Assembly: GCF_000009045.1 (NCBI RefSeq)
Contig: NC_000964.3
Location: 682,001 to 746,000, forward strand
DNA length: 64,000 nucleotides
Direction of reading: 5' to 3'
Origin: Bacillus subtilis subsp. subtilis str. 168
GTDB lineage: Bacteria; Bacillota; Bacilli; Bacillales; Bacillaceae
The translations under genes and the position numbers were made by a program. Below the pieces are notes generated by a model. The model saw only the letters and a list, made by a program, of their open reading frames with translations, did no database searches and was not told the DNA's origin. This document shows, piece after piece, positions 1 to 64,000 of the stretch. How positions within the stretch are numbered: the first letter of the stretch is position 1; every line of letters starts with the position of its first letter.

Positions 1-362
1 GATTGATCGATGATCACAGCGGCTTGAATGTTATCATTCCCAAACTGATTGAGATAATCCCATACGACAAAAGCACCCATTGACCAGCCGGCAAGAACGA
101 CATGATCAAGCTCCATTGCATTTAGAAATTCCCTTATGTCACGGGCATATTGGGAAATGGTGTGGCCGTGAAGCACTTTGTCAGATTCGCCGTGTCCTCT
201 AAGATCAAGACGAATACATTGATAATTGGCAGAAAGCACCGAAAATTGTTTGTGGAAAAATTGTCCGCTCATCAGCACCCCATGTATAAACAGGATCGGC
301 GTCCCGCTCCCGTGTGTTTCATAGTAAAGGCGTGTCTGATCTTCTAATATGATGTATGGCAT
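1..362 (-). CDS. ydjP: Alpha/beta-hydrolase, 5' part only (runs off the window start)
   Basis: Not in the ORF track; read by hand on the minus strand. ATG at 362-360 follows AAAGGAGGAG. Translation [28 protein letters not shown]...DLRGHGES...[11 protein letters not shown] has the GxSxG nucleophile elbow. Confidence 0.9.
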
Positions 363-374
363 GTTTCTCCTCCT

Positions 375-1364
375 TTAGTTTCCATCATGAGTATGGCTGG
401 CTGCTGTTGAGCTGATGATGGCAGCTGTCGCGGCTGCCTGCTGCGCTTGAATGACTGTTTCGATAGCGGTGTATAGTCCTGATTCCATCAGCAGATTTTT
501 CTCCATATGCTCACTGAGATAGAGGCTGACAGCAATTTTAAAGTTCATTTCCTTTTGCCATTTAAAAGCTTTTTCCTGGTTTAATTCGTCAGTGATGCAC
601 AAAACGGTTTTGATATCTGGCTCTTCCAGAAATGTGAGGAGAGCAAGGTCTGGATAATGATAATCCTTTGTTTTTTTGACAGATTCAGTGATCGATTGAT
701 ATATCTGTTTGCAAGCGGAAACAAGCATTTCGGGCTCTTTTTCACTTTGCAAGGCCAGAATATGGCTGACCTGATGTAAGTACTGTCCTTTTTTAAAGCC
801 GTTGGCTGCCAGCAGTTGATAGCATGTTTCCGCCTTCTGTAGCGCCTGCAAACCTTTTCCGTTTTCTCCAAGCAGTACGGCAAGCGGAACATTCTGAGTT
901 GAAGTGAGGAAATAATGATTTTTCTTCATCTGCTGATAAACAGCTAGCCCCATGTTCATCTGTTCTTTTTGGTTTGTCGTTTCAGATTTGCCGGTGAGCA
1001 AGATCAGAGCGGAAAGGTATGTGAACATATCCCGCTTATACCCTAGCTTCACCATTTCATTGTATACATCGATGAAAGTCTGAAATGTTTGTTTTGCCTC
1101 ATGCTGAAAATGAATGTCCAGAATAGATGCAACAGTAAAGCGGTGGTGTGAATTGAGTGTTGAGAAGCTGCCGATGTTTGATTTGATATAGCTGCTCAAA
1201 TCATAAAAGCGCTGAAAATCAAACTCTCTTTTATTCACAATATATGCAGAAGAAATGAGCATTAATATCTGATCGTGTGAAACTTTCCATTTTAATTTTG
1301 TTTTTAATTCAGCATAAATGGAAATGTAATGCTTTGTTTTTTCATGTAGATCGTGTGTGAGCAT
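375..1364 (-). CDS. yeaA: Conserved hypothetical protein (DUF4003-like), 329 aa
   Basis: Long ORF with AAGGAG RBS; Ala-rich C-terminus; its stop abuts the ydjP RBS, implying coupling. Confidence 0.85.
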   Translation of the reverse strand: MLTHDLHEKTKHYISIYAELKTKLKWKVSHDQILMLISSAYIVNKREFDFQRFYDLSSYIKSNIGSFSTLNSHHRFTVASILDIHFQHEAKQTFQTFIDVYNEMVKLGYKRDMFTYLSALILLTGKSETTNQKEQMNMGLAVYQQMKKNHYFLTSTQNVPLAVLLGENGKGLQALQKAETCYQLLAANGFKKGQYLHQVSHILALQSEKEPEMLVSACKQIYQSITESVKKTKDYHYPDLALLTFLEEPDIKTVLCITDELNQEKAFKWQKEMNFKIAVSLYLSEHMEKNLLMESGLYTAIETVIQAQQAAATAAIISSTAASHTHDGN

Positions 1365-1396
1365 AAAAAGCAGCTCCTTTTGTTGTTTTTACGTAA

Positions 1397-1422
1397 TACG
1401 ATAAATAGGGCCAAAGGTTTCA
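1397..1422 (-). promoter_or_regulatory. ECF sigma (SigW-type) promoter for yeaA-ydjP
   Basis: Minus strand reads TGAAAC-N16-CGTA, an exact match to the SigW consensus, 32 bp upstream of the yeaA start. Confidence 0.8.
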
Positions 1423-1423
1423 T

Positions 1424-1455
1424 AAAGAAAAAACTTGCCTGCTAGAGGCAAGTTT
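1424..1455 (-). terminator. Intrinsic terminator of cotA
   Basis: Inverted repeat AAACTTGCCT (1431-1440) / AGGCAAGTTT (1446-1455), followed by a U-run on the minus strand. Confidence 0.85.
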
Positions 1456-1461
1456 GTCGGG

Positions 1462-3003
1462 TTATTTATGGGGATCAGTTATATCCATCGGTCTCATCAT
1501 GTCATAGTCTTCATGCTCTAGAATATGGCAATGCCATACGTATCGTCCGCTGTACGGACCGAATGTCGCCGCGATTCTCAGGACTTCACCTGCATGCGCT
1601 TGAATGGTGTCTTTCCAGCCCTTTTCACTTGGCGGCGGCGGGACAGCCGGACCGGTATAGGACAATTCCCCGCTTTCTTGATAACGGGCGATATCAAACG
1701 GCCGCCGGTCTAATACACGGAAGGAGACTAGATGCAGGTGGATCGGATGTGTTCCGCGTGTCGGGTTGATAATGGACCATATTTCAGTTGTGCCGACTTT
1801 TGGTGTTTCTGTGACGGGATCGTGCCAGCGTTTGTTATTAAGCAGAAGGACGGGTCTGCCGTATTCGTCCTGGGTGCCTGCCAGTTTTAACGTTCTGATG
1901 TTTTGTATTCTTTCATGCTGTACCGAAGGGTATGAGGCGAGGTACTTCGGCTTTCTGCTTTCGTCTTTTTGTGCCAATGGTTTTGTGACTCTGAATTGCA
2001 TGATATTCGCATCTGTTTCAGGATTGACGTCACCGCCGCAGCCCGCGCTGTTTGCCAAAATGATCGATTCTCCTTCATATGCTGTGAAGTCAATGATGAT
2101 ATCGTAACGTTCAGCAGGCGCAAGGCTGAAAGAATTCAGTTTAACAGATCGCGGCAGGAGCCCTCCATCTGAACCAATCTGAATAAAATCTCCGCCATTA
2201 TCGAGTGACAGGTTATAGGTTCTTGTATTGGAGGCGTTGATGACACGGAATCGGTATTTCCTTGGCTCGACTTCCAAGTATGGCCATACCTTCCCGTTGA
2301 CGAGTATGGTTTCTCCGCAAAAAGCCGGAACGATTGAAGGATTAGGCAGTGACGGAGAAGGGTTTTCCGGTGCGCTCGGATAAAACAAAGAACCATCCTC
2401 ATTGATCGTGCGGTCTGTGATAAGAAGCGGCACATCGTATTCGTCTGAAGGCAGTTTTAAGCGTTTTTCCTTTGGGTCATGAATGATATATGCACCGACA
2501 AGTCCGGCATAGACATTTAGCCTGGTGAGCGCCATGGCGTGATCGTGATACCACAATATAGCCCCGCGCTGCTGGTTTGGATAATGATAAACCTCTCTTT
2601 TGAAATAAGGTCCTGTTTGTTCAAAGTCTTTGGAAAACCAAGCCTCCGGATACCCGTCACTATCATCTGGCGTGACGCCGCCGTGTAAATGAACAACAGT
2701 CTTTACCTCGGGCTCTTCATGCTGGCTGTCACTGTGATGAATGGTGTGATCAATCGGAAGGAAATGCGTGGAAGGAAGGTTATTCATCCATTTTACATAT
2801 ACGTTTTCATTTCTTTTAACCTCAATGGTCGGTCCCGGAAATAAGCCGTTGTAGCCCCACAGGCGGGTTGGAGGGAGATCGCGATGGAGCTGATGAGTGC
2901 ATTCCTCCATGGTGACTTCGTAGTATGTTTTTTCTTTTGATTGCTGTACTGGCTTTAGTGTATCTGGGATTGGGAGAGCATCCACAAATTTTTCAAGTGT
3001 CAT
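1462..3003 (-). CDS. cotA: Spore coat laccase (multicopper oxidase), 513 aa
   Basis: Cu-binding motifs HLHG, WYHDH, HPIHLH and HCHILEHEDYDMM. The second ATG (3003) has better spacing from the AAGGA RBS than 3009. Confidence 0.97.
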   Translation of the reverse strand: MTLEKFVDALPIPDTLKPVQQSKEKTYYEVTMEECTHQLHRDLPPTRLWGYNGLFPGPTIEVKRNENVYVKWMNNLPSTHFLPIDHTIHHSDSQHEEPEVKTVVHLHGGVTPDDSDGYPEAWFSKDFEQTGPYFKREVYHYPNQQRGAILWYHDHAMALTRLNVYAGLVGAYIIHDPKEKRLKLPSDEYDVPLLITDRTINEDGSLFYPSAPENPSPSLPNPSIVPAFCGETILVNGKVWPYLEVEPRKYRFRVINASNTRTYNLSLDNGGDFIQIGSDGGLLPRSVKLNSFSLAPAERYDIIIDFTAYEGESIILANSAGCGGDVNPETDANIMQFRVTKPLAQKDESRKPKYLASYPSVQHERIQNIRTLKLAGTQDEYGRPVLLLNNKRWHDPVTETPKVGTTEIWSIINPTRGTHPIHLHLVSFRVLDRRPFDIARYQESGELSYTGPAVPPPPSEKGWKDTIQAHAGEVLRIAATFGPYSGRYVWHCHILEHEDYDMMRPMDITDPHK

Positions 3004-3120
3004 TTTCATCTGTCCTTATCTAAATTTTCCAAATTGGTACTATAGTTAATGACAATAAGGACGTGATGGTTACAAAAAATCTTCGTGCTGCAGCCCGCCC
3101 GAAGAAGAAAATAACAAAAT

Positions 3121-3142
3121 CCTAAACGGCAGGCCGTTTAGG
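3121..3142 (-). terminator. Hairpin downstream of gabP
   Basis: CCTAAACGGC-AG-GCCGTTTAGG perfect stem 12 bp after the gabP stop, followed by ATTTTG on the minus strand. Confidence 0.7.
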
Positions 3143-3154
3143 ATTTGATCAGCA

Positions 3155-4564
3155 TTAAGGCAGGATATCGGGTTGCTGCTGTGTGACTGGGTTGGCAGCC
3201 GCTTTCTCGCTCACCTTGCGTTTTCTGAACACAAGGTAAGAAATCAGAACGATTCCCGTGATGACGCCTGTCAGCAGCAGCTCGTCTCTCATGGAATCAA
3301 TAAACGCCATGGACACTAAAATTCCGCAAATGGCGATGATGGTCAAGTAGGTTAGGAAAGGGAAGAGCCACATTTTGATCTTCAATGCTTCTGGGTTTGT
3401 TTTTTCGAGTTTTTTCCGCATTTTCAGCTGGGAAACGGCGATGACAAGATAGACGAGTAAAGCGATTGCGCCTGATGAGTTGACTAAGAATAAAAAGACG
3501 GTATCCGGTGAAAAATAGTTCATTACGACCGCGATATAAGAGAAAAATGTCCCGGCCACAATGGCTTGTACGGGAACGCCTTTTTTGCTCAATTTCATAA
3601 AACGGCGCGGCGCTTCATTTCTTTCTGCAAGTGAATACAGCATTCTGGATGTGGTATACAAACCTGAATTCAGGCAAGAGAGTACGGCTGTGAGGACGAT
3701 AAAGTTCATAATCTGTGCGGCTGCGGGCACTCCTATATGCTCAAGTACAGCGACGAAAGGGCTTTCTAAAATATTTGCTGAATTCCATGGCAACAGCGCC
3801 ACGACAATGGCGATTGAGCCCACGTAAAAGACGATGATGCGCCATACAACGGATCTGGTGGCTTTTGTCACAGATTCGATCGGGTTGGATGTTTCCCCTG
3901 CTGCAATGGCAACGATTTCAGTTCCCATAAAAGAGAAGATGACAACGACAATGCCGAGCAATACGGAGCTGATGCCCTCCGGGAAAAATCCGCCTTTGCC
4001 TGTAAGATTCGAAAAACCGACTGGCTCACTGCCCGGTGCAAAGCCAAAAATAAAGGCAAAACCAACGATTAGAAAAGCAATGATAGTCACAACTTTAATG
4101 AGGGAGAACCAATATTCAAACTCACCGAAAGACTTAACGGAGTAGACGTTTGTCAGGGTGAGCACAATGGTCAAGATCAAACTTGTCAGCCACAGCGGAA
4201 TATCATGGAACCAGTATTGAATAATGCCAGCACCGGCAATGGCTTCGATCGCTATGACGATCACCCAGAAAAACCAGTACAGCCAGCCGATTGTAAATCC
4301 TGCCCACGGTCCGATGGCGTCGTGAGCGTATTGAGAAAACGATCCGCTCGTCGGGTTTACGGCAGACATCTCACCGAGCATTCTCATAATAAAAATCACC
4401 AATAATCCGGCTAACGCGTAAGAAACAACGGCACCCGGACCGGTCGAGTGAATCACTGAACCGCTGCCTACAAATAGGCCGGCTCCGATTACACCGGCAA
4501 TCGAAATCATTGTCATATGGCGGGTCTTTAATTCCTTTTTTAATCCTGATTGAGACTGGTTCAT
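3155..4564 (-). CDS. gabP: GABA/proline permease (APC family), 469 aa
   Basis: MISIAGVIGAGLFVGSG APC signature; about 12 hydrophobic segments; AGGAGG RBS. Confidence 0.95.
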   Translation of the reverse strand: MNQSQSGLKKELKTRHMTMISIAGVIGAGLFVGSGSVIHSTGPGAVVSYALAGLLVIFIMRMLGEMSAVNPTSGSFSQYAHDAIGPWAGFTIGWLYWFFWVIVIAIEAIAGAGIIQYWFHDIPLWLTSLILTIVLTLTNVYSVKSFGEFEYWFSLIKVVTIIAFLIVGFAFIFGFAPGSEPVGFSNLTGKGGFFPEGISSVLLGIVVVIFSFMGTEIVAIAAGETSNPIESVTKATRSVVWRIIVFYVGSIAIVVALLPWNSANILESPFVAVLEHIGVPAAAQIMNFIVLTAVLSCLNSGLYTTSRMLYSLAERNEAPRRFMKLSKKGVPVQAIVAGTFFSYIAVVMNYFSPDTVFLFLVNSSGAIALLVYLVIAVSQLKMRKKLEKTNPEALKIKMWLFPFLTYLTIIAICGILVSMAFIDSMRDELLLTGVITGIVLISYLVFRKRKVSEKAAANPVTQQQPDILP

Positions 4565-4650
4565 AAGTTACCTCCTTTTAAAATGCAATCATTACTGAAT
4601 ATTATGATAATTGAAACTCTATCATAAATATACAGTTTGTCGAAAATTCG

Positions 4651-4667
4651 TGTAAGAAAATATACCA
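4651..4667. promoter_or_regulatory. Probable TnrA box upstream of gabP
   Basis: TGTAA-N7-TACCA, one mismatch to TGTNA-N7-TNACA. It lies just upstream of a minus-strand TATGAT -10 at 4621-4626, the expected position for an activator. Confidence 0.5.
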
Positions 4668-4961
4668 GCTTATTTCAAATTTGTAGTGTTTTGTTTGCGC
4701 TTTCAGCGAATGTGTGGAAAAAATGTTTCGTTTTTTATTCGCTGTGTGATTTTGCGTAATATTTACAATTCGATAGAATGCGAGAAGCACTGGTGTCCTT
4801 GGGTTTGATGGGATTTTTGGCGGAGCAAATAAATTGGATGAGAGAAAAAGTGTTCCTTCGTCACTATTTTTCTGTGGCGGGTGAATCATGTTTCTGTAGA
4901 CCCACTGCGGATCAGCTTTGTAAGATAATAATAGGAAAATGTGAGCGAGAGGAGGTTTTGT

Positions 4962-5834
4962 ATGGAGAGATATGATGAACTGAAAAAGGGAGAATCCGGA
5001 GCGCTGGTCAGCATTGCCGCGTATCTAGTTCTTTCCGCAATTAAACTGATCATCGGTTATCTTTTTCACTCGGAAGCACTTACGGCAGACGGGTTAAATA
5101 ACACAACTGACATTATTGCTTCTGTTGCTGTGCTGATTGGCCTGCGCATCTCTCAAAAGCCTCCTGACGAAGATCATCCATACGGCCACTTTCGAGCGGA
5201 AACGATTGCATCGCTTATCGCATCGTTTATTATGATGGTTGTCGGACTGCAAGTGCTGTTCAGCGCCGGAGAATCTATTTTTTCTGCTAAACAAGAGACG
5301 CCAGATATGATTGCGGCTTGGACGGCAGCGGGCGGGGCAGTCCTGATGCTGATCGTTTACCGGTACAATAAAAGGCTGGCCAAAAAGGTGAAGAGCCAGG
5401 CGCTCCTTGCTGCGGCTGCTGATAATAAATCAGACGCATTCGTCAGTATCGGCACATTTATCGGCATTGTGGCTGCTCAATTCCATCTTGCTTGGATTGA
5501 TACGGTCACTGCGTTTGTGATCGGTCTGCTTATTTGCAAGACCGCATGGGATATCTTTAAAGAGTCATCTCACTCTTTGACAGATGGATTCGACATAAAG
5601 GACATTTCCGCTTATAAACAGACAATCGAAAAAATCTCCGGTGTGAGCCGTTTAAAAGACATAAAAGCAAGATACTTGGGCAGTACGGTTCATGTTGATG
5701 TGGTGGTTGAGGTATCGGCAGATTTAAATATTACGGAAAGCCACGATATAGCCAATGAAATTGAGCGGAGAATGAAGGAGGAGCATGCGATTGATTATTC
5801 GCATGTTCATATGGAGCCTTTAGAACAAAAATAA
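4962..5834 (+). CDS. mneS: Cation diffusion facilitator (Mn2+ efflux), 290 aa
   Basis: CDF motifs ADGLNNTTD, HPYGHFRAE, DNKSD and HVHMEP; GGAGG RBS before ATG 4962. Formerly yeaB; Mn specificity is from recalled literature. Confidence 0.88.
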   Translation: MERYDELKKGESGALVSIAAYLVLSAIKLIIGYLFHSEALTADGLNNTTDIIASVAVLIGLRISQKPPDEDHPYGHFRAETIASLIASFIMMVVGLQVLFSAGESIFSAKQETPDMIAAWTAAGGAVLMLIVYRYNKRLAKKVKSQALLAAAADNKSDAFVSIGTFIGIVAAQFHLAWIDTVTAFVIGLLICKTAWDIFKESSHSLTDGFDIKDISAYKQTIEKISGVSRLKDIKARYLGSTVHVDVVVEVSADLNITESHDIANEIERRMKEEHAIDYSHVHMEPLEQK

Positions 5835-5859
5835 TGGAGCTTCCTGTCACAGGAAGCTT

Positions 5860-6035
5860 CAGCGTGTCGACAAACCCTCGCATTCGTTGTCAGGTCTGCG
5901 CTTCGGTGCTCACGAATTAGAACATTCGCTCCGCTCCTATGCTCGTCCTTCCTAGACTTCAAGGGTTTTCAATCACGCTGAAAAGATGACAAAACCCTAA
6001 AATGAAAGCCATTTTAGGATTTTGTCAACAATCTG
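5860..6035 (+). repeat. Dispersed structured intergenic repeat, copy 1 (176 bp)
   Basis: Near-identical to 54146-54320 and to the reverse complement of 55371-55545. CAG...CTG ends; flanked by 23-bp direct repeats GAGCTTCCTG(T/C)CACAGGAAGCTT at 5837-5859 and 6036-6058. Confidence 0.92.
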
Positions 6036-6062
6036 GAGCTTCCTGCCACAGGAAGCTTTTTT
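6036..6062 (+). terminator. Intrinsic terminator (second copy of the duplicated mneS hairpin)
   Basis: AGCTTCCTG-CCA-CAGGAAGCT stem followed by a T-run; the first copy (5837-5859) lacks the T-run. Confidence 0.75.
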
Positions 6063-6183
6063 GTGTGTTTTGGCCAGCTTTATTGGTAACAATTTGCTAG
6101 AATCGTTTTTTTATACAGATTGCTTTTTGTGGTAAAGTTAGGTTACATTATGATGAATTTTGTAGATGACTAGGAGGAAAATA

Positions 6184-7146
6184 ATGGCATATCAAGAAGA
6201 CCTGCATCCTTTGCTGGGGAAAGCAGTTGAACATATTAATAGAGTAATGGTTGGAAAACGAGACATCGCCATACTCAGCTTAGCAGCCCTTCTTGCCAAA
6301 GGGCATGTGCTGCTTGAGGATGTACCCGGAGTCGGAAAAACGATGATGGTCCGCGCGCTGGCAAAGTCAATCGGCGCCGATTTCAAAAGAATCCAATTCA
6401 CTCCGGATTTGCTGCCATCTGATGTAACAGGGGTATCTATCTATAATGCGAAAACGATGGAATTTGAATATCGTCCCGGCCCAATTATGGGAAATATCGT
6501 GCTGGCAGATGAAATCAACCGTACCTCTCCGAAGACACAGTCGGCTTTGCTCGAAGCGATGGAAGAGGGGAGCGTCACGGTAGATGGCCATACGATGCAG
6601 CTTGCCGATCCGTTTTTTGTGATGGCAACGCAAAACCCGGTCGAATATGAAGGGACCTATCCTTTGCCGGAAGCTCAGCTTGACCGTTTTTTATTCAAAC
6701 TTCGGATGGGTTATCCGTCCTTTAATGAAGAGCTTGACGTCTTATCTCTTCAGGAAAAAAGCCATCCGATTGAGACGCTTGAGCCGGTTATTGCAAAAGA
6801 AGACTTCATCTTTTTACAGAGGGAAGTGCAAAATGTCCGTGCTGATGACAGCATTAAGGAATATATCGTTGAAATTGTGCAGAAAACGAGACAGCATCCT
6901 TCTGTTCAATTAGGCGTCAGTCCGCGCGGCTCAATCGCCCTCATGAAAGCGGCACAGGCATACGCGCTGCTGCATCATCGCGACTATGTCATACCGGATG
7001 ATATTCAATATTTAGCTCCTTTCACGCTGCCGCACCGGATGATGCTTCATCCTGAGGCAAAATTTGAAGGGATTCAGGCAGAAGCGATCGTAAGGGAGAT
7101 CATGTCAGCTGTGAAGGTGCCGGTTCAAAGGTCGGCGGTCCGCTGA
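6184..7146 (+). CDS. yeaC: MoxR-family AAA+ ATPase, 320 aa
   Basis: Walker A DVPGVGKT, RIQFTPDLLPSD, Walker B LADEINR and ATQNP motifs; AGGAGG RBS before ATG 6184. Confidence 0.93.
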   Translation: MAYQEDLHPLLGKAVEHINRVMVGKRDIAILSLAALLAKGHVLLEDVPGVGKTMMVRALAKSIGADFKRIQFTPDLLPSDVTGVSIYNAKTMEFEYRPGPIMGNIVLADEINRTSPKTQSALLEAMEEGSVTVDGHTMQLADPFFVMATQNPVEYEGTYPLPEAQLDRFLFKLRMGYPSFNEELDVLSLQEKSHPIETLEPVIAKEDFIFLQREVQNVRADDSIKEYIVEIVQKTRQHPSVQLGVSPRGSIALMKAAQAYALLHHRDYVIPDDIQYLAPFTLPHRMMLHPEAKFEGIQAEAIVREIMSAVKVPVQRSAVR

Positions 7147-8342
7147 TGAATAAGAAATGGCAATGGCTCGTATATGGTTGGAAGCTGATTATATTAACTT
7201 TATTGACGGCTGCTGTTTTTTCTTATGCGATGTTTCAGGGCGGCTTTGTCAGCTGGTTTTTGTTTTACGCGTTTCTCCCTTTTGTCTTGTATGCCGGGCT
7301 GTTGGCCTTGTATCCGCTCCGTTCTTTTCAGGCTTCAAGGCAAATGGATAAAACACAATTGCATGCGGGGGACAGGCTGGGCGTAACGGTTACGCTGAGA
7401 AGAAAGCTGCCATTTCCGCTGATGTATATGGTGATTGAAGATTGCCTGCCAGAAGGTATCGAGTCATTAAATCGAGACGGAGCCGCGGCCAAACGGCTCG
7501 TTTTTCCTTGGTTTAAACGGAGCATGACGATGTCGTATGAATTAGCTCGGGTACCGCGCGGAGAGCATCACTTTCATTCTGTCAGGGTGCGAACCGGGGA
7601 TGTTCTTGGCTTGATTGAAAAAACAGCATTTTTTGAGCTGGATGATACCTTGTTTGTTTATCCATTCTATCAGCGTTTTTCCTATCAGGTGAATGAGAGG
7701 CATCAGGAAGACGGTGTAAGCGGTTCTTCTCCTATTCATCAGCACCATTCCTCAGTCGCAGCAAGTGTGCGGAATTATCAGCCGGGAGACCGGTTTGCTG
7801 CGTTAGATTGGAAGACATCTGCACGGCGGAGCCAGCTGATGACGAAGGAATTTGAGCCTTCTCGCAGCAAAAATCTGTTTCTGCTGATGGACCGTTTTTC
7901 CTCAGACGCATTCGAAGAGGTCGTTTCAGTGACAGCTTCGATTCTTCATTCTGTTTTAAAAAACGGCGCGGGTGCTGGTCTGGCTTCCATCGGGAAGGAA
8001 AAAAACATTTTCCCTATTCAGGAAGGGGATCAGCATTTTAAGCACATGCTTCGGCATTTAGCCATCGCTCATTGTGATGCGGCAGACCCGATAAGCCGAT
8101 ATGCACGGGAAGAGCTGGGAAAGCCATCTGTTCGCCAAGCTGATCAAGTTGTTGTCACGGGACAGTTAACGGAAGATATGCTGCACCTCGCAGAAATAGG
8201 AGGCGGCCGGGTTACGGTGATACTGGCAAAAGAGAAAGATGCTGAGCTCTCTCAAGCTGAAAATGTCATGATTGAACGCATGATGAAACGCCAAATCAGA
8301 GTTCGGATCATGAGGGGCGGGCGAGTTTCGCGTGTTGTTTAG
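7146..8342 (+). CDS. yeaD: DUF58 membrane protein, 398 aa
   Basis: RGEH, VRNYQPGD, LDWKTSARR and LMTKEFE motifs typical of DUF58; two N-terminal TM segments; start overlaps the yeaC stop (TGATG). Confidence 0.88.
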   Translation: MNKKWQWLVYGWKLIILTLLTAAVFSYAMFQGGFVSWFLFYAFLPFVLYAGLLALYPLRSFQASRQMDKTQLHAGDRLGVTVTLRRKLPFPLMYMVIEDCLPEGIESLNRDGAAAKRLVFPWFKRSMTMSYELARVPRGEHHFHSVRVRTGDVLGLIEKTAFFELDDTLFVYPFYQRFSYQVNERHQEDGVSGSSPIHQHHSSVAASVRNYQPGDRFAALDWKTSARRSQLMTKEFEPSRSKNLFLLMDRFSSDAFEEVVSVTASILHSVLKNGAGAGLASIGKEKNIFPIQEGDQHFKHMLRHLAIAHCDAADPISRYAREELGKPSVRQADQVVVTGQLTEDMLHLAEIGGGRVTVILAKEKDAELSQAENVMIERMMKRQIRVRIMRGGRVSRVV

Positions 8343-8363
8343 AAAGAGAGGTGACTGGTTCAC

Positions 8364-10577
8364 ATGCCGCACGATGATCACAAGGGAAGCCGTTTGAGCT
8401 TGCTGTTATTTTATTTTCTGGCTTTTTTATTGCTGTGGGAGTGGCTTAGGCCGCTTGACAGTTTTACTGAAACGAAACATACAGGCTTTTTTAGTGTCTT
8501 TATCGGCTTGACGTTTCTGCTGACTTTTTTCAGGATGAGGTGGTTTGTCACCGTTCCTTTTTGTGTCATATTTACATTGATCTCGATACACATCCTGTTT
8601 TATCAAGGATCTATATTCGACTTGAGCTGGGTCAGCTCTTTTTTGCAGGATGTCTATCTGAATATCACGCTGATTCAATCAGGGCAATGGAATGACATGA
8701 TTCCTTCATTTCGGACCCTGCTGTTTTTTGTGCTGCTGTGGCTGCTGGTCTATCTCCTGCATTATTGGGTGATTTACCAGAGAAGAATTTTGTTTTTCTT
8801 TTTGATGACAGTAGCGTATATTACGATTCTTGATACCTTTACGCCATATGATGCCACTTTTGCCGTAATCCGTATCGTGCTGATCGGCTTCTTTATGCTG
8901 GGCCTTTTATACTTGGAACGCATTAAGCTGATGGAAAGAATCACACTGCCAAAAACATCTGTCCTGAAATGGTTTCTTCCTTTATCTGTATTGGTTTTGG
9001 CTGCAACGGGATTCGGACTCGCCGCTCCAAAATCAGAGCCGGCTTGGCCTGATCCGGTGCCTTTTCTTAAAAAAATCACTCATCAAGACCGCGTGTCTGC
9101 AGGGGAAAGCAAAATCGGATACGGGAATCATGATGAATCACTCGGCGGCCCGTTCCAGCAGGATGCTACACCTGTTTTTACATGGCAGGGAAAAGAGCGT
9201 ACGTATTTCCGTGTGGAAACGAAGGACACGTATACCGGAAAAGGCTGGATTGAAACAGACACAGGCATGTCGTATCAGCTTAGCAATGGAAAAGTTGAAA
9301 ATCTGTGGTTTGACCATAAGGTTGCGACAGAGCGCCGCACCGTCCGTGTAAAAGTCGATAAGCACTACGGGTATAACCATCTGATGTATCCGATTGGTGC
9401 GGAAACCATTCAGCCAAAGCAGGCTGTCTCACTTGAAATGAACGGCAACACGGAGCAAATTTCTCCGATCAGTGAACAAGCCGGTGAAATCAGAAATATG
9501 GGGAATTATACAGTAACGTACAATTCCCCGGTCTATAAGCTGGATGAACTGAGAAAGGTAAAAGTGAGAAAAAACAGTGAGGAGTACACATTCAGCGATC
9601 GCTACATGCAGCTTCCAGATTCACTGCCAGAGCGGGTGAGAACCCTTGCGATCAAACTGACTCAGGATCACGACAATATGTTTGATAAGGTGAAAGCGGT
9701 TGAGGACTATTTAGGGTCAAATGCGTTCACATATGAAACAGAAAACGTGACCATTCCGAAGAATGATGAAGATTATGTCGATCAATTTCTCTTTGAAACG
9801 AAAATGGGTTATTGTGATAACTTTTCTTCCGCCATGGTGGTGCTCTTGCGCTCGGCCGGCATTCCGGCCCGCTGGGTAAAGGGTTATACGTCCGGCGAAT
9901 ACAAAGAAGCAGGGAACAAAAATGGCAGCATTTACGAAGTGACAAATAACAATGCCCATTCCTGGGTAGAGGTGTATTTCCCGGAACAGGGCTGGGTTAC
10001 ATTTGAGCCGACTAAAGGGTTTACAAATCCGGCTCAATTTACATCTTCTGACACAAAAGACTCTGGCAGCGATAGCAGCAGCTCGCCGAAGAAAGCAAAA
10101 GAGAAACAGAAAGAAGAGAAAAAACAGCCGCAAAAAGAGGAAAAACAAAAGGAAAAGCGGGAGCCAGCTGTTTCTAAAAAGCCGTCCGCTTCGCATACTA
10201 ATGCCGGTGCGGGCTTGTATGCAGCGCTTGCGGTTCTTGCAGTCCTCCTGGTGGCAGCTGTATTGCTGTATGTTTTCCGCTCGTTATGGATTCCTGTTTT
10301 CGCCGTGAGGAAATTGAAGCGGCGCAGTGATCAGCACGCGTTTTTTGAGGCATATGGCGCGCTGCTGAAACAACTGAAGAGAAAAGGACTGCCGAAACGA
10401 GACAGTGAAACGCTGCGTGATTATGCAAAACGAATTGATGAAAAATACGACATAGAAGACATGTCAAAGCTGACATTAAGCTATGAAAGGGCGCTTTACA
10501 GAAATGAAGATTCTTCGGCGCTATGGAATGATTCGAGAGAGTTATGGGAAAATTTAATTAAAAGAAGATGGTCTTGA
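8364..10577 (+). CDS. yebA: Membrane transglutaminase-like protein, 737 aa
   Basis: Multi-TM N-terminus; GYCDNF (Cys), AHSWVEVY (His) and FEPT; K/E-rich linker, then a TM segment and a DUF4129-like tail. Confidence 0.88.
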   Translation: MPHDDHKGSRLSLLLFYFLAFLLLWEWLRPLDSFTETKHTGFFSVFIGLTFLLTFFRMRWFVTVPFCVIFTLISIHILFYQGSIFDLSWVSSFLQDVYLNITLIQSGQWNDMIPSFRTLLFFVLLWLLVYLLHYWVIYQRRILFFFLMTVAYITILDTFTPYDATFAVIRIVLIGFFMLGLLYLERIKLMERITLPKTSVLKWFLPLSVLVLAATGFGLAAPKSEPAWPDPVPFLKKITHQDRVSAGESKIGYGNHDESLGGPFQQDATPVFTWQGKERTYFRVETKDTYTGKGWIETDTGMSYQLSNGKVENLWFDHKVATERRTVRVKVDKHYGYNHLMYPIGAETIQPKQAVSLEMNGNTEQISPISEQAGEIRNMGNYTVTYNSPVYKLDELRKVKVRKNSEEYTFSDRYMQLPDSLPERVRTLAIKLTQDHDNMFDKVKAVEDYLGSNAFTYETENVTIPKNDEDYVDQFLFETKMGYCDNFSSAMVVLLRSAGIPARWVKGYTSGEYKEAGNKNGSIYEVTNNNAHSWVEVYFPEQGWVTFEPTKGFTNPAQFTSSDTKDSGSDSSSSPKKAKEKQKEEKKQPQKEEKQKEKREPAVSKKPSASHTNAGAGLYAALAVLAVLLVAAVLLYVFRSLWIPVFAVRKLKRRSDQHAFFEAYGALLKQLKRKGLPKRDSETLRDYAKRIDEKYDIEDMSKLTLSYERALYRNEDSSALWNDSRELWENLIKRRWS

Positions 10578-10602
10578 CCGCTTATCGACGTGTTGTTAGA
10601 AT
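10574..10602 (+). promoter_or_regulatory. SigA promoter for guaA
   Basis: TTGACC (10574-10579), 17-bp spacer, extended -10 TGnTAGAAT (10594-10602); overlaps the yebA stop codon. Confidence 0.75.
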
Positions 10603-10664
10603 TAGTGAATATTATCGGAGTCTGGGAGCGAGTTGGCCTGACTCCGGCAAACGGCCTTGCCAAA

Positions 10665-10702
10665 GAGGGCGGAGCGAGCTTCATATCTGTCCTCGTTTTT
10701 TT
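10665..10702 (+). terminator. Terminator-like hairpin in the guaA leader
   Basis: GAGGGCGGA (10665-10673) pairs with TCTGTCCTC (10686-10694) using G-U pairs, followed by G and seven T. Confidence 0.55.
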
Positions 10703-10739
10703 CTGTGTCAAAAAACTTAGAGGAGATTAGGTGACAACC

Positions 10740-12281
10740 ATGACAAAGTTAGTGAATGAAATGATTCTTGTCCTTGATTTCGGCAGTCAGTATAACCAGC
10801 TGATTACACGCCGTATCCGTGAATTCGGTGTTTACAGCGAGCTGCATCCACATACATTGACGGCTGAAGAAATTAAAAAAATGAATCCAAAAGGAATTAT
10901 TTTATCCGGCGGTCCAAACAGTGTGTATGATGAAAACTCTTTCCGCTGTGACGAGAAAATCTTCGAGCTTGATATTCCTGTTTTGGGAATTTGCTACGGC
11001 ATGCAGCTGATGACTCATTACCTTGGCGGTAAAGTTGAAGCGGCAAGCCAGCGTGAATACGGAAAAGCAAACATCCGCATCGAAGGCACACCTGATTTGT
11101 TCAGAGATCTTCCGAATGAACAAGTGGTTTGGATGAGCCACGGCGATTTGGTTGTAGAAGTTCCTGAAGGCTTCACTGTTGACGCGACAAGCCATCACTG
11201 CCCGAACTCAGCAATGAGCAAAGCGGACAAAAAATGGTATGGCGTTCAGTTCCACCCGGAAGTGCGCCACTCTGAATACGGCAATGATCTTCTGAAAAAC
11301 TTTGTATTCGGTGTTTGCGAATGCGAAGGCGAATGGTCAATGGAGAACTTTATCGAAATCGAAATGCAAAAAATCCGTGAAACGGTCGGAGACAAACAGG
11401 TTCTTTGCGCGCTAAGCGGCGGCGTTGATTCCTCTGTTGTTGCTGTTTTGATTCATAAAGCGATCGGCGACCAGCTGACTTGTATCTTTGTAGACCATGG
11501 TCTTCTCCGTAAAGGCGAAGCTGAGGGTGTTATGAAAACATTCAGCGAAGGCTTTAACATGAATGTGATTAAAGTAGACGCAAAAGATCGATTCTTAAAC
11601 AAACTAAAAGGCGTTTCTGATCCTGAGCAAAAACGCAAAATCATCGGTAATGAATTCATTTACGTGTTTGATGATGAAGCGGACAAGCTCAAAGGCATCG
11701 ACTACCTTGCACAAGGTACGCTTTACACAGATATCATCGAGAGCGGTACAGCAACGGCGCAAACGATCAAATCTCACCACAATGTCGGCGGACTTCCTGA
11801 AGACATGCAGTTTGAGCTGATCGAGCCGTTAAATACGCTCTTCAAAGACGAAGTGCGCGCGCTTGGCACAGAGCTCGGCATTCCGGATGAAATCGTATGG
11901 CGTCAGCCGTTCCCAGGACCGGGACTCGGAATCCGCGTTCTTGGCGAAGTAACAGAAGAAAAACTTGAAATCGTTCGTGAATCAGATGCAATCTTGCGTG
12001 AAGAAATTGCAAATCACGGCTTAGAGCGTGATATCTGGCAATACTTCACTGTTCTTCCTGACATCCGCAGCGTTGGTGTTATGGGTGACGCAAGAACATA
12101 TGATTACACAATCGGAATCCGCGCCGTTACATCAATCGACGGCATGACATCTGACTGGGCGCGTATCCCGTGGGATGTGCTTGAAGTCATTTCGACACGT
12201 ATCGTAAACGAAGTGAAGCACATTAACCGCGTGGTGTATGATATTACAAGTAAGCCGCCTGCGACGATTGAGTGGGAATAA
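10740..12281 (+). CDS. guaA: GMP synthase (glutamine-hydrolysing), 513 aa
   Basis: [30 protein letters not shown] and KPPATIEWE motifs. GTG 10731 is an alternative start. Confidence 0.97.
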
Positions 12282-12295
12282 GAATCAATTAATGG

Positions 12296-12334
12296 AAACC
12301 ATCTTTTTGGCAATTTTGCCGGGAAGATGGTTTT
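12296..12334 (+). terminator. Intrinsic terminator of guaA
   Basis: AAACCATCTT...AAGATGGTTT stem with an inner GGC/GCC extension, followed by a T-rich tract. Confidence 0.75.
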
Positions 12335-12342
12335 ATTTGTTT

Positions 12343-12384
12343 ATTACGAACAAAATCCGATTTTGCGCGACTATTGTTCGCTTT
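12343..12384. promoter_or_regulatory. Pair of inverted PurBoxes (PurR operator) upstream of pbuG
   Basis: CGAAC at 12347 and GTTCG at 12376. The 29-bp offset is identical to the pair upstream of purE. Confidence 0.75.
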
Positions 12385-12443
12385 TTGTATTGTTTTTTCA
12401 AAATGAACTTGGTACAATAGACACAGAAATCAAATAAGATGAA

Positions 12444-12510
12444 TTCGTATAATCGCGGGAATATGGCTCGCAAGTCTCTACCAAGCTACCGTAAATGGCT
12501 TGACTACGTA
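12444..12510 (+). ncRNA. Purine riboswitch aptamer, guanine-sensing (pbuG leader)
   Basis: TCGTATAATCGCGGGAATATGGCTCGCAAGTCTCTACC...CCGTAAA...GACTACG matches the purine riboswitch consensus; discriminator is C (12504). Confidence 0.95.
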
Positions 12511-12579
12511 AACATTTCTTTCGTTTGATATAAATAAAACACGGTTATTTATTCAAACTGAAATCCGTCTGTAGTCAAG

Positions 12580-12607
12580 CGTCCCAAAATGTATTGGGAC
12601 GTTTTTT
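12580..12607 (+). terminator. Riboswitch-controlled terminator in the pbuG leader
   Basis: CGTCCCAA / TTGGGACG stem followed by six T, between the aptamer and the start codon. Confidence 0.85.
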
Positions 12608-12661
12608 ATTTGGCGTTTTCAGGACAGAATAAATAGCAAAGAGTGAAGGGAGTCAAATAGC

Positions 12662-13984
12662 TTGAAAACGTTTTTTCAGTTTGATGAGCTGGGCACCAGC
12701 TATCGCAATGAAATCATTGGCGGATTAACGACTTTTTTATCTATGGCATATATTTTGTTCGTCAATCCGATTACGCTTGCTTTGGAGAGCGTGAAAGATT
12801 TTCCGGAGGCGCTGAGAATTGACCAGGGTGCGGTCTTTACGGCGACAGCGCTGGCGTCTGCAGCAGGCTGTATCTTAATGGGATTAATAGCGAGATATCC
12901 GATTGCCATCGCGCCGGGTATGGGGCTGAACGCGTTTTTTGCGTTTTCTGTTGTCCTTGGTATGGGTATTTCATGGCAGGCAGCTTTGTCCGGTGTTTTT
13001 ATTTCAGGTCTTATTTTCGTTGCTCTTTCTTTAACAGGTTTTCGTGAAAAAATCATCAACGCCATTCCGCCTGAGCTGAAATTGGCAGTCGGTGCGGGGA
13101 TCGGCCTGTTTATTACATTTGTTGGATTACAAGGTTCAGGAATCATTACAGCGAATCCTTCTACGCTCGTCACGATCGGAAACATTCACAGCGGTCCTGT
13201 GCTGTTAACGATTTTCGGTGTGATTGTCACGGTTATTTTAATGGTGCTTCGCGTGAACGCAGGCGTGTTTATCGGGATGCTATTAACAGCGGTAGCCGGC
13301 ATGATTTTCGGTTTGGTTCCGGTTCCGACTCAAATTATCGGCAGTGTGCCAAGCCTTGCGCCGACTTTCGGACAAGCGTGGATTCACCTCCCGGATATTT
13401 TCTCTGTACAAATGCTGATCGTTATTTTAACATTCTTGTTTGTCGGATTTTTTGATACAGCTGGTACACTTGTTGCTGTGGCAACACAAGCTGGTTTAAT
13501 GAAGGAAAACAAATTGCCGCGTGCGGGCCGTGCGCTTTTAGCTGATTCATCTTCTATTGTGATCGGTGCCGTGCTTGGTACGTCTACAACAACTTCTTAC
13601 GTGGAATCAAGCTCAGGTGTCGCTGCGGGTGCCCGGTCAGGATTTGCCGCAATTGTAACAGGGATTCTCTTTTTACTGGCTACGTTTTTCTCGCCGCTCC
13701 TATCAGTCGTTACGTCAAATGTAACAGCGCCGGCGCTTATTATTGTTGGTGCATTGATGGTGGCGCCGCTTGGCAAAATCGCTTGGGATAAGTTCGAAGT
13801 GGCCGTTCCTGCTTTCCTTACCATGATCATGATGCCGTTAACGTACAGCATCGCGACTGGTATTGCCATCGGATTTATTTTCTATCCGATTACAATGGTG
13901 TGCAAAGGAAAAGCAAAAGAGGTTCATCCAATCATGTACGGGCTGTTTGTCGTATTTATCCTGTACTTTATCTTCTTAAAATAA
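12662..13984 (+). CDS. pbuG: Hypoxanthine/guanine permease (NCS2/AzgA family), 440 aa
   Basis: APGMGLNAFF, FFDTAGT and YVESSSGV motifs; TTG start; guanine riboswitch upstream. Confidence 0.95.
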   Translation: MKTFFQFDELGTSYRNEIIGGLTTFLSMAYILFVNPITLALESVKDFPEALRIDQGAVFTATALASAAGCILMGLIARYPIAIAPGMGLNAFFAFSVVLGMGISWQAALSGVFISGLIFVALSLTGFREKIINAIPPELKLAVGAGIGLFITFVGLQGSGIITANPSTLVTIGNIHSGPVLLTIFGVIVTVILMVLRVNAGVFIGMLLTAVAGMIFGLVPVPTQIIGSVPSLAPTFGQAWIHLPDIFSVQMLIVILTFLFVGFFDTAGTLVAVATQAGLMKENKLPRAGRALLADSSSIVIGAVLGTSTTTSYVESSSGVAAGARSGFAAIVTGILFLLATFFSPLLSVVTSNVTAPALIIVGALMVAPLGKIAWDKFEVAVPAFLTMIMMPLTYSIATGIAIGFIFYPITMVCKGKAKEVHPIMYGLFVVFILYFIFLK

Positions 13985-13990
13985 GGAATG

Positions 13991-14022
13991 AAAAACCAGC
14001 TGCACTGGCAGCTGGTTTTTTT
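13991..14022 (+). terminator. Intrinsic terminator of pbuG
   Basis: AAAAACCAGCTGC-ACTG-GCAGCTGGTTTTT. Confidence 0.9.
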
Positions 14023-14194
14023 GTTGCAAAAGATAAAACCATTTCATACGATATACCGTCATGTAGATGTGCCGCCATGCTTTACTTAAATGGAAATGAC
14101 TTGACTGTTCAGGAAGGCTTCGGTACCTTATATAAGTGTTTTATTTTCTTGCTGAATGGTATTCCGCCGTATTTTTTTGATAGGAGTTGCTGAC

Positions 14195-14998
14195 ATGACG
14201 GAAGAAAGAAAAGAAACGTTTGAAGAAGAAATTAACCAGAGTGAAAGAATAGATGCAGATGAAGAACCGCTATCGAGAATGTCCAGAAAGGCGAGCCGGC
14301 AAAGCAAGCAGAAGCAAAAACAAAAGCAGAAACCGCGCCAGGAACGCGGTGAATCAACTGTTAAAGACAAGCTTGCGTCTGTTTGGGCAGCCATCAACAG
14401 ATATTGCGGTTTTGCGTTCTCGATTTTAAAATCTCCGGCGAAAACTGTCGTAACGGATGGTTTTTCTCATTATAAGTACGGTCTGATTTCAATGCTTATA
14501 TTCAGTATCATTTTTTCAATTGGGAATTGGTTTCAGTTAAAGGCAAGCTGGAATCGGCCGCTCGGTTTCGGAGAACGCCATCATGCTTTCTATGACGGGT
14601 TTTTAGTTGTTCTTGTGTATTTGCTGATCTTTTTCGCGGTAATGGTCTTTGCTATATGGGCTGTCTCCCGCTATATGATGAAGCAGAAGGTGACGTTCAG
14701 AGAAGCGGCTGCCGTATTGGGTTCATTGCTTGTACCCGTAATTGCTGTTTCAATCCTTTGGCTGATCTTTGCGATCGTAAATATCCCAATGCTGACAGTA
14801 CTGTTTACGGTGCTGATCTTGTTTTCCATCTTTTTTATCATCGCGCTGTATGTACAGCGTGTGTACCAGGCGGCACAAGATGCACCAATTGATTATATCT
14901 ATTGTGTATTTGCAGTAGTTGCGATAGCGCTGCTGTTTACGGCAGTGACTTGGCCGTTTATTTCTGAATATATTACGGCGTCGTTGATTCCGCTTTAA
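14195..14998 (+). CDS. yebC: Membrane protein with a charged N-terminus (Yip1-like topology), 267 aa
   Basis: AGGAG RBS before ATG 14195; acidic/basic N-terminal tail followed by about five TM segments. Confidence 0.8.
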   Translation: MTEERKETFEEEINQSERIDADEEPLSRMSRKASRQSKQKQKQKQKPRQERGESTVKDKLASVWAAINRYCGFAFSILKSPAKTVVTDGFSHYKYGLISMLIFSIIFSIGNWFQLKASWNRPLGFGERHHAFYDGFLVVLVYLLIFFAVMVFAIWAVSRYMMKQKVTFREAAAVLGSLLVPVIAVSILWLIFAIVNIPMLTVLFTVLILFSIFFIIALYVQRVYQAAQDAPIDYIYCVFAVVAIALLFTAVTWPFISEYITASLIPL

Positions 14999-15000
14999 TG

Positions 15001-15031
15001 AAAAAACCGGCTAATCCTAGCCGGTTTTTTT
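15001..15031. terminator. Symmetric intrinsic terminator after yebC
   Basis: AAAAAACCGGCTA-ATCC-TAGCCGGTTTTTT. Confidence 0.9.
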
Positions 15032-15156
15032 ATGTCACACTTTTTACAAATATATCTAAAAAACATAGTTGATTTGTAGGATTAACCCGTGTATGATGGG
15101 GAAAATGCTGAAAACGTCCAGCGCAAAAACCTTTATGTTTAAGGAGGATGATGGAC

Positions 15157-15324
15157 ATGGCTGATGTACTTCGCCGAGCAATTAACCAAAAGAAGCAATT
15201 TTTAAAAACCAAATTACTGCTCTCGGAATTTTATCAAGGAAGAGGGGAACAGCTTGCTGACTACACGCTGAGTGAGCTTGAGAAAGAATACAAGTCCCTT
15301 CAGAAAATGAAAAAAGAGATCTGA
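15157..15324 (+). CDS. yebD: Small protein, 55 aa, resembling Fur-regulated basic protein FbpA family
   Basis: Below the ORF-track cutoff; read by hand. AAGGAGG (15141-15147) precedes MADVLRRAINQKKQFLKTKLLLSEFYQGRGEQLADYTLSELEKEYKSLQKMKKEI; has an LSELEKEY motif. Confidence 0.8.
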   Translation: MADVLRRAINQKKQFLKTKLLLSEFYQGRGEQLADYTLSELEKEYKSLQKMKKEI

Positions 15325-15342
15325 CAATAGATATAAAGAGGT

Positions 15343-15368
15343 GAGTCTGCTGAAAAGCGGGCTTTTTT
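15343..15368 (+). terminator. Terminator after yebD
   Basis: GAGTCTGCT-GAAA-AGCGGGCTT stem (with G-U pairs) and GNRA loop, followed by T-run. Confidence 0.7.
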
Positions 15369-15537
15369 GTTTTGATTTTGAAAAGGCGAGAAAGAGGGTA
15401 AACTACTACTGTTCAACACATAAAAGCGTGTCGAAATATTTTGCTTAAGCTTACGGGCGAAGCTGATTGTAAACGGCTCATTTCTCTAGTAGAATATGAA
15501 TGCTTTGTGCAAGCTGAAGAGTAGGGGGATGAATAAA

Positions 15538-16092
15538 ATGATGCAAACCATCTTATCAAATGGGATAGCCATGGTTCTCATAATTCTCATTATTAATATT
15601 GTCTATGTGTCATTTTTTACGATAAGAATGATTTTAACGCTGAAAGGACAGCGTTATTTAGCGGCCGGCATCAGTACGATTGAAATACTGGTTTATGTGA
15701 CAGGACTGAGTCTGGTGCTCGATAACTTAGACCAGATTCAAAATGTGATCGCGTACGCGCTCGGTTACGGTCTTGGCGTAATTGTCGGCATGAAAATAGA
15801 AGAAAAATTGGCGCTTGGCTATATTATGGTCAATGTGATTACGAAGGAGCTCGATCTTGATCTTCCGAAGCAGCTCCGTGAAAAAGGCTACGGCGTGACA
15901 AACTGGGTGGCAGGCGGGCTTGAAGGCGACCGCACAGCCCTTCAGATCCTGACGCCGAGAAGATATGAACTCCAGCTATATGATACGATTAAAACACTTG
16001 ATTCAAAAGCCTTTATTATTGCGTACGAACCAAAAACAATCCACGGCGGCTTCTGGGTCAAAGCGGTGAAGAAGAGGAGAATTAAAGAATAA
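15538..16092 (+). CDS. yebE: DUF2179/UPF0316 membrane protein, 184 aa
   Basis: Three N-terminal TM segments and a soluble C-terminal domain. Start placed at MMQTIL after the AGGGGG RBS; 15529 is an alternative. Confidence 0.8.
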
Positions 16093-16289
16093 TGGCAAAG
16101 CCGAAGAAGAAAAAGTTTGAAGTGACAGAGCAGCAAACGATTGATGCGGTGCTTCAGCAAATGAAAGAAGAAGGATATCTGCCTGTAAGGCGAATGGAAG
16201 AGCCTATTTTTATGGAAAAAAAGGAAAATGGGTCAATTCAGATCGTTCCGTGCGGGAAAAAAATCGTATTTGAAGGGAAATTGATCTAA
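16092..16289 (+). CDS. yebG: Small NETI-motif-like protein, 65 aa
   Basis: Start overlaps the yebE stop (TAATG) with GAGGAG upstream; KKKFEV...[17 protein letters not shown] motif. Confidence 0.8.
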
Positions 16290-16331
16290 AACACGAACAT
16301 TAGTAGAATGAATTTTTGTATCGTTCGATAA
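16289..16331. promoter_or_regulatory. PurBox pair (PurR operator) of the pur operon
   Basis: AAACACGAACATTA and inverted TCGTTCGATAAT; CGAAC at 16294 and GTTCG at 16323. Confidence 0.85.
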
Positions 16332-16336
16332 TATCG

Positions 16337-16365
16337 TTGACATTATCCATGTCCGTTGTTAAGAT
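16337..16365 (+). promoter_or_regulatory. SigA promoter of the pur operon
   Basis: TTGACA (16337-16342), 17-bp spacer, TAAGAT (16360-16365). Confidence 0.9.
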
Positions 16366-16387
16366 AAACATGAAATCAAAACACGAC

Positions 16388-16455
16388 CTCATATAATCTT
16401 GGGAATATGGCCCATAAGTTTCTACCCGGCAACCGTAAATTGCCGGACTATGCAG
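16388..16455 (+). ncRNA. Purine riboswitch aptamer, guanine-sensing (purE leader)
   Basis: CTCATATAATCTTGGGAATATGGCCCATAAGTTTCTACCCGGCAACCGTAAATTGCCGGACTATG; discriminator is C (16448). Confidence 0.97.
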
Positions 16456-16519
16456 GAAAGTGATCGATAAAACTGACATGGATATATCGCAGAAGCGAAC
16501 GACTGACGATACATGTACC

Positions 16520-16577
16520 ATGCCCGGTTTGTATTGCTTCCTCATAAGTGCAATGCAGAGCGGGTATTTTTTATTTT
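16520..16577 (+). terminator. Riboswitch-controlled terminator in the pur leader
   Basis: TGCCCG / CGGGTA outer stem plus TTTGTATTGC / GCAATGCAGA inner stem, followed by TTTTTTATTTT. Confidence 0.8.
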
Positions 16578-16611
16578 CTGAAAACAAAAGCATTAGAAGG
16601 TGGGGAACAGA

Positions 16612-17100
16612 ATGCAGCCGCTAGTAGGAATCATCATGGGAAGCACTTCCGATTGGGAGACAATGAAACACGCATGCGACATACTTGACGAACTCAATGT
16701 TCCGTACGAAAAAAAGGTCGTTTCCGCTCACCGGACGCCTGATTTCATGTTTGAATATGCTGAAACTGCTAGAGAAAGAGGCATCAAGGTGATTATTGCC
16801 GGTGCCGGAGGAGCGGCGCATCTGCCAGGGATGACGGCTGCGAAAACAACACTGCCAGTCATTGGAGTTCCGGTTCAGTCCAAGGCGCTGAACGGAATGG
16901 ATTCACTTCTTTCCATCGTCCAAATGCCTGGAGGCGTGCCTGTTGCGACAACATCCATCGGCAAAGCGGGTGCTGTGAACGCAGGCCTGTTAGCGGCGCA
17001 AATTTTGTCAGCATTTGACGAAGACCTTGCCCGTAAGCTGGATGAGAGAAGAGAAAATACAAAACAGACAGTGTTAGAAAGCAGTGATCAGCTTGTCTAA
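16612..17100 (+). CDS. purE: N5-CAIR mutase, 162 aa
   Basis: [15 protein letters not shown] and [11 protein letters not shown] motifs. Confidence 0.97.
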
Positions 17101-18235
17101 ACAAATCATCTATCCGGGAGCTGTAATCGGCATTATCGGCGGCGGCCAGCTTGGGAAAATGATGGCTGTGTCCGCCAAACAAATGGGGTATAAAGTCGCG
17201 GTCGTTGATCCGGTGAAAGATTCGCCGTGCGGGCAGGTTGCGGATGTCGAAATTACCGCTCATTATAATGACCGTGAAGCGATTCGAAAATTGGCTGAAA
17301 TCAGCGATATCATCACATATGAGTTTGAAAACATCGACTATGATGCGCTGCATTGGCTAAAAGATCATGCGTATCTCCCGCAAGGAAGTGAGCTGCTGCT
17401 TATTACCCAAAACCGTGAAACAGAGAAAAAAGCAATTCAATCCGCGGGCTGTGAAGTCGCACCGTACAGCATCGTCAAAACAAAGAATGAATTGAAACAG
17501 GCAGTACAGGAGCTCAGGCTTCCGGCAGTGCTGAAAACATGCCGCGGCGGGTACGACGGCAAAGGCCAATTTGTGATAAAAGAAGAGGCGCAAATGGAGC
17601 AGGCAGCCGCTCTGTTAGAACACGGAACTTGCATTCTTGAAAGCTGGGTTTCTTTTAAAATGGAACTGTCGGTGATCGTCGTTAGATCGGTAAACGGTGA
17701 AATTTCAACATTTCCGACAGCTGAAAACATTCACCACAACAATATTCTTTTCCAAAGCATCGTGCCCGCACGGGTAGAGAAAGGGATTCAGCAGAAGGCT
17801 GCTGATCTCGCAGTTAAGCTTGCAGATGAGCTTAACCTTGTCGGACCGCTTGCTGTTGAGATGTTCCTGACAGAGGACGGAGAGCTTTTGGTCAATGAAC
17901 TGGCGCCAAGACCGCACAATTCAGGGCATTATACGCTGGACCTTTGCGAGACGAGCCAGTTTGAGCAGCATATCAGAGCGGTATGCGGGCTTCCGCTTGG
18001 GAAGACAGATTTGCTGAAGCCGGGCATGATGGTGAATCTTCTCGGCGATGAAGTGAAGCTTGTTGAGGAAGACCCGGAGCTTTTAAAAGAGGCAAAGCTA
18101 TATATATACGGAAAACATGAAATCAAAAAAGGCCGCAAAATGGGGCATATTACATTTATGAAGCAGCCTGAAGACGAATGGATTCAGGAGATCACAAATA
18201 AATGGATGAATAGAGACGGAGGACAAGCAGAATGA
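17093..18235 (+). CDS. purK: N5-CAIR synthase (ATP-grasp), 380 aa
   Basis: [24 protein letters not shown] and RKMGH motifs; TTG start overlapping the purE end. Confidence 0.95.
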
Positions 18236-19527
18236 TCGAACGTTATTCAAGACCTGAAATGTCCGCGATTTGGACGGATGAAAACAGATTTCAAGCATGG
18301 TTAGAGGTTGAAATTCTTGCCTGTGAAGCGTGGGCGGAGCTTGGCGTCATTCCGAAAGAAGATGTAAAGGTTATGCGCGAAAACGCGTCATTTGACATCA
18401 ACCGCATTTTAGAAATCGAAAAGGACACGCGCCATGACGTTGTCGCTTTTACGCGCGCTGTATCCGAATCACTGGGCGAAGAAAGAAAATGGGTGCATTA
18501 CGGCTTAACGTCAACTGACGTTGTTGATACGGCTCTTTCCTACTTATTAAAACAGGCAAACGATATTTTGCTCAAGGATCTTGAGAGATTTGTTGACATT
18601 ATAAAAGAAAAAGCGAAAGAACATAAATACACAGTCATGATGGGGCGCACACACGGCGTACACGCTGAGCCTACAACATTCGGCTTAAAACTTGCGCTTT
18701 GGCATGAAGAAATGAAACGTAATCTTGAGCGCTTCAAACAAGCGAAAGCAGGCATCGAGGTTGGAAAGATTTCCGGTGCTGTCGGCACATATGCGAACAT
18801 TGATCCATTTGTTGAACAATATGTCTGTGAGAAGCTCGGATTGAAAGCAGCACCGATTTCCACTCAAACCCTTCAGCGTGACCGCCATGCTGACTATATG
18901 GCAACACTTGCTTTGATCGCGACAAGCATCGAGAAATTCGCTGTGGAAATCCGCGGACTGCAAAAGAGTGAAACACGTGAAGTAGAGGAATTTTTCGCGA
19001 AAGGGCAAAAGGGTTCATCTGCAATGCCGCATAAACGAAATCCGATTGGCTCTGAAAACATGACAGGCATGGCGCGCGTGATCCGCGGCTACATGATGAC
19101 AGCTTACGAAAATGTTCCATTATGGCATGAGCGCGATATTTCTCATTCTTCAGCAGAACGAATTATTCTTCCGGATGCGACAATTGCGCTGAACTACATG
19201 CTGAACCGCTTCTCCAACATCGTGAAGAACTTAACGGTCTTCCCGGAAAACATGAAGCGCAACATGGACCGCACTCTCGGCCTTATCTATTCTCAGCGTG
19301 TGCTCCTTGCTTTGATTGACACAGGCCTGACTCGTGAAGAAGCCTATGATACAGTTCAGCCGAAAGCAATGGAAGCGTGGGAAAAACAAGTGCCGTTCCG
19401 CGAGCTTGTGGAAGCGGAAGAGAAAATCACGTCACGTCTTTCTCCAGAAAAAATTGCTGACTGCTTTGATTACAATTACCATCTGAAAAATGTTGATCTG
19501 ATCTTTGAACGTTTAGGTTTAGCATAG
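18232..19527 (+). CDS. purB: Adenylosuccinate lyase, 431 aa
   Basis: GRTHGVHA and [11 protein letters not shown] fumarase-superfamily signature. Confidence 0.97.
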
Positions 19528-19600
19528 AAGAAGCTTTTAGCGGCTTCTTCTAAGCCGCCGCAGTTTGAAAATTCCCAACATTCGGGTTAGGAGGCCTTCC

Positions 19601-20326
19601 GTGAATATTGTGAAGAATGAACTTTTATACGAAGGAAAAGCAAAAAAGATCTACAAAACCGATGACGAAAACACGCTGTATGTCGTGTATAAAGACTCCG
19701 CCACTGCCTTTAACGGCGAGAAAAAAGCAGAAATCAGCGGAAAAGGGCGCTTAAATAATGAAATTTCAAGCCTCATTTTCAAACACCTTCATGCTAAGGG
19801 CATTAACAATCATTTTATCGAGCGCATTTCGGAAACGGAGCAGCTCATTAAAAAGGTAACGATTGTGCCGCTTGAAGTCGTGGTAAGAAATGTTGTGGCA
19901 GGAAGCATGTCCAAACGTCTCGGCATTCCAGAAGGCACGGAGCTTGAGCAGCCGATTATCGAGTTTTACTACAAGGATGACGCGCTGGGTGATCCGCTCA
20001 TCACAGAAGATCATATTTGGCTTTTGAAGGCGGCGACTCCTGAGCAGGTAGAAACCATTAAGTCCATTACAACAATAGTAAATGAAGAGCTTCAAAGCAT
20101 CTTCGACGATTGTCATGTCAGATTAATAGATTTCAAGCTTGAATTCGGTTTAGATGCAGAAGGGCAAGTGCTTTTGGCGGATGAAATATCTCCTGACACA
20201 TGCCGCTTGTGGGATAAAGAAACGAACGAAAAGCTGGACAAAGATTTATTCAGACGCAATCTGGGAAGCTTAACCGACGCATACGAAGAGATTTTCAATA
20301 GACTGGGAGGCATTCATCATGTATAA
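19601..20326 (+). CDS. purC: SAICAR synthetase, 241 aa
   Basis: LYEGKAK, DFKLEFG and LADEISPD motifs; AGGAGG before GTG 19601. Confidence 0.96.
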   Translation: MNIVKNELLYEGKAKKIYKTDDENTLYVVYKDSATAFNGEKKAEISGKGRLNNEISSLIFKHLHAKGINNHFIERISETEQLIKKVTIVPLEVVVRNVVAGSMSKRLGIPEGTELEQPIIEFYYKDDALGDPLITEDHIWLLKAATPEQVETIKSITTIVNEELQSIFDDCHVRLIDFKLEFGLDAEGQVLLADEISPDTCRLWDKETNEKLDKDLFRRNLGSLTDAYEEIFNRLGGIHHV

Positions 20327-20573
20327 AGTAAAAGTTTATGTCAGCTTAAAAGAAAGTGTACTAGATCCACAAGGGAGCGCTGTCCAGCATGCCTTGCACA
20401 GTATGACTTACAACGAAGTTCAAGATGTGCGCATCGGGAAATACATGGAGCTTACCATTGAAAAATCTGACCGTGATCTTGACGTGCTAGTGAAAGAAAT
20501 GTGCGAAAAACTTCTTGCGAACACAGTGATTGAAGATTATAGATATGAGGTTGAGGAGGTAGTCGCACAGTGA
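20319..20573 (+). CDS. purS: FGAM synthase subunit PurS, 84 aa
   Basis: LDPQG and [10 protein letters not shown] motifs. Confidence 0.95.
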
Positions 20574-21253
20574 AATTTGCGGTGATTGTGTTACCCGGCT
20601 CCAACTGTGATATCGATATGTATCATGCTGTAAAGGATGAGCTCGGCCATGAAGTGGAATACGTCTGGCATGAGGAAACAAGCCTTGACGGCTTCGACGG
20701 CGTGTTAATTCCGGGAGGATTTTCTTACGGCGATTACTTAAGATGCGGCGCCATCGCCCGATTTGCGAATATTATGCCAGCTGTCAAACAAGCAGCGGCT
20801 GAAGGAAAACCTGTTCTTGGCGTCTGTAACGGATTCCAGATTTTACAGGAGCTTGGGCTGCTGCCAGGCGCAATGAGACGCAACAAAGATCTGAAGTTCA
20901 TTTGCCGTCCGGTTGAATTGATTGTTCAGAACGACGAAACCTTATTCACAGCTTCCTACGAAAAGGGAGAATCGATTACAATCCCGGTTGCCCATGGTGA
21001 AGGGAATTTCTACTGTGATGACGAGACGCTTGCTACATTAAAGGAAAACAATCAAATTGCTTTCACATACGGCTCTAATATTAATGGAAGTGTCAGCGAC
21101 ATTGCCGGTGTCGTGAATGAGAAAGGCAATGTATTAGGCATGATGCCTCACCCTGAGCGCGCGGTCGATGAACTGCTTGGAAGCGCCGACGGTCTTAAAT
21201 TGTTCCAGTCTATCGTGAAAAATTGGAGGGAAACTCATGTCACTACTGCTTGA
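20570..21253 (+). CDS. purQ: FGAM synthase glutaminase subunit, 227 aa
   Basis: PGSNCD, GVCNGFQ and MMPHPER motifs. Confidence 0.96.
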
Positions 21254-23465
21254 ACCAAGTAAAGAACAAATAAAAGAAGAGAAACTGTATCAGCAAATGG
21301 GTGTCAGTGATGATGAGTTTGCATTGATAGAATCCATTCTTGGAAGATTGCCGAACTACACAGAAATCGGAATTTTTTCTGTCATGTGGTCTGAGCATTG
21401 CAGCTATAAAAACTCAAAGCCGATTCTGCGTAAATTCCCGACAAGCGGCGAGCGTGTGCTGCAGGGGCCGGGGGAAGGCGCCGGAATCGTTGATATCGGT
21501 GATAACCAAGCGGTTGTGTTCAAAATTGAATCACATAACCACCCATCAGCTCTCGAGCCTTACCAAGGCGCTGCGACTGGCGTAGGCGGAATTATCCGTG
21601 ATGTATTCTCAATGGGTGCACGCCCAATCGCTGTATTGAACTCTCTTCGATTTGGTGAACTGACTTCACCCCGCGTGAAGTACTTGTTTGAAGAAGTAGT
21701 AGCGGGTATCGCCGGATACGGCAACTGTATCGGCATCCCGACAGTCGGCGGAGAAGTGCAGTTTGACAGCAGCTATGAAGGAAATCCGCTCGTCAACGCA
21801 ATGTGCGTCGGTTTAATCAACCATGAAGACATCAAAAAAGGCCAGGCAAAGGGTGTCGGCAACACAGTAATGTACGTAGGAGCGAAAACAGGGCGTGACG
21901 GCATCCACGGCGCTACGTTTGCTTCTGAAGAAATGTCAGACTCGTCTGAAGAAAAGCGTTCTGCTGTCCAAGTCGGCGATCCGTTTATGGAGAAGCTTTT
22001 GCTTGAAGCATGTCTGGAAGTCATCCAATGCGACGCCTTAGTCGGCATTCAGGATATGGGAGCTGCCGGTTTAACAAGCTCAAGTGCAGAAATGGCAAGT
22101 AAAGCCGGTTCTGGCATTGAAATGAATCTTGACCTGATTCCTCAGCGCGAAACAGGCATGACCGCGTATGAAATGATGCTTTCTGAATCACAAGAACGGA
22201 TGCTTTTGGTTATTGAGCGCGGACGTGAGCAGGAAATCATCGATATTTTTGACAAGTATGATCTTGAAGCGGTTTCTGTCGGACATGTGACAGATGATAA
22301 AATGCTTCGCCTGACACATAAAGGAGAGGTTGTGTGCGAGCTGCCTGTTGATGCCTTGGCAGAAGAAGCACCGGTTTACCATAAGCCTTCTCAAGAGCCT
22401 GCTTACTATCGCGAGTTTTTGGAAACAGACGTTCCGGCTCCGCAAATTGAAGATGCGAATGAAATGCTGAAGGCCCTTCTTCAGCAGCCGACGATTGCGA
22501 GTAAAGAGTGGGTTTATGATCAGTATGACTACATGGTGCGCACGAATACAGTTGTCGCTCCTGGGTCTGATGCTGGTGTTCTCAGAATCCGCGGAACGAA
22601 AAAGGCGCTGGCGATGACGACAGACTGTAACGCGCGTTATCTCTATCTTGATCCTGAAGTCGGAGGGAAAATTGCTGTCGCTGAAGCAGCGCGCAACATC
22701 ATTTGCTCAGGCGCAGAACCGCTTGCGGTGACAGATAACCTTAACTTCGGAAACCCTGAGAAGCCGGAAATCTTCTGGCAGATCGAAAAAGCGGCAGACG
22801 GCATAAGCGAAGCGTGCAATGTTCTCAGCACTCCGGTTATCGGCGGTAACGTATCGCTTTATAACGAATCAAACGGCACGGCGATCTATCCGACACCAGT
22901 TATCGGCATGGTCGGCCTAATTGAAGATACAGCGCACATTACAACACAGCATTTCAAACAAGCAGGAGATCTCGTATACGTGATCGGCGAAACAAAACCA
23001 GAGTTTGCCGGAAGCGAGCTGCAAAAAATGACAGAAGGCCGTATTTACGGCAAAGCGCCGCAAATCGATCTTGATGTAGAGCTGTCTCGTCAAAAAGCAC
23101 TGCTTGACGCGATTAAAAAAGGCTTCGTTCAATCTGCGCATGATGTGTCTGAAGGCGGCTTAGGCGTAGCGATTGCGGAAAGTGTCATGACGACGGAAAA
23201 CCTTGGCGCTAATGTGACTGTAGAAGGGGAAGCGGCGTTATTATTCTCTGAATCTCAATCTCGCTTCGTCGTTTCAGTGAAAAAAGAACATCAAGCTGCG
23301 TTTGAAGCAACTGTCAAAGATGCAGTTCATATTGGTGAGGTAACAGCTGACGGAATTCTGGCGATTCAAAACCAAGACGGACAACAAATGATTCATGCGC
23401 AAACGAAAGAGCTTGAACGCGTATGGAAAGGAGCTATCCCATGCTTGCTGAAATCAAAGGCTTAA
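21237..23465 (+). CDS. purL: FGAM synthase synthetase subunit, 742 aa
   Basis: [21 protein letters not shown] and SESQER motifs. Confidence 0.97.
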
Positions 23466-24871
23466 ATGAAGAATGCGGCGTTTTTGGGATTTGGGGACAT
23501 GAAGAAGCCCCGCAAATCACGTATTACGGTCTCCACAGCCTTCAGCACCGAGGACAGGAGGGTGCTGGCATCGTAGCGACTGACGGTGAAAAGCTGACGG
23601 CTCACAAAGGCCAAGGTCTGATCACTGAAGTATTTCAAAACGGCGAACTCAGCAAAGTAAAGGGAAAAGGCGCTATCGGGCACGTTCGGTACGCAACGGC
23701 TGGAGGCGGCGGATACGAAAATGTTCAGCCGCTCCTCTTCCGTTCCCAAAACAACGGCAGCCTGGCGCTTGCTCATAACGGAAATCTTGTCAACGCCACT
23801 CAGCTGAAGCAGCAGCTCGAAAATCAAGGGAGCATCTTTCAAACCTCTTCGGATACAGAGGTTTTGGCTCACCTGATCAAAAGAAGCGGACACTTCACGC
23901 TGAAGGATCAAATTAAAAACTCGCTTTCTATGCTGAAAGGCGCCTACGCGTTCCTGATCATGACCGAAACAGAAATGATTGTCGCACTTGATCCAAACGG
24001 GCTGAGACCGCTATCCATCGGCATGATGGGCGACGCTTATGTGGTCGCATCAGAAACATGCGCATTTGACGTCGTCGGCGCAACGTACCTTCGCGAGGTA
24101 GAGCCGGGAGAAATGCTGATCATTAATGATGAAGGCATGAAATCAGAGCGTTTTTCCATGAATATCAATCGTTCCATTTGCAGCATGGAGTACATTTATT
24201 TCTCCAGACCAGACAGCAATATTGACGGTATTAATGTGCACAGTGCCCGTAAAAACCTTGGGAAAATGCTGGCTCAGGAATCCGCAGTTGAAGCTGACGT
24301 CGTAACCGGGGTTCCGGATTCCAGTATTTCAGCGGCGATCGGCTATGCAGAGGCAACAGGCATTCCGTATGAGCTTGGCTTAATCAAAAACCGTTATGTT
24401 GGCAGAACGTTTATTCAGCCGTCCCAGGCTCTGCGTGAGCAAGGCGTCAGAATGAAGCTGTCTGCGGTGCGCGGGGTTGTAGAAGGCAAACGCGTCGTGA
24501 TGGTGGATGACTCTATCGTGCGAGGAACAACTAGCCGCCGGATTGTCACGATGCTAAGAGAAGCGGGTGCGACAGAGGTGCATGTGAAAATCAGTTCACC
24601 GCCGATCGCTCATCCGTGCTTTTACGGCATTGACACTTCCACACATGAAGAACTGATCGCGTCTTCGCATTCTGTTGAAGAAATCCGTCAGGAAATCGGA
24701 GCCGATACCCTCTCATTTTTGAGTGTGGAAGGGCTGCTGAAAGGCATCGGCAGAAAATACGATGACTCGAATTGCGGACAGTGTCTCGCTTGCTTTACAG
24801 GAAAATATCCGACTGAAATTTACCAGGATACAGTGCTTCCTCACGTAAAAGAAGCAGTATTAACCAAATAA
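23441..24871 (+). CDS. purF: Amidophosphoribosyltransferase, 476 aa
   Basis: 11-residue propeptide [11 protein letters not shown] before catalytic CGVFG; QHRGQE and [10 protein letters not shown] motifs. Confidence 0.97.
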
Positions 24872-24972
24872 AACTTGAAAAATGACATAAAGGCAGCGCA
24901 GTTCGGCTGCCTTTCTCTTTCTGCCCTCGTTCGGGGAGATATTTTGAAAAGCGCCTTAAAGGAGTGAATAGG

Positions 24973-26013
24973 ATGTCTGAAGCATATAAAAACGCAGGAG
25001 TTGACATCGAAGCCGGATATGAAGCTGTAAAACGAATGAAAAAACACGTGGAGCGCACGAAACGGCTTGGCGTTATGGGCAGCCTTGGCGGTTTTGGCGG
25101 CATGTTTGACCTGTCTGAGCTTTCTTATCAAAAACCAGTTCTCATTTCGGGAACGGACGGTGTCGGCACAAAATTAAAGCTCGCTTTTTCCATGGATAAG
25201 CATGACACGATTGGCGTGGATGCTGTTGCAATGTGTGTCAATGACGTGCTGGCACAAGGTGCAGAGCCGCTGTTTTTCCTCGATTATTTAGCGGTTGGCA
25301 AAGCGGACCCAGTGAAAATTGAACAGATTGTACAAGGTGTTGCGGAAGGCTGTGAGCAGTCAGGTTCAGCCTTAGTCGGCGGTGAAACGGCTGAAATGCC
25401 GGGGCTCTATACAGCTGATGAATACGATATTGCCGGTTTCTCAGTCGGAGTGGCAGAAAAGGACGAAATCGTGACTGGAGAAAAAATTGAAGAGGGCCAT
25501 CTGTTGATCGGCCTCAGCTCCAGCGGCCTTCACAGCAACGGCTTTTCCCTTGTCAGAAAAGTGCTTCTGGATGATGCGGAGCTGGACCTCGATACAACAT
25601 ATGAGCCGTTTGAACGCCCGCTTGGCGAGGAATTGCTTGAACCGACAAGGATTTACGTGAAGCCTGTGCTTGCCGCGGTCAAAAGCGGAAAAATCGACGG
25701 CATGGCGCACGTGACAGGCGGAGGATTTATTGAAAATATTCCGCGTATGCTTCCGGAAGGCTTAAGTGCGGAAATTGATCATGGCTCATGGCCGATCCCG
25801 CCGATTTTTTCTTTCTTGCAAGAGTACGGCAAGCTAAAGGAAGAAGACATGTTCAACGTCTTTAATATGGGTATCGGTTTTGTTTTGGCAGTCAAAGAAG
25901 AGCATCTGACAGATGTGATCGGAACGCTTGAAAGCCATGGCGAAAAAGCCTATTTAATCGGGCGTGTGAAAAAAGGTGAAGGCGTCACATTCGGCGGTGC
26001 GGCACTTTCATGA
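24973..26013 (+). CDS. purM: AIR synthetase, 346 aa
   Basis: [23 protein letters not shown] and HVTGGG motifs; AAGGAG RBS. Confidence 0.97.
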
Positions 26014-26597
26014 AAAAGTTTGCGGTATTTGCATCAGGAAACGGTTCAAACTTCGAAGCCATCGTCACGCGTTTGAAGGAGGAGAACTGGGATGCGTCAG
26101 CAGCGCTCCTCGTTTGCGACAAACCGCAGGCGAAAGTCATCGAACGGGCGGAAGCATTCCACATTCCATCCTTCGCATTTGAGCCGAAGTCTTATGAAAA
26201 CAAGGCTGCATTTGAACAAGCCATCATTGAACAGCTTCGTCTTCACGAGGTTGAATTGATTGCTCTTGCCGGCTATATGAGGCTGATCGGTGATACGCTC
26301 CTTCAAGCATATGGGGGAAAAATCATTAACATTCACCCATCGCTTCTTCCGGCGTTTCCTGGAATCGACGCAGTCGGACAGGCGTTCCGGGCGGGTGTGA
26401 AGGTGGCCGGAATCACCGTGCATTATGTCGATGAAGGAATGGATACAGGTCCGATCATCGCTCAAAAGGCAATCGAAATTGATGAACATGATACATTGGA
26501 AACAATCGAACAGCGAATTCACAAGCTTGAGCATAAATGGTATCCGAGTGTGATTAAACAGCTATTAGGATTAAATAACAGAGGTGAAAAGGCATGA
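26010..26597 (+). CDS. purN: GAR transformylase, 195 aa
   Basis: [15 protein letters not shown] and GITVHYV motifs. Confidence 0.97.
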
Positions 26598-28132
26598 CCA
26601 TTAAACGTGCATTAATCAGTGTTTCAGATAAAACAAATCTCGTTCCTTTCGTAAAAGAACTGACAGAGCTTGGCGTTGAAGTCATCTCCACAGGCGGAAC
26701 GAAAAAGCTTCTTCAAGAAAACGGTGTGGATGTGATCGGAATTTCTGAAGTGACAGGCTTTCCTGAAATTATGGACGGCCGGTTAAAAACCCTACACCCG
26801 AATATTCACGGCGGCCTTCTGGCGGTTCGCGGCAATGAAGAGCATATGGCGCAGATCAATGAACACGGGATTCAGCCGATTGACCTCGTTGTCGTCAACC
26901 TCTATCCATTTAAAGAAACGATTTCTAAAGAAGACGTCACGTATGAAGAAGCGATCGAAAATATCGACATCGGCGGACCTGGCATGCTGCGCGCGGCATC
27001 AAAGAACCATCAGGATGTCACGGTTATCGTCGATCCGGCCGATTACAGCCCAGTGCTAAATCAAATCAAAGAAGAAGGCAGCGTATCTCTTCAGAAAAAA
27101 CGCGAGCTCGCGGCAAAAGTATTCCGTCATACTGCGGCATATGATGCACTGATCGCTGACTATCTGACAAATGTTGTCGGTGAAAAAGAACCAGAGCAAT
27201 TCACTGTGACATTTGAGAAAAAACAATCGCTTCGCTATGGAGAAAACCCGCATCAGGAAGCAACTTTCTATCAAACAGCTCTTCCTGTCAAAGGCTCCAT
27301 TGCGCAAGCAGAACAGCTTCACGGAAAAGAGCTTTCTTACAACAACATTAAAGACGCGGATGCTGCAGTTCAAATCGTTCGTGAATTCACTGAACCGGCT
27401 GCTGTTGCTGTGAAGCATATGAACCCGTGCGGCGTGGGAACAGGAAAAACGATCGCAGAAGCGTTTGACAGAGCGTTTGAAGCGGATAAAACATCTATCT
27501 TCGGCGGCATTATCGCGCTGAACCGTGAAGTGGACAAGGCAACTGCCGAAGCGCTTCACAACATTTTCTTAGAAATCATCATTGCGCCTTCATTCAGCCA
27601 AGAAGCGCTCGACGTCCTGACTGCGAAGAAAAATCTCCGTCTGCTGACGCTTGACGTATCCGCCGCTGTTCAAAAGGAAAAACAGCTGACATCCGTTCAA
27701 GGCGGGCTGCTGATTCAAGATTTAGATATGCACGGCTTCGATGATGCTGAGATTAGCATTCCGACAAAAAGAGAGCCGAACGAGCAAGAGTGGGAAGACT
27801 TGAAGCTTGCTTGGAAAGTCGTGAAGCATGTGAAATCAAATGCGATTGTTCTCGCGAAGGACAACATGACAGTCGGCGTGGGAGCAGGCCAAATGAACCG
27901 CGTCGGATCGGCAAAAATCGCAATCGAGCAAGCAGGGGAAAAAGCGAAGGGCAGCGCGCTCGGTTCGGATGCATATTTCCCAATGCCAGATACTGTCGAA
28001 GAAGCGGCAAAAGCGGGCGTTACAGCCATCATTCAGCCAGGCGGATCGATCCGAGATGAGGATTCCATCAAAAAAGCGGATGAATACGGCATTGCCATGG
28101 TATTCACCGGCATCAGACACTTCAAACATTAA
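26594..28132 (+). CDS. purH: AICAR transformylase / IMP cyclohydrolase, 512 aa
   Basis: [25 protein letters not shown] and KHMNPCG motifs. Confidence 0.97.
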
Positions 28133-29416
<1,284 letters not shown>

Positions 29417-29422
29417 GTGAGG

Positions 29423-29451
29423 AAAACCCGCAGAATAGCTGCGGGTTTTTT
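29423..29451. terminator. Bidirectional terminator between purD and yezC
   Basis: AAAACCCGCAG-AATAG-CTGCGGGTTTTTT between convergent stops. Confidence 0.9.
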
Positions 29452-29455
29452 GTTA

Positions 29456-29875
29456 TCAAAAAGCGGGATGGCAGCTAGAAGAAGAAAGCACAACGAGCGT
29501 GGTTGGTTTTCCATGGGCCATCGAGGTGTCAATAAAATCCTCAAGCGTATGTACCGATTCAGTCACGACCTTTGTCACATAGCTGTACATCCCCGTGATG
29601 CGGTGGTTTTCTGCTACATCAGGATGCGATGTTGCAAAGGCGGCGTAGTGCTTGCAGCTTTTCGGCTCCATGAGAATAAAAGCGGTGACATGCTTGTTTA
29701 GTTTTTCGTAACAGATATTCGCGCTGTAGCCGGTAATCACTCCTTTGTCTTCCAGCTTCCTGACACGCTCCGCCGCGCTTGGCGAGCTGAGTCCGACAAG
29801 CTTTCCCAGCTCAACCATCGTTAATCTGCCGTTTCGCTGCAAATGCGAGAGAATCTGAAGGTCTGTATCGTCCAT
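29456..29875 (-). CDS. yezC: Lrp/AsnC-family regulator, 139 aa
   Basis: MDDTDLQIL...LQRNGR...VGLSSPSAAERVRKLEDKGVI HTH; RITG motif in the C-terminal domain. Confidence 0.92.
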   Translation of the reverse strand: MDDTDLQILSHLQRNGRLTMVELGKLVGLSSPSAAERVRKLEDKGVITGYSANICYEKLNKHVTAFILMEPKSCKHYAAFATSHPDVAENHRITGMYSYVTKVVTESVHTLEDFIDTSMAHGKPTTLVVLSSSSCHPAF

Positions 29876-30018
29876 TTGTCTGGCTCCTTTACATATTTAG
29901 GCGAATGAATGAAAATTCCTTTGATCGTAAGGTAATGCTGTTGATTTAACTTCATTGTAGCATATGGATGCCGTCTTATTTTTTCTATAATAAAGCCATC
30001 AATCAGAGAGGGGGCATC

Positions 30019-31293
30019 ATGTTGCCAGAATTGCAGCGCTCTATTACTTGGATACAAGGGACGGCGTTAACGATTGGGGCGGTTTTAGGATGCGGGATAT
30101 TAATCCTGCCGTCTGTCACCGCGGACACGGCCGGCCCCGCTTCTTTATTTGTTTGGGTGTTCATGTCCTTCTTATCCTTTTTTCTTGTCGGCACGCTGGC
30201 CCGGCTTGTGAAAATAGCGCCTAGCGCGGGAGGAATCACGGCTTATGTGCAGCTGGCCTTTCAGAAAAAAGCCGGGGCTATTTTGGGCTGGATCATGTTA
30301 GGGTCCGTTCCGATCGGCGTTCCCATCATCGCTTTGACTGGCGCGCATTACGTCAGTTACATCACAGAGGCGGCCGATTGGCAGATTACATTGATTGCTG
30401 GTTGCATGCTGGCTATATCTATTTTGCTTCATATGAGAGGGATTCAACTATCAGCAAACATTAGTACACTCGTTATATGTGTCATCGTATTTCTGCTTGT
30501 CACTTCTATTGCTGTGTCATTGCCACACGTCACGATAGCAGAATTCAAGCCGTTTCTTCCGCATGGCTGGTCTGCCGCTGGATCTGTTTCTGTTATGATT
30601 TTTTTCTCTTTTGTAGGCTGGGAAATGATTACCCCGTTGGCTGAGGAATTTCATCGTCCTGAAAAAGATGTCCCGCTCAGCTTGTTTTTGGCAGCGTCTT
30701 GTGTGGCGGGGCTGTATATCATGCTGTCATTTGTGACCGTGGGTACTCATTCATATGGAGAGAATGGAGAAATTGCATCGCTTGCCATGCTCATTTCAAA
30801 AGGAGCAGGAGAAAGCGGTGTATATGTCACGGTATGTTTAGCGCTGTTTATTACATTCGCCACCATCCATGCCAATATTGCCGGTTTTTCAAGAATGGTG
30901 TACGCATTGGCGAGAGAGGGGCACATACCCGTATTTTTTGGAAAACTCAGTGCGACAAAACGTACGCCTATTCGCGTTTTGACAGCGATGGCCGCAGTGT
31001 TTGGCTTAGTGCTTGCAGCGCATGGTCTGTTTCAAATCGATTTGACGACTCTGTTGAAAGGGCCGAGCGCGGCTTTTATCGCATCTTACATATGTACAAT
31101 GGCGGCAGCACTGAAACTGCTGGGCAGGAGAGATATAGGCTGGTGGATGGCGCTCGGGGCATTTGTGGCGTGCGCGGTGATTTATTCATTCAGCGGCTGG
31201 GCACTGCTTTATCCGGCAGTGCTGGCAGCTGCAGGATATTTCTATATGAAAACAAAGGGTGGGCATAAAAAAAAGCTTGATCACGTTTTGTGA
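30019..31293 (+). CDS. yecA: APC-superfamily amino acid permease/exporter, 424 aa
   Basis: GAVLGCGI, PSAGG and FSFVGWE motifs; divergent from the Lrp regulator; GAGGGGG RBS. Confidence 0.88.
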   Translation: MLPELQRSITWIQGTALTIGAVLGCGILILPSVTADTAGPASLFVWVFMSFLSFFLVGTLARLVKIAPSAGGITAYVQLAFQKKAGAILGWIMLGSVPIGVPIIALTGAHYVSYITEAADWQITLIAGCMLAISILLHMRGIQLSANISTLVICVIVFLLVTSIAVSLPHVTIAEFKPFLPHGWSAAGSVSVMIFFSFVGWEMITPLAEEFHRPEKDVPLSLFLAASCVAGLYIMLSFVTVGTHSYGENGEIASLAMLISKGAGESGVYVTVCLALFITFATIHANIAGFSRMVYALAREGHIPVFFGKLSATKRTPIRVLTAMAAVFGLVLAAHGLFQIDLTTLLKGPSAAFIASYICTMAAALKLLGRRDIGWWMALGAFVACAVIYSFSGWALLYPAVLAAAGYFYMKTKGGHKKKLDHVL

Positions 31294-31307
31294 TCAAGCT
31301 TTTCCAT

Positions 31308-31535
31308 TTATCCGTTTTGATGCTCGTTATTTCCAGAATCGCTGTGTTGAAACATGTAGGTCACAGGACAGAAGCGCAAGATTCCCGAACCCGCTTTCAT
31401 GGCCCCCATAAAGATGTAAAAGAGATGCATTCTGCACCAAGGTTTTTTCGTAAACTTTGCACTGGCGGCTGACATAATCGTCAATCCGCAGGCGATTCTG
31501 AACACGGCATTGATGAGACTGATGTTTGGCTTCAA
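31308..31535 (-). CDS. yezF: Small membrane protein, DUF2892/YgaP-like, 75 aa
   Basis: TTG start 9 nt after AAGGAG; N-terminal NxxxxxxxxR and C-terminal RFCP motifs. Gene symbol less certain than the family. Confidence 0.7.
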   Translation of the reverse strand: MKPNISLINAVFRIACGLTIMSAASAKFTKKPWCRMHLFYIFMGAMKAGSGILRFCPVTYMFQHSDSGNNEHQNG

Positions 31536-31663
31536 GGAAATCCGCTCCTTTTACTTAAAAAAGTTTTTTAATCGAACCTTCAAAAATTTGTAACGTTTTT
31601 ATCGTGCGTGATGAGGAAGGATGTGATACCATGAGTCTAATACATGTAAAGGAGAGTATGTGA

Positions 31664-33406
31664 ATGTCCGAACGCACCTTTAACTGGAAAAACAAAGACA
31701 TCAGGGCACAGGTTGATGTTGTAGACTCAAAGCTGCTTCCAACGCTCCTTTTACGGAATGCTCTCGTCTTAAATCCATATGTAAAACAATGGCTGAAAAA
31801 AAACATTTGGATTTATCAGGACCGCATTGTTTATGTGGGTCATGAACTTCCGAATAGAGCCGAAGAAATTCATACGATTGATTGTGAAGGAAAATACATT
31901 GTGCCAGGTTATATTGAACCGCACGCACATCCTTTTCAAATATATAATCCCCAAACACTGGCGGAATATGTGTCTCAATACGGAACAACGACATTCGTGA
32001 ATGATAACTTATTTTTGCTTTTGCAAAGCGGAAAAAAGAAAGCGCTTACGATTTTGAATGAACTCAAAAAGCAGCCTGTCCAGTATTTTTGGTGGTCACG
32101 CTATGACCTCCAGACCGAGGTTCTGAACGAGGACCACGTCCTTCCATTTGACGTCAGAAAACAGTGGATTGAACATCCGGATGTGATTCAAGGCGGAGAA
32201 ATGACCGGATGGCCTCGCCTGGTAGATGGTGATGATTTAATGCTCCACTGTATGCAAGCTACAAAGAAACAGAGAAAACGTATTGAAGGGCATTTTCCCG
32301 GCGCTTCTGATAAAACGCTTACAAAAATGAAGCTGTTCGGTGCGGATTGTGATCATGAAGCGATGACAGGTGATGAAGTGATGAGAAGGCTGGAACTGGG
32401 CTATTATGTTTCCCTTCGGAACTCTTCCATTCGCCCCGATGTAAGAAAAATCTTGCAAGAGCTGCATGAGAAGGGCTTCCGCTATTATGACCACTTCTTT
32501 TACACGACAGATGGCGCAACCCCGAATTTCTATAAAGGCGGCATGACAAACGAGCTGATTCGCATTGCGTTAGAAGAAGGCGTACCTGCAATCGACGCCT
32601 ACAATATGGCATCATTTAATATCGCAAAGTATTACCAAATGGATGATTATTTAGGAGTTGTCGGACCGGGCAGACTGGCATCGCTAAACATACTGGAAGA
32701 TCCGTTAAATCCGAATCCAGTGACTGTTCTGTCAAAAGGGACCATTCTGCGTGAAAACGGCTGTGATTTGAAGGCGTTTACAAAGACGGACTGGCACAAA
32801 GGCGGTCTTGTCCCGCTTGAGCTTTCATATGATATGACGATGGATGACTTGCAGTTTTCTATGCCGATGGGCGTGAAAATGCGGAATGCGGTTATTATGG
32901 AGCCATATATGATTGAGATCGACAATTCGATGGAACAGCTCTCGTTTGACCATGATGAAAGTTATTTGACGATGCTCGACAGACACGGGAAATGGCGCGT
33001 CAATACGATGATAAAAGGGTTTGCCTCAAGCGTGCAGGGATTTGTAAGCTCCTTTACGACGACGGGCGACATTGTCGCGATTGGAAAAAATAAAGCGGAT
33101 ATGCTGCTCGCTTTCGCCCGCATGAAAGAAATCGGAGGAGGAATTGTTTTAGCGGAGAACGGAAACATTCTGCATGAAATCCCGCTTGCGCTGTGCGGCT
33201 GCGCCTCTTCGGAAGCGTATGAAGACGTGCTTGAGAAGGAACAAAAGCTGAGAGATCTTTTGACTGAAAGAGGCTATGAGTTTTGCGATCCTATCTATAC
33301 GCTGCTCTTTTTGCAAAGTACGCACCTTCCGTATATACGCATTACGCCAAGAGGAATATTCGACGTCATGAAAAAAACTGTACTCTTTCCATCGATAATG
33401 CGTTAA
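31664..33406 (+). CDS. yerA: Adenine-deaminase-like amidohydrolase, 580 aa
   Basis: PGYIEPHAH metal motif, EGHFPG, DHE, TTDG and GVVGPGRLA. Confidence 0.88.
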   Translation: MSERTFNWKNKDIRAQVDVVDSKLLPTLLLRNALVLNPYVKQWLKKNIWIYQDRIVYVGHELPNRAEEIHTIDCEGKYIVPGYIEPHAHPFQIYNPQTLAEYVSQYGTTTFVNDNLFLLLQSGKKKALTILNELKKQPVQYFWWSRYDLQTEVLNEDHVLPFDVRKQWIEHPDVIQGGEMTGWPRLVDGDDLMLHCMQATKKQRKRIEGHFPGASDKTLTKMKLFGADCDHEAMTGDEVMRRLELGYYVSLRNSSIRPDVRKILQELHEKGFRYYDHFFYTTDGATPNFYKGGMTNELIRIALEEGVPAIDAYNMASFNIAKYYQMDDYLGVVGPGRLASLNILEDPLNPNPVTVLSKGTILRENGCDLKAFTKTDWHKGGLVPLELSYDMTMDDLQFSMPMGVKMRNAVIMEPYMIEIDNSMEQLSFDHDESYLTMLDRHGKWRVNTMIKGFASSVQGFVSSFTTTGDIVAIGKNKADMLLAFARMKEIGGGIVLAENGNILHEIPLALCGCASSEAYEDVLEKEQKLRDLLTERGYEFCDPIYTLLFLQSTHLPYIRITPRGIFDVMKKTVLFPSIMR

Positions 33407-33432
33407 AATATAAAAGAGCAGGGAGCCGACAT

Positions 33433-34428
33433 ATGAAAAAATGGATGACAGTTTGCGCGCTGTGTTTCGTGTTTTTTCTGCTGGTATCCTGCCAGCAGAA
33501 GGATGCTGTCCCGGATACTGCAAAGAAGCTGAAAGCTCCTTTAACGGGGCTAAAGACTGAACAGAAAGTGACTGAACGCCGCCCTGTTGCTGTTGTGGTG
33601 AACAATCACCCGAAGGCGAGGCCGCAGTCGGGTCTGTCTAAAGCCGACATTGTCATAGAAGCGCTAGCCGAAGGGCAAATCACAAGATTTCTGGCCATTT
33701 TCCAAAGCCAGATGCCTGAAACTGTCGGACCTGTGCGGAGCGCGCGGGAATATTTCGTCACTCTCAGCAATGGCTTTGACAGCATATTTGTCCATCACGG
33801 CTGGAGTCCCGGCGCCAAAAAGCAGCTGGAATCCGGAGCTGCCGATTATATGAACGGATTGGATTTTGACGGAAGCTTATTTTGGAGAGCTGATTTCAGC
33901 AAACCGCCCCACAATTCCTATACGTCTTATGATTACATAAAAAAGGCGGCAGAACAAAAGGGTTATAAGCTGAAGCAGGAAACAAATCCGCTGCTGTTTC
34001 AAACATCAGATGCAAAACCTGCAAATGAATCTTACAATGTTCGGGTAGATTATGGAACAAATAACGTTACAAATCTTGTCGAATACAACTATGATAAAAA
34101 AGCTGAATTTTATACAAGAAGCTCTGATGGTGTCATAACGACAGACCGGGAAACCGGAAAGCCGGTTGCAATGCAAAATATTTTCATTGTTGAAGCCAGC
34201 CATCATATTATTGATCAAGATGGAAGGCGGGACATCGACTTGGAATCAGGAGGAAAAGGTCTGTTGTTTCAGCACGGAAACGTCATTGAAACAGACTGGA
34301 AACAAGTGAATGGCAGAATTGTGCCGGTAAAAGACGGCAAGTGGCTTCCGTTTGTGCCAGGAAAGACTTGGATCAATATCGTACCTGATCTTGATGCGGC
34401 TTCCATTAGTAAAGGAGAAGGTGTGTAA
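33433..34428 (+). CDS. yerB: DUF3048 lipoprotein, 331 aa
   Basis: MKKW...LLVSC lipobox; RPVAVVVNN, RPQSGL and GPVRSAR motifs; AGGGAG RBS. Confidence 0.85.
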   Translation: MKKWMTVCALCFVFFLLVSCQQKDAVPDTAKKLKAPLTGLKTEQKVTERRPVAVVVNNHPKARPQSGLSKADIVIEALAEGQITRFLAIFQSQMPETVGPVRSAREYFVTLSNGFDSIFVHHGWSPGAKKQLESGAADYMNGLDFDGSLFWRADFSKPPHNSYTSYDYIKKAAEQKGYKLKQETNPLLFQTSDAKPANESYNVRVDYGTNNVTNLVEYNYDKKAEFYTRSSDGVITTDRETGKPVAMQNIFIVEASHHIIDQDGRRDIDLESGGKGLLFQHGNVIETDWKQVNGRIVPVKDGKWLPFVPGKTWINIVPDLDAASISKGEGV

Positions 34429-34430
34429 CG

Positions 34431-34745
34431 ATGCAAATCGATAAATTACGCGGCAAAGAGCTGGACCAGTTATTTAACTCGATCTTATCGCTGAAAGACC
34501 TGGAGGAATGTTACCGATTCTTCGATGATCTATGCACAATTAACGAAATTCAATCGCTGGCTCAGCGCCTTGAAGTGGCGCGCATGCTTCGCGAAGGAAA
34601 CACGTATCATAAGATTGAAACAGAAACAGGCGCTTCCACGGCTACGATTTCCCGTGTGAAACGCTGCTTAAATTACGGAAATGACGCTTATGAAATGGCG
34701 CTTGACCGTGTGAAGGAGACGGAAACAGAGTCTTCTTCCAAATAA
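34431..34745 (+). CDS. yerC: TrpR-like (YerC/YecD) protein, 104 aa
   Basis: FFDDLCT, QRLEVARML and TGASTATISRV HTH. Confidence 0.9.
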   Translation: MQIDKLRGKELDQLFNSILSLKDLEECYRFFDDLCTINEIQSLAQRLEVARMLREGNTYHKIETETGASTATISRVKRCLNYGNDAYEMALDRVKETETESSSK

Positions 34746-34746
34746 A

Positions 34747-34779
34747 AAACCGCCCTGCCGTCTGGCAAGGGCGGTTTCT
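34747..34779. terminator. Bidirectional terminator between yerC and yerD
   Basis: AAACCGCCCT...AGGGCGGTTT stem between convergent stops. Confidence 0.85.
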
Positions 34780-36357
34780 TTATGAAACAAATTGATGGAT
34801 CAGGTTGTCGATATTGATGATACTGCCATCCTCTTTCCGATAGACAACATGCTCCTTGGAAAAATGAATCGGCGAATTAATCCCTGCTGCGGCTGCAAGG
34901 TTAAATAGTCCCTCGCGCAATGAAATAACGTAGTTGCAGACACGATGCTGTTTTTCCTCAACGCTCAGTGCTTTTTGCAATTTCGGATCTGTCGTCGCCA
35001 CACCTGCCGGACAGGTGTTGGTGTGGCAGACGAGAGCGCGGATGCAGCCAACGGAAAACATCATGCCGCGTGCGATGTTAACAAAGTCAGCGCCGAGGGC
35101 TAAGGCGACCGCGATTTTATCAGGAGTCAGGAGCTTTCCGGAAGCAAAGATTTTCAGCTGGCTGCGCAAGCCGTACTGTTTAAGAAGCGTGTCCACAATA
35201 GGCAGCGCTGTCATAATCGGAAGGCCGACTGTATCCGCGAGCTCGTAAAAGGAAGCTCCGGTACCGCCTTCACTTCCGTCGATCGTGATAAAATCCGGAT
35301 GCTTTCCGCTTTTCTGCATATGAGAGAAAAGCTCATGCAATTCTTCAGGATGCCCTGCGACCAGTTTGATGCCGACTGGCTTTTGTCCGACATCTCTAAG
35401 TTTTTCAATAAAGTCGAGCATTTCAGGAGGGTTTGAGAATTCATAAAAGCGGTTCGGGCTGTCAATCGACTTTCCAGGTTCGACATTCCGAATGTCTGCC
35501 ACTTCCTCTGATACTTTGGCGCCGTCCACATGGCCGCCGCGGGTTTTCGCTCCTTGTGCCAGCTTTAGCTCAAACGCTTTAATCTGGTCAATCCTGCTTT
35601 TTCTTTTAAATTCCTCCCACGAAAATTCCCCGTTTCTTTTGCGCACGCCGAATAGGCCCGGTCCGATTTGGCAAATGATATCGGCGCCGCCCTTTAAGTG
35701 ATATTCAGACAATCCCCCTTCACCTGTATTCATCCAGGTGCCGCCTGCCAGATGGAGCCCTTTTGAGAGCGCCGTAACAGCCCGTTCTCCAAGAGAACCG
35801 TAGCTCATGGCAGACTGGCCGACTAAGCCCTTCACATAAAATGGCTTCTCGCATGTATGCTCGCCAATCACCTGTACATCATCAGGATGGAGAAAATACG
35901 GGTCTGCCTTGATATGTTCGGCATGCTCCTTGCGTTTGAACAGATTGTCAGCATCCATTTTATAGATTTGGGTTTCAATTTTTGGCGTTTGATTTACATG
36001 CATTTCTTCCCTTTGTTTTGGAAACATAGCGTTACGGATATAATAGCCAGGTTTATCAAAATCTCTTACAGATCCAAAGCCCATCATTCTGCTTTTGTAT
36101 TTGCCGGAGATGACGGTTTGCTCATATTCCTTTCGTGAAAATGGCTGCTCTTCATTGTCATTGCTGTATAAATACTGTCTGAGCTCCGGCCCGATTTTTT
36201 CAAGGATATACCGAAACCTTCCGATGACGGGATAGTTGCGAAGAATTGAGTGCTCCTGCTGTTTTTCATCCTTTATGTAGATCCAGGCAAACAAGACGAT
36301 CGGGATAGCGATGATCCCAATGATAAATGCGATGAGTGCTATTATGATGGTTTCCAT
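34780..36357 (-). CDS. yerD: FMN-binding glutamate-synthase-family protein, 525 aa
   Basis: MSYGSLG, NTGEGG, ELKLAQGAK, DGSEGGTGA and CHTNTCPAGVATT motifs; N-terminal TM anchor. Confidence 0.9.
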   Translation of the reverse strand: METIIIALIAFIIGIIAIPIVLFAWIYIKDEKQQEHSILRNYPVIGRFRYILEKIGPELRQYLYSNDNEEQPFSRKEYEQTVISGKYKSRMMGFGSVRDFDKPGYYIRNAMFPKQREEMHVNQTPKIETQIYKMDADNLFKRKEHAEHIKADPYFLHPDDVQVIGEHTCEKPFYVKGLVGQSAMSYGSLGERAVTALSKGLHLAGGTWMNTGEGGLSEYHLKGGADIICQIGPGLFGVRKRNGEFSWEEFKRKSRIDQIKAFELKLAQGAKTRGGHVDGAKVSEEVADIRNVEPGKSIDSPNRFYEFSNPPEMLDFIEKLRDVGQKPVGIKLVAGHPEELHELFSHMQKSGKHPDFITIDGSEGGTGASFYELADTVGLPIMTALPIVDTLLKQYGLRSQLKIFASGKLLTPDKIAVALALGADFVNIARGMMFSVGCIRALVCHTNTCPAGVATTDPKLQKALSVEEKQHRVCNYVISLREGLFNLAAAAGINSPIHFSKEHVVYRKEDGSIINIDNLIHQFVS

Positions 36358-36621
36358 CTCTCAGCCTCCCTTTTTATGTAACCATTTCCACAGTAGAACA
36401 CTTTCCAAACAATAGCAGAAGGAATCTGGTGAAAAATGTGTGCTCCTGCCGATACAGGACTCACCATGCAGGTACTGCCATATGCTCTCTTTTTTTATGA
36501 AAAAAGAATCAAAACACCTTTTTCAGTGAATAACGAGATTAACGGCTTTTTCCGTTTTTCCGCGCTATGTGAATTTGTTATAATGTTTAAATGGTAACAA
36601 ACGAATGGAGGAACGTATGAC

Positions 36622-37308
36622 GTGTACGATGTAACGGAGTGGAAGCATGTCTTTAAACTCGATCCAAATAAAGATTTGCCTGACGAACAGCTGGAGATTC
36701 TTTGCGAATCAGGAACGGATGCGGTCATTATCGGAGGAAGCGATGGTGTGACAGAGGATAATGTCCTGCGGATGATGTCTAAGGTAAGACGGTTTTTGGT
36801 GCCGTGTGTCCTAGAGGTATCAGCGATTGAAGCGATTGTTCCCGGCTTTGACTTATATTTTATTCCGAGTGTATTAAACAGCAAAAACGCGGATTGGATT
36901 GTCGGAATGCACCAGAAAGCCATGAAGGAATACGGAGAACTGATGTCTATGGAAGAAATCGTGGCGGAGGGCTACTGCATCGCAAATCCAGATTGCAAAG
37001 CCGCGGCACTGACTGAAGCGGACGCCGATCTGAATATGGATGATATTGTCGCCTATGCGCGTGTGTCGGAGCTGCTGCAACTGCCGATTTTTTATTTAGA
37101 ATACAGCGGCGTGCTTGGAGACATAGAAGCTGTCAAGAAAACGAAGGCTGTATTGGAAACGTCCACCTTGTTTTACGGCGGCGGCATCAAGGATGCGGAA
37201 ACGGCCAAGCAGTACGCAGAGCATGCGGACGTGATCGTTGTAGGCAATGCGGTGTATGAAGATTTTGACAGGGCTTTGAAAACAGTAGCGGCTGTGAAAG
37301 GCGAGTAG
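36622..37308 (+). CDS. pcrB: Heptaprenylglyceryl phosphate synthase, 228 aa
   Basis: FKLDPNK, GTDAVIIGGSD, FYLEYSG and YGGGI motifs; GGAGG before GTG. Confidence 0.93.
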   Translation: MYDVTEWKHVFKLDPNKDLPDEQLEILCESGTDAVIIGGSDGVTEDNVLRMMSKVRRFLVPCVLEVSAIEAIVPGFDLYFIPSVLNSKNADWIVGMHQKAMKEYGELMSMEEIVAEGYCIANPDCKAAALTEADADLNMDDIVAYARVSELLQLPIFYLEYSGVLGDIEAVKKTKAVLETSTLFYGGGIKDAETAKQYAEHADVIVVGNAVYEDFDRALKTVAAVKGE

Positions 37309-37334
37309 TAAATTGTACGGATTTGGTTTATGAT

Positions 37335-37348
37335 AGAACGTATGTTTT
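37335..37348. promoter_or_regulatory. SOS (LexA/DinR) box upstream of pcrA
   Basis: AGAAC-GTAT-GTTTT resembles CGAAC-N4-GTTCG and lies directly after a TATGAT -10-like hexamer (37329-37334). Confidence 0.6.
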
Positions 37349-37369
37349 GTATAGGCGGGTGAACAAATT

Positions 37370-41619
<4,250 letters not shown>

Positions 41620-41634
41620 GAGGAGTGTTTTCTA

Positions 41635-42825
41635 TTGAAAAAGACGTTGGCATTGGCGGCAACGGCGGCAGTATTAATGCTGTCTGCCTGCTCGTCAGGT
41701 TTCGGGGGGGAGAAGGAGGAAGAGATTACGCAAAAGACGGCGAAATCGTCAGAAAAAGCGATTGTCCCGAAATATAATATCTCTGACTCCTATTACAAAA
41801 TGGTGCTGCCGTTTAAGGCAGGCAAAGCGCGCGGCTTAACAACGGAACAGCTGAATACAAGGCTGGACATTGACGAATTTGAAACAGGGCTGATGCGCCT
41901 TGCCCAAGATTCTTTCTCAACTGACGATTATCTGTTCCAAGAAGGACAATATTTAGATGAGGATACAGTATTAAGCTGGCTGGCACGGAAAAAAACGGGC
42001 TCTGATTTGAAAAAAGCCGAAAAAGAAGATAAGAACTTCAAAAATGAAGGCTTGAACCCGGCGCTCCCGAGTTCTGGTTCAACAGAAGAAAAGAACGAAA
42101 GCAGCCCAATTTATTTAGCATCCATGCTTGAGCACGATTATTTAGTCAGAAAAGACAAGAATTCTATCCAGCTTGGCGGCGTCATGATCGGACTGGCGTT
42201 AAACTCAGTGTATTACTATCGTGAAAAAACTGGCGACCCGCAAAAAGAAGTGGAGATTAAAGACAGCACGCTTCGCCAGCAGGGAGAAAAAATTGCACAG
42301 GAGGTTATTAACCGCCTCCGCAAAAAAGATAACTTGAAGAATGTGCCGATTACCGTGGCGCTCTACAAGCAGGCGTCAAAAACATCGATTGTGCCGGGGA
42401 ACTTCATCGCCAAAACAGAGGTCAAAGCAGGCTCTACTGATATCTCAAATTGGGATGACATCAATGAAAAATATGTATTCTATCCGGCGGATACAACCAC
42501 AGCAGAAAAGTACCCGGATGACACCGAGGTCTTTAAGCGGTTCAAAAACTCAATTGAAGAATATTTCCCGAACTATACAGGCGTTGTCGGTACAGCGCTG
42601 TATGAAAATGATGAAATGAAGAAAATGAAGATTGACATACCAATGCAATTCTACGGAAAAAGTGAAGTTGTCGCGTTTACCCAGTTCTTAACGGGTGAAG
42701 TGATGGACTACTACTCTAAGAGCTCAGTTGATGTCGAAGTCAATATCACGTCCTCAGACGGACAGGAAGCGGTCATTATCCGCAATGCCGGAGATAAAGA
42801 GCCGACTGTTCACATTTATGACTGA
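41635..42825 (+). CDS. yerH: CamS-family lipoprotein, 396 aa
   Basis: MKK...LSAC lipobox; TTG start after AGGAG; position after pcrA-ligA. Confidence 0.85.
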
Positions 42826-42829
42826 TAGA

Positions 42830-42862
42830 AAACCCTTGTGCCATATTGGCACAAGGGTTTTT
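42830..42862 (+). terminator. Terminator after yerH
   Basis: AAACCCTTGTGCCA-TAT-TGGCACAAGGGTTT followed by TT. Confidence 0.9.
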
Positions 42863-42986
42863 ATGTTACAATTAACAGGAAAAGGGAAAATATTTTCACT
42901 TCTGCCGAAACACAAATCAAGGGGAGGTATGTTGATGCTGGAAATCGTGTGAAAACAATCATTATCAAATCTATAGCAATGAAAGG

Positions 42987-43997
42987 ATGTTAGACGTGCA
43001 TAAAGATATCAAAAAAATATTTCATGAAGAGCAGGTTTTGGCAGAAGCTGCAGCGAGATACGGTTTCTCAAAAGATCAGGTGCGTTTTCTGGCTGATGCG
43101 GAAAACTATGTATATGAATGTATGAAAGACAATCAACCTTATATTTTAAAGATTACCCATACGATTCGGAGATCTTCTGATTATATGATGGGAGAGATGG
43201 AATGGCTCCGTCACCTTGCAATAGGGGGAATTTCAGTAGCCAAACCGCTCCCGTCGCTGAACGGAAAAGACGTAGAAGCAGTGCCGGACGGAAACGGCGG
43301 GTCATTTTTATTGAGAGTGTATGAGAAAGCGCCGGGGCAAAAAGTGGATGAATCGGACTGGAATGAAACGCTATTTTATGAGCTTGGCAGATACACAGGC
43401 AGCATGCACAGCCTGACAAAAAGCTACAAATTGAGCAATCCCGCTTTCAAAAGACAGGAATGGGATGAAGAGGAGCAATTAAAGCTGAGAAAATATGTGC
43501 CTGAAGATCAGATAAAGGTGTTTCAGCAAGCCGATTCTTTGATGAATGAACTGCGGAGGCTCCCGAAAAGCCAGGACAACTACGGCTTGGTGCATGCGGA
43601 TCTGCACCATGGCAATTTTAACTGGGATCATGGCAAAATCACGGCATTTGATTTTGATGATATCGGCTACAACTGGTTTGTTAACGATATTAGCATTCTT
43701 CTCTACAATGTCCTGTGGTATCCTGTTGTGCCATATGATGATAAAGCTGCGTTTACAGAAGAATTTATGACGCATTTTATGAAAGGGTACTGGGAGGAAA
43801 ATGAGCTTGACCCTGCATGGCTGATGATAATACCTGATTTCCTCCGCCTTCGCCATATGCTGATTTACGGATTGCTGCATCAGATGTTTGACCTTAACAC
43901 AATAGGAGAAGAGGAAAAAGAAATGCTGGCCGGTTTCAGAAGAGATATAGAGAATGGCACGCCGATTACAGCATTTGATTTTTCAGCACTGGTGTAG
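42987..43997 (+). CDS. yerI: APH/choline-kinase-like phosphotransferase (amicoumacin kinase homolog by recollection)
   Basis: LVHADLHHGN catalytic loop and FDFDD motif. GTG 42996 has better RBS spacing than ATG 42987. Confidence 0.85.
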   Translation: MLDVHKDIKKIFHEEQVLAEAAARYGFSKDQVRFLADAENYVYECMKDNQPYILKITHTIRRSSDYMMGEMEWLRHLAIGGISVAKPLPSLNGKDVEAVPDGNGGSFLLRVYEKAPGQKVDESDWNETLFYELGRYTGSMHSLTKSYKLSNPAFKRQEWDEEEQLKLRKYVPEDQIKVFQQADSLMNELRRLPKSQDNYGLVHADLHHGNFNWDHGKITAFDFDDIGYNWFVNDISILLYNVLWYPVVPYDDKAAFTEEFMTHFMKGYWEENELDPAWLMIIPDFLRLRHMLIYGLLHQMFDLNTIGEEEKEMLAGFRRDIENGTPITAFDFSALV

Positions 43998-44002
43998 ATA
44001 GA

Positions 44003-44036
44003 AAAAGCCAATGGGATTCCAGTCCCATTGGCTTTT
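44003..44036. terminator. Bidirectional terminator between yerI and sapB
   Basis: AAAAGCCAATGGGA / TCCCATTGGCTTTT 14-bp stem. Confidence 0.88.
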
Positions 44037-44733
44037 ATAATGTATCACACTTCACGCCGACTACGCCTTCAATGGCTTTAATGTCATAGTAGACATCGGT
44101 CGTGTATCTGTTTTTATGGACGCGGACCTTCACTTCCATAATTGGAAAATCCTTTTCGCCTAGGTCGTCGATCCGAACGGAGTGTGCTTTGATATCTCTT
44201 CTTTTCATTTCTTTTAAAATCTCTGTCATTTTGTCTTTATCAGAAAGTGACATTCTGATGCGGATGTCTTTTTCCTGCAGGCGGTCGGGGCCGATTTTTC
44301 TGACCACCCATGGGAGAAATTCCACACTGATCAGGATGAACAGAAGACTGGCAAACGCTTCTTTATAAAAACCGGCTCCCGTAGCAAGCCCGAGCCCCGC
44401 TGCCCCCCAGATCATGGCCGATGTCGTCAGGCCGGAAATGACATCATTGCTTTTTCGCAGGATGACACCGGCGCCGATAAACCCGACGCCGGAGATGATT
44501 TGTGCCGGCAGACGAAGCGGATCCATCATGATGCGGTAGTATTTAGGGAAATGATATGCCGCATTAATACTGACGATCGTCAGCATGCATGAGCTGACTG
44601 CGATGACAATACAGGTTTTTAATCCGAGCGGCTTATTTTTTAATTCGCGTTCAAGCCCGATGACCATGCCAATCAATGTGGCAATGCCCAATTTCAATAA
44701 AATATCAGGATCAATATACCAGCTCAACAGCAA
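44035..44733 (-). CDS. sapB: MgtC/SapB-family membrane protein, 232 aa
   Basis: IGLERE, GLKT, AQIISGVGFIGAGVI and GLTTSA motifs. Confidence 0.92.
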   Translation of the reverse strand: MLLSWYIDPDILLKLGIATLIGMVIGLERELKNKPLGLKTCIVIAVSSCMLTIVSINAAYHFPKYYRIMMDPLRLPAQIISGVGFIGAGVILRKSNDVISGLTTSAMIWGAAGLGLATGAGFYKEAFASLLFILISVEFLPWVVRKIGPDRLQEKDIRIRMSLSDKDKMTEILKEMKRRDIKAHSVRIDDLGEKDFPIMEVKVRVHKNRYTTDVYYDIKAIEGVVGVKCDTL

Positions 44734-44839
44734 ACTTCCCCCTTCTCTATGGTGTTTTTAAATAAATATGATTTTCTCACAGTATTTATAGCAAAACAAG
44801 AGCACAAAAGCCACCAAGCTGCGCTTGATGGCTTATTGC

Positions 44840-46318
44840 TTACTTTTTGCGTTTTAACAGCTTTTCCATGACACCGAATAATCGGTAAGAGGCTTTTGCA
44901 GGACGTTTTGTGATCATGCTGACAATGATGCCGGCAATCATACTGAGAATAAACCCAGGGATGATTTCGTACACACCGGTTGATTTTGCCAGGCCGGTTG
45001 TAATCCAGATCAACACGGTCGCAGCCCCGACAATCATGGCAGCAAGCGCGCCCCATTCGTTCATTCGTTTCCAATACAGACTGAGCAGAATCGCAGGCCC
45101 GAAAGCTGAACCGAAGCCGGCCCAAGCGTATCCGACCAAATCAAGAATGGTGCTGTTCGGGTTCAATGACAAGAGTACCGCGATAACGGCAATGACTAAG
45201 ACGGACAATCGCCCGATCATGACCAATTCTTTATCAGAAGCTTTTCGTCTGAAAAATGACCGGTATAAATCCTCTGTTACAGCACTTGCTGTGACCAAGA
45301 GCTGTGAGGAAATCGAACTCATGATGGCAGCCAAAATAGCTGACAATAAGAACCCTGTAATTAATGGGTGGAACAAGATTTTAGAGAAGATAATGAAAAT
45401 CATCTCCGGATCTTTTACAGCAACTCCGAATTTATGGGCGTATGCAACACCGATTAAACCCGTCAGCACGGAACCTAGAACTGTAATGATCATCCAGCTC
45501 ATGCCGATTCGGCGTGCAGGTTTTAAATCTTTAATGTCTTTAATGGCCATAAATCGGACGATGATATGAGGCTGGCCGTAGTAGCCCAACCCCCAGGCTA
45601 AATAGGAAATAATGCTAATGACGCTCGCGCCTTTAAAAATATCCAATAAATGTGGATTAACAGCGTCGATTTCATGGAAAGTCGGAGCAACGCCGCCCAC
45701 ATGGGTAAAAGCAACGATCGGCACAAGCACTAGTGCTGCAAACATGATCGCACCCTGCACGAAGTCAGTCAGACTGACAGCAAGGAAACCGCCAAACAGT
45801 GTGTATAACACGACAACTGCGGTGGTCAGAAACAGGCCTAATTTGTAATCCGCACCAAAAGCAGATTCAAACAGCCGTCCGCCAGATACCATACCGGAAG
45901 AGGTATACAATGTGAAAAAGATCATGATGATCAATGCAGATACGATTTTCAGCAGTGATGAAGAATGCTGGAATCGTTTATCAAAGAAATCAGGAATTGT
46001 AATCGCATCATCTGCCGCTTCTGTATAAGCACGCAGCCTTGGAGCCAGCAGCAAGTAATTTGAGTACGCCCCGATTGTAAGACCTAAAGCAAGCCATAAG
46101 GTGGACAGCCCTGTCGCAAACATCGCGCCGGGAACACCCATCAGCATCCATCCGCTCATATCGGCCGCGCCGGCAGACAAAGCAGTAACGAATGGTCCGA
46201 GGCCTCTTCCTCCAAGCATGTAATCATTGATGTCAGTGGTTTTCTTGAATGCATACCAGCCGATTAACAGCATGGCAATAAAGTAAATTCCTAAAGATAT
46301 AATAATTTCAATACTCAC
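44840..46318 (-). CDS. opuE: Sodium/proline symporter (SSS family), 492 aa
   Basis: YMLGGR, SAGAADMSGW, GQPHIIVRFM and AAIMSS PutP motifs. Confidence 0.93.
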   Translation of the reverse strand: MSIEIIISLGIYFIAMLLIGWYAFKKTTDINDYMLGGRGLGPFVTALSAGAADMSGWMLMGVPGAMFATGLSTLWLALGLTIGAYSNYLLLAPRLRAYTEAADDAITIPDFFDKRFQHSSSLLKIVSALIIMIFFTLYTSSGMVSGGRLFESAFGADYKLGLFLTTAVVVLYTLFGGFLAVSLTDFVQGAIMFAALVLVPIVAFTHVGGVAPTFHEIDAVNPHLLDIFKGASVISIISYLAWGLGYYGQPHIIVRFMAIKDIKDLKPARRIGMSWMIITVLGSVLTGLIGVAYAHKFGVAVKDPEMIFIIFSKILFHPLITGFLLSAILAAIMSSISSQLLVTASAVTEDLYRSFFRRKASDKELVMIGRLSVLVIAVIAVLLSLNPNSTILDLVGYAWAGFGSAFGPAILLSLYWKRMNEWGALAAMIVGAATVLIWITTGLAKSTGVYEIIPGFILSMIAGIIVSMITKRPAKASYRLFGVMEKLLKRKK

Positions 46319-46452
46319 GTTTTACCCTCTCTTCATTTCTAATAATGTTGCATCACCTCTCAAATTGATGGTGCCAGTTAAGCAGCCTGGCGTAAGTGCA
46401 AAACAAAAGAAATTCTTTTGCGGGTGCACTTGGTAACTTAACCTAACAAAGT

Positions 46453-46478
46453 ATTCCCGGCCATTCAAGCGATGAAAC
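46453..46478 (-). promoter_or_regulatory. SigB promoter of opuE
   Basis: Minus strand reads GTTTCA-N14-GGGAAT. Confidence 0.75.
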
Positions 46479-46731
46479 ATTGATCATAAGCTGGAAATAC
46501 CGTTGCAAACCTAGAAGGGAATAAAGAATAAAACGCTTTCAAAAAATAATTAAAGTAAAAATATTCAGAAAAATATTTCGTTTCTCCTTCTCCTCATTTT
46601 AGTATAAAATATATAGGGTATTGTTTCGAAAACACAGGCCTGTCTCAAGGCGTTTTGTTGCTTTAAAGGGCTTGTTTTTGATATGATCAGTATTATATGA
46701 CTTAACGGAGAAATATGTGGAGGTGGATCAT

Positions 46732-47022
46732 ATGTCACGAATTTCAATAGAAGAAGTAAAGCACGTTGCGCACCTTGCAAGACTTGCGATTACTGAAGAA
46801 GAAGCAAAAATGTTCACTGAACAGCTCGACAGTATCATTTCATTTGCCGAGGAGCTTAATGAGGTTAACACAGACAATGTGGAGCCTACAACTCACGTGC
46901 TGAAAATGAAAAATGTCATGAGAGAAGATGAAGCGGGTAAAGGTCTTCCGGTTGAGGATGTCATGAAAAATGCGCCTGACCATAAAGACGGCTATATTCG
47001 TGTGCCATCAATTCTGGACTAA
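46732..47022 (+). CDS. gatC: Asp/Glu-tRNA amidotransferase subunit C, 96 aa
   Basis: [10 protein letters not shown] and YIRVPSIL; GGAGG before ATG 46732. Confidence 0.96.
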
Positions 47023-47037
47023 AGGAGGGACACAAGA

Positions 47038-48495
47038 ATGTCATTATTTGATCATAAAATCACAGAATTAAAACAGCTCATACATAAAAAAGAGATTAAG
47101 ATTTCTGATCTGGTTGATGAATCTTATAAACGCATCCAAGCGGTTGATGATAAGGTACAAGCCTTTTTGGCATTAGATGAAGAAAGAGCGCGCGCATACG
47201 CGAAGGAGCTTGATGAGGCGGTTGACGGCCGTTCTGAGCACGGTCTTCTTTTCGGTATGCCGATCGGCGTAAAAGATAATATCGTAACAAAAGGGCTGCG
47301 CACAACATGCTCCAGCAAAATTCTCGAAAACTTTGATCCGATTTACGATGCTACTGTCGTTCAGCGCCTTCAAGACGCTGAAGCGGTCACAATCGGAAAA
47401 CTGAACATGGACGAATTCGCCATGGGGTCATCTACAGAAAACTCAGCTTACAAGCTGACGAAAAACCCTTGGAACCTGGATACAGTTCCCGGCGGTTCAA
47501 GCGGCGGATCTGCAGCTGCGGTTGCTGCGGGAGAAGTTCCGTTTTCTCTTGGATCTGACACAGGCGGCTCCATCCGTCAGCCGGCATCTTTCTGCGGCGT
47601 TGTCGGATTAAAACCTACATACGGACGTGTATCTCGTTACGGCCTGGTCGCATTTGCGTCTTCATTGGACCAAATCGGACCGATTACACGTACGGTTGAG
47701 GATAACGCGTTTTTACTTCAAGCGATTTCCGGCGTAGACAAAATGGACTCTACGAGTGCAAATGTGGACGTGCCTGATTTTCTTTCTTCATTAACTGGCG
47801 ACATCAAAGGACTGAAAATCGCCGTTCCGAAAGAATACCTTGGTGAAGGTGTCGGCAAAGAAGCGAGAGAATCTGTCTTGGCAGCGCTGAAAGTCCTTGA
47901 AGGTCTCGGCGCTACATGGGAAGAAGTGTCTCTTCCGCACAGTAAATACGCGCTTGCGACATATTACCTGCTGTCATCTTCTGAAGCGTCAGCGAACCTT
48001 GCACGCTTTGACGGCATCCGCTACGGCTACCGCACAGACAACGCGGATAACCTGATCGACCTTTACAAGCAAACGCGCGCTGAAGGTTTCGGAAATGAAG
48101 TCAAACGCCGCATCATGCTCGGAACGTTTGCTTTAAGCTCAGGCTACTACGATGCGTACTACAAAAAAGCGCAAAAAGTGCGTACGTTGATTAAGAAGGA
48201 TTTCGAGGACGTATTTGAAAAATATGATGTTATTGTTGGACCGACTACACCGACACCTGCGTTTAAAATCGGTGAAAACACGAAGGATCCGCTCACAATG
48301 TACGCAAACGATATCTTAACGATTCCGGTCAACCTTGCCGGCGTACCGGGAATCAGTGTGCCATGCGGATTAGCAGACGGACTTCCGCTCGGCCTGCAAA
48401 TCATCGGAAAACACTTTGATGAAAGCACTGTATACCGCGTTGCTCATGCATTTGAACAAGCAACAGACCATCATAAAGCAAAACCTGAACTGTAA
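47038..48495 (+). CDS. gatA: Asp/Glu-tRNA amidotransferase subunit A, 485 aa
   Basis: Amidase signature [23 protein letters not shown]. Confidence 0.97.
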
Positions 48496-48508
48496 GGGGT
48501 GAAAAGAA

Positions 48509-49939
48509 TTGAACTTTGAAACGGTAATCGGACTTGAAGTCCACGTTGAGTTAAAAACAAAATCAAAAATTTTCTCAAGCTCTCCAACGCCATTCGGCGC
48601 GGAGGCGAATACGCAGACAAGCGTTATTGACCTCGGATATCCGGGCGTCCTGCCTGTTCTGAACAAAGAAGCCGTTGAATTCGCAATGAAAGCCGCTATG
48701 GCGCTCAACTGTGAGATCGCAACGGATACGAAGTTTGACCGCAAAAACTATTTCTATCCTGACAACCCGAAAGCGTATCAGATTTCTCAATTTGATAAGC
48801 CAATCGGCGAAAACGGCTGGATCGAAATTGAAGTCGGCGGCAAAACAAAACGCATCGGCATCACGCGCCTTCATCTTGAAGAGGATGCCGGAAAACTGAC
48901 GCATACGGGCGACGGCTATTCTCTTGTTGACTTCAACCGTCAAGGAACGCCGCTTGTTGAGATCGTATCAGAGCCGGACATCCGCACGCCGGAAGAAGCG
49001 TACGCATATCTTGAAAAGCTGAAATCCATCATCCAATATACAGGCGTTTCTGACTGTAAAATGGAAGAAGGCTCACTTCGCTGTGACGCCAATATCTCTC
49101 TTCGTCCGATCGGCCAAGAGGAATTCGGCACAAAAACAGAATTGAAAAACTTGAACTCCTTTGCGTTTGTTCAAAAAGGCCTTGAGCATGAAGAAAAACG
49201 CCAGGAGCAGGTTCTTCTTTCCGGCGGCGTCATCCAGCAAGAAACTCGCCGTTATGATGAAGCAACGAAGAAAACCATTCTTATGCGTGTCAAAGAGGGA
49301 TCTGACGACTACCGTTACTTCCCAGAGCCAGATCTAGTCGAGCTCTACATTGATGATGAATGGAAGGAACGCGTAAAAGCAAGCATTCCTGAGCTTCCGG
49401 ATGAGCGCCGCAAGCGTTATATCGAAGAGCTTGGCTTGCCTGCATATGACGCAATGGTTCTGACGCTGACAAAAGAAATGGCTGATTTCTTCGAAGAAAC
49501 CGTTCAAAAAGGCGCTGAAGCTAAACAAGCGTCTAACTGGCTGATGGGTGAAGTGTCAGCTTACCTAAACGCAGAACAAAAAGAGCTTGCCGATGTTGCC
49601 CTGACACCTGAAGGCCTTGCCGGCATGATCAAATTGATTGAAAAAGGAACCATTTCTTCTAAGATCGCGAAGAAAGTGTTTAAAGAATTGATTGAAAAAG
49701 GCGGCGACGCTGAGAAGATTGTGAAAGAGAAAGGCCTTGTTCAGATTTCTGACGAAGGCGTGCTTCTGAAGCTTGTCACTGAGGCGCTTGACAACAATCC
49801 TCAATCAATCGAAGACTTTAAAAACGGAAAAGACCGCGCGATCGGCTTCCTAGTCGGACAGATTATGAAAGCGTCCAAAGGACAAGCCAACCCGCCGATG
49901 GTCAACAAAATTCTGCTTGAAGAAATTAAAAAACGCTAA
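48509..49939 (+). CDS. gatB: Asp/Glu-tRNA amidotransferase subunit B, 476 aa
   Basis: [24 protein letters not shown] and [10 protein letters not shown] motifs. Confidence 0.97.
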
Positions 49940-49940
49940 T

Positions 49941-49971
49941 AAAAAAGCAGCCCTTAGAGGCTGCTTTTTTT
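49941..49971. terminator. Bidirectional terminator between gatB and yerO
   Basis: AAAAAAGCAGCC-CTTAGA-GGCTGCTTTTTT. Confidence 0.92.
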
Positions 49972-50823
49972 ATGGTCAAATTGAGATAAAGACAAGATGA
50001 GGGCCCGAAGCCTTTCAACTTCTTTGTCGTTGGTTCCGGCCAAATTGGACAGCATGCCTTTAATAATCGGCTTGCGCGGTTTATCCTGAGTCAATTCTTC
50101 CTCGATAACATCAAGTGACACGGTGATATCCTCGGGCAGCGTGCTGTTTTCTTTCACTTTCTGAATGTCCTCAAGCAGCTGGTCTTTTCCCGCAGGCATC
50201 GGGTTAAAAATGTCTTTTGATACAATCGGATTGAGTGCAGAACGGCTCAGCCCCTGTACAAGATCATCCAGTCTCTCAATAATAAAGGCTGAGATTTCTT
50301 CTGCATCGATATTAAGCTCACCGTTAAATACCATCACGTTCATATAGGAATGCACAATGCCTCTTGCCATGATGGACAGATCTGCGACATACCGCTCGAT
50401 TCCTTCGCCATAGGATACCAGCAAGGCGTTCCGGTACAGCTTATCCGTCTCCATGGTTACTTTGTAAAAGTATTGCTTGATTTCTTGATTTTCCGGAATG
50501 ATATTTTCGGTAAGCAAAAGAACGATAAAATCTTTATGATCGCGAAAATCCTCAAATTGAGCGCCAATTTGCTTTTTTAACACTTCCTTAGGCGGCTTTC
50601 CGGCGAGATCTTCTTCTATATTTTTCATTTTGTTCATAGACATACCGATATAATATTCACAGGCAGATAACAGCAGCGCTTCTTTCGATTTGAAGTGCAA
50701 ATAAAAAGCGCCCTTCGAAATGCCGCATTCACTGGCGATTTCTTGGATCGTCGTAGCTGCGAATCCTTTTTTCGCAAATAAACGAATGCTGGTTTTTATG
50801 ATTCTCTCTTTTTTTTCATTCAT
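49954..50823 (-). CDS. yerO: TetR/AcrR-family regulator, 289 aa
   Basis: KKERII...LFAKKGF...IASECGISKGAFYLHFKSKE HTH; AGGGG RBS before ATG 50823; divergent from an RND pump. Confidence 0.9.
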   Translation of the reverse strand: MNEKKERIIKTSIRLFAKKGFAATTIQEIASECGISKGAFYLHFKSKEALLLSACEYYIGMSMNKMKNIEEDLAGKPPKEVLKKQIGAQFEDFRDHKDFIVLLLTENIIPENQEIKQYFYKVTMETDKLYRNALLVSYGEGIERYVADLSIMARGIVHSYMNVMVFNGELNIDAEEISAFIIERLDDLVQGLSRSALNPIVSKDIFNPMPAGKDQLLEDIQKVKENSTLPEDITVSLDVIEEELTQDKPRKPIIKGMLSNLAGTNDKEVERLRALILSLSQFDHKKSSL

Positions 50824-50916
50824 GACGTGCTTCCCCTTAATCCTTGAAAAATTTAGTAAAATTTTCTGGTATATGAGTTGACGTTGTTGCGTTATAACGT
50901 TTAGTATTATATAGAA

Positions 50917-50930
50917 TGACCAGTCAGTCA
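50917..50930. promoter_or_regulatory. Candidate TetR operator between yerO and swrC
   Basis: TGAC-N6-GTCA palindrome in the divergent intergenic region; assignment to YerO is inference. Confidence 0.4.
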
Positions 50931-50954
50931 ATAAAAAATGTAATGGAGGATATG

Positions 50955-53900
50955 ATGAACCACGTTATTAATTTCGTTCTGAAAAACAAATTCGCCGTAT
51001 GGCTGATGACGATTATTGTAACGGCAGCCGGCTTGTATGCGGGTATGAATATGAAGCAAGAGTCTATTCCTGACGTGAACATGCCTTACTTGACGATCAG
51101 CACGACATATCCGGGTGCAACACCAAGCCAAGTGGCTGATGAAGTGACCAAACCGGTTGAACAAGCCGTACAGAACTTGGACGGTGTCAGCGTTGTGACG
51201 TCGACGTCCTATGAAAACGCATCGTCGGTCATGATTGAATATGATTATGAGAAAGATATGGACAAAGCGAAAACAGAAGCAGCTGAAGCGTTAGAAAACG
51301 TCAACCTGCCTGATGACGCGAAGGATCCGGAGATTTCACGCTACAGCTTGAACTCATTCCCGATTCTGACGCTGAGCGTGTCCAGTGATAAAGATAATCT
51401 GCAAGAGCTGACGAAACAAGTGGAGGACAGCCTCGTTTCTAAGCTTGAAGGCATAGAAGGCGTTGCGTCCGTCCAAGTATCAGGCCAGCAGGTGGAAGAG
51501 GTTGAATTCTCTTTCAAAGAAGACAAACTGAAGGAATACGGCCTTGATGAAGATACAGTCAAGCAAGTGATTCAAGGTTCAGATGTGACAACTCCGCTTG
51601 GATTGTACACATTCGGAAATGAAGAAAAATCTGTCGTCGTCAGCGGCGATATTGAAACAATTAAAGATTTGAAGAATATGAGAATCCCGACGGCATCTGC
51701 TTCAAGTGCAGGCAGCAGCGCAGCATCTCAAGCAGGTGCGCAGAGTGCTCAAGCAGCCCAAAGCGCGCAAGCGGCAGCACAGGTGCAGCAAAGCGCAAGC
51801 ACAGCAGTGCCGACGGTCAAGCTTTCTGACATTGCTACAATTAAAGATGTGAAAAAAGCTGAATCCGTTTCACGCACAAATGGCAAAGACAGCATCGGCA
51901 TCAACATCGTCAAAGCAAACGATGCGAATACGGTAGAGGTTGCCGACGATGTCAAAGCTGAGCTGAAAAAGTTCAAAGAAGACCATAAAGGCTTCAATTA
52001 CAGCGCAACTCTCGACATGGCGGAGCCGATCACACAGTCAGTTGACACGATGTTAAGCAAAGCCATCTTCGGTGCTATTTTTGCGATTGTGATTATTCTC
52101 TTATTCTTAAGAGATATCAAATCAACATTAATTTCTGTTGTTTCAATTCCATTATCATTGCTGATCGCACTCCTTGTGCTGCAGCAGCTTGATATCACAT
52201 TGAATATTATGACGCTCGGCGCAATGACCGTTGCCATCGGACGTGTAGTCGATGACTCCATCGTTGTGATCGAGAACATTTACCGCCGCATGAGACTCAA
52301 AGATGAGCCGCTCCGCGGAAAAGCCTTGGTTCGTGAAGCGACGAAGGAAATGTTTAAACCGATCATGTCATCAACGATTGTGACAATCGCGGTATTCCTG
52401 CCGCTCGCACTTGTAGGCGGACAAATCGGTGAATTGTTTATTCCATTTGCCTTAACGATTGTTTTTGCGCTTGCCGCATCCCTAGTGATTTCAATCACGC
52501 TTGTGCCGATGCTCGCACACAGCCTGTTCAAAAAATCATTAACCGGTGCGCCGATTAAAGCGAAAGAACACAAACCTGGCAGACTTGCAAACATCTATAA
52601 AAAAGTATTGAACTGGGCGCTGAGCCACAAATGGATCACGTCTATCATCGCGGTTCTGATGCTCCTTGGAAGCTTGTTCCTCGTACCGTTAATCGGTGCC
52701 AGCTACCTGCCGTCCGAGGAAGAAAAAACGATGCAGCTCACATACAGCCCAGAACCGGGTGAAACGAAAAAAGAAGCCGAAAATGAAGCTGAAAAAGCGG
52801 AAAAAATCCTGCTTGACCGCAAGCATGTCGATACGGTTCAGTATTCATTAGGCTCTGGCAGCCCGCTTGCCGGAGGAGATTCTAACGGTGCGTTATTCTA
52901 TATCAAATATGAAAGCGACACACCTGACTTTGATAAAGAAAAAGATAACGTTCTGAAGGAAATCCAAAAGCAATCTGACCGCGGAGAATGGAAGTCACAG
53001 GACTTCAGCTCTTCAGGCAATAATAACGAATTAACATACTATGTGTATGGCGATTCTGAAAACGATATTAAAGACACGGTCAAAGACATTGAAAAAATCA
53101 TGAAAGATGAAAAGGATCTGAAAAACGTAAATTCAGGCCTTTCCAGCACATATGATGAGTACACATTTGTCGCTGACCAAGAAAAACTAAGCAAGCTCGG
53201 TTTAACCGCGTCTCAAATTTCTCAGGCCTTAATGTCACAAACATCGCAAGAACCGCTCACCACTGTGAAAAAAGACGGCAAAGAGCTTGATGTGAACATT
53301 AAGACAGAAAAAGACGAGTATAAGAGTGTGAAAGATTTAGAGAATAAAAAGATCACTTCCGCGACTGGCCAGGAAGTCAAAATCGGCGATGTGGCAAAAG
53401 TGAAAGAAGGATCAACATCAGATACCGTGTCAAAACGTGACGGAAAAGTCTATGCAGATGTCACAGGTGAGGTTACCTCTGACAACGTCACAGCCGTATC
53501 AGCTGCTATCCAGAAGAAAATCGATAAGCTTGACCACCCTGATAACGTATCGATTGACACAGGCGGCGTATCAGCGGATATCGCTGATTCCTTCACGAAG
53601 CTCGGTTTAGCGATGCTGGCAGCAATAGCGATCGTTTACCTTGTGCTCGTGATTACCTTCGGCGGAGCACTAGCGCCATTTGCGATTCTGTTCTCATTGC
53701 CGTTCACAGTCATCGGTGCCCTGGTCGGACTTTACGTATCAGGTGAAACGATCAGTCTGAACGCCATGATCGGTATGCTCATGCTGATCGGTATCGTTGT
53801 CACGAATGCCATTGTCTTAATTGACCGCGTGATTCATAAGGAAGCGGAAGGCCTGTCTACGAGAGAAGCGCTCCTGGAAGCCGGCTCTACACGACTCCGT

Positions 53901-54113
53901 CCGATCCTGATGACAGCCATTGCGACAATCGGCGCCTTGATTCCATTAGCCCTCGGCTTCGAAGGCGGAAGCCAGGTCATTTCAAAAGGACTCGGCGTAA
54001 CGGTTATCGGCGGTTTAATCAGTTCAACGCTTCTGACGCTCCTGATCGTGCCAATCGTATATGAAGTATTGGCGAAGTTCCGCAAGAAAAAACCGGGAAC
54101 GGAAGAAGAGTAA
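50955..54113 (+). CDS. swrC: RND (AcrB-like) efflux transporter, 1052 aa
   Basis: GRVVDDSIVVIENI, IGIVVTNAIVLID and RLRPILMT motifs; GGAGGA RBS. Confidence 0.93.
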   Translation: MNHVINFVLKNKFAVWLMTIIVTAAGLYAGMNMKQESIPDVNMPYLTISTTYPGATPSQVADEVTKPVEQAVQNLDGVSVVTSTSYENASSVMIEYDYEKDMDKAKTEAAEALENVNLPDDAKDPEISRYSLNSFPILTLSVSSDKDNLQELTKQVEDSLVSKLEGIEGVASVQVSGQQVEEVEFSFKEDKLKEYGLDEDTVKQVIQGSDVTTPLGLYTFGNEEKSVVVSGDIETIKDLKNMRIPTASASSAGSSAASQAGAQSAQAAQSAQAAAQVQQSASTAVPTVKLSDIATIKDVKKAESVSRTNGKDSIGINIVKANDANTVEVADDVKAELKKFKEDHKGFNYSATLDMAEPITQSVDTMLSKAIFGAIFAIVIILLFLRDIKSTLISVVSIPLSLLIALLVLQQLDITLNIMTLGAMTVAIGRVVDDSIVVIENIYRRMRLKDEPLRGKALVREATKEMFKPIMSSTIVTIAVFLPLALVGGQIGELFIPFALTIVFALAASLVISITLVPMLAHSLFKKSLTGAPIKAKEHKPGRLANIYKKVLNWALSHKWITSIIAVLMLLGSLFLVPLIGASYLPSEEEKTMQLTYSPEPGETKKEAENEAEKAEKILLDRKHVDTVQYSLGSGSPLAGGDSNGALFYIKYESDTPDFDKEKDNVLKEIQKQSDRGEWKSQDFSSSGNNNELTYYVYGDSENDIKDTVKDIEKIMKDEKDLKNVNSGLSSTYDEYTFVADQEKLSKLGLTASQISQALMSQTSQEPLTTVKKDGKELDVNIKTEKDEYKSVKDLENKKITSATGQEVKIGDVAKVKEGSTSDTVSKRDGKVYADVTGEVTSDNVTAVSAAIQKKIDKLDHPDNVSIDTGGVSADIADSFTKLGLAMLAAIAIVYLVLVITFGGALAPFAILFSLPFTVIGALVGLYVSGETISLNAMIGMLMLIGIVVTNAIVLIDRVIHKEAEGLSTREALLEAGSTRLRPILMTAIATIGALIPLALGFEGGSQVISKGLGVTVIGGLISSTLLTLLIVPIVYEVLAKFRKKKPGTEEE

Positions 54114-54120
54114 AAAACAA

Positions 54121-54145
54121 AAAGCCTCAGCTCTGCTGAGGCTTT
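54121..54145 (+). terminator. Hairpin after swrC, directly abutting repeat copy 2
   Basis: AAAGCCTCAGC-TCT-GCTGAGGCTTT; the T-run is cut short by the repeat start (CAG at 54146). Confidence 0.65.
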
Positions 54146-54320
54146 CAGCTTGTTGAAAAACCCTCGCATTCGTTGTCAGGTCTGCGCGTCGGTGCTCACG
54201 AATTCTACATTCGCTCCGCTCCAATGCTCCCCCTTCCTAGACTACAAGGGTTTTCAATCAAGCTGAAAGAATGTTAAGGATGACAAAAGCTCAAAACAAG
54301 AATCAGTTTTGAGCTTTTGT
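54146..54320 (+). repeat. Dispersed structured intergenic repeat, copy 2 (may extend to CTG at 54333)
   Basis: Shares AAACCCTCGCATTCGTTGTCAGGTCTGCGC...CCTTCCTAGACT.CAAGGGTTTTCAATCA.GCTG with copy 1; second hairpin ACAAAAGCTCAAAAC / GTTTTGAGCTTTTGT. Confidence 0.9.
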
Positions 54321-54435
54321 GCGTTTTCACCTGTAAGATTATGTACATTTTGTTGCGATTTTTTTAACTCATAGTATAATTAAAGGTTGTTAGTGTAAAA
54401 ATGGATCGGATACTCTTAAGTAGGATGATGAGATA

Positions 54436-55347
54436 ATGAAACGTGCACGCATAATATACAATCCGACTTCAGGACGGGAGATCTTTAAAAAGCATCTTGC
54501 CCAGGTCCTGCAAAAATTTGAACAAGCCGGCTATGAAACCTCCACCCATGCGACGACATGCGCAGGAGACGCTACACACGCTGCCAAGGAAGCGGCATTG
54601 CGTGAGTTTGACCTGATCATTGCGGCAGGCGGAGACGGAACGATCAACGAGGTCGTCAACGGGCTTGCGCCTTTAGACAATCGTCCGACACTCGGTGTGA
54701 TTCCTGTCGGCACAACGAACGACTTCGCCAGAGCGCTCGGAATCCCACGCGAGGATATTTTAAAAGCGGCAGATACGGTCATTAACGGCGTTGCCCGCCC
54801 GATTGATATCGGACAGGTCAACGGCCAGTATTTTATCAATATCGCCGGCGGAGGCCGTCTGACGGAGCTGACGTACGACGTGCCAAGCAAACTGAAAACA
54901 ATGCTCGGCCAGCTTGCTTATTATTTAAAAGGAATGGAAATGCTGCCTTCACTTCGTCCGACAGAAGTCGAGATTGAATATGACGGCAAGCTGTTTCAAG
55001 GTGAAATCATGCTGTTTTTGGTCACGCTGACAAACTCCGTCGGCGGGTTCGAAAAGCTCGCGCCGGATTCCAGCCTGAATGACGGCATGTTTGATTTGAT
55101 GATACTAAAGAAAGCAAACCTTGCTGAATTTATCAGGGTCGCCACGATGGCGCTTCGCGGAGAACACATCAACGACCAGCACATTATTTATACAAAAGCG
55201 AACCGCGTGAAAGTCAATGTATCAGAAAAGATGCAGCTGAACCTGGACGGCGAGTACGGCGGCATGCTGCCGGGCGAATTCGTGAATCTGTACCGGCACA
55301 TTCACGTCGTCATGCCGAAGGAGAAAGCGGAACAGTTGGATGACTAA
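54436..55347 (+). CDS. dgkB: Diacylglycerol kinase (YegS/DgkB family), 303 aa
   Basis: NPTSG, GGDGTINEV, PVGTTNDFAR and DGE motifs. Formerly yerQ. Confidence 0.93.
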   Translation: MKRARIIYNPTSGREIFKKHLAQVLQKFEQAGYETSTHATTCAGDATHAAKEAALREFDLIIAAGGDGTINEVVNGLAPLDNRPTLGVIPVGTTNDFARALGIPREDILKAADTVINGVARPIDIGQVNGQYFINIAGGGRLTELTYDVPSKLKTMLGQLAYYLKGMEMLPSLRPTEVEIEYDGKLFQGEIMLFLVTLTNSVGGFEKLAPDSSLNDGMFDLMILKKANLAEFIRVATMALRGEHINDQHIIYTKANRVKVNVSEKMQLNLDGEYGGMLPGEFVNLYRHIHVVMPKEKAEQLDD

Positions 55348-55370
55348 AACTTGGCTTGGTAAGCCAAGCT

Positions 55371-55545
55371 CAGAATGTTGACAAAATCCTAAAACAGTTT
55401 TCGTTTTAGGATTTTGTCATCTTTTCAGCGTGATTGAAAACCTTTGAAGTCTAGGAAGGGCGAGCATCGGAGCACAGCGAATGTTGAATTCGTGAGCACC
55501 GAAGCACAGGCCTGACAACGAATGCGAAGGTTTGCCTACACGCTG
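55371..55545 (-). repeat. Dispersed structured intergenic repeat, copy 3 (175 bp, inverted)
   Basis: Reverse complement aligns end-to-end with copy 1; flanked by imperfect direct repeats AAACTTGGCTTG...GCCAAG at 55347-55370 and 55546-55570. Confidence 0.92.
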
Positions 55546-55602
55546 AAACTTGGCTTGAATAGGCCAAGTTTTTCTTTCGCTTAAAACTAGAGGTGATTAT
55601 AG

Positions 55603-56982
55603 ATGAAAATGAAACCCCCAGTAGAAAAAAATGAATACTACGATGTGACATTTGAGGATTTGACACATGAAGGAGCGGGCGTCGCAAAGGTCCAAGGCTT
55701 CCCGATCTTTGTGCCGAATGCCCTACCCGAGGAAAAAGCCCAAATCAAAGTGACACGCGTCAAAAAAGGGTTCGCCTTCGGCCGCCTGATTGAGCTGAAG
55801 GAAGAAAGCCCGCATAGAACGGACGCCCCATGCCCGATTTACAAACAATGCGGAGGCTGCCAGCTTCAGCACATGACCTACGAAGGCCAGCTCCTGTTTA
55901 AACAGAAACAAGTCAAAGACGTCTTAGAACGCATCGGCAAGCTGGACCTTTCAAAAGTCACCGTGCACCCGACACTCGGCATGGAAGACCCGTGGAACTA
56001 CAGAAACAAAGCACAGGTGCCGGTAGGAGAACGGGAAGGCGGACTCGTCGCGGGATTCTATCAGCAAAGAAGCCATGACATCATCGACATGAGCGCCTGC
56101 CTGATCCAGCAATCCAAAAACGACGAAGCCGTTCAAGCTGTCAAAGACATTTGCGCAAACTACGGTGTCAAAGCCTACAACGAAGAACGCCACAAAGGCT
56201 GGCTCCGCCACATCATGGTCAGATACGGCGTTGTTACGGGCGAAATGATGATCGTCTTCATCACAAGAACAAGCGACTTCCCGCACAAAGCGAAGATCAT
56301 CGAAGACATCACAGCGCAATTCCCGCACGTCAAATCCATCGTGCAAAACATCAACCCAAACAAAACAAACGTCATTTTTGGCAACGAAACAAACGTCATC
56401 TGGGGCGAAGAATACATCTACGACCTCATCGGAGACGTCAAATTCGCCATCTCCGCCAGATCGTTTTATCAGGTCAACCCAGAGCAAACAAAAGTGCTCT
56501 ACGACAAAGCGCTTGAGTACGCTGAGCTTCAAGGGGAAGAAACCGTCATCGACGCTTACTGCGGCATCGGAACGATTTCTCTCTTCCTGGCAAAGCAGGC
56601 GAAAAAAGTGTACGGTGTAGAGATTGTGCCGGAAGCAATTGAGGACGCGAAGCGAAACGCCGAATTAAACGGCAACACAAACGCAGAGTTTGCTGTTGGA
56701 GAAGCGGAAACCGTGATTCCAAAGTGGTACGAAGAAGGCATTACAGCTGATACGCTGGTCGTCGACCCGCCAAGAAAAGGCTGCGACGAAGCCCTCCTGC
56801 GGACAATTGTGGAGATGAAGCCGAAGCGGGTAGTGTATGTGTCCTGTAATCCTGGCACGCTTGCGAGAGATTTGCGGGTGCTTGAGGATGGCGGGTACGT
56901 GACGCGCGAAGTGCAGCCTGTGGATATGTTTCCGCATACGAATCATGTGGAGTGCTGTGTGTTGATAAAATTAAAAGAATAA
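55603..56982 (+). CDS. rlmCD: 23S rRNA m5U methyltransferase (RumA/TrmA family), 459 aa
   Basis: TRAM domain, [10 protein letters not shown] Fe-S motif, SFYQVN, DAYCGIG, DPPRKG, YVSCNP and [10 protein letters not shown]. Formerly yefA. Confidence 0.94.
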
Positions 56983-56994
56983 ATAGTCAAAAAT

Positions 56995-57951
56995 CTATGC
57001 TGATGGAACTGTTGGTTCTCTAAAACGATAATTGATTTCAATGGTTCCATTTGCATGTACTTCTATTTCATCTACTAACAAATGAAGCATTTCGGGGGTA
57101 AGTGTACCTTCCTTCATGAATTTATCTAAGCTCTTTTTAAAATCAATTATTTCTTTTTCAATCTTTTGAAATTCTAGGTCCTTAGATAGTTGGTGAAGGG
57201 TAGTTTCAAAATTTGAAATATCTTCATTGGTGATATTTATGGCTAATTGGTAATCTTCTTTAGATATAACACCATTAGCAAGAGAGATAACTAAATTGGA
57301 TTTATCTCTCTTTTTATCGTTTAATTTTTCATTAATTTCGATTATCTTAGATTCGATTTTTTCTTTGTACTTTAACGCTTTTTCACTTAATTCTTTAAAA
57401 TAATTTTCCTTACTGAATTTCAAATATATCTTATTTAGGTTGGTTATTACTTTATCAGTTAAATCTATTTCACTTACGTAATGATCACTACATGCTTTTA
57501 AACCATGTTTATTATAACTTCCACAAACATAACCTTTTCGATTCTTTTTAAAATGCATTGACCTCCTGCAATCTTTGCAAACCGCAGTATTTGTAAAGAG
57601 ATGTACTTCAGCTTGAGGTCTCCTTCTTTTTCTAGTTATTAAAATCTCTTGTACAATAAGAAAGTCTTCTAAAGGTATGATTGGTTCGTGGCTTTTTTCA
57701 ATAATTATTTGGTTTTCTAGGTTAACTGACCTTCTTCTTTTACTGGTAACACTCGGTCTATATTCTCTACATTGTTGTAGTGTCCCAGTATAGTGAGGAT
57801 TTTCGAGAATTTTTCTTATTGAAGATCCGTGCCATTTGTCAGTAGCGTTCTTTTTGCGGGCAAGCTGCGAGGGACTAGTGACCCCTTCGTTATACAATCC
57901 CCTTGCTATTGCATCAAAGCCTTTTCCAGCAATATATTCTGAAAAGATTCT
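56995..57951 (-). pseudogene. yefB: Large serine recombinase, C-terminal part only (recombinase domain, zinc ribbon, coiled coil)
   Basis: [49 protein letters not shown] and YVCGSY...C motifs. No N-terminal catalytic Ser domain; recognisable homology stops at about 57951. Confidence 0.85.
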
Positions 57952-58213
57952 AATATTTACTATTTTCTCTGCGTTTGCTGAATTTGAGAGAGATATGATT
58001 GTAGAACGAACTCAAGAAGGTAAAATGTTGGCCAAGCAGAATCCGGATTTCCGAGAAGGAAGACCCAAAAAGTTCACAAAGCAGCAAATCAATCATGCAT
58101 TAACATTACTAGAAAATCATTCGTATAAACAAGTTGAAGATATGACTGGGATATCAGTTTCTACACTTGTAAGAGCTAAAAAGAAGAAAGCTGCTGAAGC
58201 TATAAATGGATAA
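57950..58213 (+). pseudogene. yefC: Small serine resolvase/invertase, C-terminal part only (helix E, hinge, HTH)
   Basis: [29 protein letters not shown] and [10 protein letters not shown] motifs. Upstream of about 57950 the frame is just the antisense of yefB, with no YARVS-type catalytic motif. Confidence 0.85.
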
Positions 58214-58287
58214 ATATTGTGAATTAATTATTCAATATCTTGAGAAATTTTTATAAAAGTAATCAAAAGTTTAATGGGGGAAACGAA

Positions 58288-60927
58288 ATGGCGCTCATTG
58301 ATTTAGAAGATAAAATTGCTGAAATAGTGAATCGAGAAGATCATTCAGATTTCTTGTATGAATTACTCGGTGTATATGATGTTCCACGAGCTACAATTAC
58401 GCGCTTGAAAAAAGGAAATCAAAACCTTACAAAACGGGTTGGTGAAGTACACTTAAAGAATAAGGTGTGGTTTAAGGAGGCTAAGAAAGGAAAGCTCTTT
58501 GACGCCCTTATTGATATAGAACAACAAGTTGAATATCTTTCAGCTAAGCCACGATATTTATTAGTTACTGACTATGATGGAGTATTAGCGAAAGATACAA
58601 AAACATTAGAGGCTCTTGATGTTAAATTTGAAGAACTTCCTCAGTATTTCGATTTCTTCCTTGCTTGGAAAGGTATTGAGAAAGTAGAGTTTGAAAAGGA
58701 AAACCCCGCTGATATTAAAGCAGCCGAACGTTTTGCACGGATATATGATGTACTTCGTAAAGAAAACAATATTATTGAGACTAATAGAGGGTTAGATTTA
58801 TTTCTTATTCGTTTACTGTTTTGTTTTTTCGCAGAAGATACTGACATCTTCAAACGAAATAGTTTTACGAATTTAATTAAGACTTTGACTGAAGAAGATG
58901 GTTCAAATCTAAATAAATTATTTGCTGATTTATTTATCGTGTTAGATAAAAATGAACGAGACGATGTTCCATCTTATTTAAAAGAGTTTCCGTATGTAAA
59001 TGGCCAGTTGTTTACTGAACCACATACAGAGTTGGAATTTTCTGCCAAATCCAGAAAGTTAATTATTGAGTGCGGTGAATTATTAAACTGGGCTAAAATC
59101 AATCCTGATATCTTTGGTTCAATGATTCAAGCTGTTGCTTCTGAAGAAAGCCGTAGTTATTTAGGTATGCACTACACAAGTGTCCCCAATATAATGAAGG
59201 TTATTAAACCGCTTTTCCTAGATAAACTTAATCAGTCTTTTTTAGATGCATACGATGATTATACAAAACTTGAAAATCTTCTAACACGAATCGGCAAAAT
59301 TAAATTCTTTGATCCTGCATGTGGTTCAGGGAACTTTTTGATTATTACCTACAAAGAATTACGGCGTATGGAAATCAATATTATAAAACGACTTCAAGAA
59401 CTCTTGGGAGAGTATCTTTATGTACCTTCAGTAACTTTATCTCAATTTTACGGAATAGAGATTGAAGATTTTGCACATGACGTTGCAAAATTATCACTTT
59501 GGATTGCTGAACATCAAATGAATGAAGAATTAAAAAATGAAGTTCATAATGCAGTACGCCCAACGTTACCACTTCATACAGCAGGGGATATTCGTTGTGC
59601 AAATGCTATTAGGGTTGAGTGGACTGAGGTTTGTCCCGCACAAGGATCTGAAGAAGTATATGTTTTTGGTAATCCACCGTATCTTGGTTCAAAAAAACAA
59701 AACAAAGAACATAAATCTGATATGTTATCAATTTTTGGAAAAGTCAAGAATGGTAAAATGCTTGATTATATTTCTGCTTGGTTTTACTTTGGTGCTAAAT
59801 ACGCTTCAACTACAAATGCAAAAGTTGCCTTTGTATCAACAAATTCAGTTACTCAAGGGGAACAGGTTTCTATCTTATGGAATGAGTTATTCAAGTTTGG
59901 AATTCAAATCAATTTTGCCTATAAATCTTTTAAATGGGCGAATAATGCTAAAAATAATGCTGCGGTAATTGTTGTGATTGTAGGTTTTGGCCCGTTAGAT
60001 ACCAAAGTAAACAAGTATTTATTTGTTGATGAAACGAAAAAGCTAGTTTCTAACATTAGTCCCTATTTAACTGATGGTGAAAATATTCTTGTTTCTTCTA
60101 GGACGAAGCCAATTTCAGACTTACCCAAACTGCATTTTGGGAACATGCCTAATGATGGCGGAGGATTACTCTTTACCATTACGGAATATACAGACGCAAT
60201 CAATAAGTATCCTGAATTAGTTCCCTATTTTAAAAAGTTTATAGGTTCAGTAGAGTTTATTAATGGTGGTTTACGGTATTGTTTATGGCTTAATGAAGCA
60301 AAATATGAAAAAATAAAGTCTAATCCTCTAATACAAGAAAGAATCTCAATTTCAAAAAATCACAGGGAAAAATCAACAGATAAAGGAACGAATAAACTTG
60401 CATTAACTCCGTGGAAGTTTAGAGATACTCATGAAACAACTAATTATTCCATTGTTGTTCCATCTGTGTCTTCTGAAAATAGATTTTATATTCCAATGGG
60501 ATTAGCAGGTGCAGATACAATTTTGTCAAATCTAATTTATGTAATTTACGATGCAGAAATTTACCTTCTAGGCATTTTGATGTCACGGATGCATATGACT
60601 TGGGTAAAAGCTGTAGCCGGAAGATTAAAAACTGACTATAGGTACTCTGCAGGTTTATGTTATAACACTTTCCCTATTCCTGAATTATCAACAAGAAGGA
60701 AGAATGAAATTGAAGAAGCAATTCTTGAAATTCTTGATCTTCGTGAAGAGCAGGGTGGTACATTAGCAGAGCTTTATAACCCTTCAACAATGCCAATTGA
60801 ATTAAAAGTAGCACATGAAAAGTTGGATGGAATTGTAGAAAGAGCGTATCGTCAAAAACAATTTGAATCTGATGAAGAACGCTTAGAAGTATTGCTTAAA
60901 TTGTATCAAGAAATGACAGAACGGTAG
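58288..60927 (+). CDS. dnmA: MmeI-like N6-adenine DNA methyltransferase, 879 aa (yeeA)
   Basis: Motif I FFDPACGSGNF (~59305-59337) precedes motif IV GNPPY (59668-59682), the gamma-class order. HYTS, RMHMTW and YNTFP resemble MmeI-family segments. GGGGG RBS before ATG 58288. Confidence 0.92.
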   Translation: MALIDLEDKIAEIVNREDHSDFLYELLGVYDVPRATITRLKKGNQNLTKRVGEVHLKNKVWFKEAKKGKLFDALIDIEQQVEYLSAKPRYLLVTDYDGVLAKDTKTLEALDVKFEELPQYFDFFLAWKGIEKVEFEKENPADIKAAERFARIYDVLRKENNIIETNRGLDLFLIRLLFCFFAEDTDIFKRNSFTNLIKTLTEEDGSNLNKLFADLFIVLDKNERDDVPSYLKEFPYVNGQLFTEPHTELEFSAKSRKLIIECGELLNWAKINPDIFGSMIQAVASEESRSYLGMHYTSVPNIMKVIKPLFLDKLNQSFLDAYDDYTKLENLLTRIGKIKFFDPACGSGNFLIITYKELRRMEINIIKRLQELLGEYLYVPSVTLSQFYGIEIEDFAHDVAKLSLWIAEHQMNEELKNEVHNAVRPTLPLHTAGDIRCANAIRVEWTEVCPAQGSEEVYVFGNPPYLGSKKQNKEHKSDMLSIFGKVKNGKMLDYISAWFYFGAKYASTTNAKVAFVSTNSVTQGEQVSILWNELFKFGIQINFAYKSFKWANNAKNNAAVIVVIVGFGPLDTKVNKYLFVDETKKLVSNISPYLTDGENILVSSRTKPISDLPKLHFGNMPNDGGGLLFTITEYTDAINKYPELVPYFKKFIGSVEFINGGLRYCLWLNEAKYEKIKSNPLIQERISISKNHREKSTDKGTNKLALTPWKFRDTHETTNYSIVVPSVSSENRFYIPMGLAGADTILSNLIYVIYDAEIYLLGILMSRMHMTWVKAVAGRLKTDYRYSAGLCYNTFPIPELSTRRKNEIEEAILEILDLREEQGGTLAELYNPSTMPIELKVAHEKLDGIVERAYRQKQFESDEERLEVLLKLYQEMTER

Positions 60928-60938
60928 GTGTAAGGTGT

Positions 60939-62738
60939 ATGGAAAATATAATTGAAATTAATTATAACCAAACTGGTAAAAGTAAGAAAACAAATGAATA
61001 CGGTATGCGTGAAATGCAGGCAAGAGCTTTTGAAAAACGTAACTCACAATATCTCTTAGTTAAAGCACCGCCAGCTTCTGGGAAATCTAGAGCTTTAATG
61101 TTTATCGGTTTGGATAAGCTCATAAATCAAGGTTTGAGGAAAGTGATTGTTGCTGTACCTGAACGCTCTATAGGTTCTTCATTTAAAAATACGGATTTAA
61201 AAAGTTATGGTTTCTTTGAAAATTGGAAAGTTGATCCTAGAAATAATTTAACTGTTGGCGGAGATAACTCTAAGGTTAAATCTTTTGTTCGTTTTATGGA
61301 ATCGGACGATCAGGTGTTAATATGTACGCACTCTACTTTGCGATTTGCGTTTGAAAAAATTGATGATAAAGCATTTGATAATTGTTTACTTGCAATAGAT
61401 GAATTTCACCATGTATCGGCAGATGTCAATTCTCGATTAGGTGAATTGTTAAGAAGTATTATTCATAATTCATCAGCACATATTGTAGCGATGACTGGGT
61501 CGTATTTCCGTGGAGATTCTGTACCAATTTTATTACCAGAAGATGAGGAATTATTTGACAAGGTAACTTATTCCTATTATGAACAACTTGATGGATATGA
61601 ATATCTAAAGGGATTTGGTATAGGATATCACTTCTATCAAGGCCAGTACACATCAGCTATTAATGAAGTATTGGATACAAATAAGAAAACAATCGTTCAT
61701 ATTCCAAATGTAAACTCAGGGGAATCGACAAAGGATAAGTACGATGAAGTTGGTAAGATACTTGATATGATTGGTGAAGTTGAATATCAAGATGATGATA
61801 CTGGAATTATTTATGTTAAGCGACATTCTGACGGTAAAACATTGAAAATTGCAGATTTAGTAGATGACCAAGTTGGAAGAGAAAATGTCGTTGCGTATTT
61901 GCGTAATATTGAAGCCCTAGACGATTTAGATATAATTATTGCTCTTGGTATGGCGAAAGAGGGCTTTGACTGGCCGTTTTGTGAACATACTTTGACAGTT
62001 GGTTATCGTGGCTCACTTACAGAAATAGTACAAATAATTGGGCGCTGTACACGTGATAGTTACAATAAAACCTATGCTCAATTTACCAACCTAATCGCAA
62101 TGCCTGATGCAAAGGATGAAGTAGTGACTTATACAGTGAATACAATGCTTAAAGCTATTTCTGCCTCACTTTTGATGGAGCAGGTCCTTACACCTGACTT
62201 TAAATTTAAACGTAGAAGAAATGAAAGTGAAAAATCTTCTACTACAGGAGAATTATTCGTTAAGGGATTGAAAGAACCATCAACAGAAAATGTCAAAAAG
62301 ATTATTGAAAATGATATTAATGATTTAAAAGCAAAAATCATGCAAGATTCACAAGTCCAAAAAACATTTAGTGGAGAAGTAGATCCCAAAGTATTGAACA
62401 AAGTGTTGATTCCGAAAGTTATTCAAAAAGTATATCCAAATTTATCAGATGAGGAAATTGAGGAAGTTAGACAGCACGTTGTTCTAGATACAGTTATGAA
62501 AGGTGCTAAGTCTGAAGTTGTAGGAAGTAAAGAATTTATAAGAATGGCAGATAAGTTTATAAACATTGAGGATTTAGATATCAATCTGATTGATTCCATC
62601 AATCCGTTCCAAAAAGCATTTGAGGTTCTATCGAAAGAATTGAACTCACCAGTGCTAAAACTGATTCAGGAAACTATTGATGCAAAACGTATTAATTTTG
62701 ATGAAGATGAACTAGTATTCATATGGCCAAAGGTTTAG
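60939..62738 (+). CDS. yeeB: SF2 (DExH) helicase/ATPase, 599 aa, probably C-terminally truncated
   Basis: APPASGKS, IDEFHH, AMTGS, MAKEGFDWP and QIIGRCTR motifs; 11 bp after dnmA; ends at TAG 62736-62738. Confidence 0.9.
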   Translation: MENIIEINYNQTGKSKKTNEYGMREMQARAFEKRNSQYLLVKAPPASGKSRALMFIGLDKLINQGLRKVIVAVPERSIGSSFKNTDLKSYGFFENWKVDPRNNLTVGGDNSKVKSFVRFMESDDQVLICTHSTLRFAFEKIDDKAFDNCLLAIDEFHHVSADVNSRLGELLRSIIHNSSAHIVAMTGSYFRGDSVPILLPEDEELFDKVTYSYYEQLDGYEYLKGFGIGYHFYQGQYTSAINEVLDTNKKTIVHIPNVNSGESTKDKYDEVGKILDMIGEVEYQDDDTGIIYVKRHSDGKTLKIADLVDDQVGRENVVAYLRNIEALDDLDIIIALGMAKEGFDWPFCEHTLTVGYRGSLTEIVQIIGRCTRDSYNKTYAQFTNLIAMPDAKDEVVTYTVNTMLKAISASLLMEQVLTPDFKFKRRRNESEKSSTTGELFVKGLKEPSTENVKKIIENDINDLKAKIMQDSQVQKTFSGEVDPKVLNKVLIPKVIQKVYPNLSDEEIEEVRQHVVLDTVMKGAKSEVVGSKEFIRMADKFINIEDLDINLIDSINPFQKAFEVLSKELNSPVLKLIQETIDAKRINFDEDELVFIWPKV

Positions 62739-62861
62739 GAATTTTATCGTTCAACTGGTAGAAGACCTGATTCAAAATCTGAAGACCCACTTGAAAGGCG
62801 TATGGGTGAAGCTGTATTATACATGCAAGAGCTTAGGAGGAAACGTGAAAATGGCAAGTAA
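62739..62861 (+). pseudogene. In-frame continuation of yeeB beyond the TAG (40 codons, then TAA)
   Basis: Hand translation: EFYRSTGRRPDSKSEDPLERRMGEAVLYMQELRRKRENGK*. The TAA (62859-62861) overlaps the yeeC start region. Confidence 0.8.
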
Positions 62862-63999
62862 TAGATACCATTCTATTAATGAAATCATGGAAAGTCAGCT
62901 GTTTTACCAAATCACAACACCACCTAAGAAAACACAAAAAGCCCAGTATGATCCTGAAGTTGAAAAGTTTTTGGAGATTATTGAATTCGTCAAAGAAAAT
63001 GGGCGAGAACCCCAAAAAGTCCCTACTGATTTAACTGAAAGAAGTTTAGCAAGTCGATTAATTGGGATTCGGAAAGATCCTGATCGTATGGAATATTTGA
63101 AAGAGTATGATGAAATTGGATTACTTGAAGTAAGATCGAAGGAACTAACAATTCCTAAAATTTCTTCAATTGATGATATTCTAAAAAGTGGCTTATCTGC
63201 ATTATTAGGTGATAATTTAAATAATGATATAACTAGGTCAATTTTTGATACAAGTTCACTTCAAAAGGTTACGACAATGCCTGAATACGTTGCAAAGCGT
63301 AAAAAAATAAAAGATTTTGGAAAGTTTGAAGAGCTATTCAAGAAGTGCCACAAGGAAATTACAGAGGGTAAACGAAAAATTTTAACTTTCAAAAATGAAC
63401 AAGACATACAGTCAAATAGTTTTTATATATTAAAAGGAGTTCTTCTTTATGTTGAAGATGTGGGAGAACGTAAAAAAGCAAAGGGAAAAACCAATGCTAG
63501 ACTTCGATGTATATTTGAAAATGGAACGGAATCAGATATGTTACTACGTTCCTTATCAGCGGAGTTATATAAACATGGTAGACGTGTGACCGACAATGAA
63601 GATACATTGTTGGATAATGTTAGAGAAGATGATGTTTCGACTGGCTTTATTTACGTACTAAAATCTTTGAGTACAGATCCGCAAATTAGTTCCATTAAGA
63701 ATTTATATAAGATCGGTTTTACAACTGGTTCAGTAGAAAATAGAATCAGGAATGCAGAAAATCAATCAACTTATCTTTATGCTCCAGTAGAAATTGTAAC
63801 CACATATCAAGTGTTCAATATGAATGCTAGCAAATTTGAGACGGCAATCCATCATGCGCTAGCAAATAATAATTTGGATGTTTCTATTTTGGGGGCAAAT
63901 GGAAAGATGTTAGTTCCTAAAGAGTGGTTCGTTGTCACACTTGAAGATTTACAAGCTGTAATAGATGAGATTGTGATGATGGTTCATCTTTATGACTAA
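62851..63999 (+). CDS. yeeC: Protein with a C-terminal T5orf172/GIY-YIG-like nuclease domain, 382 aa
   Basis: AGGAGG (62835-62840) precedes ATG 62851; GFIYVLKS...LYKIGFTTGSVENRI...FETAIH motif. The ORF-track start at 62791 is too early. Confidence 0.88.
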   Translation: MASNRYHSINEIMESQLFYQITTPPKKTQKAQYDPEVEKFLEIIEFVKENGREPQKVPTDLTERSLASRLIGIRKDPDRMEYLKEYDEIGLLEVRSKELTIPKISSIDDILKSGLSALLGDNLNNDITRSIFDTSSLQKVTTMPEYVAKRKKIKDFGKFEELFKKCHKEITEGKRKILTFKNEQDIQSNSFYILKGVLLYVEDVGERKKAKGKTNARLRCIFENGTESDMLLRSLSAELYKHGRRVTDNEDTLLDNVREDDVSTGFIYVLKSLSTDPQISSIKNLYKIGFTTGSVENRIRNAENQSTYLYAPVEIVTTYQVFNMNASKFETAIHHALANNNLDVSILGANGKMLVPKEWFVVTLEDLQAVIDEIVMMVHLYD

Positions 64000-64000
64000 A

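Follow-up and report, generated by a model that had tools for sequence, protein, structure and literature searches.

Hairpins and terminators are targeted without a primary-sequence consensus by IS1272 and TnSha1, two members of the IS1182 family, and for both, partial or complete deletion or replacement of the stem-loop has been reported, with no duplication (PMC4923244, PMC5678879). Both papers cite a review in which some IS1182 members are said to target palindromes (PMC4923244, PMC5678879). The data described here serve a transposon family for which a review of 2018 lists the transposition mechanism as unknown (PMC6199540). Among the named members of this family, ISBpu1 comes from Bacillus. 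Direct repeats of 0–60 bp are reportedly given for the family in ISfinder. Other systems resemble the element studied here in part. Like the bacterial MITEs of the Correia, RUP and ERIC types, it is a small intergenic element without genes that occurs in multiple copies, has terminal inverted repeats and a target duplication and shows insertion polymorphism, and it would likewise depend on a related IS; the duplications of those elements are usually of a fixed 2–9 bp, whereas here they are of 21–34 bp, set by the target stem-loop and dyad-symmetric. Group IIC introns and REP-targeting ISs of the IS1397/ISKpn1 type also use stem-loops or terminators as safe landing sites. However, the introns retrohome to a position after the hairpin, which is not duplicated, and the ISs insert in the loop with duplications of 3–4 bp (PMC1525189, for the context of REP targeting); unlike the present element, neither makes a second copy of the entire structure.

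The stretch of DNA analysed (the window) comprises 64,000 nucleotides, positions 682,001–746,000, of the B. subtilis 168 genome and contains three copies of a short repeat. The original prediction had the strings and coordinates of these copies exactly right, and its gene names fit the flanking genes, whose products are a CDF transporter, an RND permease, a diacylglycerol kinase and a methyltransferase of the RlmD type. The repeat is a MITE of about 175 bp, without genes, that belongs to the IS1182 family. It does duplicate hairpins, and does so generally, but the transposon family to which it belongs is already known, if little studied. The 1997 paper of Kunst et al. on the B. subtilis genome reportedly listed a 190-bp element repeated 10 times, in two subgroups, and is said to have described it only as a repeat, with a possible RNA structure. 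The present element is, we assume, probably this "190-bp element"; the two are alike in copy number (about 11), in size, in falling into two subgroups (a short form, and a long form to which a module is added), in intergenic location and in their presence in related bacilli. A literature search that left most subscription literature outside its reach found no paper naming the 190-bp repeats as IS1182 MITEs or describing whole-terminator duplication in Bacillus, and nothing specific on a Bacillus MITE derived from IS1182.

The element measures 169–178 bp, or 198–231 bp in its long variant, and is overlapped by no ORF of 120 or more codons. Its inverted ends have the form CAGnnTGTnGACAAA, and each is backed by a hairpin. 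When 45 distinct copies were aligned, the conserved terminal inverted repeats, read inward, were CAGCGTGTCGACAAA (end A) and CAGATTGTTGACAAA (end B). In the same alignment the first seven bases of end A pair invariantly with CACGCTG about 115 nt further inside, and the 16-bp subterminal hairpin of end B is kept by compensatory changes, four of its positions showing 2–5 standard pair types each. An internal helix has compensatory changes as well, and hairpins dominate the sequence of the element. The features of the three window copies are collected in Table 1.

Table 1. Copies of the element in the window, with their ends and the terminator hairpins beside them.
Feature	Coordinates	Strand	Remarks
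Left mneS (CDF transporter) terminator hairpin	5837–5859	+	23-bp target-site duplication
MITE copy 1	5860–6035	+	176 bp, short variant, no ORF
Copy 1, end A (CAGCGTGTCGACAAAC)	5860–5875		pairs with CACGCTG at 5974–5980
Copy 1, end B subterminal hairpin	arms 5987–6002 and 6012–6027		
Copy 1, end B (...TTTGTCAACAATCTG)	6021–6035		
Right copy of mneS hairpin	6036–6058	+	loop "c", derived; original T-run follows
swrC (RND permease) terminator hairpin	54120–54145	+	left, sole hairpin copy at MITE copy 2
MITE copy 2	54146 to ~54316	+	end A intact (CAGCTTGTTGAAAAACC)
Copy 2, own subterminal hairpin	5′ arm 54282–54297, 3′ arm 54306–54320		
dgkB terminator hairpin, dgkB-proximal copy	55347–55370	+	24 bp; derived loop (gtaa), one stem base changed
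MITE copy 3	55371–55545	−	175 bp, reverse orientation; end B at 55371, end A at 55545
Copy 3, subterminal hairpin	arms 55379–55395 and 55403–55419		
dgkB terminator hairpin, rlmCD-proximal copy	55546–55570	+	25 bp; same as the single hairpin of empty sites; T-run follows

Copies 1 and 3 had been described as lying between duplicated whole hairpins, and this was borne out by near-identical pairs at both: the two 23-nt hairpins of copy 1 differ at one loop base (t/c), and those of copy 3 have kept their stems, apart from one base, and differ in their loops. In all three window copies the CAG end of the element adjoins the 3′ arm of a hairpin, with TT(T) as the last bases of that arm, again as described. 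About 11 copies were found genome-wide by BLAST of copy 1 against the whole genome. The association of the other copies with hairpins, which had been predicted, was found when the flanks of the 11 were compared: at 9–10 of them the two flanks carry imperfect copies of one hairpin, which is a different one at each copy of the element. Among 40 relatives searched, the element was present in 20 of the 24 genomes of the same genus, often at 20 or more places each, and absent from all 16 genomes of other genera of the order.

For scoring, 60 copies with their flanks were taken from four species, and each copy was scored by the best match of the last bases on its left side to the first bases on its right. 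Fifty copies from five Bacillus genomes were delimited by the end pattern, and 300 mismatched pairings of left and right flanks served as control. The score exceeded the control maximum (13) in 45 of the 50 delimited copies, with an observed median of 22. The hairpin duplications of these 45 were 21–34 bp long (median 25), with stem-loops of 7–14 pairs. A convincing duplication was absent from the other five (L053, L081, L092, copy c6 of B. subtilis 168 and its orthologue L049); c6 and L049 have clear but diverged hairpins, with scores of 11 and 13. Flanking hairpin repeats were also seen, with scores of 17–29, at 18 copies that the end pattern had missed, mostly through a mutated last base, and that were delimited by alignment; 20 further copies from five more genomes had the same hairpin repeats. 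From this second batch L116 and L119 (mis-delimited) and L135 were left out. L135 (G024) is a complete MITE between two unrelated hairpins, as expected after recombination of two copies. A search of plasmids returned four matches; three of these (CP063894.1, NZ_CP078511.1 and NZ_CP078512.1; 82–88% identity) are labelled Klebsiella or Stutzerimonas, are probably mislabelled or contaminated, and were not used.

The boundaries of the duplications are symmetric about the dyad of the hairpin, exactly in 28 of 45 cases and within 1 nt in 39. The duplicated sequences are unrelated between copies, their length varies with the size of the stem-loop, and the targets have no sequence in common beyond A-rich and T-rich feet. 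With over 80 insertions of the MITE and 10 of ISs, and with empty sites for several, the collection forms a large natural data set from which a rule can be read: the duplication is the hairpin, symmetric about its dyad. For annotation, look-alike terminator pairs about 175 bp apart mark such insertions.

Empty sites were compared using one genome per species. The mneS–yeaC spacer lacks the element and has exactly one hairpin in seven sister species, in which the flanks are 86–96% identical, and this hairpin has the loop base of the left copy in B. subtilis 168 (loop "t", which is thus the ancestral state). The dgkB–rlmCD spacer is empty in five sister species, with one hairpin, the same as the rlmCD-side copy, and the swrC–dgkB spacer is empty with one hairpin in three. 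Elsewhere in the genome, c2 and c4 were each empty in all five species checked, with a single hairpin, and c6 was filled in three species and empty in one. Because the orthologous sites are empty and have one hairpin, the element must have inserted and duplicated that hairpin. Empty alleles of this kind had been predicted for the three window spacers; together with the lack of relatedness between copies, they also uphold the proposal that the duplicated sequences are target-derived. The hairpin at c6 (409005) carries the MITE in B. subtilis 168, G004, G010 and G022, and in the orthologues L113 (G012) and L115 (G013) the same hairpin is occupied by another insert, which measures about 1.1 kb or 0.3 kb. 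Since different inserts are found in it across genomes, this hairpin is a recurrent landing site.

Copy 2 had been noted to follow the swrC hairpin without a duplicate. This is so, and the terminal repeat of its end B is absent together with the right hairpin copy; the subterminal hairpin of the element joins the original downstream flank at a microhomology of 9–10 nt (GAGCTTTTGT in the element, GAGGCTTTTGT in the target), which leaves the end of the element uncertain by about 6 nt. The right end and right hairpin look to have been lost by a secondary deletion. The missing duplicate is accounted for by this loss of the right end and is not a failure of the rule. The orthologue of copy 2 in G004 (L095) has the same odd junction and differs from copy 2 only in its central module, where a 68-nt Bacillaceae-1 motif stands in place of 14 nt. 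In the B. subtilis 168 genome this module is what sets apart the long variants c7, c10 and c11; Rfam family RF01690 (Bacillaceae-1) matched these three and the G004 orthologue of copy 2 with 55–63 bits. The motif thus lies inside long variants of the element family, whereas the three window copies, all short variants, had no match to this or any other Rfam family. An orphan Rfam motif is thereby located within a mobile element. The difference between L095 and copy 2 suggests that modules have been exchanged between dispersed copies. We conjecture that exchange of the central module would also account for the 98% identity of c1 and c2, whose duplications have diverged. In G013 (L096), the swrC–dgkB spacer contains the MITE and, between it and the swrC stop codon, about 1 kb of additional DNA.

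Of 49 genomes of the genus, 24 had intact IS1182 transposase genes that scored above the cut-off of the NCBIfam model, often 5–12 copies each. In the B. subtilis 168 genome no intact IS1182 transposase was found; there were fragments only, with a best E value of 9e-6. Two transposases scored 480–481 bits with NF033551 (cut-off 270) and were also matched by the Pfam families DUF772, DDE_Tnp_1_6 and DDE_Tnp_1. Ten full-length ISs were delimited; they are 1504–1559 bp long with a single ORF of 450–477 codons, and all start and end with CAGnnTGTnGAnAAA, each end folding back as a hairpin. All ten are flanked by whole-hairpin duplications of 15–31 bp, nine of which are perfect and one of which has a single loop mismatch. 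The original prediction had set the behavior of the repeat apart from that of ordinary ISs; this part does not stand, as full-length IS1182-family members of sister species make the same hairpin-length duplications. The ends of one IS (L024, in G017) match those of the MITE at 16 of 19 and 14 of 16 positions. BLAST comparison of the MITE with full-length IS loci gave no similarity beyond the short ends, the matching terminal repeat being of about 16 nt; MITEs usually share no sequence with their partner IS beyond the ends. At two loci, L022 (G050) and L070 (G017), a full-length IS is nested in the hairpin copy beside a MITE. MITEs were also present in genomes without an intact IS, and ISs in genomes without MITEs. 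The matching ends and the common target rule point to a putative mobilization of the MITE in trans by an IS1182-type transposase.

The element is thus like the IS1182 family in its terminal inverted repeats of about 16 nt, in its hairpin or terminator target and in the DDE family of its putative partner, and differs in being gene-less and only about 175 bp long. Hairpin targeting has already been published for this family, and the gain here is one of detail and scope, not of kind. Behavior within the family is not uniform: the staphylococcal IS1272, like TnSha1, is reported to delete part or all of the hairpin, whereas the Bacillus ISs and the MITE duplicate it whole.

None of the six duplications scored in B. 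subtilis 168 was perfect, versus 22 of 39 in the IS-bearing genomes G010, G017 and G003. Judged by their sequences, the B. subtilis 168 copies are old, and its MITEs are orphans of a transposase that the genome no longer has. Dispersed repeats of a model bacterium usually called IS-free, long without explanation, would then be fossils of IS1182-driven transposition. Differences within hairpin pairs lie mostly in the loops, and the loops of terminators also vary between species at empty sites. Since loops vary at empty sites and recent insertions are perfect, the loop differences are attributed to drift with conservation of the stems. Error-prone insertion chemistry was considered as their source and rejected, given that nine of ten ISs and 22 of 39 MITEs have perfect duplications. 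A greater divergence of the hairpin on the end B side than on the end A side was also considered; it held for c1, c2 and c3 and not for c4, and four cases are too few.

Taken as a whole, the observations are very probably best explained by an IS1182-type MITE that captures a terminator hairpin and whose insertion duplicates the whole hairpin. The transposase would bind the CAGnnTGTnGACAAA ends, each backed by its hairpin, and capture a palindrome as its target, which in practice is an intrinsic terminator. It would join both 3′ ends of the element to opposite strands, symmetrically about the dyad and at or near the feet of the stem. Each flank would be left with a single-stranded hairpin, and gap filling would copy it entire, placing the element between two hairpins, of which the downstream one would retain the T-run and still terminate. 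In a model put forward for IS1272, joining of the ends at the 5′ feet (pathway b) leads to the entire stem-loop being duplicated (PMC5678879). As a stagger of 15–34 bp is hard to fit to a fixed B-form spacing, we infer that the target is an extruded cruciform, a four-way junction at which the feet of the stem meet and which accommodates such a stagger naturally. A more far-reaching and tentative proposal, which we regard as doubtful in its entirety, is that this clade of the IS1182 family integrates at the cruciform four-way junction with a constant geometry, the duplication (15–34 bp) being the hairpin, and that the hairpin of end A serves as a cargo slot in which RNA modules such as Bacillaceae-1 are swapped. 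If true, this would be a case of junction-guided DDE integration, with terminators as renewable safe havens.

The present data fit a cruciform or a single-stranded hairpin as target, and the latter gives the first alternative, in which the same element and enzyme would act on a hairpin in single-stranded DNA, at the lagging-strand template or in a transcription bubble, and copying of the hairpin-bearing strand on both sides would yield the duplication. The orientation of the element follows the direction of replication in 10 of the 11 copies of this genome and in 67:29 copies pooled from six genomes (G000, which is B. subtilis 168, and G003, G004, G010, G017 and G022), as might be expected of such a target; however, the pooled counts include orthologous copies, the genes are themselves strand-biased, and G017 is almost unbiased (11:9). 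Orientation also follows the terminator T-run weakly, at 21:14 with 10 ambiguous, figures that amount to no clear preference. The dyad-symmetric boundaries, which involve both strands, are more simply fitted by a two-fold symmetric duplex or cruciform, and single-stranded targets are not known for DDE enzymes of this superfamily. Overall, we consider this alternative rather unlikely.

The conserved helices invite another reading, namely that the repeat is a family of structured small-RNA genes with their own flanking terminators and is not mobile. Several helices with compensatory changes, the presence of Bacillaceae-1 in the long variants and the coverage of the element by RNA-library contigs would agree with it. 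Conserved helices are, however, also expected of end hairpins that bind a transposase, an RNA cargo is compatible with a transposon, and the window copies have no Rfam match. The flanking hairpins, moreover, bear no relation to one another from copy to copy, and empty sites already have them singly, and the terminal inverted repeats are common to the element and the IS, so that an immobile gene family is very improbable. Least probable of all, to the point of being negligible, is a non-DDE mobilizer (an HUH transposase of IS200/IS605, a REP-associated tyrosine transposase or a group IIC intron): all three associate with stem-loops or terminators, but such systems lack the target duplications and terminal inverted repeats that the element has, Rfam gave no intron or ribozyme match in or around it, and the IS that co-occurs with it, and has its ends and its target rule, carries the gene for an IS1182 DDE transposase. 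An IS200/IS605-type element was rejected on its own account as well, given the inverted repeats, the long duplications and flanks that share only a preference for T-rich and A-rich feet.

In the preferred reading, that of an IS1182-type MITE duplicating its target hairpin, the terminator of the host gene is regenerated downstream of the insertion, and the structure-targeted insertion with this outcome that had been proposed agrees with the dyad-centred duplications and with the fate of the two hairpins. The upstream copy has lost its T-tail and has no terminator score on the gene strand, and the downstream copy keeps its T-run and scores. At copy 1, the element replaces the T-tail of the left mneS hairpin, for which there is no call on the + strand, and a terminator-like call with a T tail was obtained at 6035–6059; the right mneS hairpin is the regenerated terminator. 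The hairpin of end B of the element itself also scores as terminator-like. On read-through into the element, two raw-read RNA runs gave 0 reads on the stretch, and the RNA-library contigs do not reveal transcript ends such as those of mneS. From these predictions the upstream gene probably gains a 3′ UTR longer by about 200 nt and would still terminate; the insertion may cost the host little, close to the "nearly harmless" outcome originally envisaged.

Two further features of the window were recorded. A terminator-like hairpin at 3113–3147 has a 10-nt core (AAATCCTAAA / TTTAGGATTT) in common with the hairpin of end B; no terminal repeat adjoins it, and it could be a chance likeness or a remnant. 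Two purine riboswitch aptamers (RF00167, 86 bits each) lie on the + strand at 12425–12526 and 16369–16470.

Follow-up and report, generated by a model that had tools for sequence, protein, structure and literature searches.

Within a short stretch of the Bacillus subtilis 168 chromosome, a gene-less repeat of about 175 bp occurs three times, and changes between the copies appear to preserve base pairing. We asked what kind of element this is and what the apparently conserved fold signifies. The window analyzed here is the whole 64,000-nucleotide stretch from position 682,001 to 746,000 of the single 4,215,606-bp chromosome. A first-pass annotation, made from the letters alone, had placed copies at 5860-6035 (plus strand), 54146-54320 (plus strand), and 55371-55545 (minus strand) of the window, and had proposed either a non-autonomous mobile element or a structured RNA acting as single-stranded nucleic acid. 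All three copies were confirmed. From the evidence set out below, the repeat is very probably a 176-bp MITE tied to an IS1182-family DDE transposase, from which it derives and by which it was presumably mobilized in trans.

Copies, extent, and distribution of the repeat

The intact element is 176 bp long, carries no gene, and runs from a CAG terminus to a CTG terminus. BLASTN searches genome-wide and across Bacillus, a check that the first-pass annotation had proposed, returned 11 loci in the whole chromosome, 2 of them degenerate. Within the genus, 42 of 48 species genomes had the repeat; of 42 genomes sampled from five further genera in the family, not one did. On a first look, candidate numbers per genome reached about 150 in some species, these being matches and not copy numbers. 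We gathered 93 full-length copies, together with their flanks, from about 30 genomes. Read as a MITE, the three sites in the window comprise the following features, listed by window position.

5837..5859, plus strand: upstream duplicate of the terminator hairpin of the preceding cation-efflux-type gene, T-tract lost; a single hairpin in relatives
5860..6035, plus strand: MITE copy 1, complete, 176 bp; ends fixed by the abutting duplicated hairpins, site empty in three relatives
5860..5874, plus strand: left terminal inverted repeat of copy 1, CAGCGTGTCGACAAA; the same motif ends IS1182-family insertion sequences
5988..6026, plus strand: subterminal 3' hairpin of copy 1, the sole covarying helix
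6021..6035, minus strand: right-hand terminal inverted repeat of copy 1, minus-strand sequence CAGATTGTTGACAAA; same motif as the insertion sequence ends
6036..6063, plus strand: downstream terminator-hairpin duplicate at site 1, T-tract kept; one loop base unlike the upstream duplicate
54119..54145, plus strand: terminator hairpin of the upstream efflux-pump gene (swrC-like), the sole remaining copy at site 2
54146..54320, plus strand: MITE copy 2, 3'-truncated; site empty in six related species, same truncated copy in three others
55348..55370, plus strand: first duplicate, in plus-strand order, of the bidirectional terminator hairpin at site 3
55371..55545, minus strand: MITE copy 3, complete, opposite in orientation to the dagK-like gene upstream; site empty in nine related species, filled in two
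55546..55570, plus strand: second terminator-hairpin duplicate at site 3; loop unlike the first and equal to another empty-site allele

Copy 2 has lost its last ~10 bp, which hold part of the right inverted repeat and the CTG terminus, and the second hairpin copy is missing with them. Its 3' junction lies inside TTTTGT, a string common to the element and the terminator T-tract. This truncation, the terminal inverted repeats, and the duplicated hairpins on both flanks had all been overlooked in the first-pass annotation. At site 3, the hairpins at 55348-55370 and 55546-55570 differ in their loops, and each equals a different loop allele found at the empty sites of other species; the divergence between them may not be simple drift following insertion.

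With respect to orientation, 10 of the 11 genomic copies are co-directional with replication, lying on the plus strand at 0.3-0.74 Mb and on the minus strand at 3.1-4.14 Mb, and the sole copy against the replication direction is window copy 3. Co-orientation with genes could account for this bias by itself.

Terminal inverted repeats and duplicated terminator hairpins

The element is bounded by 15-bp terminal inverted repeats, left and right being identical at 11 of 15 positions, and these repeats were present in copies throughout the genus. Their end motif, CAGNNTGTNGANAAA, has 4 matches in the window versus 0.03 expected. Immediately outside the ends, a locus-specific terminator hairpin, directly duplicated, flanks 91 of the 93 copies when a duplication is scored at ≥15 bp and ≥75% identity. 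Across all 93 copies, the duplication has a median length of 25 bp (range, 12-35), and it is perfect in 43. The upstream hairpin copy abuts the CAG of the element in 83 of 93 cases and the downstream copy abuts the CTG in 80 of 93, with a T-rich tract following the downstream copy in 77 of 93. Only one or two T's of the T-tract are retained by the upstream hairpin copy, and the whole tract is found at the downstream copy.

Perfect duplications reveal how the target was cut. All 34 that were examined (19-31 bp) are palindromic from first to last base, with the 5' end fully paired in 27 and the 3' end in 26, and the cuts usually take in two or three A-T pairs outside the G+C stem. Because the duplication is palindromic end to end, the cuts are symmetric about the dyad, and their spacing is set by the structure of the target and not by a fixed distance. 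In this genome, none of the five full-length copies checked had a perfect duplication.

Empty sites in related species

Each of the three window sites has an empty counterpart in close relatives (flanks 87-98% identical), with exactly one hairpin and no element. Such empty sites were found in three species for site 1, six for site 2, and nine for site 3, and the species that have copy 2 differ from those that have copy 3. With terminal inverted repeats, a target-site duplication, insertion polymorphism in the form of these empty sites, a size too small for a transposase, and a matching autonomous insertion sequence that shares its ends (described below), the repeat has what defines a MITE, and the earlier reading as a non-autonomous mobile element is borne out.

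The swrC-type terminator (window 54119-54330; orthologues L147 and L144) shows further insertions. One species carries an independent MITE there in the opposite orientation, and a further species carries an unrelated 1.2-kb insertion. This terminator appears to be an insertion hotspot.

The same data bear on the view that the repeat has no mobility of its own and reached its various terminator regions by segmental duplication or gene conversion. Such a history would suit a genome in which no transposase was found and in which the copies look old, with no perfect duplication among the five checked. However, the flanks are unrelated save for the locally duplicated hairpin, and more than 80 of 93 copies have boundaries that are precise to the single base. 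Candidate matches of up to ~150 per genome in some species, though not copy numbers, likewise weigh against it, as does the swrC terminator having been hit independently, and in the opposite orientation, in another species. Spread without mobility is already contradicted by the empty sites and the exact boundaries, and has next to no chance of being correct.

Covariation is concentrated in the 3' terminal hairpin

To assess the fold, 91 copies from about 30 genomes were aligned (alignment A2) and folded using RNAalifold, and pair counts were compared against 500 shuffles. The architecture predicted in the first-pass annotation was recovered, in which a closing stem (7 bp plus 5 bp) encloses ~100 nt and an independent hairpin of 14-16 bp comes after it. 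Paired cells amounted to 98.9%, versus 95.3% in the shuffles, and none of the 500 shuffles reached the observed whole-structure values. Eight pairs showed two-sided change, seven of which lie in the 3' terminal hairpin (helix 6), where they make up 7 of its 14 pairs. The remaining one is in the closing stem (helix 1) and occurs in window copy 2 only. Helices 2-5 had zero two-sided changes among the 91 copies.

The claim that compensatory changes indicate a conserved fold must accordingly be divided. It stands for the 3' terminal hairpin, where covariation is strong: 12 distinct versions of the core pair perfectly, and 74 of the 91 copies are without a mismatch. It does not extend to the 120-nt domain, which is conserved in sequence, without covariation. 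The three compensatory changes cited in support are all present in the copies named, and two of them proved to be one-off events. The change in CAGCgTG/CAcGCTG is found in window copy 2 and nowhere else, and three or four other copies break the stem; that in AAACCcT/AgGGTTT is compensated in window copy 3 alone, the position being an uncompensated C.A in 37 of 91 copies and C-G in 53 of 91. As described, the CGAAT/ATTCG stem is constant and its loop variable. The C(UUCG)G tetraloop does occur, in 19 of 91 copies only.

The four-base hairpin change of copy 2 was rejected as independent evidence, this copy being 3'-truncated at microhomology. Its origin is ambiguous, since the 3' arm is almost identical to the arm of the flanking terminator.

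Two further observations concern the 3' hairpin. Its mismatches (A2 columns 146-150/169-173) comprise, on the plus strand, 12 A.C or C.A versus 2 G.T, a pattern that would be wobble-compatible on the minus strand, in a small sample of copies that are not independent. Selection acting on a plus-strand RNA would favor the reverse of this A.C excess. In addition, a 13-nt run of the hairpin, ACAAAATCCTAAA, recurs together with its palindromic partner in the terminator at 3113-3147, which follows the preceding permease gene. This terminator may be a solo remnant left by an element, or may be related to the source of the hairpin.

Taken as a whole, most of the "conserved fold" can be ascribed to the palindromic architecture of transposon ends. 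The covarying hairpin is equally explained as a DNA palindrome, and its covariation could come from self-correction of the palindrome during replication instead of from selection.

Insertion sequences with the same ends and the same targets

The genus was searched for the Pfam transposase domain PF13751 in 49 genomes, and matches were found in 42. The search of this genome returned no such domain, and no IS1182-family transposase gene was detected in it. In one of the other loci, L048, a 450-aa ORF lies within a 1.55-kb unit with the termini CAGGCTGTCGAGAAA and CAGCTTGTAGAGAAA, and a 30-bp hairpin, directly duplicated, stands on either side of the unit. The ORF scored 492 bits against NCBIfam NF033551, IS1182 family transposase (cut-off, 270), and contains the Pfam domains DUF772 and DDE_Tnp_1_6; it is part of the insertion sequence and not of the MITE. 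Using the end motif that is shared with the MITE, nine more complete units were located in other species, each with its own duplicated terminator hairpin. In total, there are ten such 1.55-kb insertion sequences (from other species, and including L066), whose termini have the CAGnnTGTnGAnAAA motif as in the MITE. By its transposase and by its palindrome or hairpin targets, the L048-type insertion sequence is a member of the IS1182 family.

Both ends of these insertion sequences are hairpins, in which the terminal repeat is paired with an adjacent inverted copy and followed by an inward-pointing T-run. Positions 4-5 of the terminus vary between insertion sequence subtypes, together with their pairing partners. 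When the MITE was compared by BLAST with 30 IS1182 loci, no similarity was found past the ~15-19-bp ends, and hence the insertion sequences sampled yielded neither its direct parent nor a source for the conserved 100-nt core. Besides B. subtilis 168, six genomes of the genus have the MITE without a transposase match, and six have the transposase without the MITE; as both are nearly ubiquitous in the genus, their co-distribution is uninformative. Perfect duplications were commoner with a full insertion sequence (26 of 50) than without one (5 of 17), the difference being non-significant (p = 0.16).

One locus holds both elements together. At L066:233-1978, an inverted MITE adjoins a full IS1182-family insertion sequence within one terminator, and three hairpin copies are present, which look like two successive insertions on one target.

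The insertion sequences also bear on a different route of transposition, in which the repeat would move as single-stranded DNA or via RNA, with its hairpins read on one strand, in the manner of IS200/IS605, a REP-associated transposase, or a retroelement. IS200/IS605-type single-strand transposons are without target duplications and without terminal inverted repeats. Though both ends of the repeat and its target are hairpin-forming, as this route would expect, inverted repeats and target duplications accompany nearly every copy, unlike IS200/IS605, and these ends and duplications are shared with an insertion sequence of the DDE type. The placement of 10 of 11 copies here along the replication direction would also fit, but this bias matches gene orientation alone. 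The strand asymmetry of the hairpin mismatches (12 A.C versus 2 G.T on the plus strand) counts in favor. Next to the copies examined, neither a reverse transcriptase nor an HUH gene was found. On balance, we consider single-strand movement very improbable.

Transcription through the element and the Bacillaceae-1 motif

The same sequence was reported by Rasmussen et al. in 2009 as a 3' UTR of ~220 nt, conserved and highly structured, carried by nine genes, with the 3' end of the efeN transcript mapped 225 nt past the stop codon (PMC2784878). One of the nine genes is dagK, which carries window copy 3. That study treated the sequence as a transcript feature of membrane-associated genes, and repeats, inverted repeats, duplicated terminators, and transposons go unmentioned (PMC2784878). 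Contigs from RNA libraries span the element contiguously with the upstream gene, though contig cover alone cannot prove transcription. At 35 sites with long flanking sequence, the element sits between convergent genes in 20 cases; in 9 the sole gene to end next to it is a co-oriented one just upstream, in 5 the sole one is an opposite-strand gene just downstream, and the last site has neither. Given these mixed contexts, the element has no fixed orientation to the transcript, and no single RNA strand is conserved.

A functional structured RNA could take the form of an mRNA-stabilizing or -localizing 3' UTR module or of a small RNA, with the fold under selection in the transcript and mobility either secondary or ancient. 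The 100-nt core is strongly conserved between species and the 3' hairpin covaries, both in keeping with this possibility; yet there are zero two-sided changes in the helices of the 120-nt domain among 91 copies, and the hairpin mismatches on the plus strand are mostly A.C and not G.U. The 2009 tiling-array 3' UTR on nine genes, the efeN 3' end at 225 nt (PMC2784878), and the continuity of RNA-library contigs with the upstream gene argue for a role in transcripts, whereas the element occurs in either orientation to the transcript across the 35 sites, and sister species differ in its presence or absence at all three window sites. We judge a functional RNA to be unlikely. Nor was the proposal of a structured RNA acting as single-stranded nucleic acid supported: besides the lack of a fixed orientation, the palindromes correspond to the hairpins that form at the ends of the parent insertion sequence, a likeness pointing to a role at the DNA level, in transposition.

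We also compared the sequence with Rfam. At the gathering threshold, applied to the whole window, the window copies match no family, and a looser search of copy 1 (E up to 10) gave nothing relevant and no hit to Bacillaceae-1 (RF01690). At three other loci, long variants of the element did contain full-length Bacillaceae-1 matches (60-63 bits; threshold, 35), at the following positions.

L007:1432-1498 (~514.8 kb): Bacillaceae-1 match
L010:1432-1498 (~319.0 kb): Bacillaceae-1 match
L013:1438-1504 (~3774.3 kb): Bacillaceae-1 match

In these long variants, the module replaces the CGAAT/ATTCG hairpin region. Bacillaceae-1 is an interchangeable core insert and not the element itself, and in this genome it is transposon cargo. 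It has also been proposed as a CsrA sponge (PMC4333381). Elsewhere in the window, two purine riboswitch aptamers are found at 12425-12526 and 16369-16470 (RF00167, 86 bits each), as expected beside the purine transport and biosynthesis genes of the region.

A proposed mechanism of terminator duplication

The assignment of the repeat as a MITE is based on its inverted repeats, duplications, and empty sites, the matching insertion sequence, and the covariation of the hairpin. To these we add, by inference, mobilization in trans, a cruciform target, and a requirement in cis for the hairpin. The element and its parent would insert into palindromes that form rho-independent terminator hairpins, with both strands cut symmetrically at the feet of the palindrome. 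Most likely, the target would be presented either as an extruded cruciform or as a site recognized by a symmetric transposase dimer. Repair would then leave a full copy of the hairpin on either side of the element. At the donor, the closing stem and 3' hairpin of the MITE would be the counterparts of the end hairpins of the parent insertion sequence. Multiplication was apparently limited to copies with an intact 3' hairpin, and such a requirement would explain the compensatory changes within it. As no transposase gene was detected in this genome, the copies here would be old and immobile, riding passively in 3' UTRs. Since the upstream hairpin lacks its T-tract, transcripts would be expected to read through the element and to end at the downstream copy.

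A more far-reaching possibility is that transposition is directed by structure on both partners, with hairpin or cruciform DNA being read at the donor ends and at the target alike. Reading of structure at the donor ends would explain why the end hairpins covary, and reading of a target cruciform is suggested by cuts at the feet of any palindrome of 19-31 bp. We put this forward tentatively, with its chances somewhat short of even. If it were true, a corollary would be that the orphan Bacillaceae-1 "sRNA" is transposon cargo.

With these results, the repeat noticed in B. subtilis for decades, which is also the puzzling conserved 3' UTR of 2009, acquires a concrete identity and a mechanism open to test. 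A chromosome without a detected IS1182-family transposase gene still holds transposon fossils that reshape its terminators and lengthen its 3' UTRs, and the Rfam motif Bacillaceae-1 rides inside such a transposon-derived element. The 93 insertion sites also provide a clean data set on how an IS1182-type transposase chooses and cuts hairpin targets. For RNA-motif discovery, there is a caution in that compensatory changes in dispersed repeats can stem from the end palindromes of transposons.

Comparison with known systems

In kind, the repeat is ordinary: a MITE of a hairpin-targeting IS1182-family insertion sequence, fossilized in this genome. Its points of interest are the structure-defined, variable-length duplication of terminators, and the link to conserved 3' UTRs and to Bacillaceae-1, both of them orphan annotations. 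Our full-text searches and two reviews of bacterial MITEs yielded no earlier description of the repeat as a MITE, although a resource such as ISfinder may describe it.

Like Correia/nemis, RUP, ERIC, and bcr1 of the Bacillus cereus group, the Bacillus element is short and gene-less, has terminal inverted repeats, and is dispersed intergenically, and it shares with them co-transcription with neighboring genes and stable predicted folds. Compensatory changes have likewise been reported for bcr1 (PMC3184786). Whereas those elements have fixed duplications of 2-5 bp, the duplication made by the Bacillus element is variable and corresponds to the target palindrome (19-31 bp in the 34 perfect cases, 12-35 bp across all 93 copies), and, unlike them, the Bacillus element is almost confined to terminators.

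A closer likeness in transposase family and target is seen with IS1272 and TnSha1 of staphylococci. IS1272, an IS1182-family insertion sequence of staphylococci, chooses terminator hairpins by structure and not by sequence (PMC4923244, PMC5678879). IS1272/TnSha1 and the parent of the Bacillus element have transposases of the same family, and in both systems hairpin-forming inverted repeats, often terminators, serve as targets. In contrast to IS1272/TnSha1, the Bacillus element is a 176-bp gene-less derivative. The outcome at the target also differs, as IS1272 deletes or replaces the target stem-loop with no duplication, whereas the Bacillus element and its parent duplicate the whole stem-loop. 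Duplication of a whole stem-loop from a cruciform target has been put forward as a hypothetical alternative, "pathway b" (PMC5678879), and it is this outcome that is seen in Bacillus. Should transposition prove to be structure-directed at both donor ends and target, the repeat would be a natural, large-scale example of the whole-stem-loop duplication pathway, hitherto hypothetical for IS1272.

Follow-up and report, generated by a model that had tools for sequence, protein, structure and literature searches.

The YeeA/YeeB/YeeC group was proposed as a restriction-like family in which the methyltransferase (MTase) would provide specificity and modification and the helicase and nuclease would carry out scission (Morgan et al. 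2009, PMC2731913, NAR 37:5208), and the synteny of the trio was later tabulated (Fernandez et al. 2023, PMC9973331). The Bacillus subtilis locus described here, contained in a window of 64 kb (the whole stretch of DNA that was analysed), is the already published dnmA(yeeA)-yeeB-yeeC trio and shows no difference in kind from that group (Morgan 2009; Nye 2020; Fernandez 2023). It has the family's MmeI homologue without PD-ExK, its co-oriented SF2 helicase and its T5orf172/GIY-YIG protein after the helicase, but lacks a full-length helicase with a tail and a stop overlapping the yeeC start. A previous reading of this DNA from sequence only had inferred a non-canonical architecture with a joint role for the trio, a claim it would itself have withdrawn if the genes mapped onto an already described system, and they do.

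Other systems resemble the trio in part. MmeI (Type IIL/IIG, 5HR4) has the same five domains and gamma-class N6A motifs, an asymmetric contiguous site and one-strand modification, but it cuts through its own N-terminal PD-ExK, with neither ATP nor a partner, where DnmA has E53, K63 and A65. The Type ISP enzymes LlaGI and LlaBIII also combine a nuclease, an SF2 motor, a gamma N6A methylase and a target recognition domain (TRD) and modify one strand of an asymmetric site, and two further likenesses, inferred here, would be translocation driven by ATP and a requirement for two sites; they are however single polypeptides with an Mrr/PD-ExK nuclease, whereas here there are three ORFs and a nuclease candidate of the GIY-YIG superfamily. 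Type I systems (HsdM/HsdS/HsdR, EcoR124I) are multi-subunit with a motor targeted through the methylase, and YeeB has HsdR among its best matches by fold. They differ in that the trio has no separate S subunit (the MTase itself carries the TRD), a site that is not bipartite, a motor without a fused PD-ExK nuclease and modification of one strand only. BREX PglX and DISARM DrmMI contain related MmeI-like methyltransferase/TRD modules, but the other core genes of these systems are absent here and DnmA scores far below the family cut-offs.

The three genes are co-oriented on the + strand within an island of 33% GC, and ORFs, Pfam matches and base composition uphold what the sequence-only reading had said of this arrangement. 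Around position 56990 GC content drops, from some 0.50 to some 0.33, and there the AT-rich island begins with a yefB-like large serine recombinase fragment (56995..57897, - strand) that matched Recombinase, Zn_ribbon_recom and DUF4368 and had no resolvase catalytic domain in the Pfam scan. Next to it lies a yefC-like small resolvase/invertase fragment (57836..58213, + strand), with HTH_7 and a partial Resolvase domain covering only profile positions 112-142. The operon would appear to sit inside a decayed, horizontally acquired island. Rfam and tRNA scans of positions 54000-64000 gave no matches, and promoter and terminator scans gave signal no higher than the shuffled expectation. Longer TTG-started ORFs exist for yeeA/dnmA (from 58240) and yeeC (from 62791).

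The first gene, dnmA (58288..60927, + strand, ATG start, 879 aa), encodes a gamma-class N6-adenine DNA methyltransferase of the MmeI type that includes a TRD. The five Pfam domains of MmeI all scored above cut-off (PF20464, PF20465, PF20473, PF20466 and PF20467) in the MmeI architecture of N domain, helical spacer, MTase, TRD and C domain, with E-values of 3e-102 for MmeI_Mtase, 2e-76 for MmeI_TRD and 1e-21 for MmeI_N. The protein matched the MmeI structure 5HR4 over its full length (E 3e-185) and the PADLOC model REase_MTase_IIG at 1165 bits. Motif I, DPACGSG, for AdoMet binding is at 59311..59331 (+ strand, aa 342-348), the catalytic motif IV, NPPY, at 59671..59682 (+ strand, aa 462-465), and the TRD at 60073..60687 (+ strand, aa 596-800). 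As the sequence-only reading had stated, the MTase activity is published: DnmA is a GACG(m6A)G methylase, and Y465 is needed for methylation (Nye 2020).

The N-terminal domain of DnmA (58288..58761, + strand) is by profile alignment homologous to the PD-ExK nuclease domain of MmeI, but has other residues at the catalytic positions. The family profile of this domain matches MmeI residues 27-205 (E 2.6e-19) and aligns MmeI E51, D70, E80 and K82 with DnmA K41, E53, K63 and A65, so that DnmA lacks the PD-ExK residues aligned with MmeI D70, E80 and K82 by which Morgan 2009 judged such proteins. Family columns have K, R or Q at position 63 and are variable at position 65, and from these alignments we conclude that the catalytic residues have been lost family-wide. 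YeeA alone showed no cleavage (Morgan et al. 2009, PMC2731913). A loss across the whole family would make sense only if cleavage were supplied in trans. The motifs quoted in the sequence-only reading were all found where it had placed them, including GEVHLKNKVWFKEAK at 58441-58485, and the ExK that it pointed out there, with a His instead of the Asp, is literally in the sequence; it is however out of register with MmeI and not conserved in 66 family members. H55, E64 and K66 occur in 8, 32 and 13 of these 66, respectively, and the profile alignment and column counts together rule them out as counterparts of MmeI D70, E80 and K82.

yeeB (60939..62738, + strand, 599 aa) starts after a gap of 11 nt and encodes a predicted SF2 DExH ATPase/translocase, here as a C-terminally truncated allele. 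On the + strand it carries the Walker A motif APPASGKS (61065-61088), DEFHH (61398-61412), MTGS (61491-61502), AKEGFDW (61953-61973) and QIIGR (62031-62045). Its Pfam matches are DEAD, ResIII and Helicase_C only, and no nuclease domain was found with Pfam or in the structure model. Compared with solved structures by sequence it gave only marginal RIG-I-like matches, and Foldseek with the model returned generic SF2 proteins, HsdR and LlaBIII among many others, and is for this reason not discriminating. PADLOC matches (PbeA/Cas3) were weak, and NCBIfam has no model for YeeB or YeeC.

The truncation is due to an in-frame TAG nonsense codon at codon 600 (62736..62738, + strand), where the five closest orthologues have GAA or GAG. 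It removes a 42-residue tail that is kept in 79/79 orthologues, whose YeeB proteins are 637-656 aa long. The untranslated 3' end remains as a remnant (62739..62861, + strand) of 40 codons, EFYRSTGRRPDSKSEDPLERRMGEAVLYMQELRRKRENGK, followed by TAA, which retains all four family-conserved tail residues and overlaps the yeeC ATG by 11 nt. The 112 nt that separate yeeB from yeeC are this still-readable remnant and no spacer; in most orthologous loci the stop codon of yeeB overlaps with the start of yeeC, which is not so here. Apart from the lost tail YeeB shows 0 deviations at 246 conserved columns, and with all of these core residues kept it may still be active or have been broken only recently. 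The identical 599-aa product was found on at least 1000 contigs. A search of JGI metagenomes for a B. subtilis-type yeeB with a sense codon returned no match whatever and is therefore uninformative either way. The sequence-only reading had missed the nonsense codon, and we found no mention of it in the literature searched.

The third gene, yeeC (62851..63999, + strand, ATG start, 382 aa), has its own AGGAGG ribosome-binding site and encodes a protein of three modules: an N-terminal helical part, a beta-rich middle and a C-terminal T5orf172/GIY-YIG-like domain. In an orthologue structure model the YeeB tail is a confident helix-loop-helix, and it is homologous to YeeC aa 34-75 (62950..63075, + strand; hhalign probability 90.5%, E 1.4e-6), where the AF2 model of YeeC (pLDDT 79.9) has helices at 35-50 and 61-75. 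The middle domain gave weak SH3/Tudor/eIF5A-like Foldseek matches, none at E <= 1e-3. The C-terminal domain (63643..63999, + strand) is supported by Pfam (MUG113 5e-16, T5orf172 1e-14), motifs and alignment, with GFIY at 63643-63654, YKIG at 63706-63717 and EWF at 63922-63930, all on the + strand. G265, Y268, K287, G289, R298, E330 and E358-W-F are invariant in the family alignment and all present here, and the candidate GIY-YIG residues Y268, Y286, R298 and E358 are conserved, position 286 being Y or F. By sequence no solved structure was found for YeeC, and its PADLOC match (PDC-S57) was weak. A short YeeC C-terminus was ruled out as a B. subtilis defect, since all of the Bacillales clade has it, also at loci where yeeB is intact.

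From a comparative point of view we analysed 80 homologous loci. YeeC is directly downstream of YeeB in 79/80 and the MTase is co-oriented and in the same order in at least 72/80, which bears out the co-occurrence of the three genes that the sequence-only reading had suggested checking. The trio occurs in Bacillota, Bacteroidota, Pseudomonadota, Campylobacterota and other phyla, with YeeB identities of 63-68% across phyla, and its relatives were found on at least 556 genome stretches and 234 plasmids. The TRD is the most divergent DnmA domain (mean identity 41%), and its identity is uncorrelated with that of YeeB (rho 0.15) or YeeC (rho 0.11), whereas N-domain identity co-varies with YeeB (rho 0.86). 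On these identities the TRD appears to be shuffled independently of the rest, as in restriction-modification (RM) systems. In 31/72 loci the MTase and helicase genes have cargo genes inserted between them, which include RhuM, Fic, YhcG/DUF1016, AlbA_2-HATPase and AAA_13; operons of Type I RM typically contain genes of these kinds. PADLOC called no named system spanning the trio, and no later named defence system covering it was found in the literature searched.

We consider it probable that this decayed-island operon belongs to an ATP-dependent RM family, similar to Type I and Type ISP, whose restriction arm is disabled here, leaving DnmA as an orphan methylase. The family as a whole, widespread and often plasmid-borne, would most likely be an ATP-dependent RM system in which the TRD of the MmeI-type subunit would recognise an asymmetric site, one strand of which the subunit would methylate. 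One-strand methylation at GACGAG was shown for DnmA (Nye 2020), the complementary CTCGTC having no adenine to mark. Given such a mark, self-sparing after replication would probably require two unmodified sites, which would parallel Type III, Type ISP and MmeI. The catalytically dead N-domain may couple the methylase to YeeB, which would translocate DNA by ATP hydrolysis, and YeeC would act as the nuclease through its T5orf172/GIY-YIG domain. Consistent with a function in defence, a Vibrio crassostreae homologue of yeeAB is protective against a phage subclade (Fernandez et al. 2023, PMC9973331; Piel et al.). This division of labour, also put forward in the sequence-only reading, fits the comparative data and is not new, having been proposed by Morgan et al. 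2009. In B. subtilis the TAG at codon 600 would uncouple yeeB from yeeC besides removing the tail, and it may explain the trio's lack of restriction in this organism; most likely the restriction arm of this copy is disabled, with DnmA remaining a functional orphan methylase. We also suggest, tentatively, that the family could be a mechanistically distinct class of ATP-dependent RM and that the B. subtilis copy is silent only through the yeeB nonsense codon. Such a class would modify one strand in the manner of MmeI, have its SF2 motor on a separate protein and cut with a nuclease of the GIY-YIG superfamily; the dead nuclease domain and the helix-loop-helix that YeeB (in its tail) and YeeC (at its N-terminus) have in common would keep the complex assembled.

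No restriction was found for the B. subtilis locus (Nye 2020; Fernandez et al. 2023, PMC9973331), and it is unlikely in our view that the trio still works despite its short YeeB, the negatives reflecting assay design and narrow specificity. Neither the YeeB core nor YeeC deviates at highly conserved columns, as a working trio would have it. Of the three phages tested one lacks the site and another contains three copies of it (Fernandez et al. 2023, PMC9973331), and they had been propagated on wild-type dnmA+ PY79, so that their GACGAG sites were probably already modified; coming from dnmA+ cells, these phages make tests that weigh neither way. The Vibrio crassostreae yeeAB homologue protects against one phage subclade only (Piel et al.), and the B. 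subtilis cluster is repressed by GerR, so that its expression may be conditional. Yet pHP13, a plasmid with three sites, when unmethylated transforms the wild type as well as it does the dnmA deletion (Nye 2020), and GACGAG is avoided neither in Bacillus phages (Fernandez et al. 2023, PMC9973331) nor in the 64-kb window (21 sites versus 23.5 expected). Moreover the presence of the tail in 79/79 orthologues, among which four of its residues are at least 95% conserved, argues that the tail may well be needed.

A BREX-like exclusion without cleavage, in which self DNA would be marked by a PglX-like methylase and unmodified DNA kept from replicating by YeeB and YeeC, the latter as a DNA binder, seems to us quite improbable. 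In its favour, PglX and DrmMI models match DnmA weakly, the first description of T5orf172 took it for a DNA-binding domain (Fernandez et al. 2023, PMC9973331) and Foldseek with the YeeC model against the PDB gave no GIY-YIG nuclease at E <= 1e-3; but no conserved PglZ, BrxC or BrxL partners stand beside the trio in the window or the 80 loci, the PglX match reaches 31 bits against an NCBIfam cut-off of 900, and YeeC retains the expected GIY-YIG residues (invariant Y268, R298 and E358, with Y/F at 286). Very unlikely, too, is an autonomous, methylation-independent YeeB-YeeC module (Type IV-like or abortive infection) with a co-travelling methylase that is regulatory or anti-restriction. The MTase can be separated from YeeB by up to 7.6 kb of passenger genes, it lies downstream of YeeC in one locus (L068), and yeeB and yeeC, whose stop and start codons overlap, are the more tightly linked pair. 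Such independence is at odds with the occurrence of the MTase at practically all loci for which the flanking DNA is long enough, with the co-variation of N-domain and YeeB, with the family-wide loss of the N-domain nuclease residues and with the Vibrio system, where inactivation of yeeA or yeeB abolishes protection (Fernandez et al. 2023, PMC9973331; Piel et al.).

What our analysis adds to published work is the yeeB nonsense codon and its remnant, the mapping of the dead nuclease residues, the homology of YeeB tail and YeeC, and the co-variation. The trio of this very widespread family had itself been predicted in 2009 and surveyed in 2023. If the family is indeed a distinct class and is silent here only through the stop, a sense codon at position 600, or an intact orthologue, would reveal restriction of phage grown without dnmA. 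The organism behind the 'relic' label has one stop codon that cuts its helicase short and was challenged with phages from a modifying host, so its negative result says little about the family.

An AT-rich island takes up the final 7 kb of the window; its GC content is ~0.33, compared with 0.45-0.50 upstream, and the change occurs at ~56990, just past an rlmCD-like gene. At this border a fragment of a large serine recombinase on the minus strand (56995-57897, 300 aa; Recombinase, Zn-ribbon and DUF4368 domains but not the resolvase catalytic domain) meets one of a small resolvase on the plus strand (57836-58213, 125 aa; only the last ~30 residues of the resolvase domain and an HTH_7 domain). Their 5' ends overlap at 57836-57897, and overlapping recombinase fragments at the island border suggest the rearranged junction of a decayed mobile element. 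Three plus-strand genes follow. yeeA (dnmA, 58288-60927, 879 aa) carries all five MmeI domains in Pfam and was called a Type IIG enzyme-methyltransferase by PADLOC with 1165 bits, yeeB (60939-62738, 599 aa) matches DEAD/ResIII, and yeeC (62851-63999, 382 aa) matches MUG113/T5orf172 over its C-terminal 100 residues. The open reading frames and Pfam matches bear out the three co-oriented genes and domains described in the sequence-only reading, and every motif that it quoted is found where it was placed. PADLOC reported no system covering the whole yeeA-yeeB-yeeC trio.

The trio is already known, its proposed mechanism and synteny included. MmeI homologues fall into two groups, one with a PD-ExK motif and one typified by YeeA without it, and a helicase like YeeB and a GIY-YIG protein like YeeC "invariably" flank the latter (Morgan et al. 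2009, PMC2731913). These authors, who observed no DNA cutting by YeeA alone, proposed that the MmeI-like subunit provides specificity and one-strand modification and that scission is carried out by the helicase and the nuclease, "similar to type I" (PMC2731913). The division of labour put forward from the sequence (methyltransferase for specificity, helicase, nuclease) agrees with this proposal but is not new. YeeA was renamed DnmA and its product is GACG(m6A)G (Nye et al. 2020, PMC7261158); the literature establishes it as an active, site-specific, one-strand N6-adenine methylase. The conserved synteny has been tabulated and the locus termed a non-functional relic (Fernandez et al. 2023, PMC9973331). 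Our literature search found no later paper naming or dissecting the trio as a system. What we add is modest: a nonsense codon in yeeB with its kept remnant, a mapping of the dead-nuclease residues, a shared tail motif, a pattern of co-variation and a caveat on the assays.

A YeeB alignment was used to scan a single genome from each species, and the best 80 of 556 confirmed relatives were kept. The kept loci span Bacillota, Bacteroidota, Alpha-, Beta-, Gamma- and Deltaproteobacteria, Campylobacterota, Lentisphaerae and others, and the YeeB identity of 63-68% across phyla is strikingly high. The trio is a conserved unit. YeeC lies directly 3' of YeeB in 79 of the 80 loci, the sole exception being cut by a contig end, and a DnmA-type methylase lies upstream and co-oriented in 72 loci and downstream in one, in support of the three-gene module first seen in the window. 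The seven loci in which we found no methylase have <2.4 kb of upstream sequence each. The gap between methylase and helicase is at most 203 nt in 41 of the 72 loci; co-oriented passenger genes spanning 0.6-7.6 kb separate methylase and yeeB in the other 31 (in the range L008-L080 of our locus numbering). Recurrent passengers are Schlafen/AlbA_2-HATPase_c_4 (13 ORFs or fragments), RhuM (6), YhcG/DUF1016 (3), Fic (3), Bro-N and an AAA_13 ATPase. Such genes are cargo typical of Type I restriction-modification operons. YeeB homologues were also found on 234 plasmids, of which 119 are conjugative, and in almost no phages. On the Proteus terrae conjugative plasmid pG32-177 (locus L081, positions 3737-8141), IS26 cuts the MmeI-type gene beside sul3, and the annotation splits YeeC into a 95-aa N-terminal ORF and one for a GIY-YIG protein of 304 aa.

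MmeI residues 27-205 were matched by a profile of 35 N-termini of the DnmA type (E 2.6e-19), so the N-terminal domain of DnmA (N-domain, 58288-58761) shares ancestry with the MmeI nuclease domain and is not a foreign replacement. The MmeI catalytic residues, as given by Morgan et al. 2009 (PMC2731913), are missing from it: in the profile alignment E51, D70, E80 and K82 correspond to DnmA K41, E53, K63 and A65. Across 66 family members position 53 is E, D or Q, position 63 is K, R or Q in 64, and position 65 is variable. The sequence-only reading had seen an ExK with His in place of Asp (H55, E64 and K66); these residues are 1-2 positions off the MmeI register and are found in just 8, 32 and 13 of the 66 members, so the assignment fails. 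Its conclusion that the N-domain would be unable to cut holds at the sequence level, but the residues responsible are different ones. R89 and D103 are invariant, all 66 members have K or R at position 105, and position 95 (D/N) is nearly invariant; both Asp (95 and 103) are also present in MmeI. DnmA is off consensus at 3 of 181 conserved columns. Its N207 (58906-58908, helical spacer domain) is Asp in all 65 orthologues and in MmeI (EDGSDL).

Across 1830 pairs from 61 loci, which are not independent and make the Spearman figures descriptive, N-domain identity follows that of YeeB (0.86) and YeeC (0.67), and identity of the target recognition domain (TRD) is nearly uncorrelated with either (0.15 and 0.11). 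Identity to the closest relatives is 92% for YeeB and 85% for the N-domain but just 53-56% for the TRD. The TRD diversifies independently, and shuffled specificity together with a putative motor-contacting part that appears to co-evolve with the motor is the pattern expected of a restriction system.

The yeeB gene of the window is truncated. Its product has 599 aa against 637-656 aa in every non-subtilis YeeB, and this exact product is present on at least 1000 public contigs, the 100%-identical matches being named B. subtilis. After "...WPKV" a conserved tail follows in all 79 of 79 orthologues, with the pattern F-x5-G-R/K-x-P-x3-S-x-D-P-x-E-R-R-M-A-E-A-x-I-Y-L-K-x2-K-R-K. Codon 600 is TAG in the window (62736-62738) and GAA or GAG in the five closest orthologues. 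The 40 in-frame codons past TAG still encode EFYRSTGRRPDSKSEDPLERRMGEAVLYMQELRRKRENGK and are followed by TAA at 62859-62861, and the 112-nt yeeB-yeeC "spacer" is thus a remnant of the yeeB 3' end. The TAA of the remnant overlaps the yeeC ATG (62851) by 11 nt. Since the end of yeeB and the start of yeeC share 1-23 nt in most loci, translational coupling is implied, and this predicted coupling is lost in the window. The remnant retains the four tail residues conserved at ≥95%, and no deviation was found at the 246 highly conserved columns of the YeeB core or the 51 of YeeC, which points to a recent lesion or to continuing selection on the rest. A word search of the paper text on the locus found none of truncation, nonsense, premature or pseudogene.

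AlphaFold models the tail of an intact orthologue as a confident helix (590-607), a loop and a second helix (618-638), and the TAG position falls within the first helix. The tail is homologous to an N-terminal helix-loop-helix of YeeC, aa 34-75 (profile-profile probability 90.5%, E 1.4e-6), which is well modelled and among the best conserved parts of the YeeC alignment A3. The two motifs may dock on a common partner or on one another. In A3 a short acidic motif, (S)IDDIL-DD-LGLL, also occurs twice in the N-terminal third of most YeeC orthologues (62851-63200 in the window), once at the very N-terminus and once at aa ~106-120, both times within predicted disordered linkers; the N-terminal copy is degenerate in members of the Bacillus clade. 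The middle domain (aa ~177-246, 63380-63590) is highly conserved (…NARLRCIFENGTES-MLLRSL…) and modelled as a small beta-barrel with only weak structural matches, to SH3/Tudor/eIF5A-like folds, and it matched no Pfam family. The short YeeC C-terminus is ruled out as a subtilis defect, since it recurs throughout the Bacillales clade, also where yeeB is intact.

Most likely the restriction arm is off in the window and DnmA is an orphan methylase. Transformation by an unmethylated three-site plasmid was unaltered in a dnmA deletion (Nye et al. 2020, PMC7261158), which is valid evidence of inactivity even if natural competence is an imperfect route. Deletion of yeeB or yeeC left susceptibility to phages Nf, phi29 and SBS-PhiJ unchanged (Fernandez et al. 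2023, PMC9973331). These phages had been grown on wild-type dnmA+ PY79 (PMC9973331, methods), their GACGAG sites were probably already methylated, and modification-sensitive restriction would therefore have gone undetected whatever the state of yeeB. A trio that is still active and masked by assay design is possible on this account, though less likely than an inactive one. The window itself holds 21 GACGAG sites against 23.5 ± 5.1 expected from shuffles (1-64000), with no sign of avoidance in its 64,000 nt and 0 sites within the island.

Homologues in V. crassostreae protect against some phages (Fernandez et al. 2023, PMC9973331; Piel et al. preprint). BREX-like exclusion without cleavage is a conceivable mode of action, to which we give a lower likelihood. 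An autonomous YeeBC module is likewise possible and likewise the less probable reading. For an intact restriction system we favour a mechanism in which DnmA at an unmodified site would recruit or license YeeB via its N-domain, YeeB would translocate DNA with ATP and YeeC would cut. CTCGTC, the complement of GACGAG, has no adenine, and one daughter duplex is therefore left unmarked at each site after replication, so that safety probably calls for a pair of unmodified sites in a set orientation. Such a requirement for two sites would match that of Type III, Type ISP and MmeI. With the yeeB nonsense codon and the assay caveat, a harmless laboratory strain suffices for a cheap test of the 2009 hypothesis.

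Follow-up and report, generated by a model that had tools for sequence, protein, structure and literature searches.

The YeeA/YeeB/YeeC group consists of nuclease-less MmeI homologs, devoid of a PD-ExK motif, that are encoded beside a helicase and a GIY-YIG protein, and type I-like restriction-modification, with methylation of a single strand, has been proposed as its function (Morgan et al. 2009, PMC2731913). The locus described here, which lies in a 64,000-nt window of the Bacillus subtilis 168 chromosome (all coordinates are those of the window), is this same locus, with an MmeI-family methyltransferase, a DEAD/ResIII helicase and a T5orf172/GIY-YIG protein in the conserved order. It differs in that its helicase stops at codon 600, whereas intact members of the group, including those of other B. 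subtilis strains, have about 640 residues and carry a C-terminal module. A homologous methylase-helicase pair, yeeAB, protects Vibrio crassostreae 7F1_18 from one phage group, as established by gene inactivation (bioRxiv 10.1101/2021.05.05.442762). The host in that case is a distant proteobacterium, and a Vibrio homolog included in our comparison (L047) has a full-length helicase with the C-terminal module, unlike YeeB of the window.

In B. subtilis, DnmA (YeeA) methylates GACGAG, and plasmid uptake is not restricted by the locus in 168-derived strains (PMC7261158); deletion of yeeB or yeeC has no effect on three phages (PMC9973331). Phages with many GACGAG sites include SBS-PhiJ, which has 44 (PMC9973331), and SPP1. 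From work on PY79 and NCIB 3610, the locus has been termed a non-functional restriction-modification relic, and DnmA in effect an orphan methyltransferase (PMC7261158, PMC9973331), in agreement with the initial annotation of this DNA, according to which the locus was regarded as a non-restricting orphan methyltransferase in laboratory strains. One remark in PMC9973331 states that B. subtilis YeeB lacks C-terminal residues present in the Vibrio homolog. The strings "truncat", "nonsense" and "pseudogene" are absent from these two papers and "stop codon" occurs only in their cloning methods; neither mentions that the missing residues are still encoded, a one-base polymorphism, or intact B. subtilis alleles.

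Naturally disrupted MmeI-family genes have been re-activated by frame correction (Morgan et al. 2009, PMC2731913). There, as appears to be the case here, a small lesion in the isolate that was sequenced had silenced a restriction component, and comparison with relatives made this recognisable. Those genes encode single-polypeptide enzymes, whereas the present lesion is in a separate helicase subunit and an intact allele exists in the same species. We propose that yeeB of strain 168 is a derived nonsense allele that has lost a C-terminal module, which is almost certain, and that the locus is non-restricting as a consequence, which has about even odds; a blend of the two gives a confidence of roughly 0.75.

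The yeeB stop codon and the frame beyond it

The yeeB frame opens at the ATG at 60939 and closes at a TAG, giving a product that ends in IWPKV (Table 1). Past the TAG the same frame reads EFYRSTGRRPDSKSEDPLERRMGEAVLYMQELRRKRENGK, 40 open codons, and then meets a TAA (62859-61), which as the end of the extended frame would overlap the yeeC ATG (62851) by 11 nt. As it stands, the spacer from the TAG to the yeeC ATG is 112 nt, and that between dnmA and yeeB is 11 nt (60928-38). The initial annotation had read the stop, the tail, the TAA, the overlap and both spacers in exactly this way, and the yeeC ribosome-binding site that it placed inside the tail was found there.

Table 1. Features at the dnmA-yeeB-yeeC locus, with window coordinates
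Feature	Position	Strand	Basis
dnmA (yeeA): MmeI-family N6-adenine DNA methyltransferase with target-recognition domain, 879 aa, intact	58288..60927	+	Pfam, PADLOC
yeeB, truncated allele: SF2 (DEAD/ResIII) helicase, 599 aa	60939..62738	+	Pfam DEAD/ResIII
YeeB C-terminal helix-loop-helix module (residues about 590-635), predicted	62706..62843	+	AlphaFold2 model, hhalign
Premature amber codon; almost certainly a derived G>T SNP at 62736 (ancestral GAG, Glu600)	62736..62738	+	Allele comparison
Former yeeB 3' end, untranslated: 40 sense codons and original TAA	62739..62861	+	Identity to P0012, conserved residues
yeeC Shine-Dalgarno AGGAGG, 10 nt before ATG, inside dead tail	62835..62840	+	Sequence, RNA fold
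yeeC: T5orf172/GIY-YIG-type nuclease with N-terminal helical module, 382 aa, full length	62851..63999	+	Pfam T5orf172, MUG113
YeeC residues 34-79, homologous helix-loop-helix module, predicted	62950..63087	+	hhalign, AlphaFold2

At least 40 further open codons in the same frame follow 25% of the long open stretches in this window, and the composition-based probability of such openness is 0.035. Since an open tail of this length is not unusual by chance, it is weak evidence alone; we dropped it as evidence in itself, and homology decides. When the 40-residue tail is aligned with the C-terminal 40 residues of P0012, an intact homolog, 33/40 positions are identical (83%, E 4e-22).

The C-terminus across the YeeB family

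Non-subtilis matches at 65-92% identity are 635-649 aa long and cover 99-100% of the read-through query, with the single exception of a 498-aa fragment from H. coagulans (P0106). The column occupied by the TAG is read through in 79/79 complete loci from many phyla, each with one uninterrupted match, and the C-termini of all 83 full-length homologs fall between 3 residues short of and 9 residues beyond the B. subtilis read-through end. Intact homologs that also end at IWPKV, which the initial annotation had named as one case against its reading, were looked for among these 83 homologs and 79 loci, and none ends at that column.

Several positions of the tail are strongly conserved among the 83 homologs (P610 in 100%, E619 in 98%, R621 in 94% and D616 in 93%), and all four residues are retained in the untranslated tail of B. 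subtilis. The mean top-residue frequency is 0.54 in the tail vs 0.76 in the helicase core. An excess of non-synonymous change in the dead tail was not seen, the ratio of lineage-specific non-synonymous to synonymous changes being 2:7 vs 29:98 in the body (Fisher p = 1), a comparison that carries no information, since only a few SNPs separate the B. subtilis alleles.

Intact and truncated alleles within B. subtilis

Eleven further B. subtilis-group assemblies (L088-L090, L093-L102) have GAG as codon 600 at the same place in the chromosome and encode a 640-aa YeeB overlapping yeeC by 11 nt. The 7-kb island of these assemblies differs from the window by only 2-5 SNPs, and their core flanks show between 0 and about 100 SNPs or indel-caused shifts. 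Natural isolates with GAG include the assemblies GCA_024802585.1, GCA_020783355.1 and GCA_012648345.1. The intact protein had been clustered under a 504-aa fragment representative (P0076) and was traced through the neighbours of YeeC variants; in a scan of genome contigs, the matches listed were mostly distant relatives, with B. subtilis itself not among them. In the five nearest relatives of other species, codon 600 is GAG (B. mediterraneensis, L001) or GAA (L081, L083, L084 and L085). Homolog lengths and GAG alleles both bear out the suggestion in the initial annotation that an ancestral YeeB of about 640 aa was cut short by one point mutation, and the ancestral codon is one of the candidates listed there. 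Because the homologs read through and GAG alleles lie on a near-identical island, the TAG is almost certainly a derived G>T SNP that truncates a conserved module.

The TAG is present in five independent assemblies besides the window, all with identical flanks, and within this sample is thus confined to one clonal flank background. At least 1000 contigs carry the exact 599-aa product, and 32 carry the intact 640-aa protein. A sequencing or assembly error, or a YeeB family that naturally ends at IWPKV, is accordingly an extremely remote explanation: the truncated product comes from several sources, the five assemblies are separate, no homolog ends at the TAG column, and we found no point in its support.

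Programmed or leaky read-through of the UAG would yield some full-length YeeB and keep the tail in use. The tail is indeed undecayed, with its conserved residues kept and a substitution ratio like that of the body. However, neither the other B. subtilis strains nor any of the relatives have the stop, and a stop that is not conserved is no recoding signal; strains are no more than 5 SNPs apart across the island, which has left the tail no time to decay. To our knowledge, wild-type B. subtilis has no amber suppressor, and we consider read-through very unlikely.

On the TAG background the island has gained two later SNPs, each of them a non-synonymous change in yeeC (S115L, S263L). They fit relaxed constraint after loss and, together with the restriction of the TAG to one flank background while GAG occurs in several, lend something to the idea that the loss was selected, with inactivation of the effector arm relieving self-damage or easing DNA uptake in the lineage ancestral to the laboratory strains. 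The counts are tiny, however, and the pattern follows just as well from a single neutral SNP that hitch-hiked in a clone, which leaves a selected loss improbable. Selection concerns the cause of the truncation and is compatible with the main explanation.

State of dnmA, yeeB and yeeC

DnmA matches Pfam MmeI_N, MmeI_hel, MmeI_Mtase, MmeI_TRD and MmeI_C (E 1e-21 to 3e-102), is classed by PADLOC as a type IIG REase-MTase, and departs from consensus at 1/132 columns that are at least 95% conserved (M362 vs L). At the same conservation threshold, the truncated YeeB is on consensus at 206/206 columns (83 homologs) and YeeC at 32/32, so no further lesion was detected at conserved columns of dnmA, yeeB or yeeC. 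By this sequence comparison, the TAG is the only detectable lesion in the three genes. YeeC and its B. mediterraneensis homolog are 86% identical in an alignment that covers residues 3-382. According to PMC9973331, YeeC too lacks C-terminal stretches, but comparison with close relatives, whose proteins of 381-382 aa have the same end, does not support this. yeeB and yeeC are adjacent in 79/79 complete loci, and in most of these a dnmA homolog could be detected upstream.

The lost module and its counterpart in YeeC

In the AlphaFold2 model of the intact homolog P0012, the C-terminus forms a helix (590-607), a loop and a second helix (618-638) with pLDDT 87-91, and the TAG falls inside the first of these predicted helices. 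Profile comparison by hhalign relates this module to the N-terminus of YeeC (probability 94.8%, E 5e-8), which is modelled as helix 35-50, loop and helix 61-75 with pLDDT 83-90, flanked on either side by low-confidence linkers (24-32 and 96-130). A further hhalign comparison found no likeness of the module to DnmA or to the rest of YeeB (probability 2%, and trivial self-overlap only). No Pfam family matched the module even at E 10, a sequence-profile search of the PDB with YeeB matched only the helicase core (positions 36-164), and Foldseek with the predicted YeeB structure returned generic SF2 helicases and no name for the module.

Among the top PDB matches of the predicted YeeB structure are the motors of type I (EcoR124I HsdR) and type ISP (LlaBIII) enzymes, a likeness that reflects the generic SF2 fold only (TM about 0.35). 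In contrast to these motors, YeeB has no nuclease domain of its own and its C-terminal module matches no Pfam family. In HsdR, complex assembly is the task of a C-terminal helical domain, and we suggest the same role for the YeeB module. The suggestion is drawn from the conservation of the module, its predicted structure and its duplication in YeeC.

The truncation may be phenotypically neutral, either because the 599-aa YeeB works or because the lack of restriction reflects something other than the SNP, such as the assays, low expression or the absence of a trigger. The truncated protein could still be active, since its helicase core is intact with every motif, the Walker-A residue being K49; yeeC is also intact and has a Shine-Dalgarno sequence of its own, the tail is on average less conserved than the core, and the published assays are limited to three phages and natural transformation (PMC7261158, PMC9973331). 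These negative assays are narrow, transformation involving single-strand uptake, and conditions may exist in which the truncated system does work. Against neutrality, 0/83 full-length homologs lack the tail, several of its residues are near-invariant across phyla, the stop lies inside a confidently predicted helix, and the TAG is the sole lesion in a locus reported to be inactive. On balance we regard a neutral truncation as rather unlikely.

Translation of yeeC

A tight or overlapping yeeB/yeeC junction is the rule in the family: the genes overlap in 60/82 loci, and in a further 15 no more than 20 nt lies between them (heuristic start calls). The layout of translational coupling noted in the initial annotation is real in every intact close relative, the 11-nt overlap being present in the gene calls of L081, L083-L085, L088-L090 and L093-L102. 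We considered whether the early stop allows RNA structure to mask the yeeC ribosome-binding site and rejected this, the Shine-Dalgarno sequence being unpaired in the predicted fold and the region no more stable than shuffled sequences (z 0.57). Since this site is strong and unstructured, loss of coupling need not abolish YeeC synthesis, and the dependence of yeeC translation on that of yeeB may be partial, if it exists at all. Replacement of the ancestral 11-nt overlap by a 112-nt untranslated spacer would then probably lower YeeC synthesis rather than abolish it. A scan for internal promoters and terminators between yeeB and yeeC gave consensus-level matches only, at or below shuffled expectation; one of them, a promoter-like site at 62791-62820, is not relied on here.

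Proposed mechanism and significance

In the reading that we favour, a single G>T transversion at 62736 has changed Glu600 (GAG) to an amber codon, and the last 41 residues of YeeB are no longer made. What is lost would be some two thirds of a helix-loop-helix module, predicted to be ordered, which appears to be universal in the family and whose homolog in YeeC probably sits N-terminally on a flexible tether. We envisage the module as an assembly or docking element that joins the motor to the nuclease and/or to DnmA. The helicase core of truncated YeeB is probably made and may be unable to work with its partners; restriction would be lost, while DnmA, acting alone, would continue to methylate GACGAG. 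Loss of the module, together with DnmA acting by itself, would account for the orphan-methyltransferase behaviour of 168-derived strains. That the SNP is the cause of the non-restricting phenotype is plausible, at about even odds in our judgement from sequence and models.

More tentatively, and with somewhat less than an even chance, wild strains with GAG may run an active restriction system, the relic status being an artefact of a SNP in the laboratory lineage. Equally tentative is the design that this reading suggests, in which an MmeI-type reader and methylase, a helicase motor and a GIY-YIG nuclease would combine with single-strand methylation and with docking through the shared YeeB/YeeC module.

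If the SNP does cause the inactivity, the conclusion that the locus is a relic holds for the laboratory lineage and not for the species; elsewhere in B. subtilis, intact alleles lie on an island that is nearly identical in all other respects. A one-base reversion would then activate the system in strain 168, the best Gram-positive model for genetics. The one-base isogenic pair, with natural intact isolates, would provide a clean experimental handle on whether and how this family, which ranges from Firmicutes to Proteobacteria and Bacteroidota, restricts DNA. The truncation also draws attention to one small module as a candidate for an assembly role, with a second copy in the nuclease subunit. 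As regards annotation, yeeB entries of the BSU06770 type are better marked as a truncated allele.

Conservation of a C-terminal tail beyond the yeeB stop codon

The yeeB gene ends in ...TGG CCA AAG GTT TAG, with the stop at 62736-62738. Another 40 sense codons (EFYRSTGRRPDSKSEDPLERRMGEAVLYMQELRRKRENGK) follow it in frame before a TAA at 62859-62861, and both the yeeC ATG (62851) and the AGGAGG at 62835-62840 lie inside this tail. On read-through, the TAA overlaps yeeC by 11 nt; at present, TAG and yeeC are separated by 112 nt, and dnmA and yeeB by 11 nt. Re-reading of the sequence confirmed all of these coordinates from the initial annotation. The openness of the tail by itself is poor evidence, because 25% of the long open stretches in a window-wide count continue for at least 40 open codons; the composition-based probability of a 40-codon open run is P = 0.035.

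Features in the dnmA-yeeB-yeeC region and the adjoining recombinase remnants (window coordinates)
Feature	Position	Strand	Description
yefC recombinase remnant	56995-57897	-	Recombinase and Zn-ribbon domains, without the N-terminal resolvase catalytic domain
yefB recombinase remnant	57836-58213	+	Last ~30 positions of the resolvase catalytic domain and HTH only
dnmA (yeeA)	58288-60927	+	
yeeB	60939-62738	+	
yeeC	62851-63999	+	

A homolog search with the read-through YeeB protein returned B. subtilis-type matches of 598-599 aa, while the remaining close full-length relatives, found in Bacillus, Falsibacillus, Heyndrickxia, Paenibacillus, Staphylococcus, Enterococcus, and others, were all 635-649 aa long (query cover 99-100%, identity 65-92%). 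These relatives share the C-terminal consensus IWPKV-E-EFF/YxxxGRRPDxKSxDPxExRMGEAVIYMQELRRK..., and 33 of the 40 tail residues are identical to those at the C-terminus of P0012, an intact homolog (E 4e-22). In a survey of contigs taking one genome per species, all 79 complete loci among the matches listed showed a single unbroken match across the TAG column and a yeeC homolog downstream, with a dnmA homolog upstream in most; they cover Firmicutes, Proteobacteria, Bacteroidota, Actinomycetota, Planctomycetota, candidate phyla, and others. Across an alignment of 83 homologs, all C-termini fall between -3 and +9 residues from the B. subtilis read-through end, and the untranslated B. subtilis tail retains the conserved residues P610 (100%), E619 (98%), R621 (94%), D616 (93%), and A/G623. 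The alternative raised in the initial annotation, that intact homologs end at IWPKV with no tail downstream, fails: no homolog ends there in the 83-sequence alignment or among the 79 complete loci listed. Judged by this conservation, the yeeB tail is ancestral. Separately, the Heyndrickxia coagulans homolog P0106 (498 aa) is normal up to ...LIPKV and then has an unrelated GLAE end, an apparent independent truncation in another genus that hints at repeated loss of the helicase subunit; it may be a true frameshift or an error of assembly.

The stop codon is a derived substitution

The initial annotation had posited an ancestral YeeB of about 640 aa and a single point mutation, and had named the codon in relatives as the check. 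At the TAG site, the five closest relatives outside the species carry GAG (B. mediterraneensis, locus L001) or GAA. Intact alleles were traced by locating first YeeC variants and afterwards the intact protein in their genomes, and GAG was found at 62736-62738 in 11 B. subtilis-group assemblies (L088/L093, L089, L090/L096, L094, L095, and L097-L102), at the same chromosomal site, with yeeB called as 640 aa and overlapping yeeC by 11 nt. Both the ancestor and the point mutation were thus borne out.

Over the 7-kb yefC-yeeC island the window differs from the GAG assemblies by only 2-5 SNPs, which in every case include 62736 T/G and 63194 T/C. The core genes beside the island differ by 0, 19, 92, or ~98 SNPs, or are indel-shifted, which places the intact allele in several genomic backgrounds. 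Among the four TAG carriers whose full flanks were compared (L087, L091, L092, and the window), the flanks are identical, with 0 SNPs in 2.1 kb to the left and, for L087, L091, and L092, 0 SNPs in 8 kb to the right; TAG is also present in L082 and L086. The spread of GAG over 11 assemblies and several backgrounds, together with the identical flanks of the TAG carriers, identifies TAG as a derived G>T transversion confined, in the sample examined, to one clonal background that includes the window genome. Comparison of the alleles shows that one change, GAG to TAG, removed the conserved 41-residue end of a 640-aa ancestor.

At least 1000 contigs encode exactly the truncated protein, against 32 that encode exactly the intact one; frequent sequencing of laboratory derivatives probably accounts for this ratio. 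The intact B. subtilis allele belongs to a 90% cluster whose representative is a 504-aa fragment, which hides the allele in representative-only protein listings; since a cluster representative may be a fragment, lack of a full-length match in such a list does not imply that the allele is absent.

Integrity of the three genes and later changes

No further lesions were found in dnmA, yeeB, or yeeC, judged by columns at least 95% conserved and by YeeC length. YeeB matches the consensus at 206/206 such columns (83 homologs), YeeC at 32/32, and DnmA at 131/132, and YeeC is full length (382 aa vs. 381 in close relatives, with an identical end). At the DnmA exception (59371-59373), M362 stands for L, a conservative change in an enzyme of known activity.

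From the ancestral haplotype G-C-C at 62736/63194/63638, the order is T-C-C (L087), T-T-C (window), and T-T-T (L091 and L092). The change 63194 C>T (yeeC S115L, in a predicted disordered linker) is found in the window, L091, and L092 and is absent from L087 and every GAG allele; 63638 C>T (yeeC S263L) is found in L091 and L092 only. Beyond these two, no further island SNP was seen in the TAG background; that both are non-synonymous and in yeeC is suggestive of relaxed constraint, on tiny counts. The B. subtilis island also differs from the nearest other-species relatives by a 3-nt in-frame insertion in the yeeB/yeeC overlap (62857-62859; ATGGCAAGTAATAG versus ATGGCAAATAG), common to GAG and TAG alleles, by which YeeC gains Ser3 and the old yeeB stop changes from TAG to TAA. 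In three B. subtilis-type entries from Logan assemblies (P0076, P0136, and P0137), yeeB is frameshifted (504 aa) and yeeC is split at an A-run into pieces of 216 and 183 aa; later decay in laboratory derivatives or homopolymer sequencing errors could account for these breaks.

The truncation cuts a predicted module shared with YeeC

P0012 (92% identical) was modeled with AlphaFold2 from a 94-sequence alignment (mean pLDDT 83); the model closes with a helix (590-607), a loop with the invariant proline, and a second helix (618-638), a block with pLDDT 87-91. In P0012 numbering the stop falls at residue 601, within the predicted first helix, and in this model the truncation therefore takes away an ordered element, not a floppy tail. 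YeeB ~590-635 (62706-62843) is homologous to YeeC 34-79 (62950-63087; hhalign probability 94.8%, E 5e-8), with the common pattern F-x4-G-R-x-P-x8-E-x2-L/M-A; in profile-profile controls the module showed no such similarity to DnmA or to the remainder of YeeB. The YeeC model contains the same helix-loop-helix (H35-50 and H61-75, pLDDT 83-90) between low-confidence, predicted disordered linkers. The module is covered by no Pfam family, and structure searches matched generic SF2 motors only, EcoR124I HsdR and the type ISP LlaBIII among them.

For the YeeABC-type group, a type I-like arrangement has been proposed, in which an MmeI-like subunit recognizes the sequence and performs single-strand protective methylation, and separate helicase and GIY-YIG subunits cut (PMC2731913). 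With one copy on the motor and one, on a tether, on the nuclease, the module resembles a docking element; its copies may bind one another, or each may attach to the methyltransferase. Truncation would then leave a soluble helicase core unable to join the complex, with loss of restriction but continued methylation by DnmA, which is able to methylate unaided (PMC7261158). A second, smaller effect may arise at the yeeB/yeeC-type junction, which overlaps in 60/82 loci family-wide and lies within 20 nt in 15 more, and in whose place the window has an untranslated spacer of 112 nt. YeeC synthesis would be reduced rather than abolished, since the strong SD of yeeC is retained and predicted to be unpaired.

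Relation to published phenotypes

Deletion of dnmA had no effect on growth or plasmid transformation, and an inactive or non-canonical system was suggested (Nye et al. 2020; PMC7261158). Deletion of yeeB or yeeC had no effect on phages Nf, Phi29, and SBS-PhiJ, and the locus was termed a non-functional relic, unlike the Vibrio crassostreae yeeAB, which does defend; B. subtilis YeeB and YeeC were noted to lack C-terminal stretches present in V. crassostreae (Fernandez et al. 2023; PMC9973331). Neither paper's text speaks of a truncation, a pseudogene, or a nonsense mutation, and the only uses of "stop codon" are in cloning methods. No report of a yeeB SNP was found in the titles and abstracts of literature naming both yeeB and yeeC or in the most relevant papers. 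A putative silencing of the effector arm by GAG>TAG is the best available explanation for the published negative result. A restriction component disabled by a nonsense SNP is an ordinary kind of finding; its value is practical, in that a published conclusion on a model organism is qualified and a one-base switch becomes available for work on a widespread, uncharacterized restriction-like system. PADLOC has no model set dedicated to the trio; it classes DnmA as type IIG, and YeeB has a weak match to PbeA and YeeC a match to PDC-S57.

Genomic setting

At the 3′ end of the window the gene order is dagK, rlmCD, the yefC/yefB remnants, dnmA, yeeB, and yeeC. G+C falls from ~0.50 to ~0.33 directly after rlmCD, near 56,990, and stays low up to the window end, and a low-GC island has also been described in this region (PMC9973331). 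The recombinase remnants, which lie head to head, and the drop in G+C are consistent with an immobilized element. In L089, L094, L097, L100, and L101 the island (56990-64000) is near-identical (at most 5 SNPs per 7 kb) while the adjoining dagK-rlmCD genes have diverged by ~4% or more, a pattern suggesting that the island has recently spread horizontally, or recombined, among members of the B. subtilis group.
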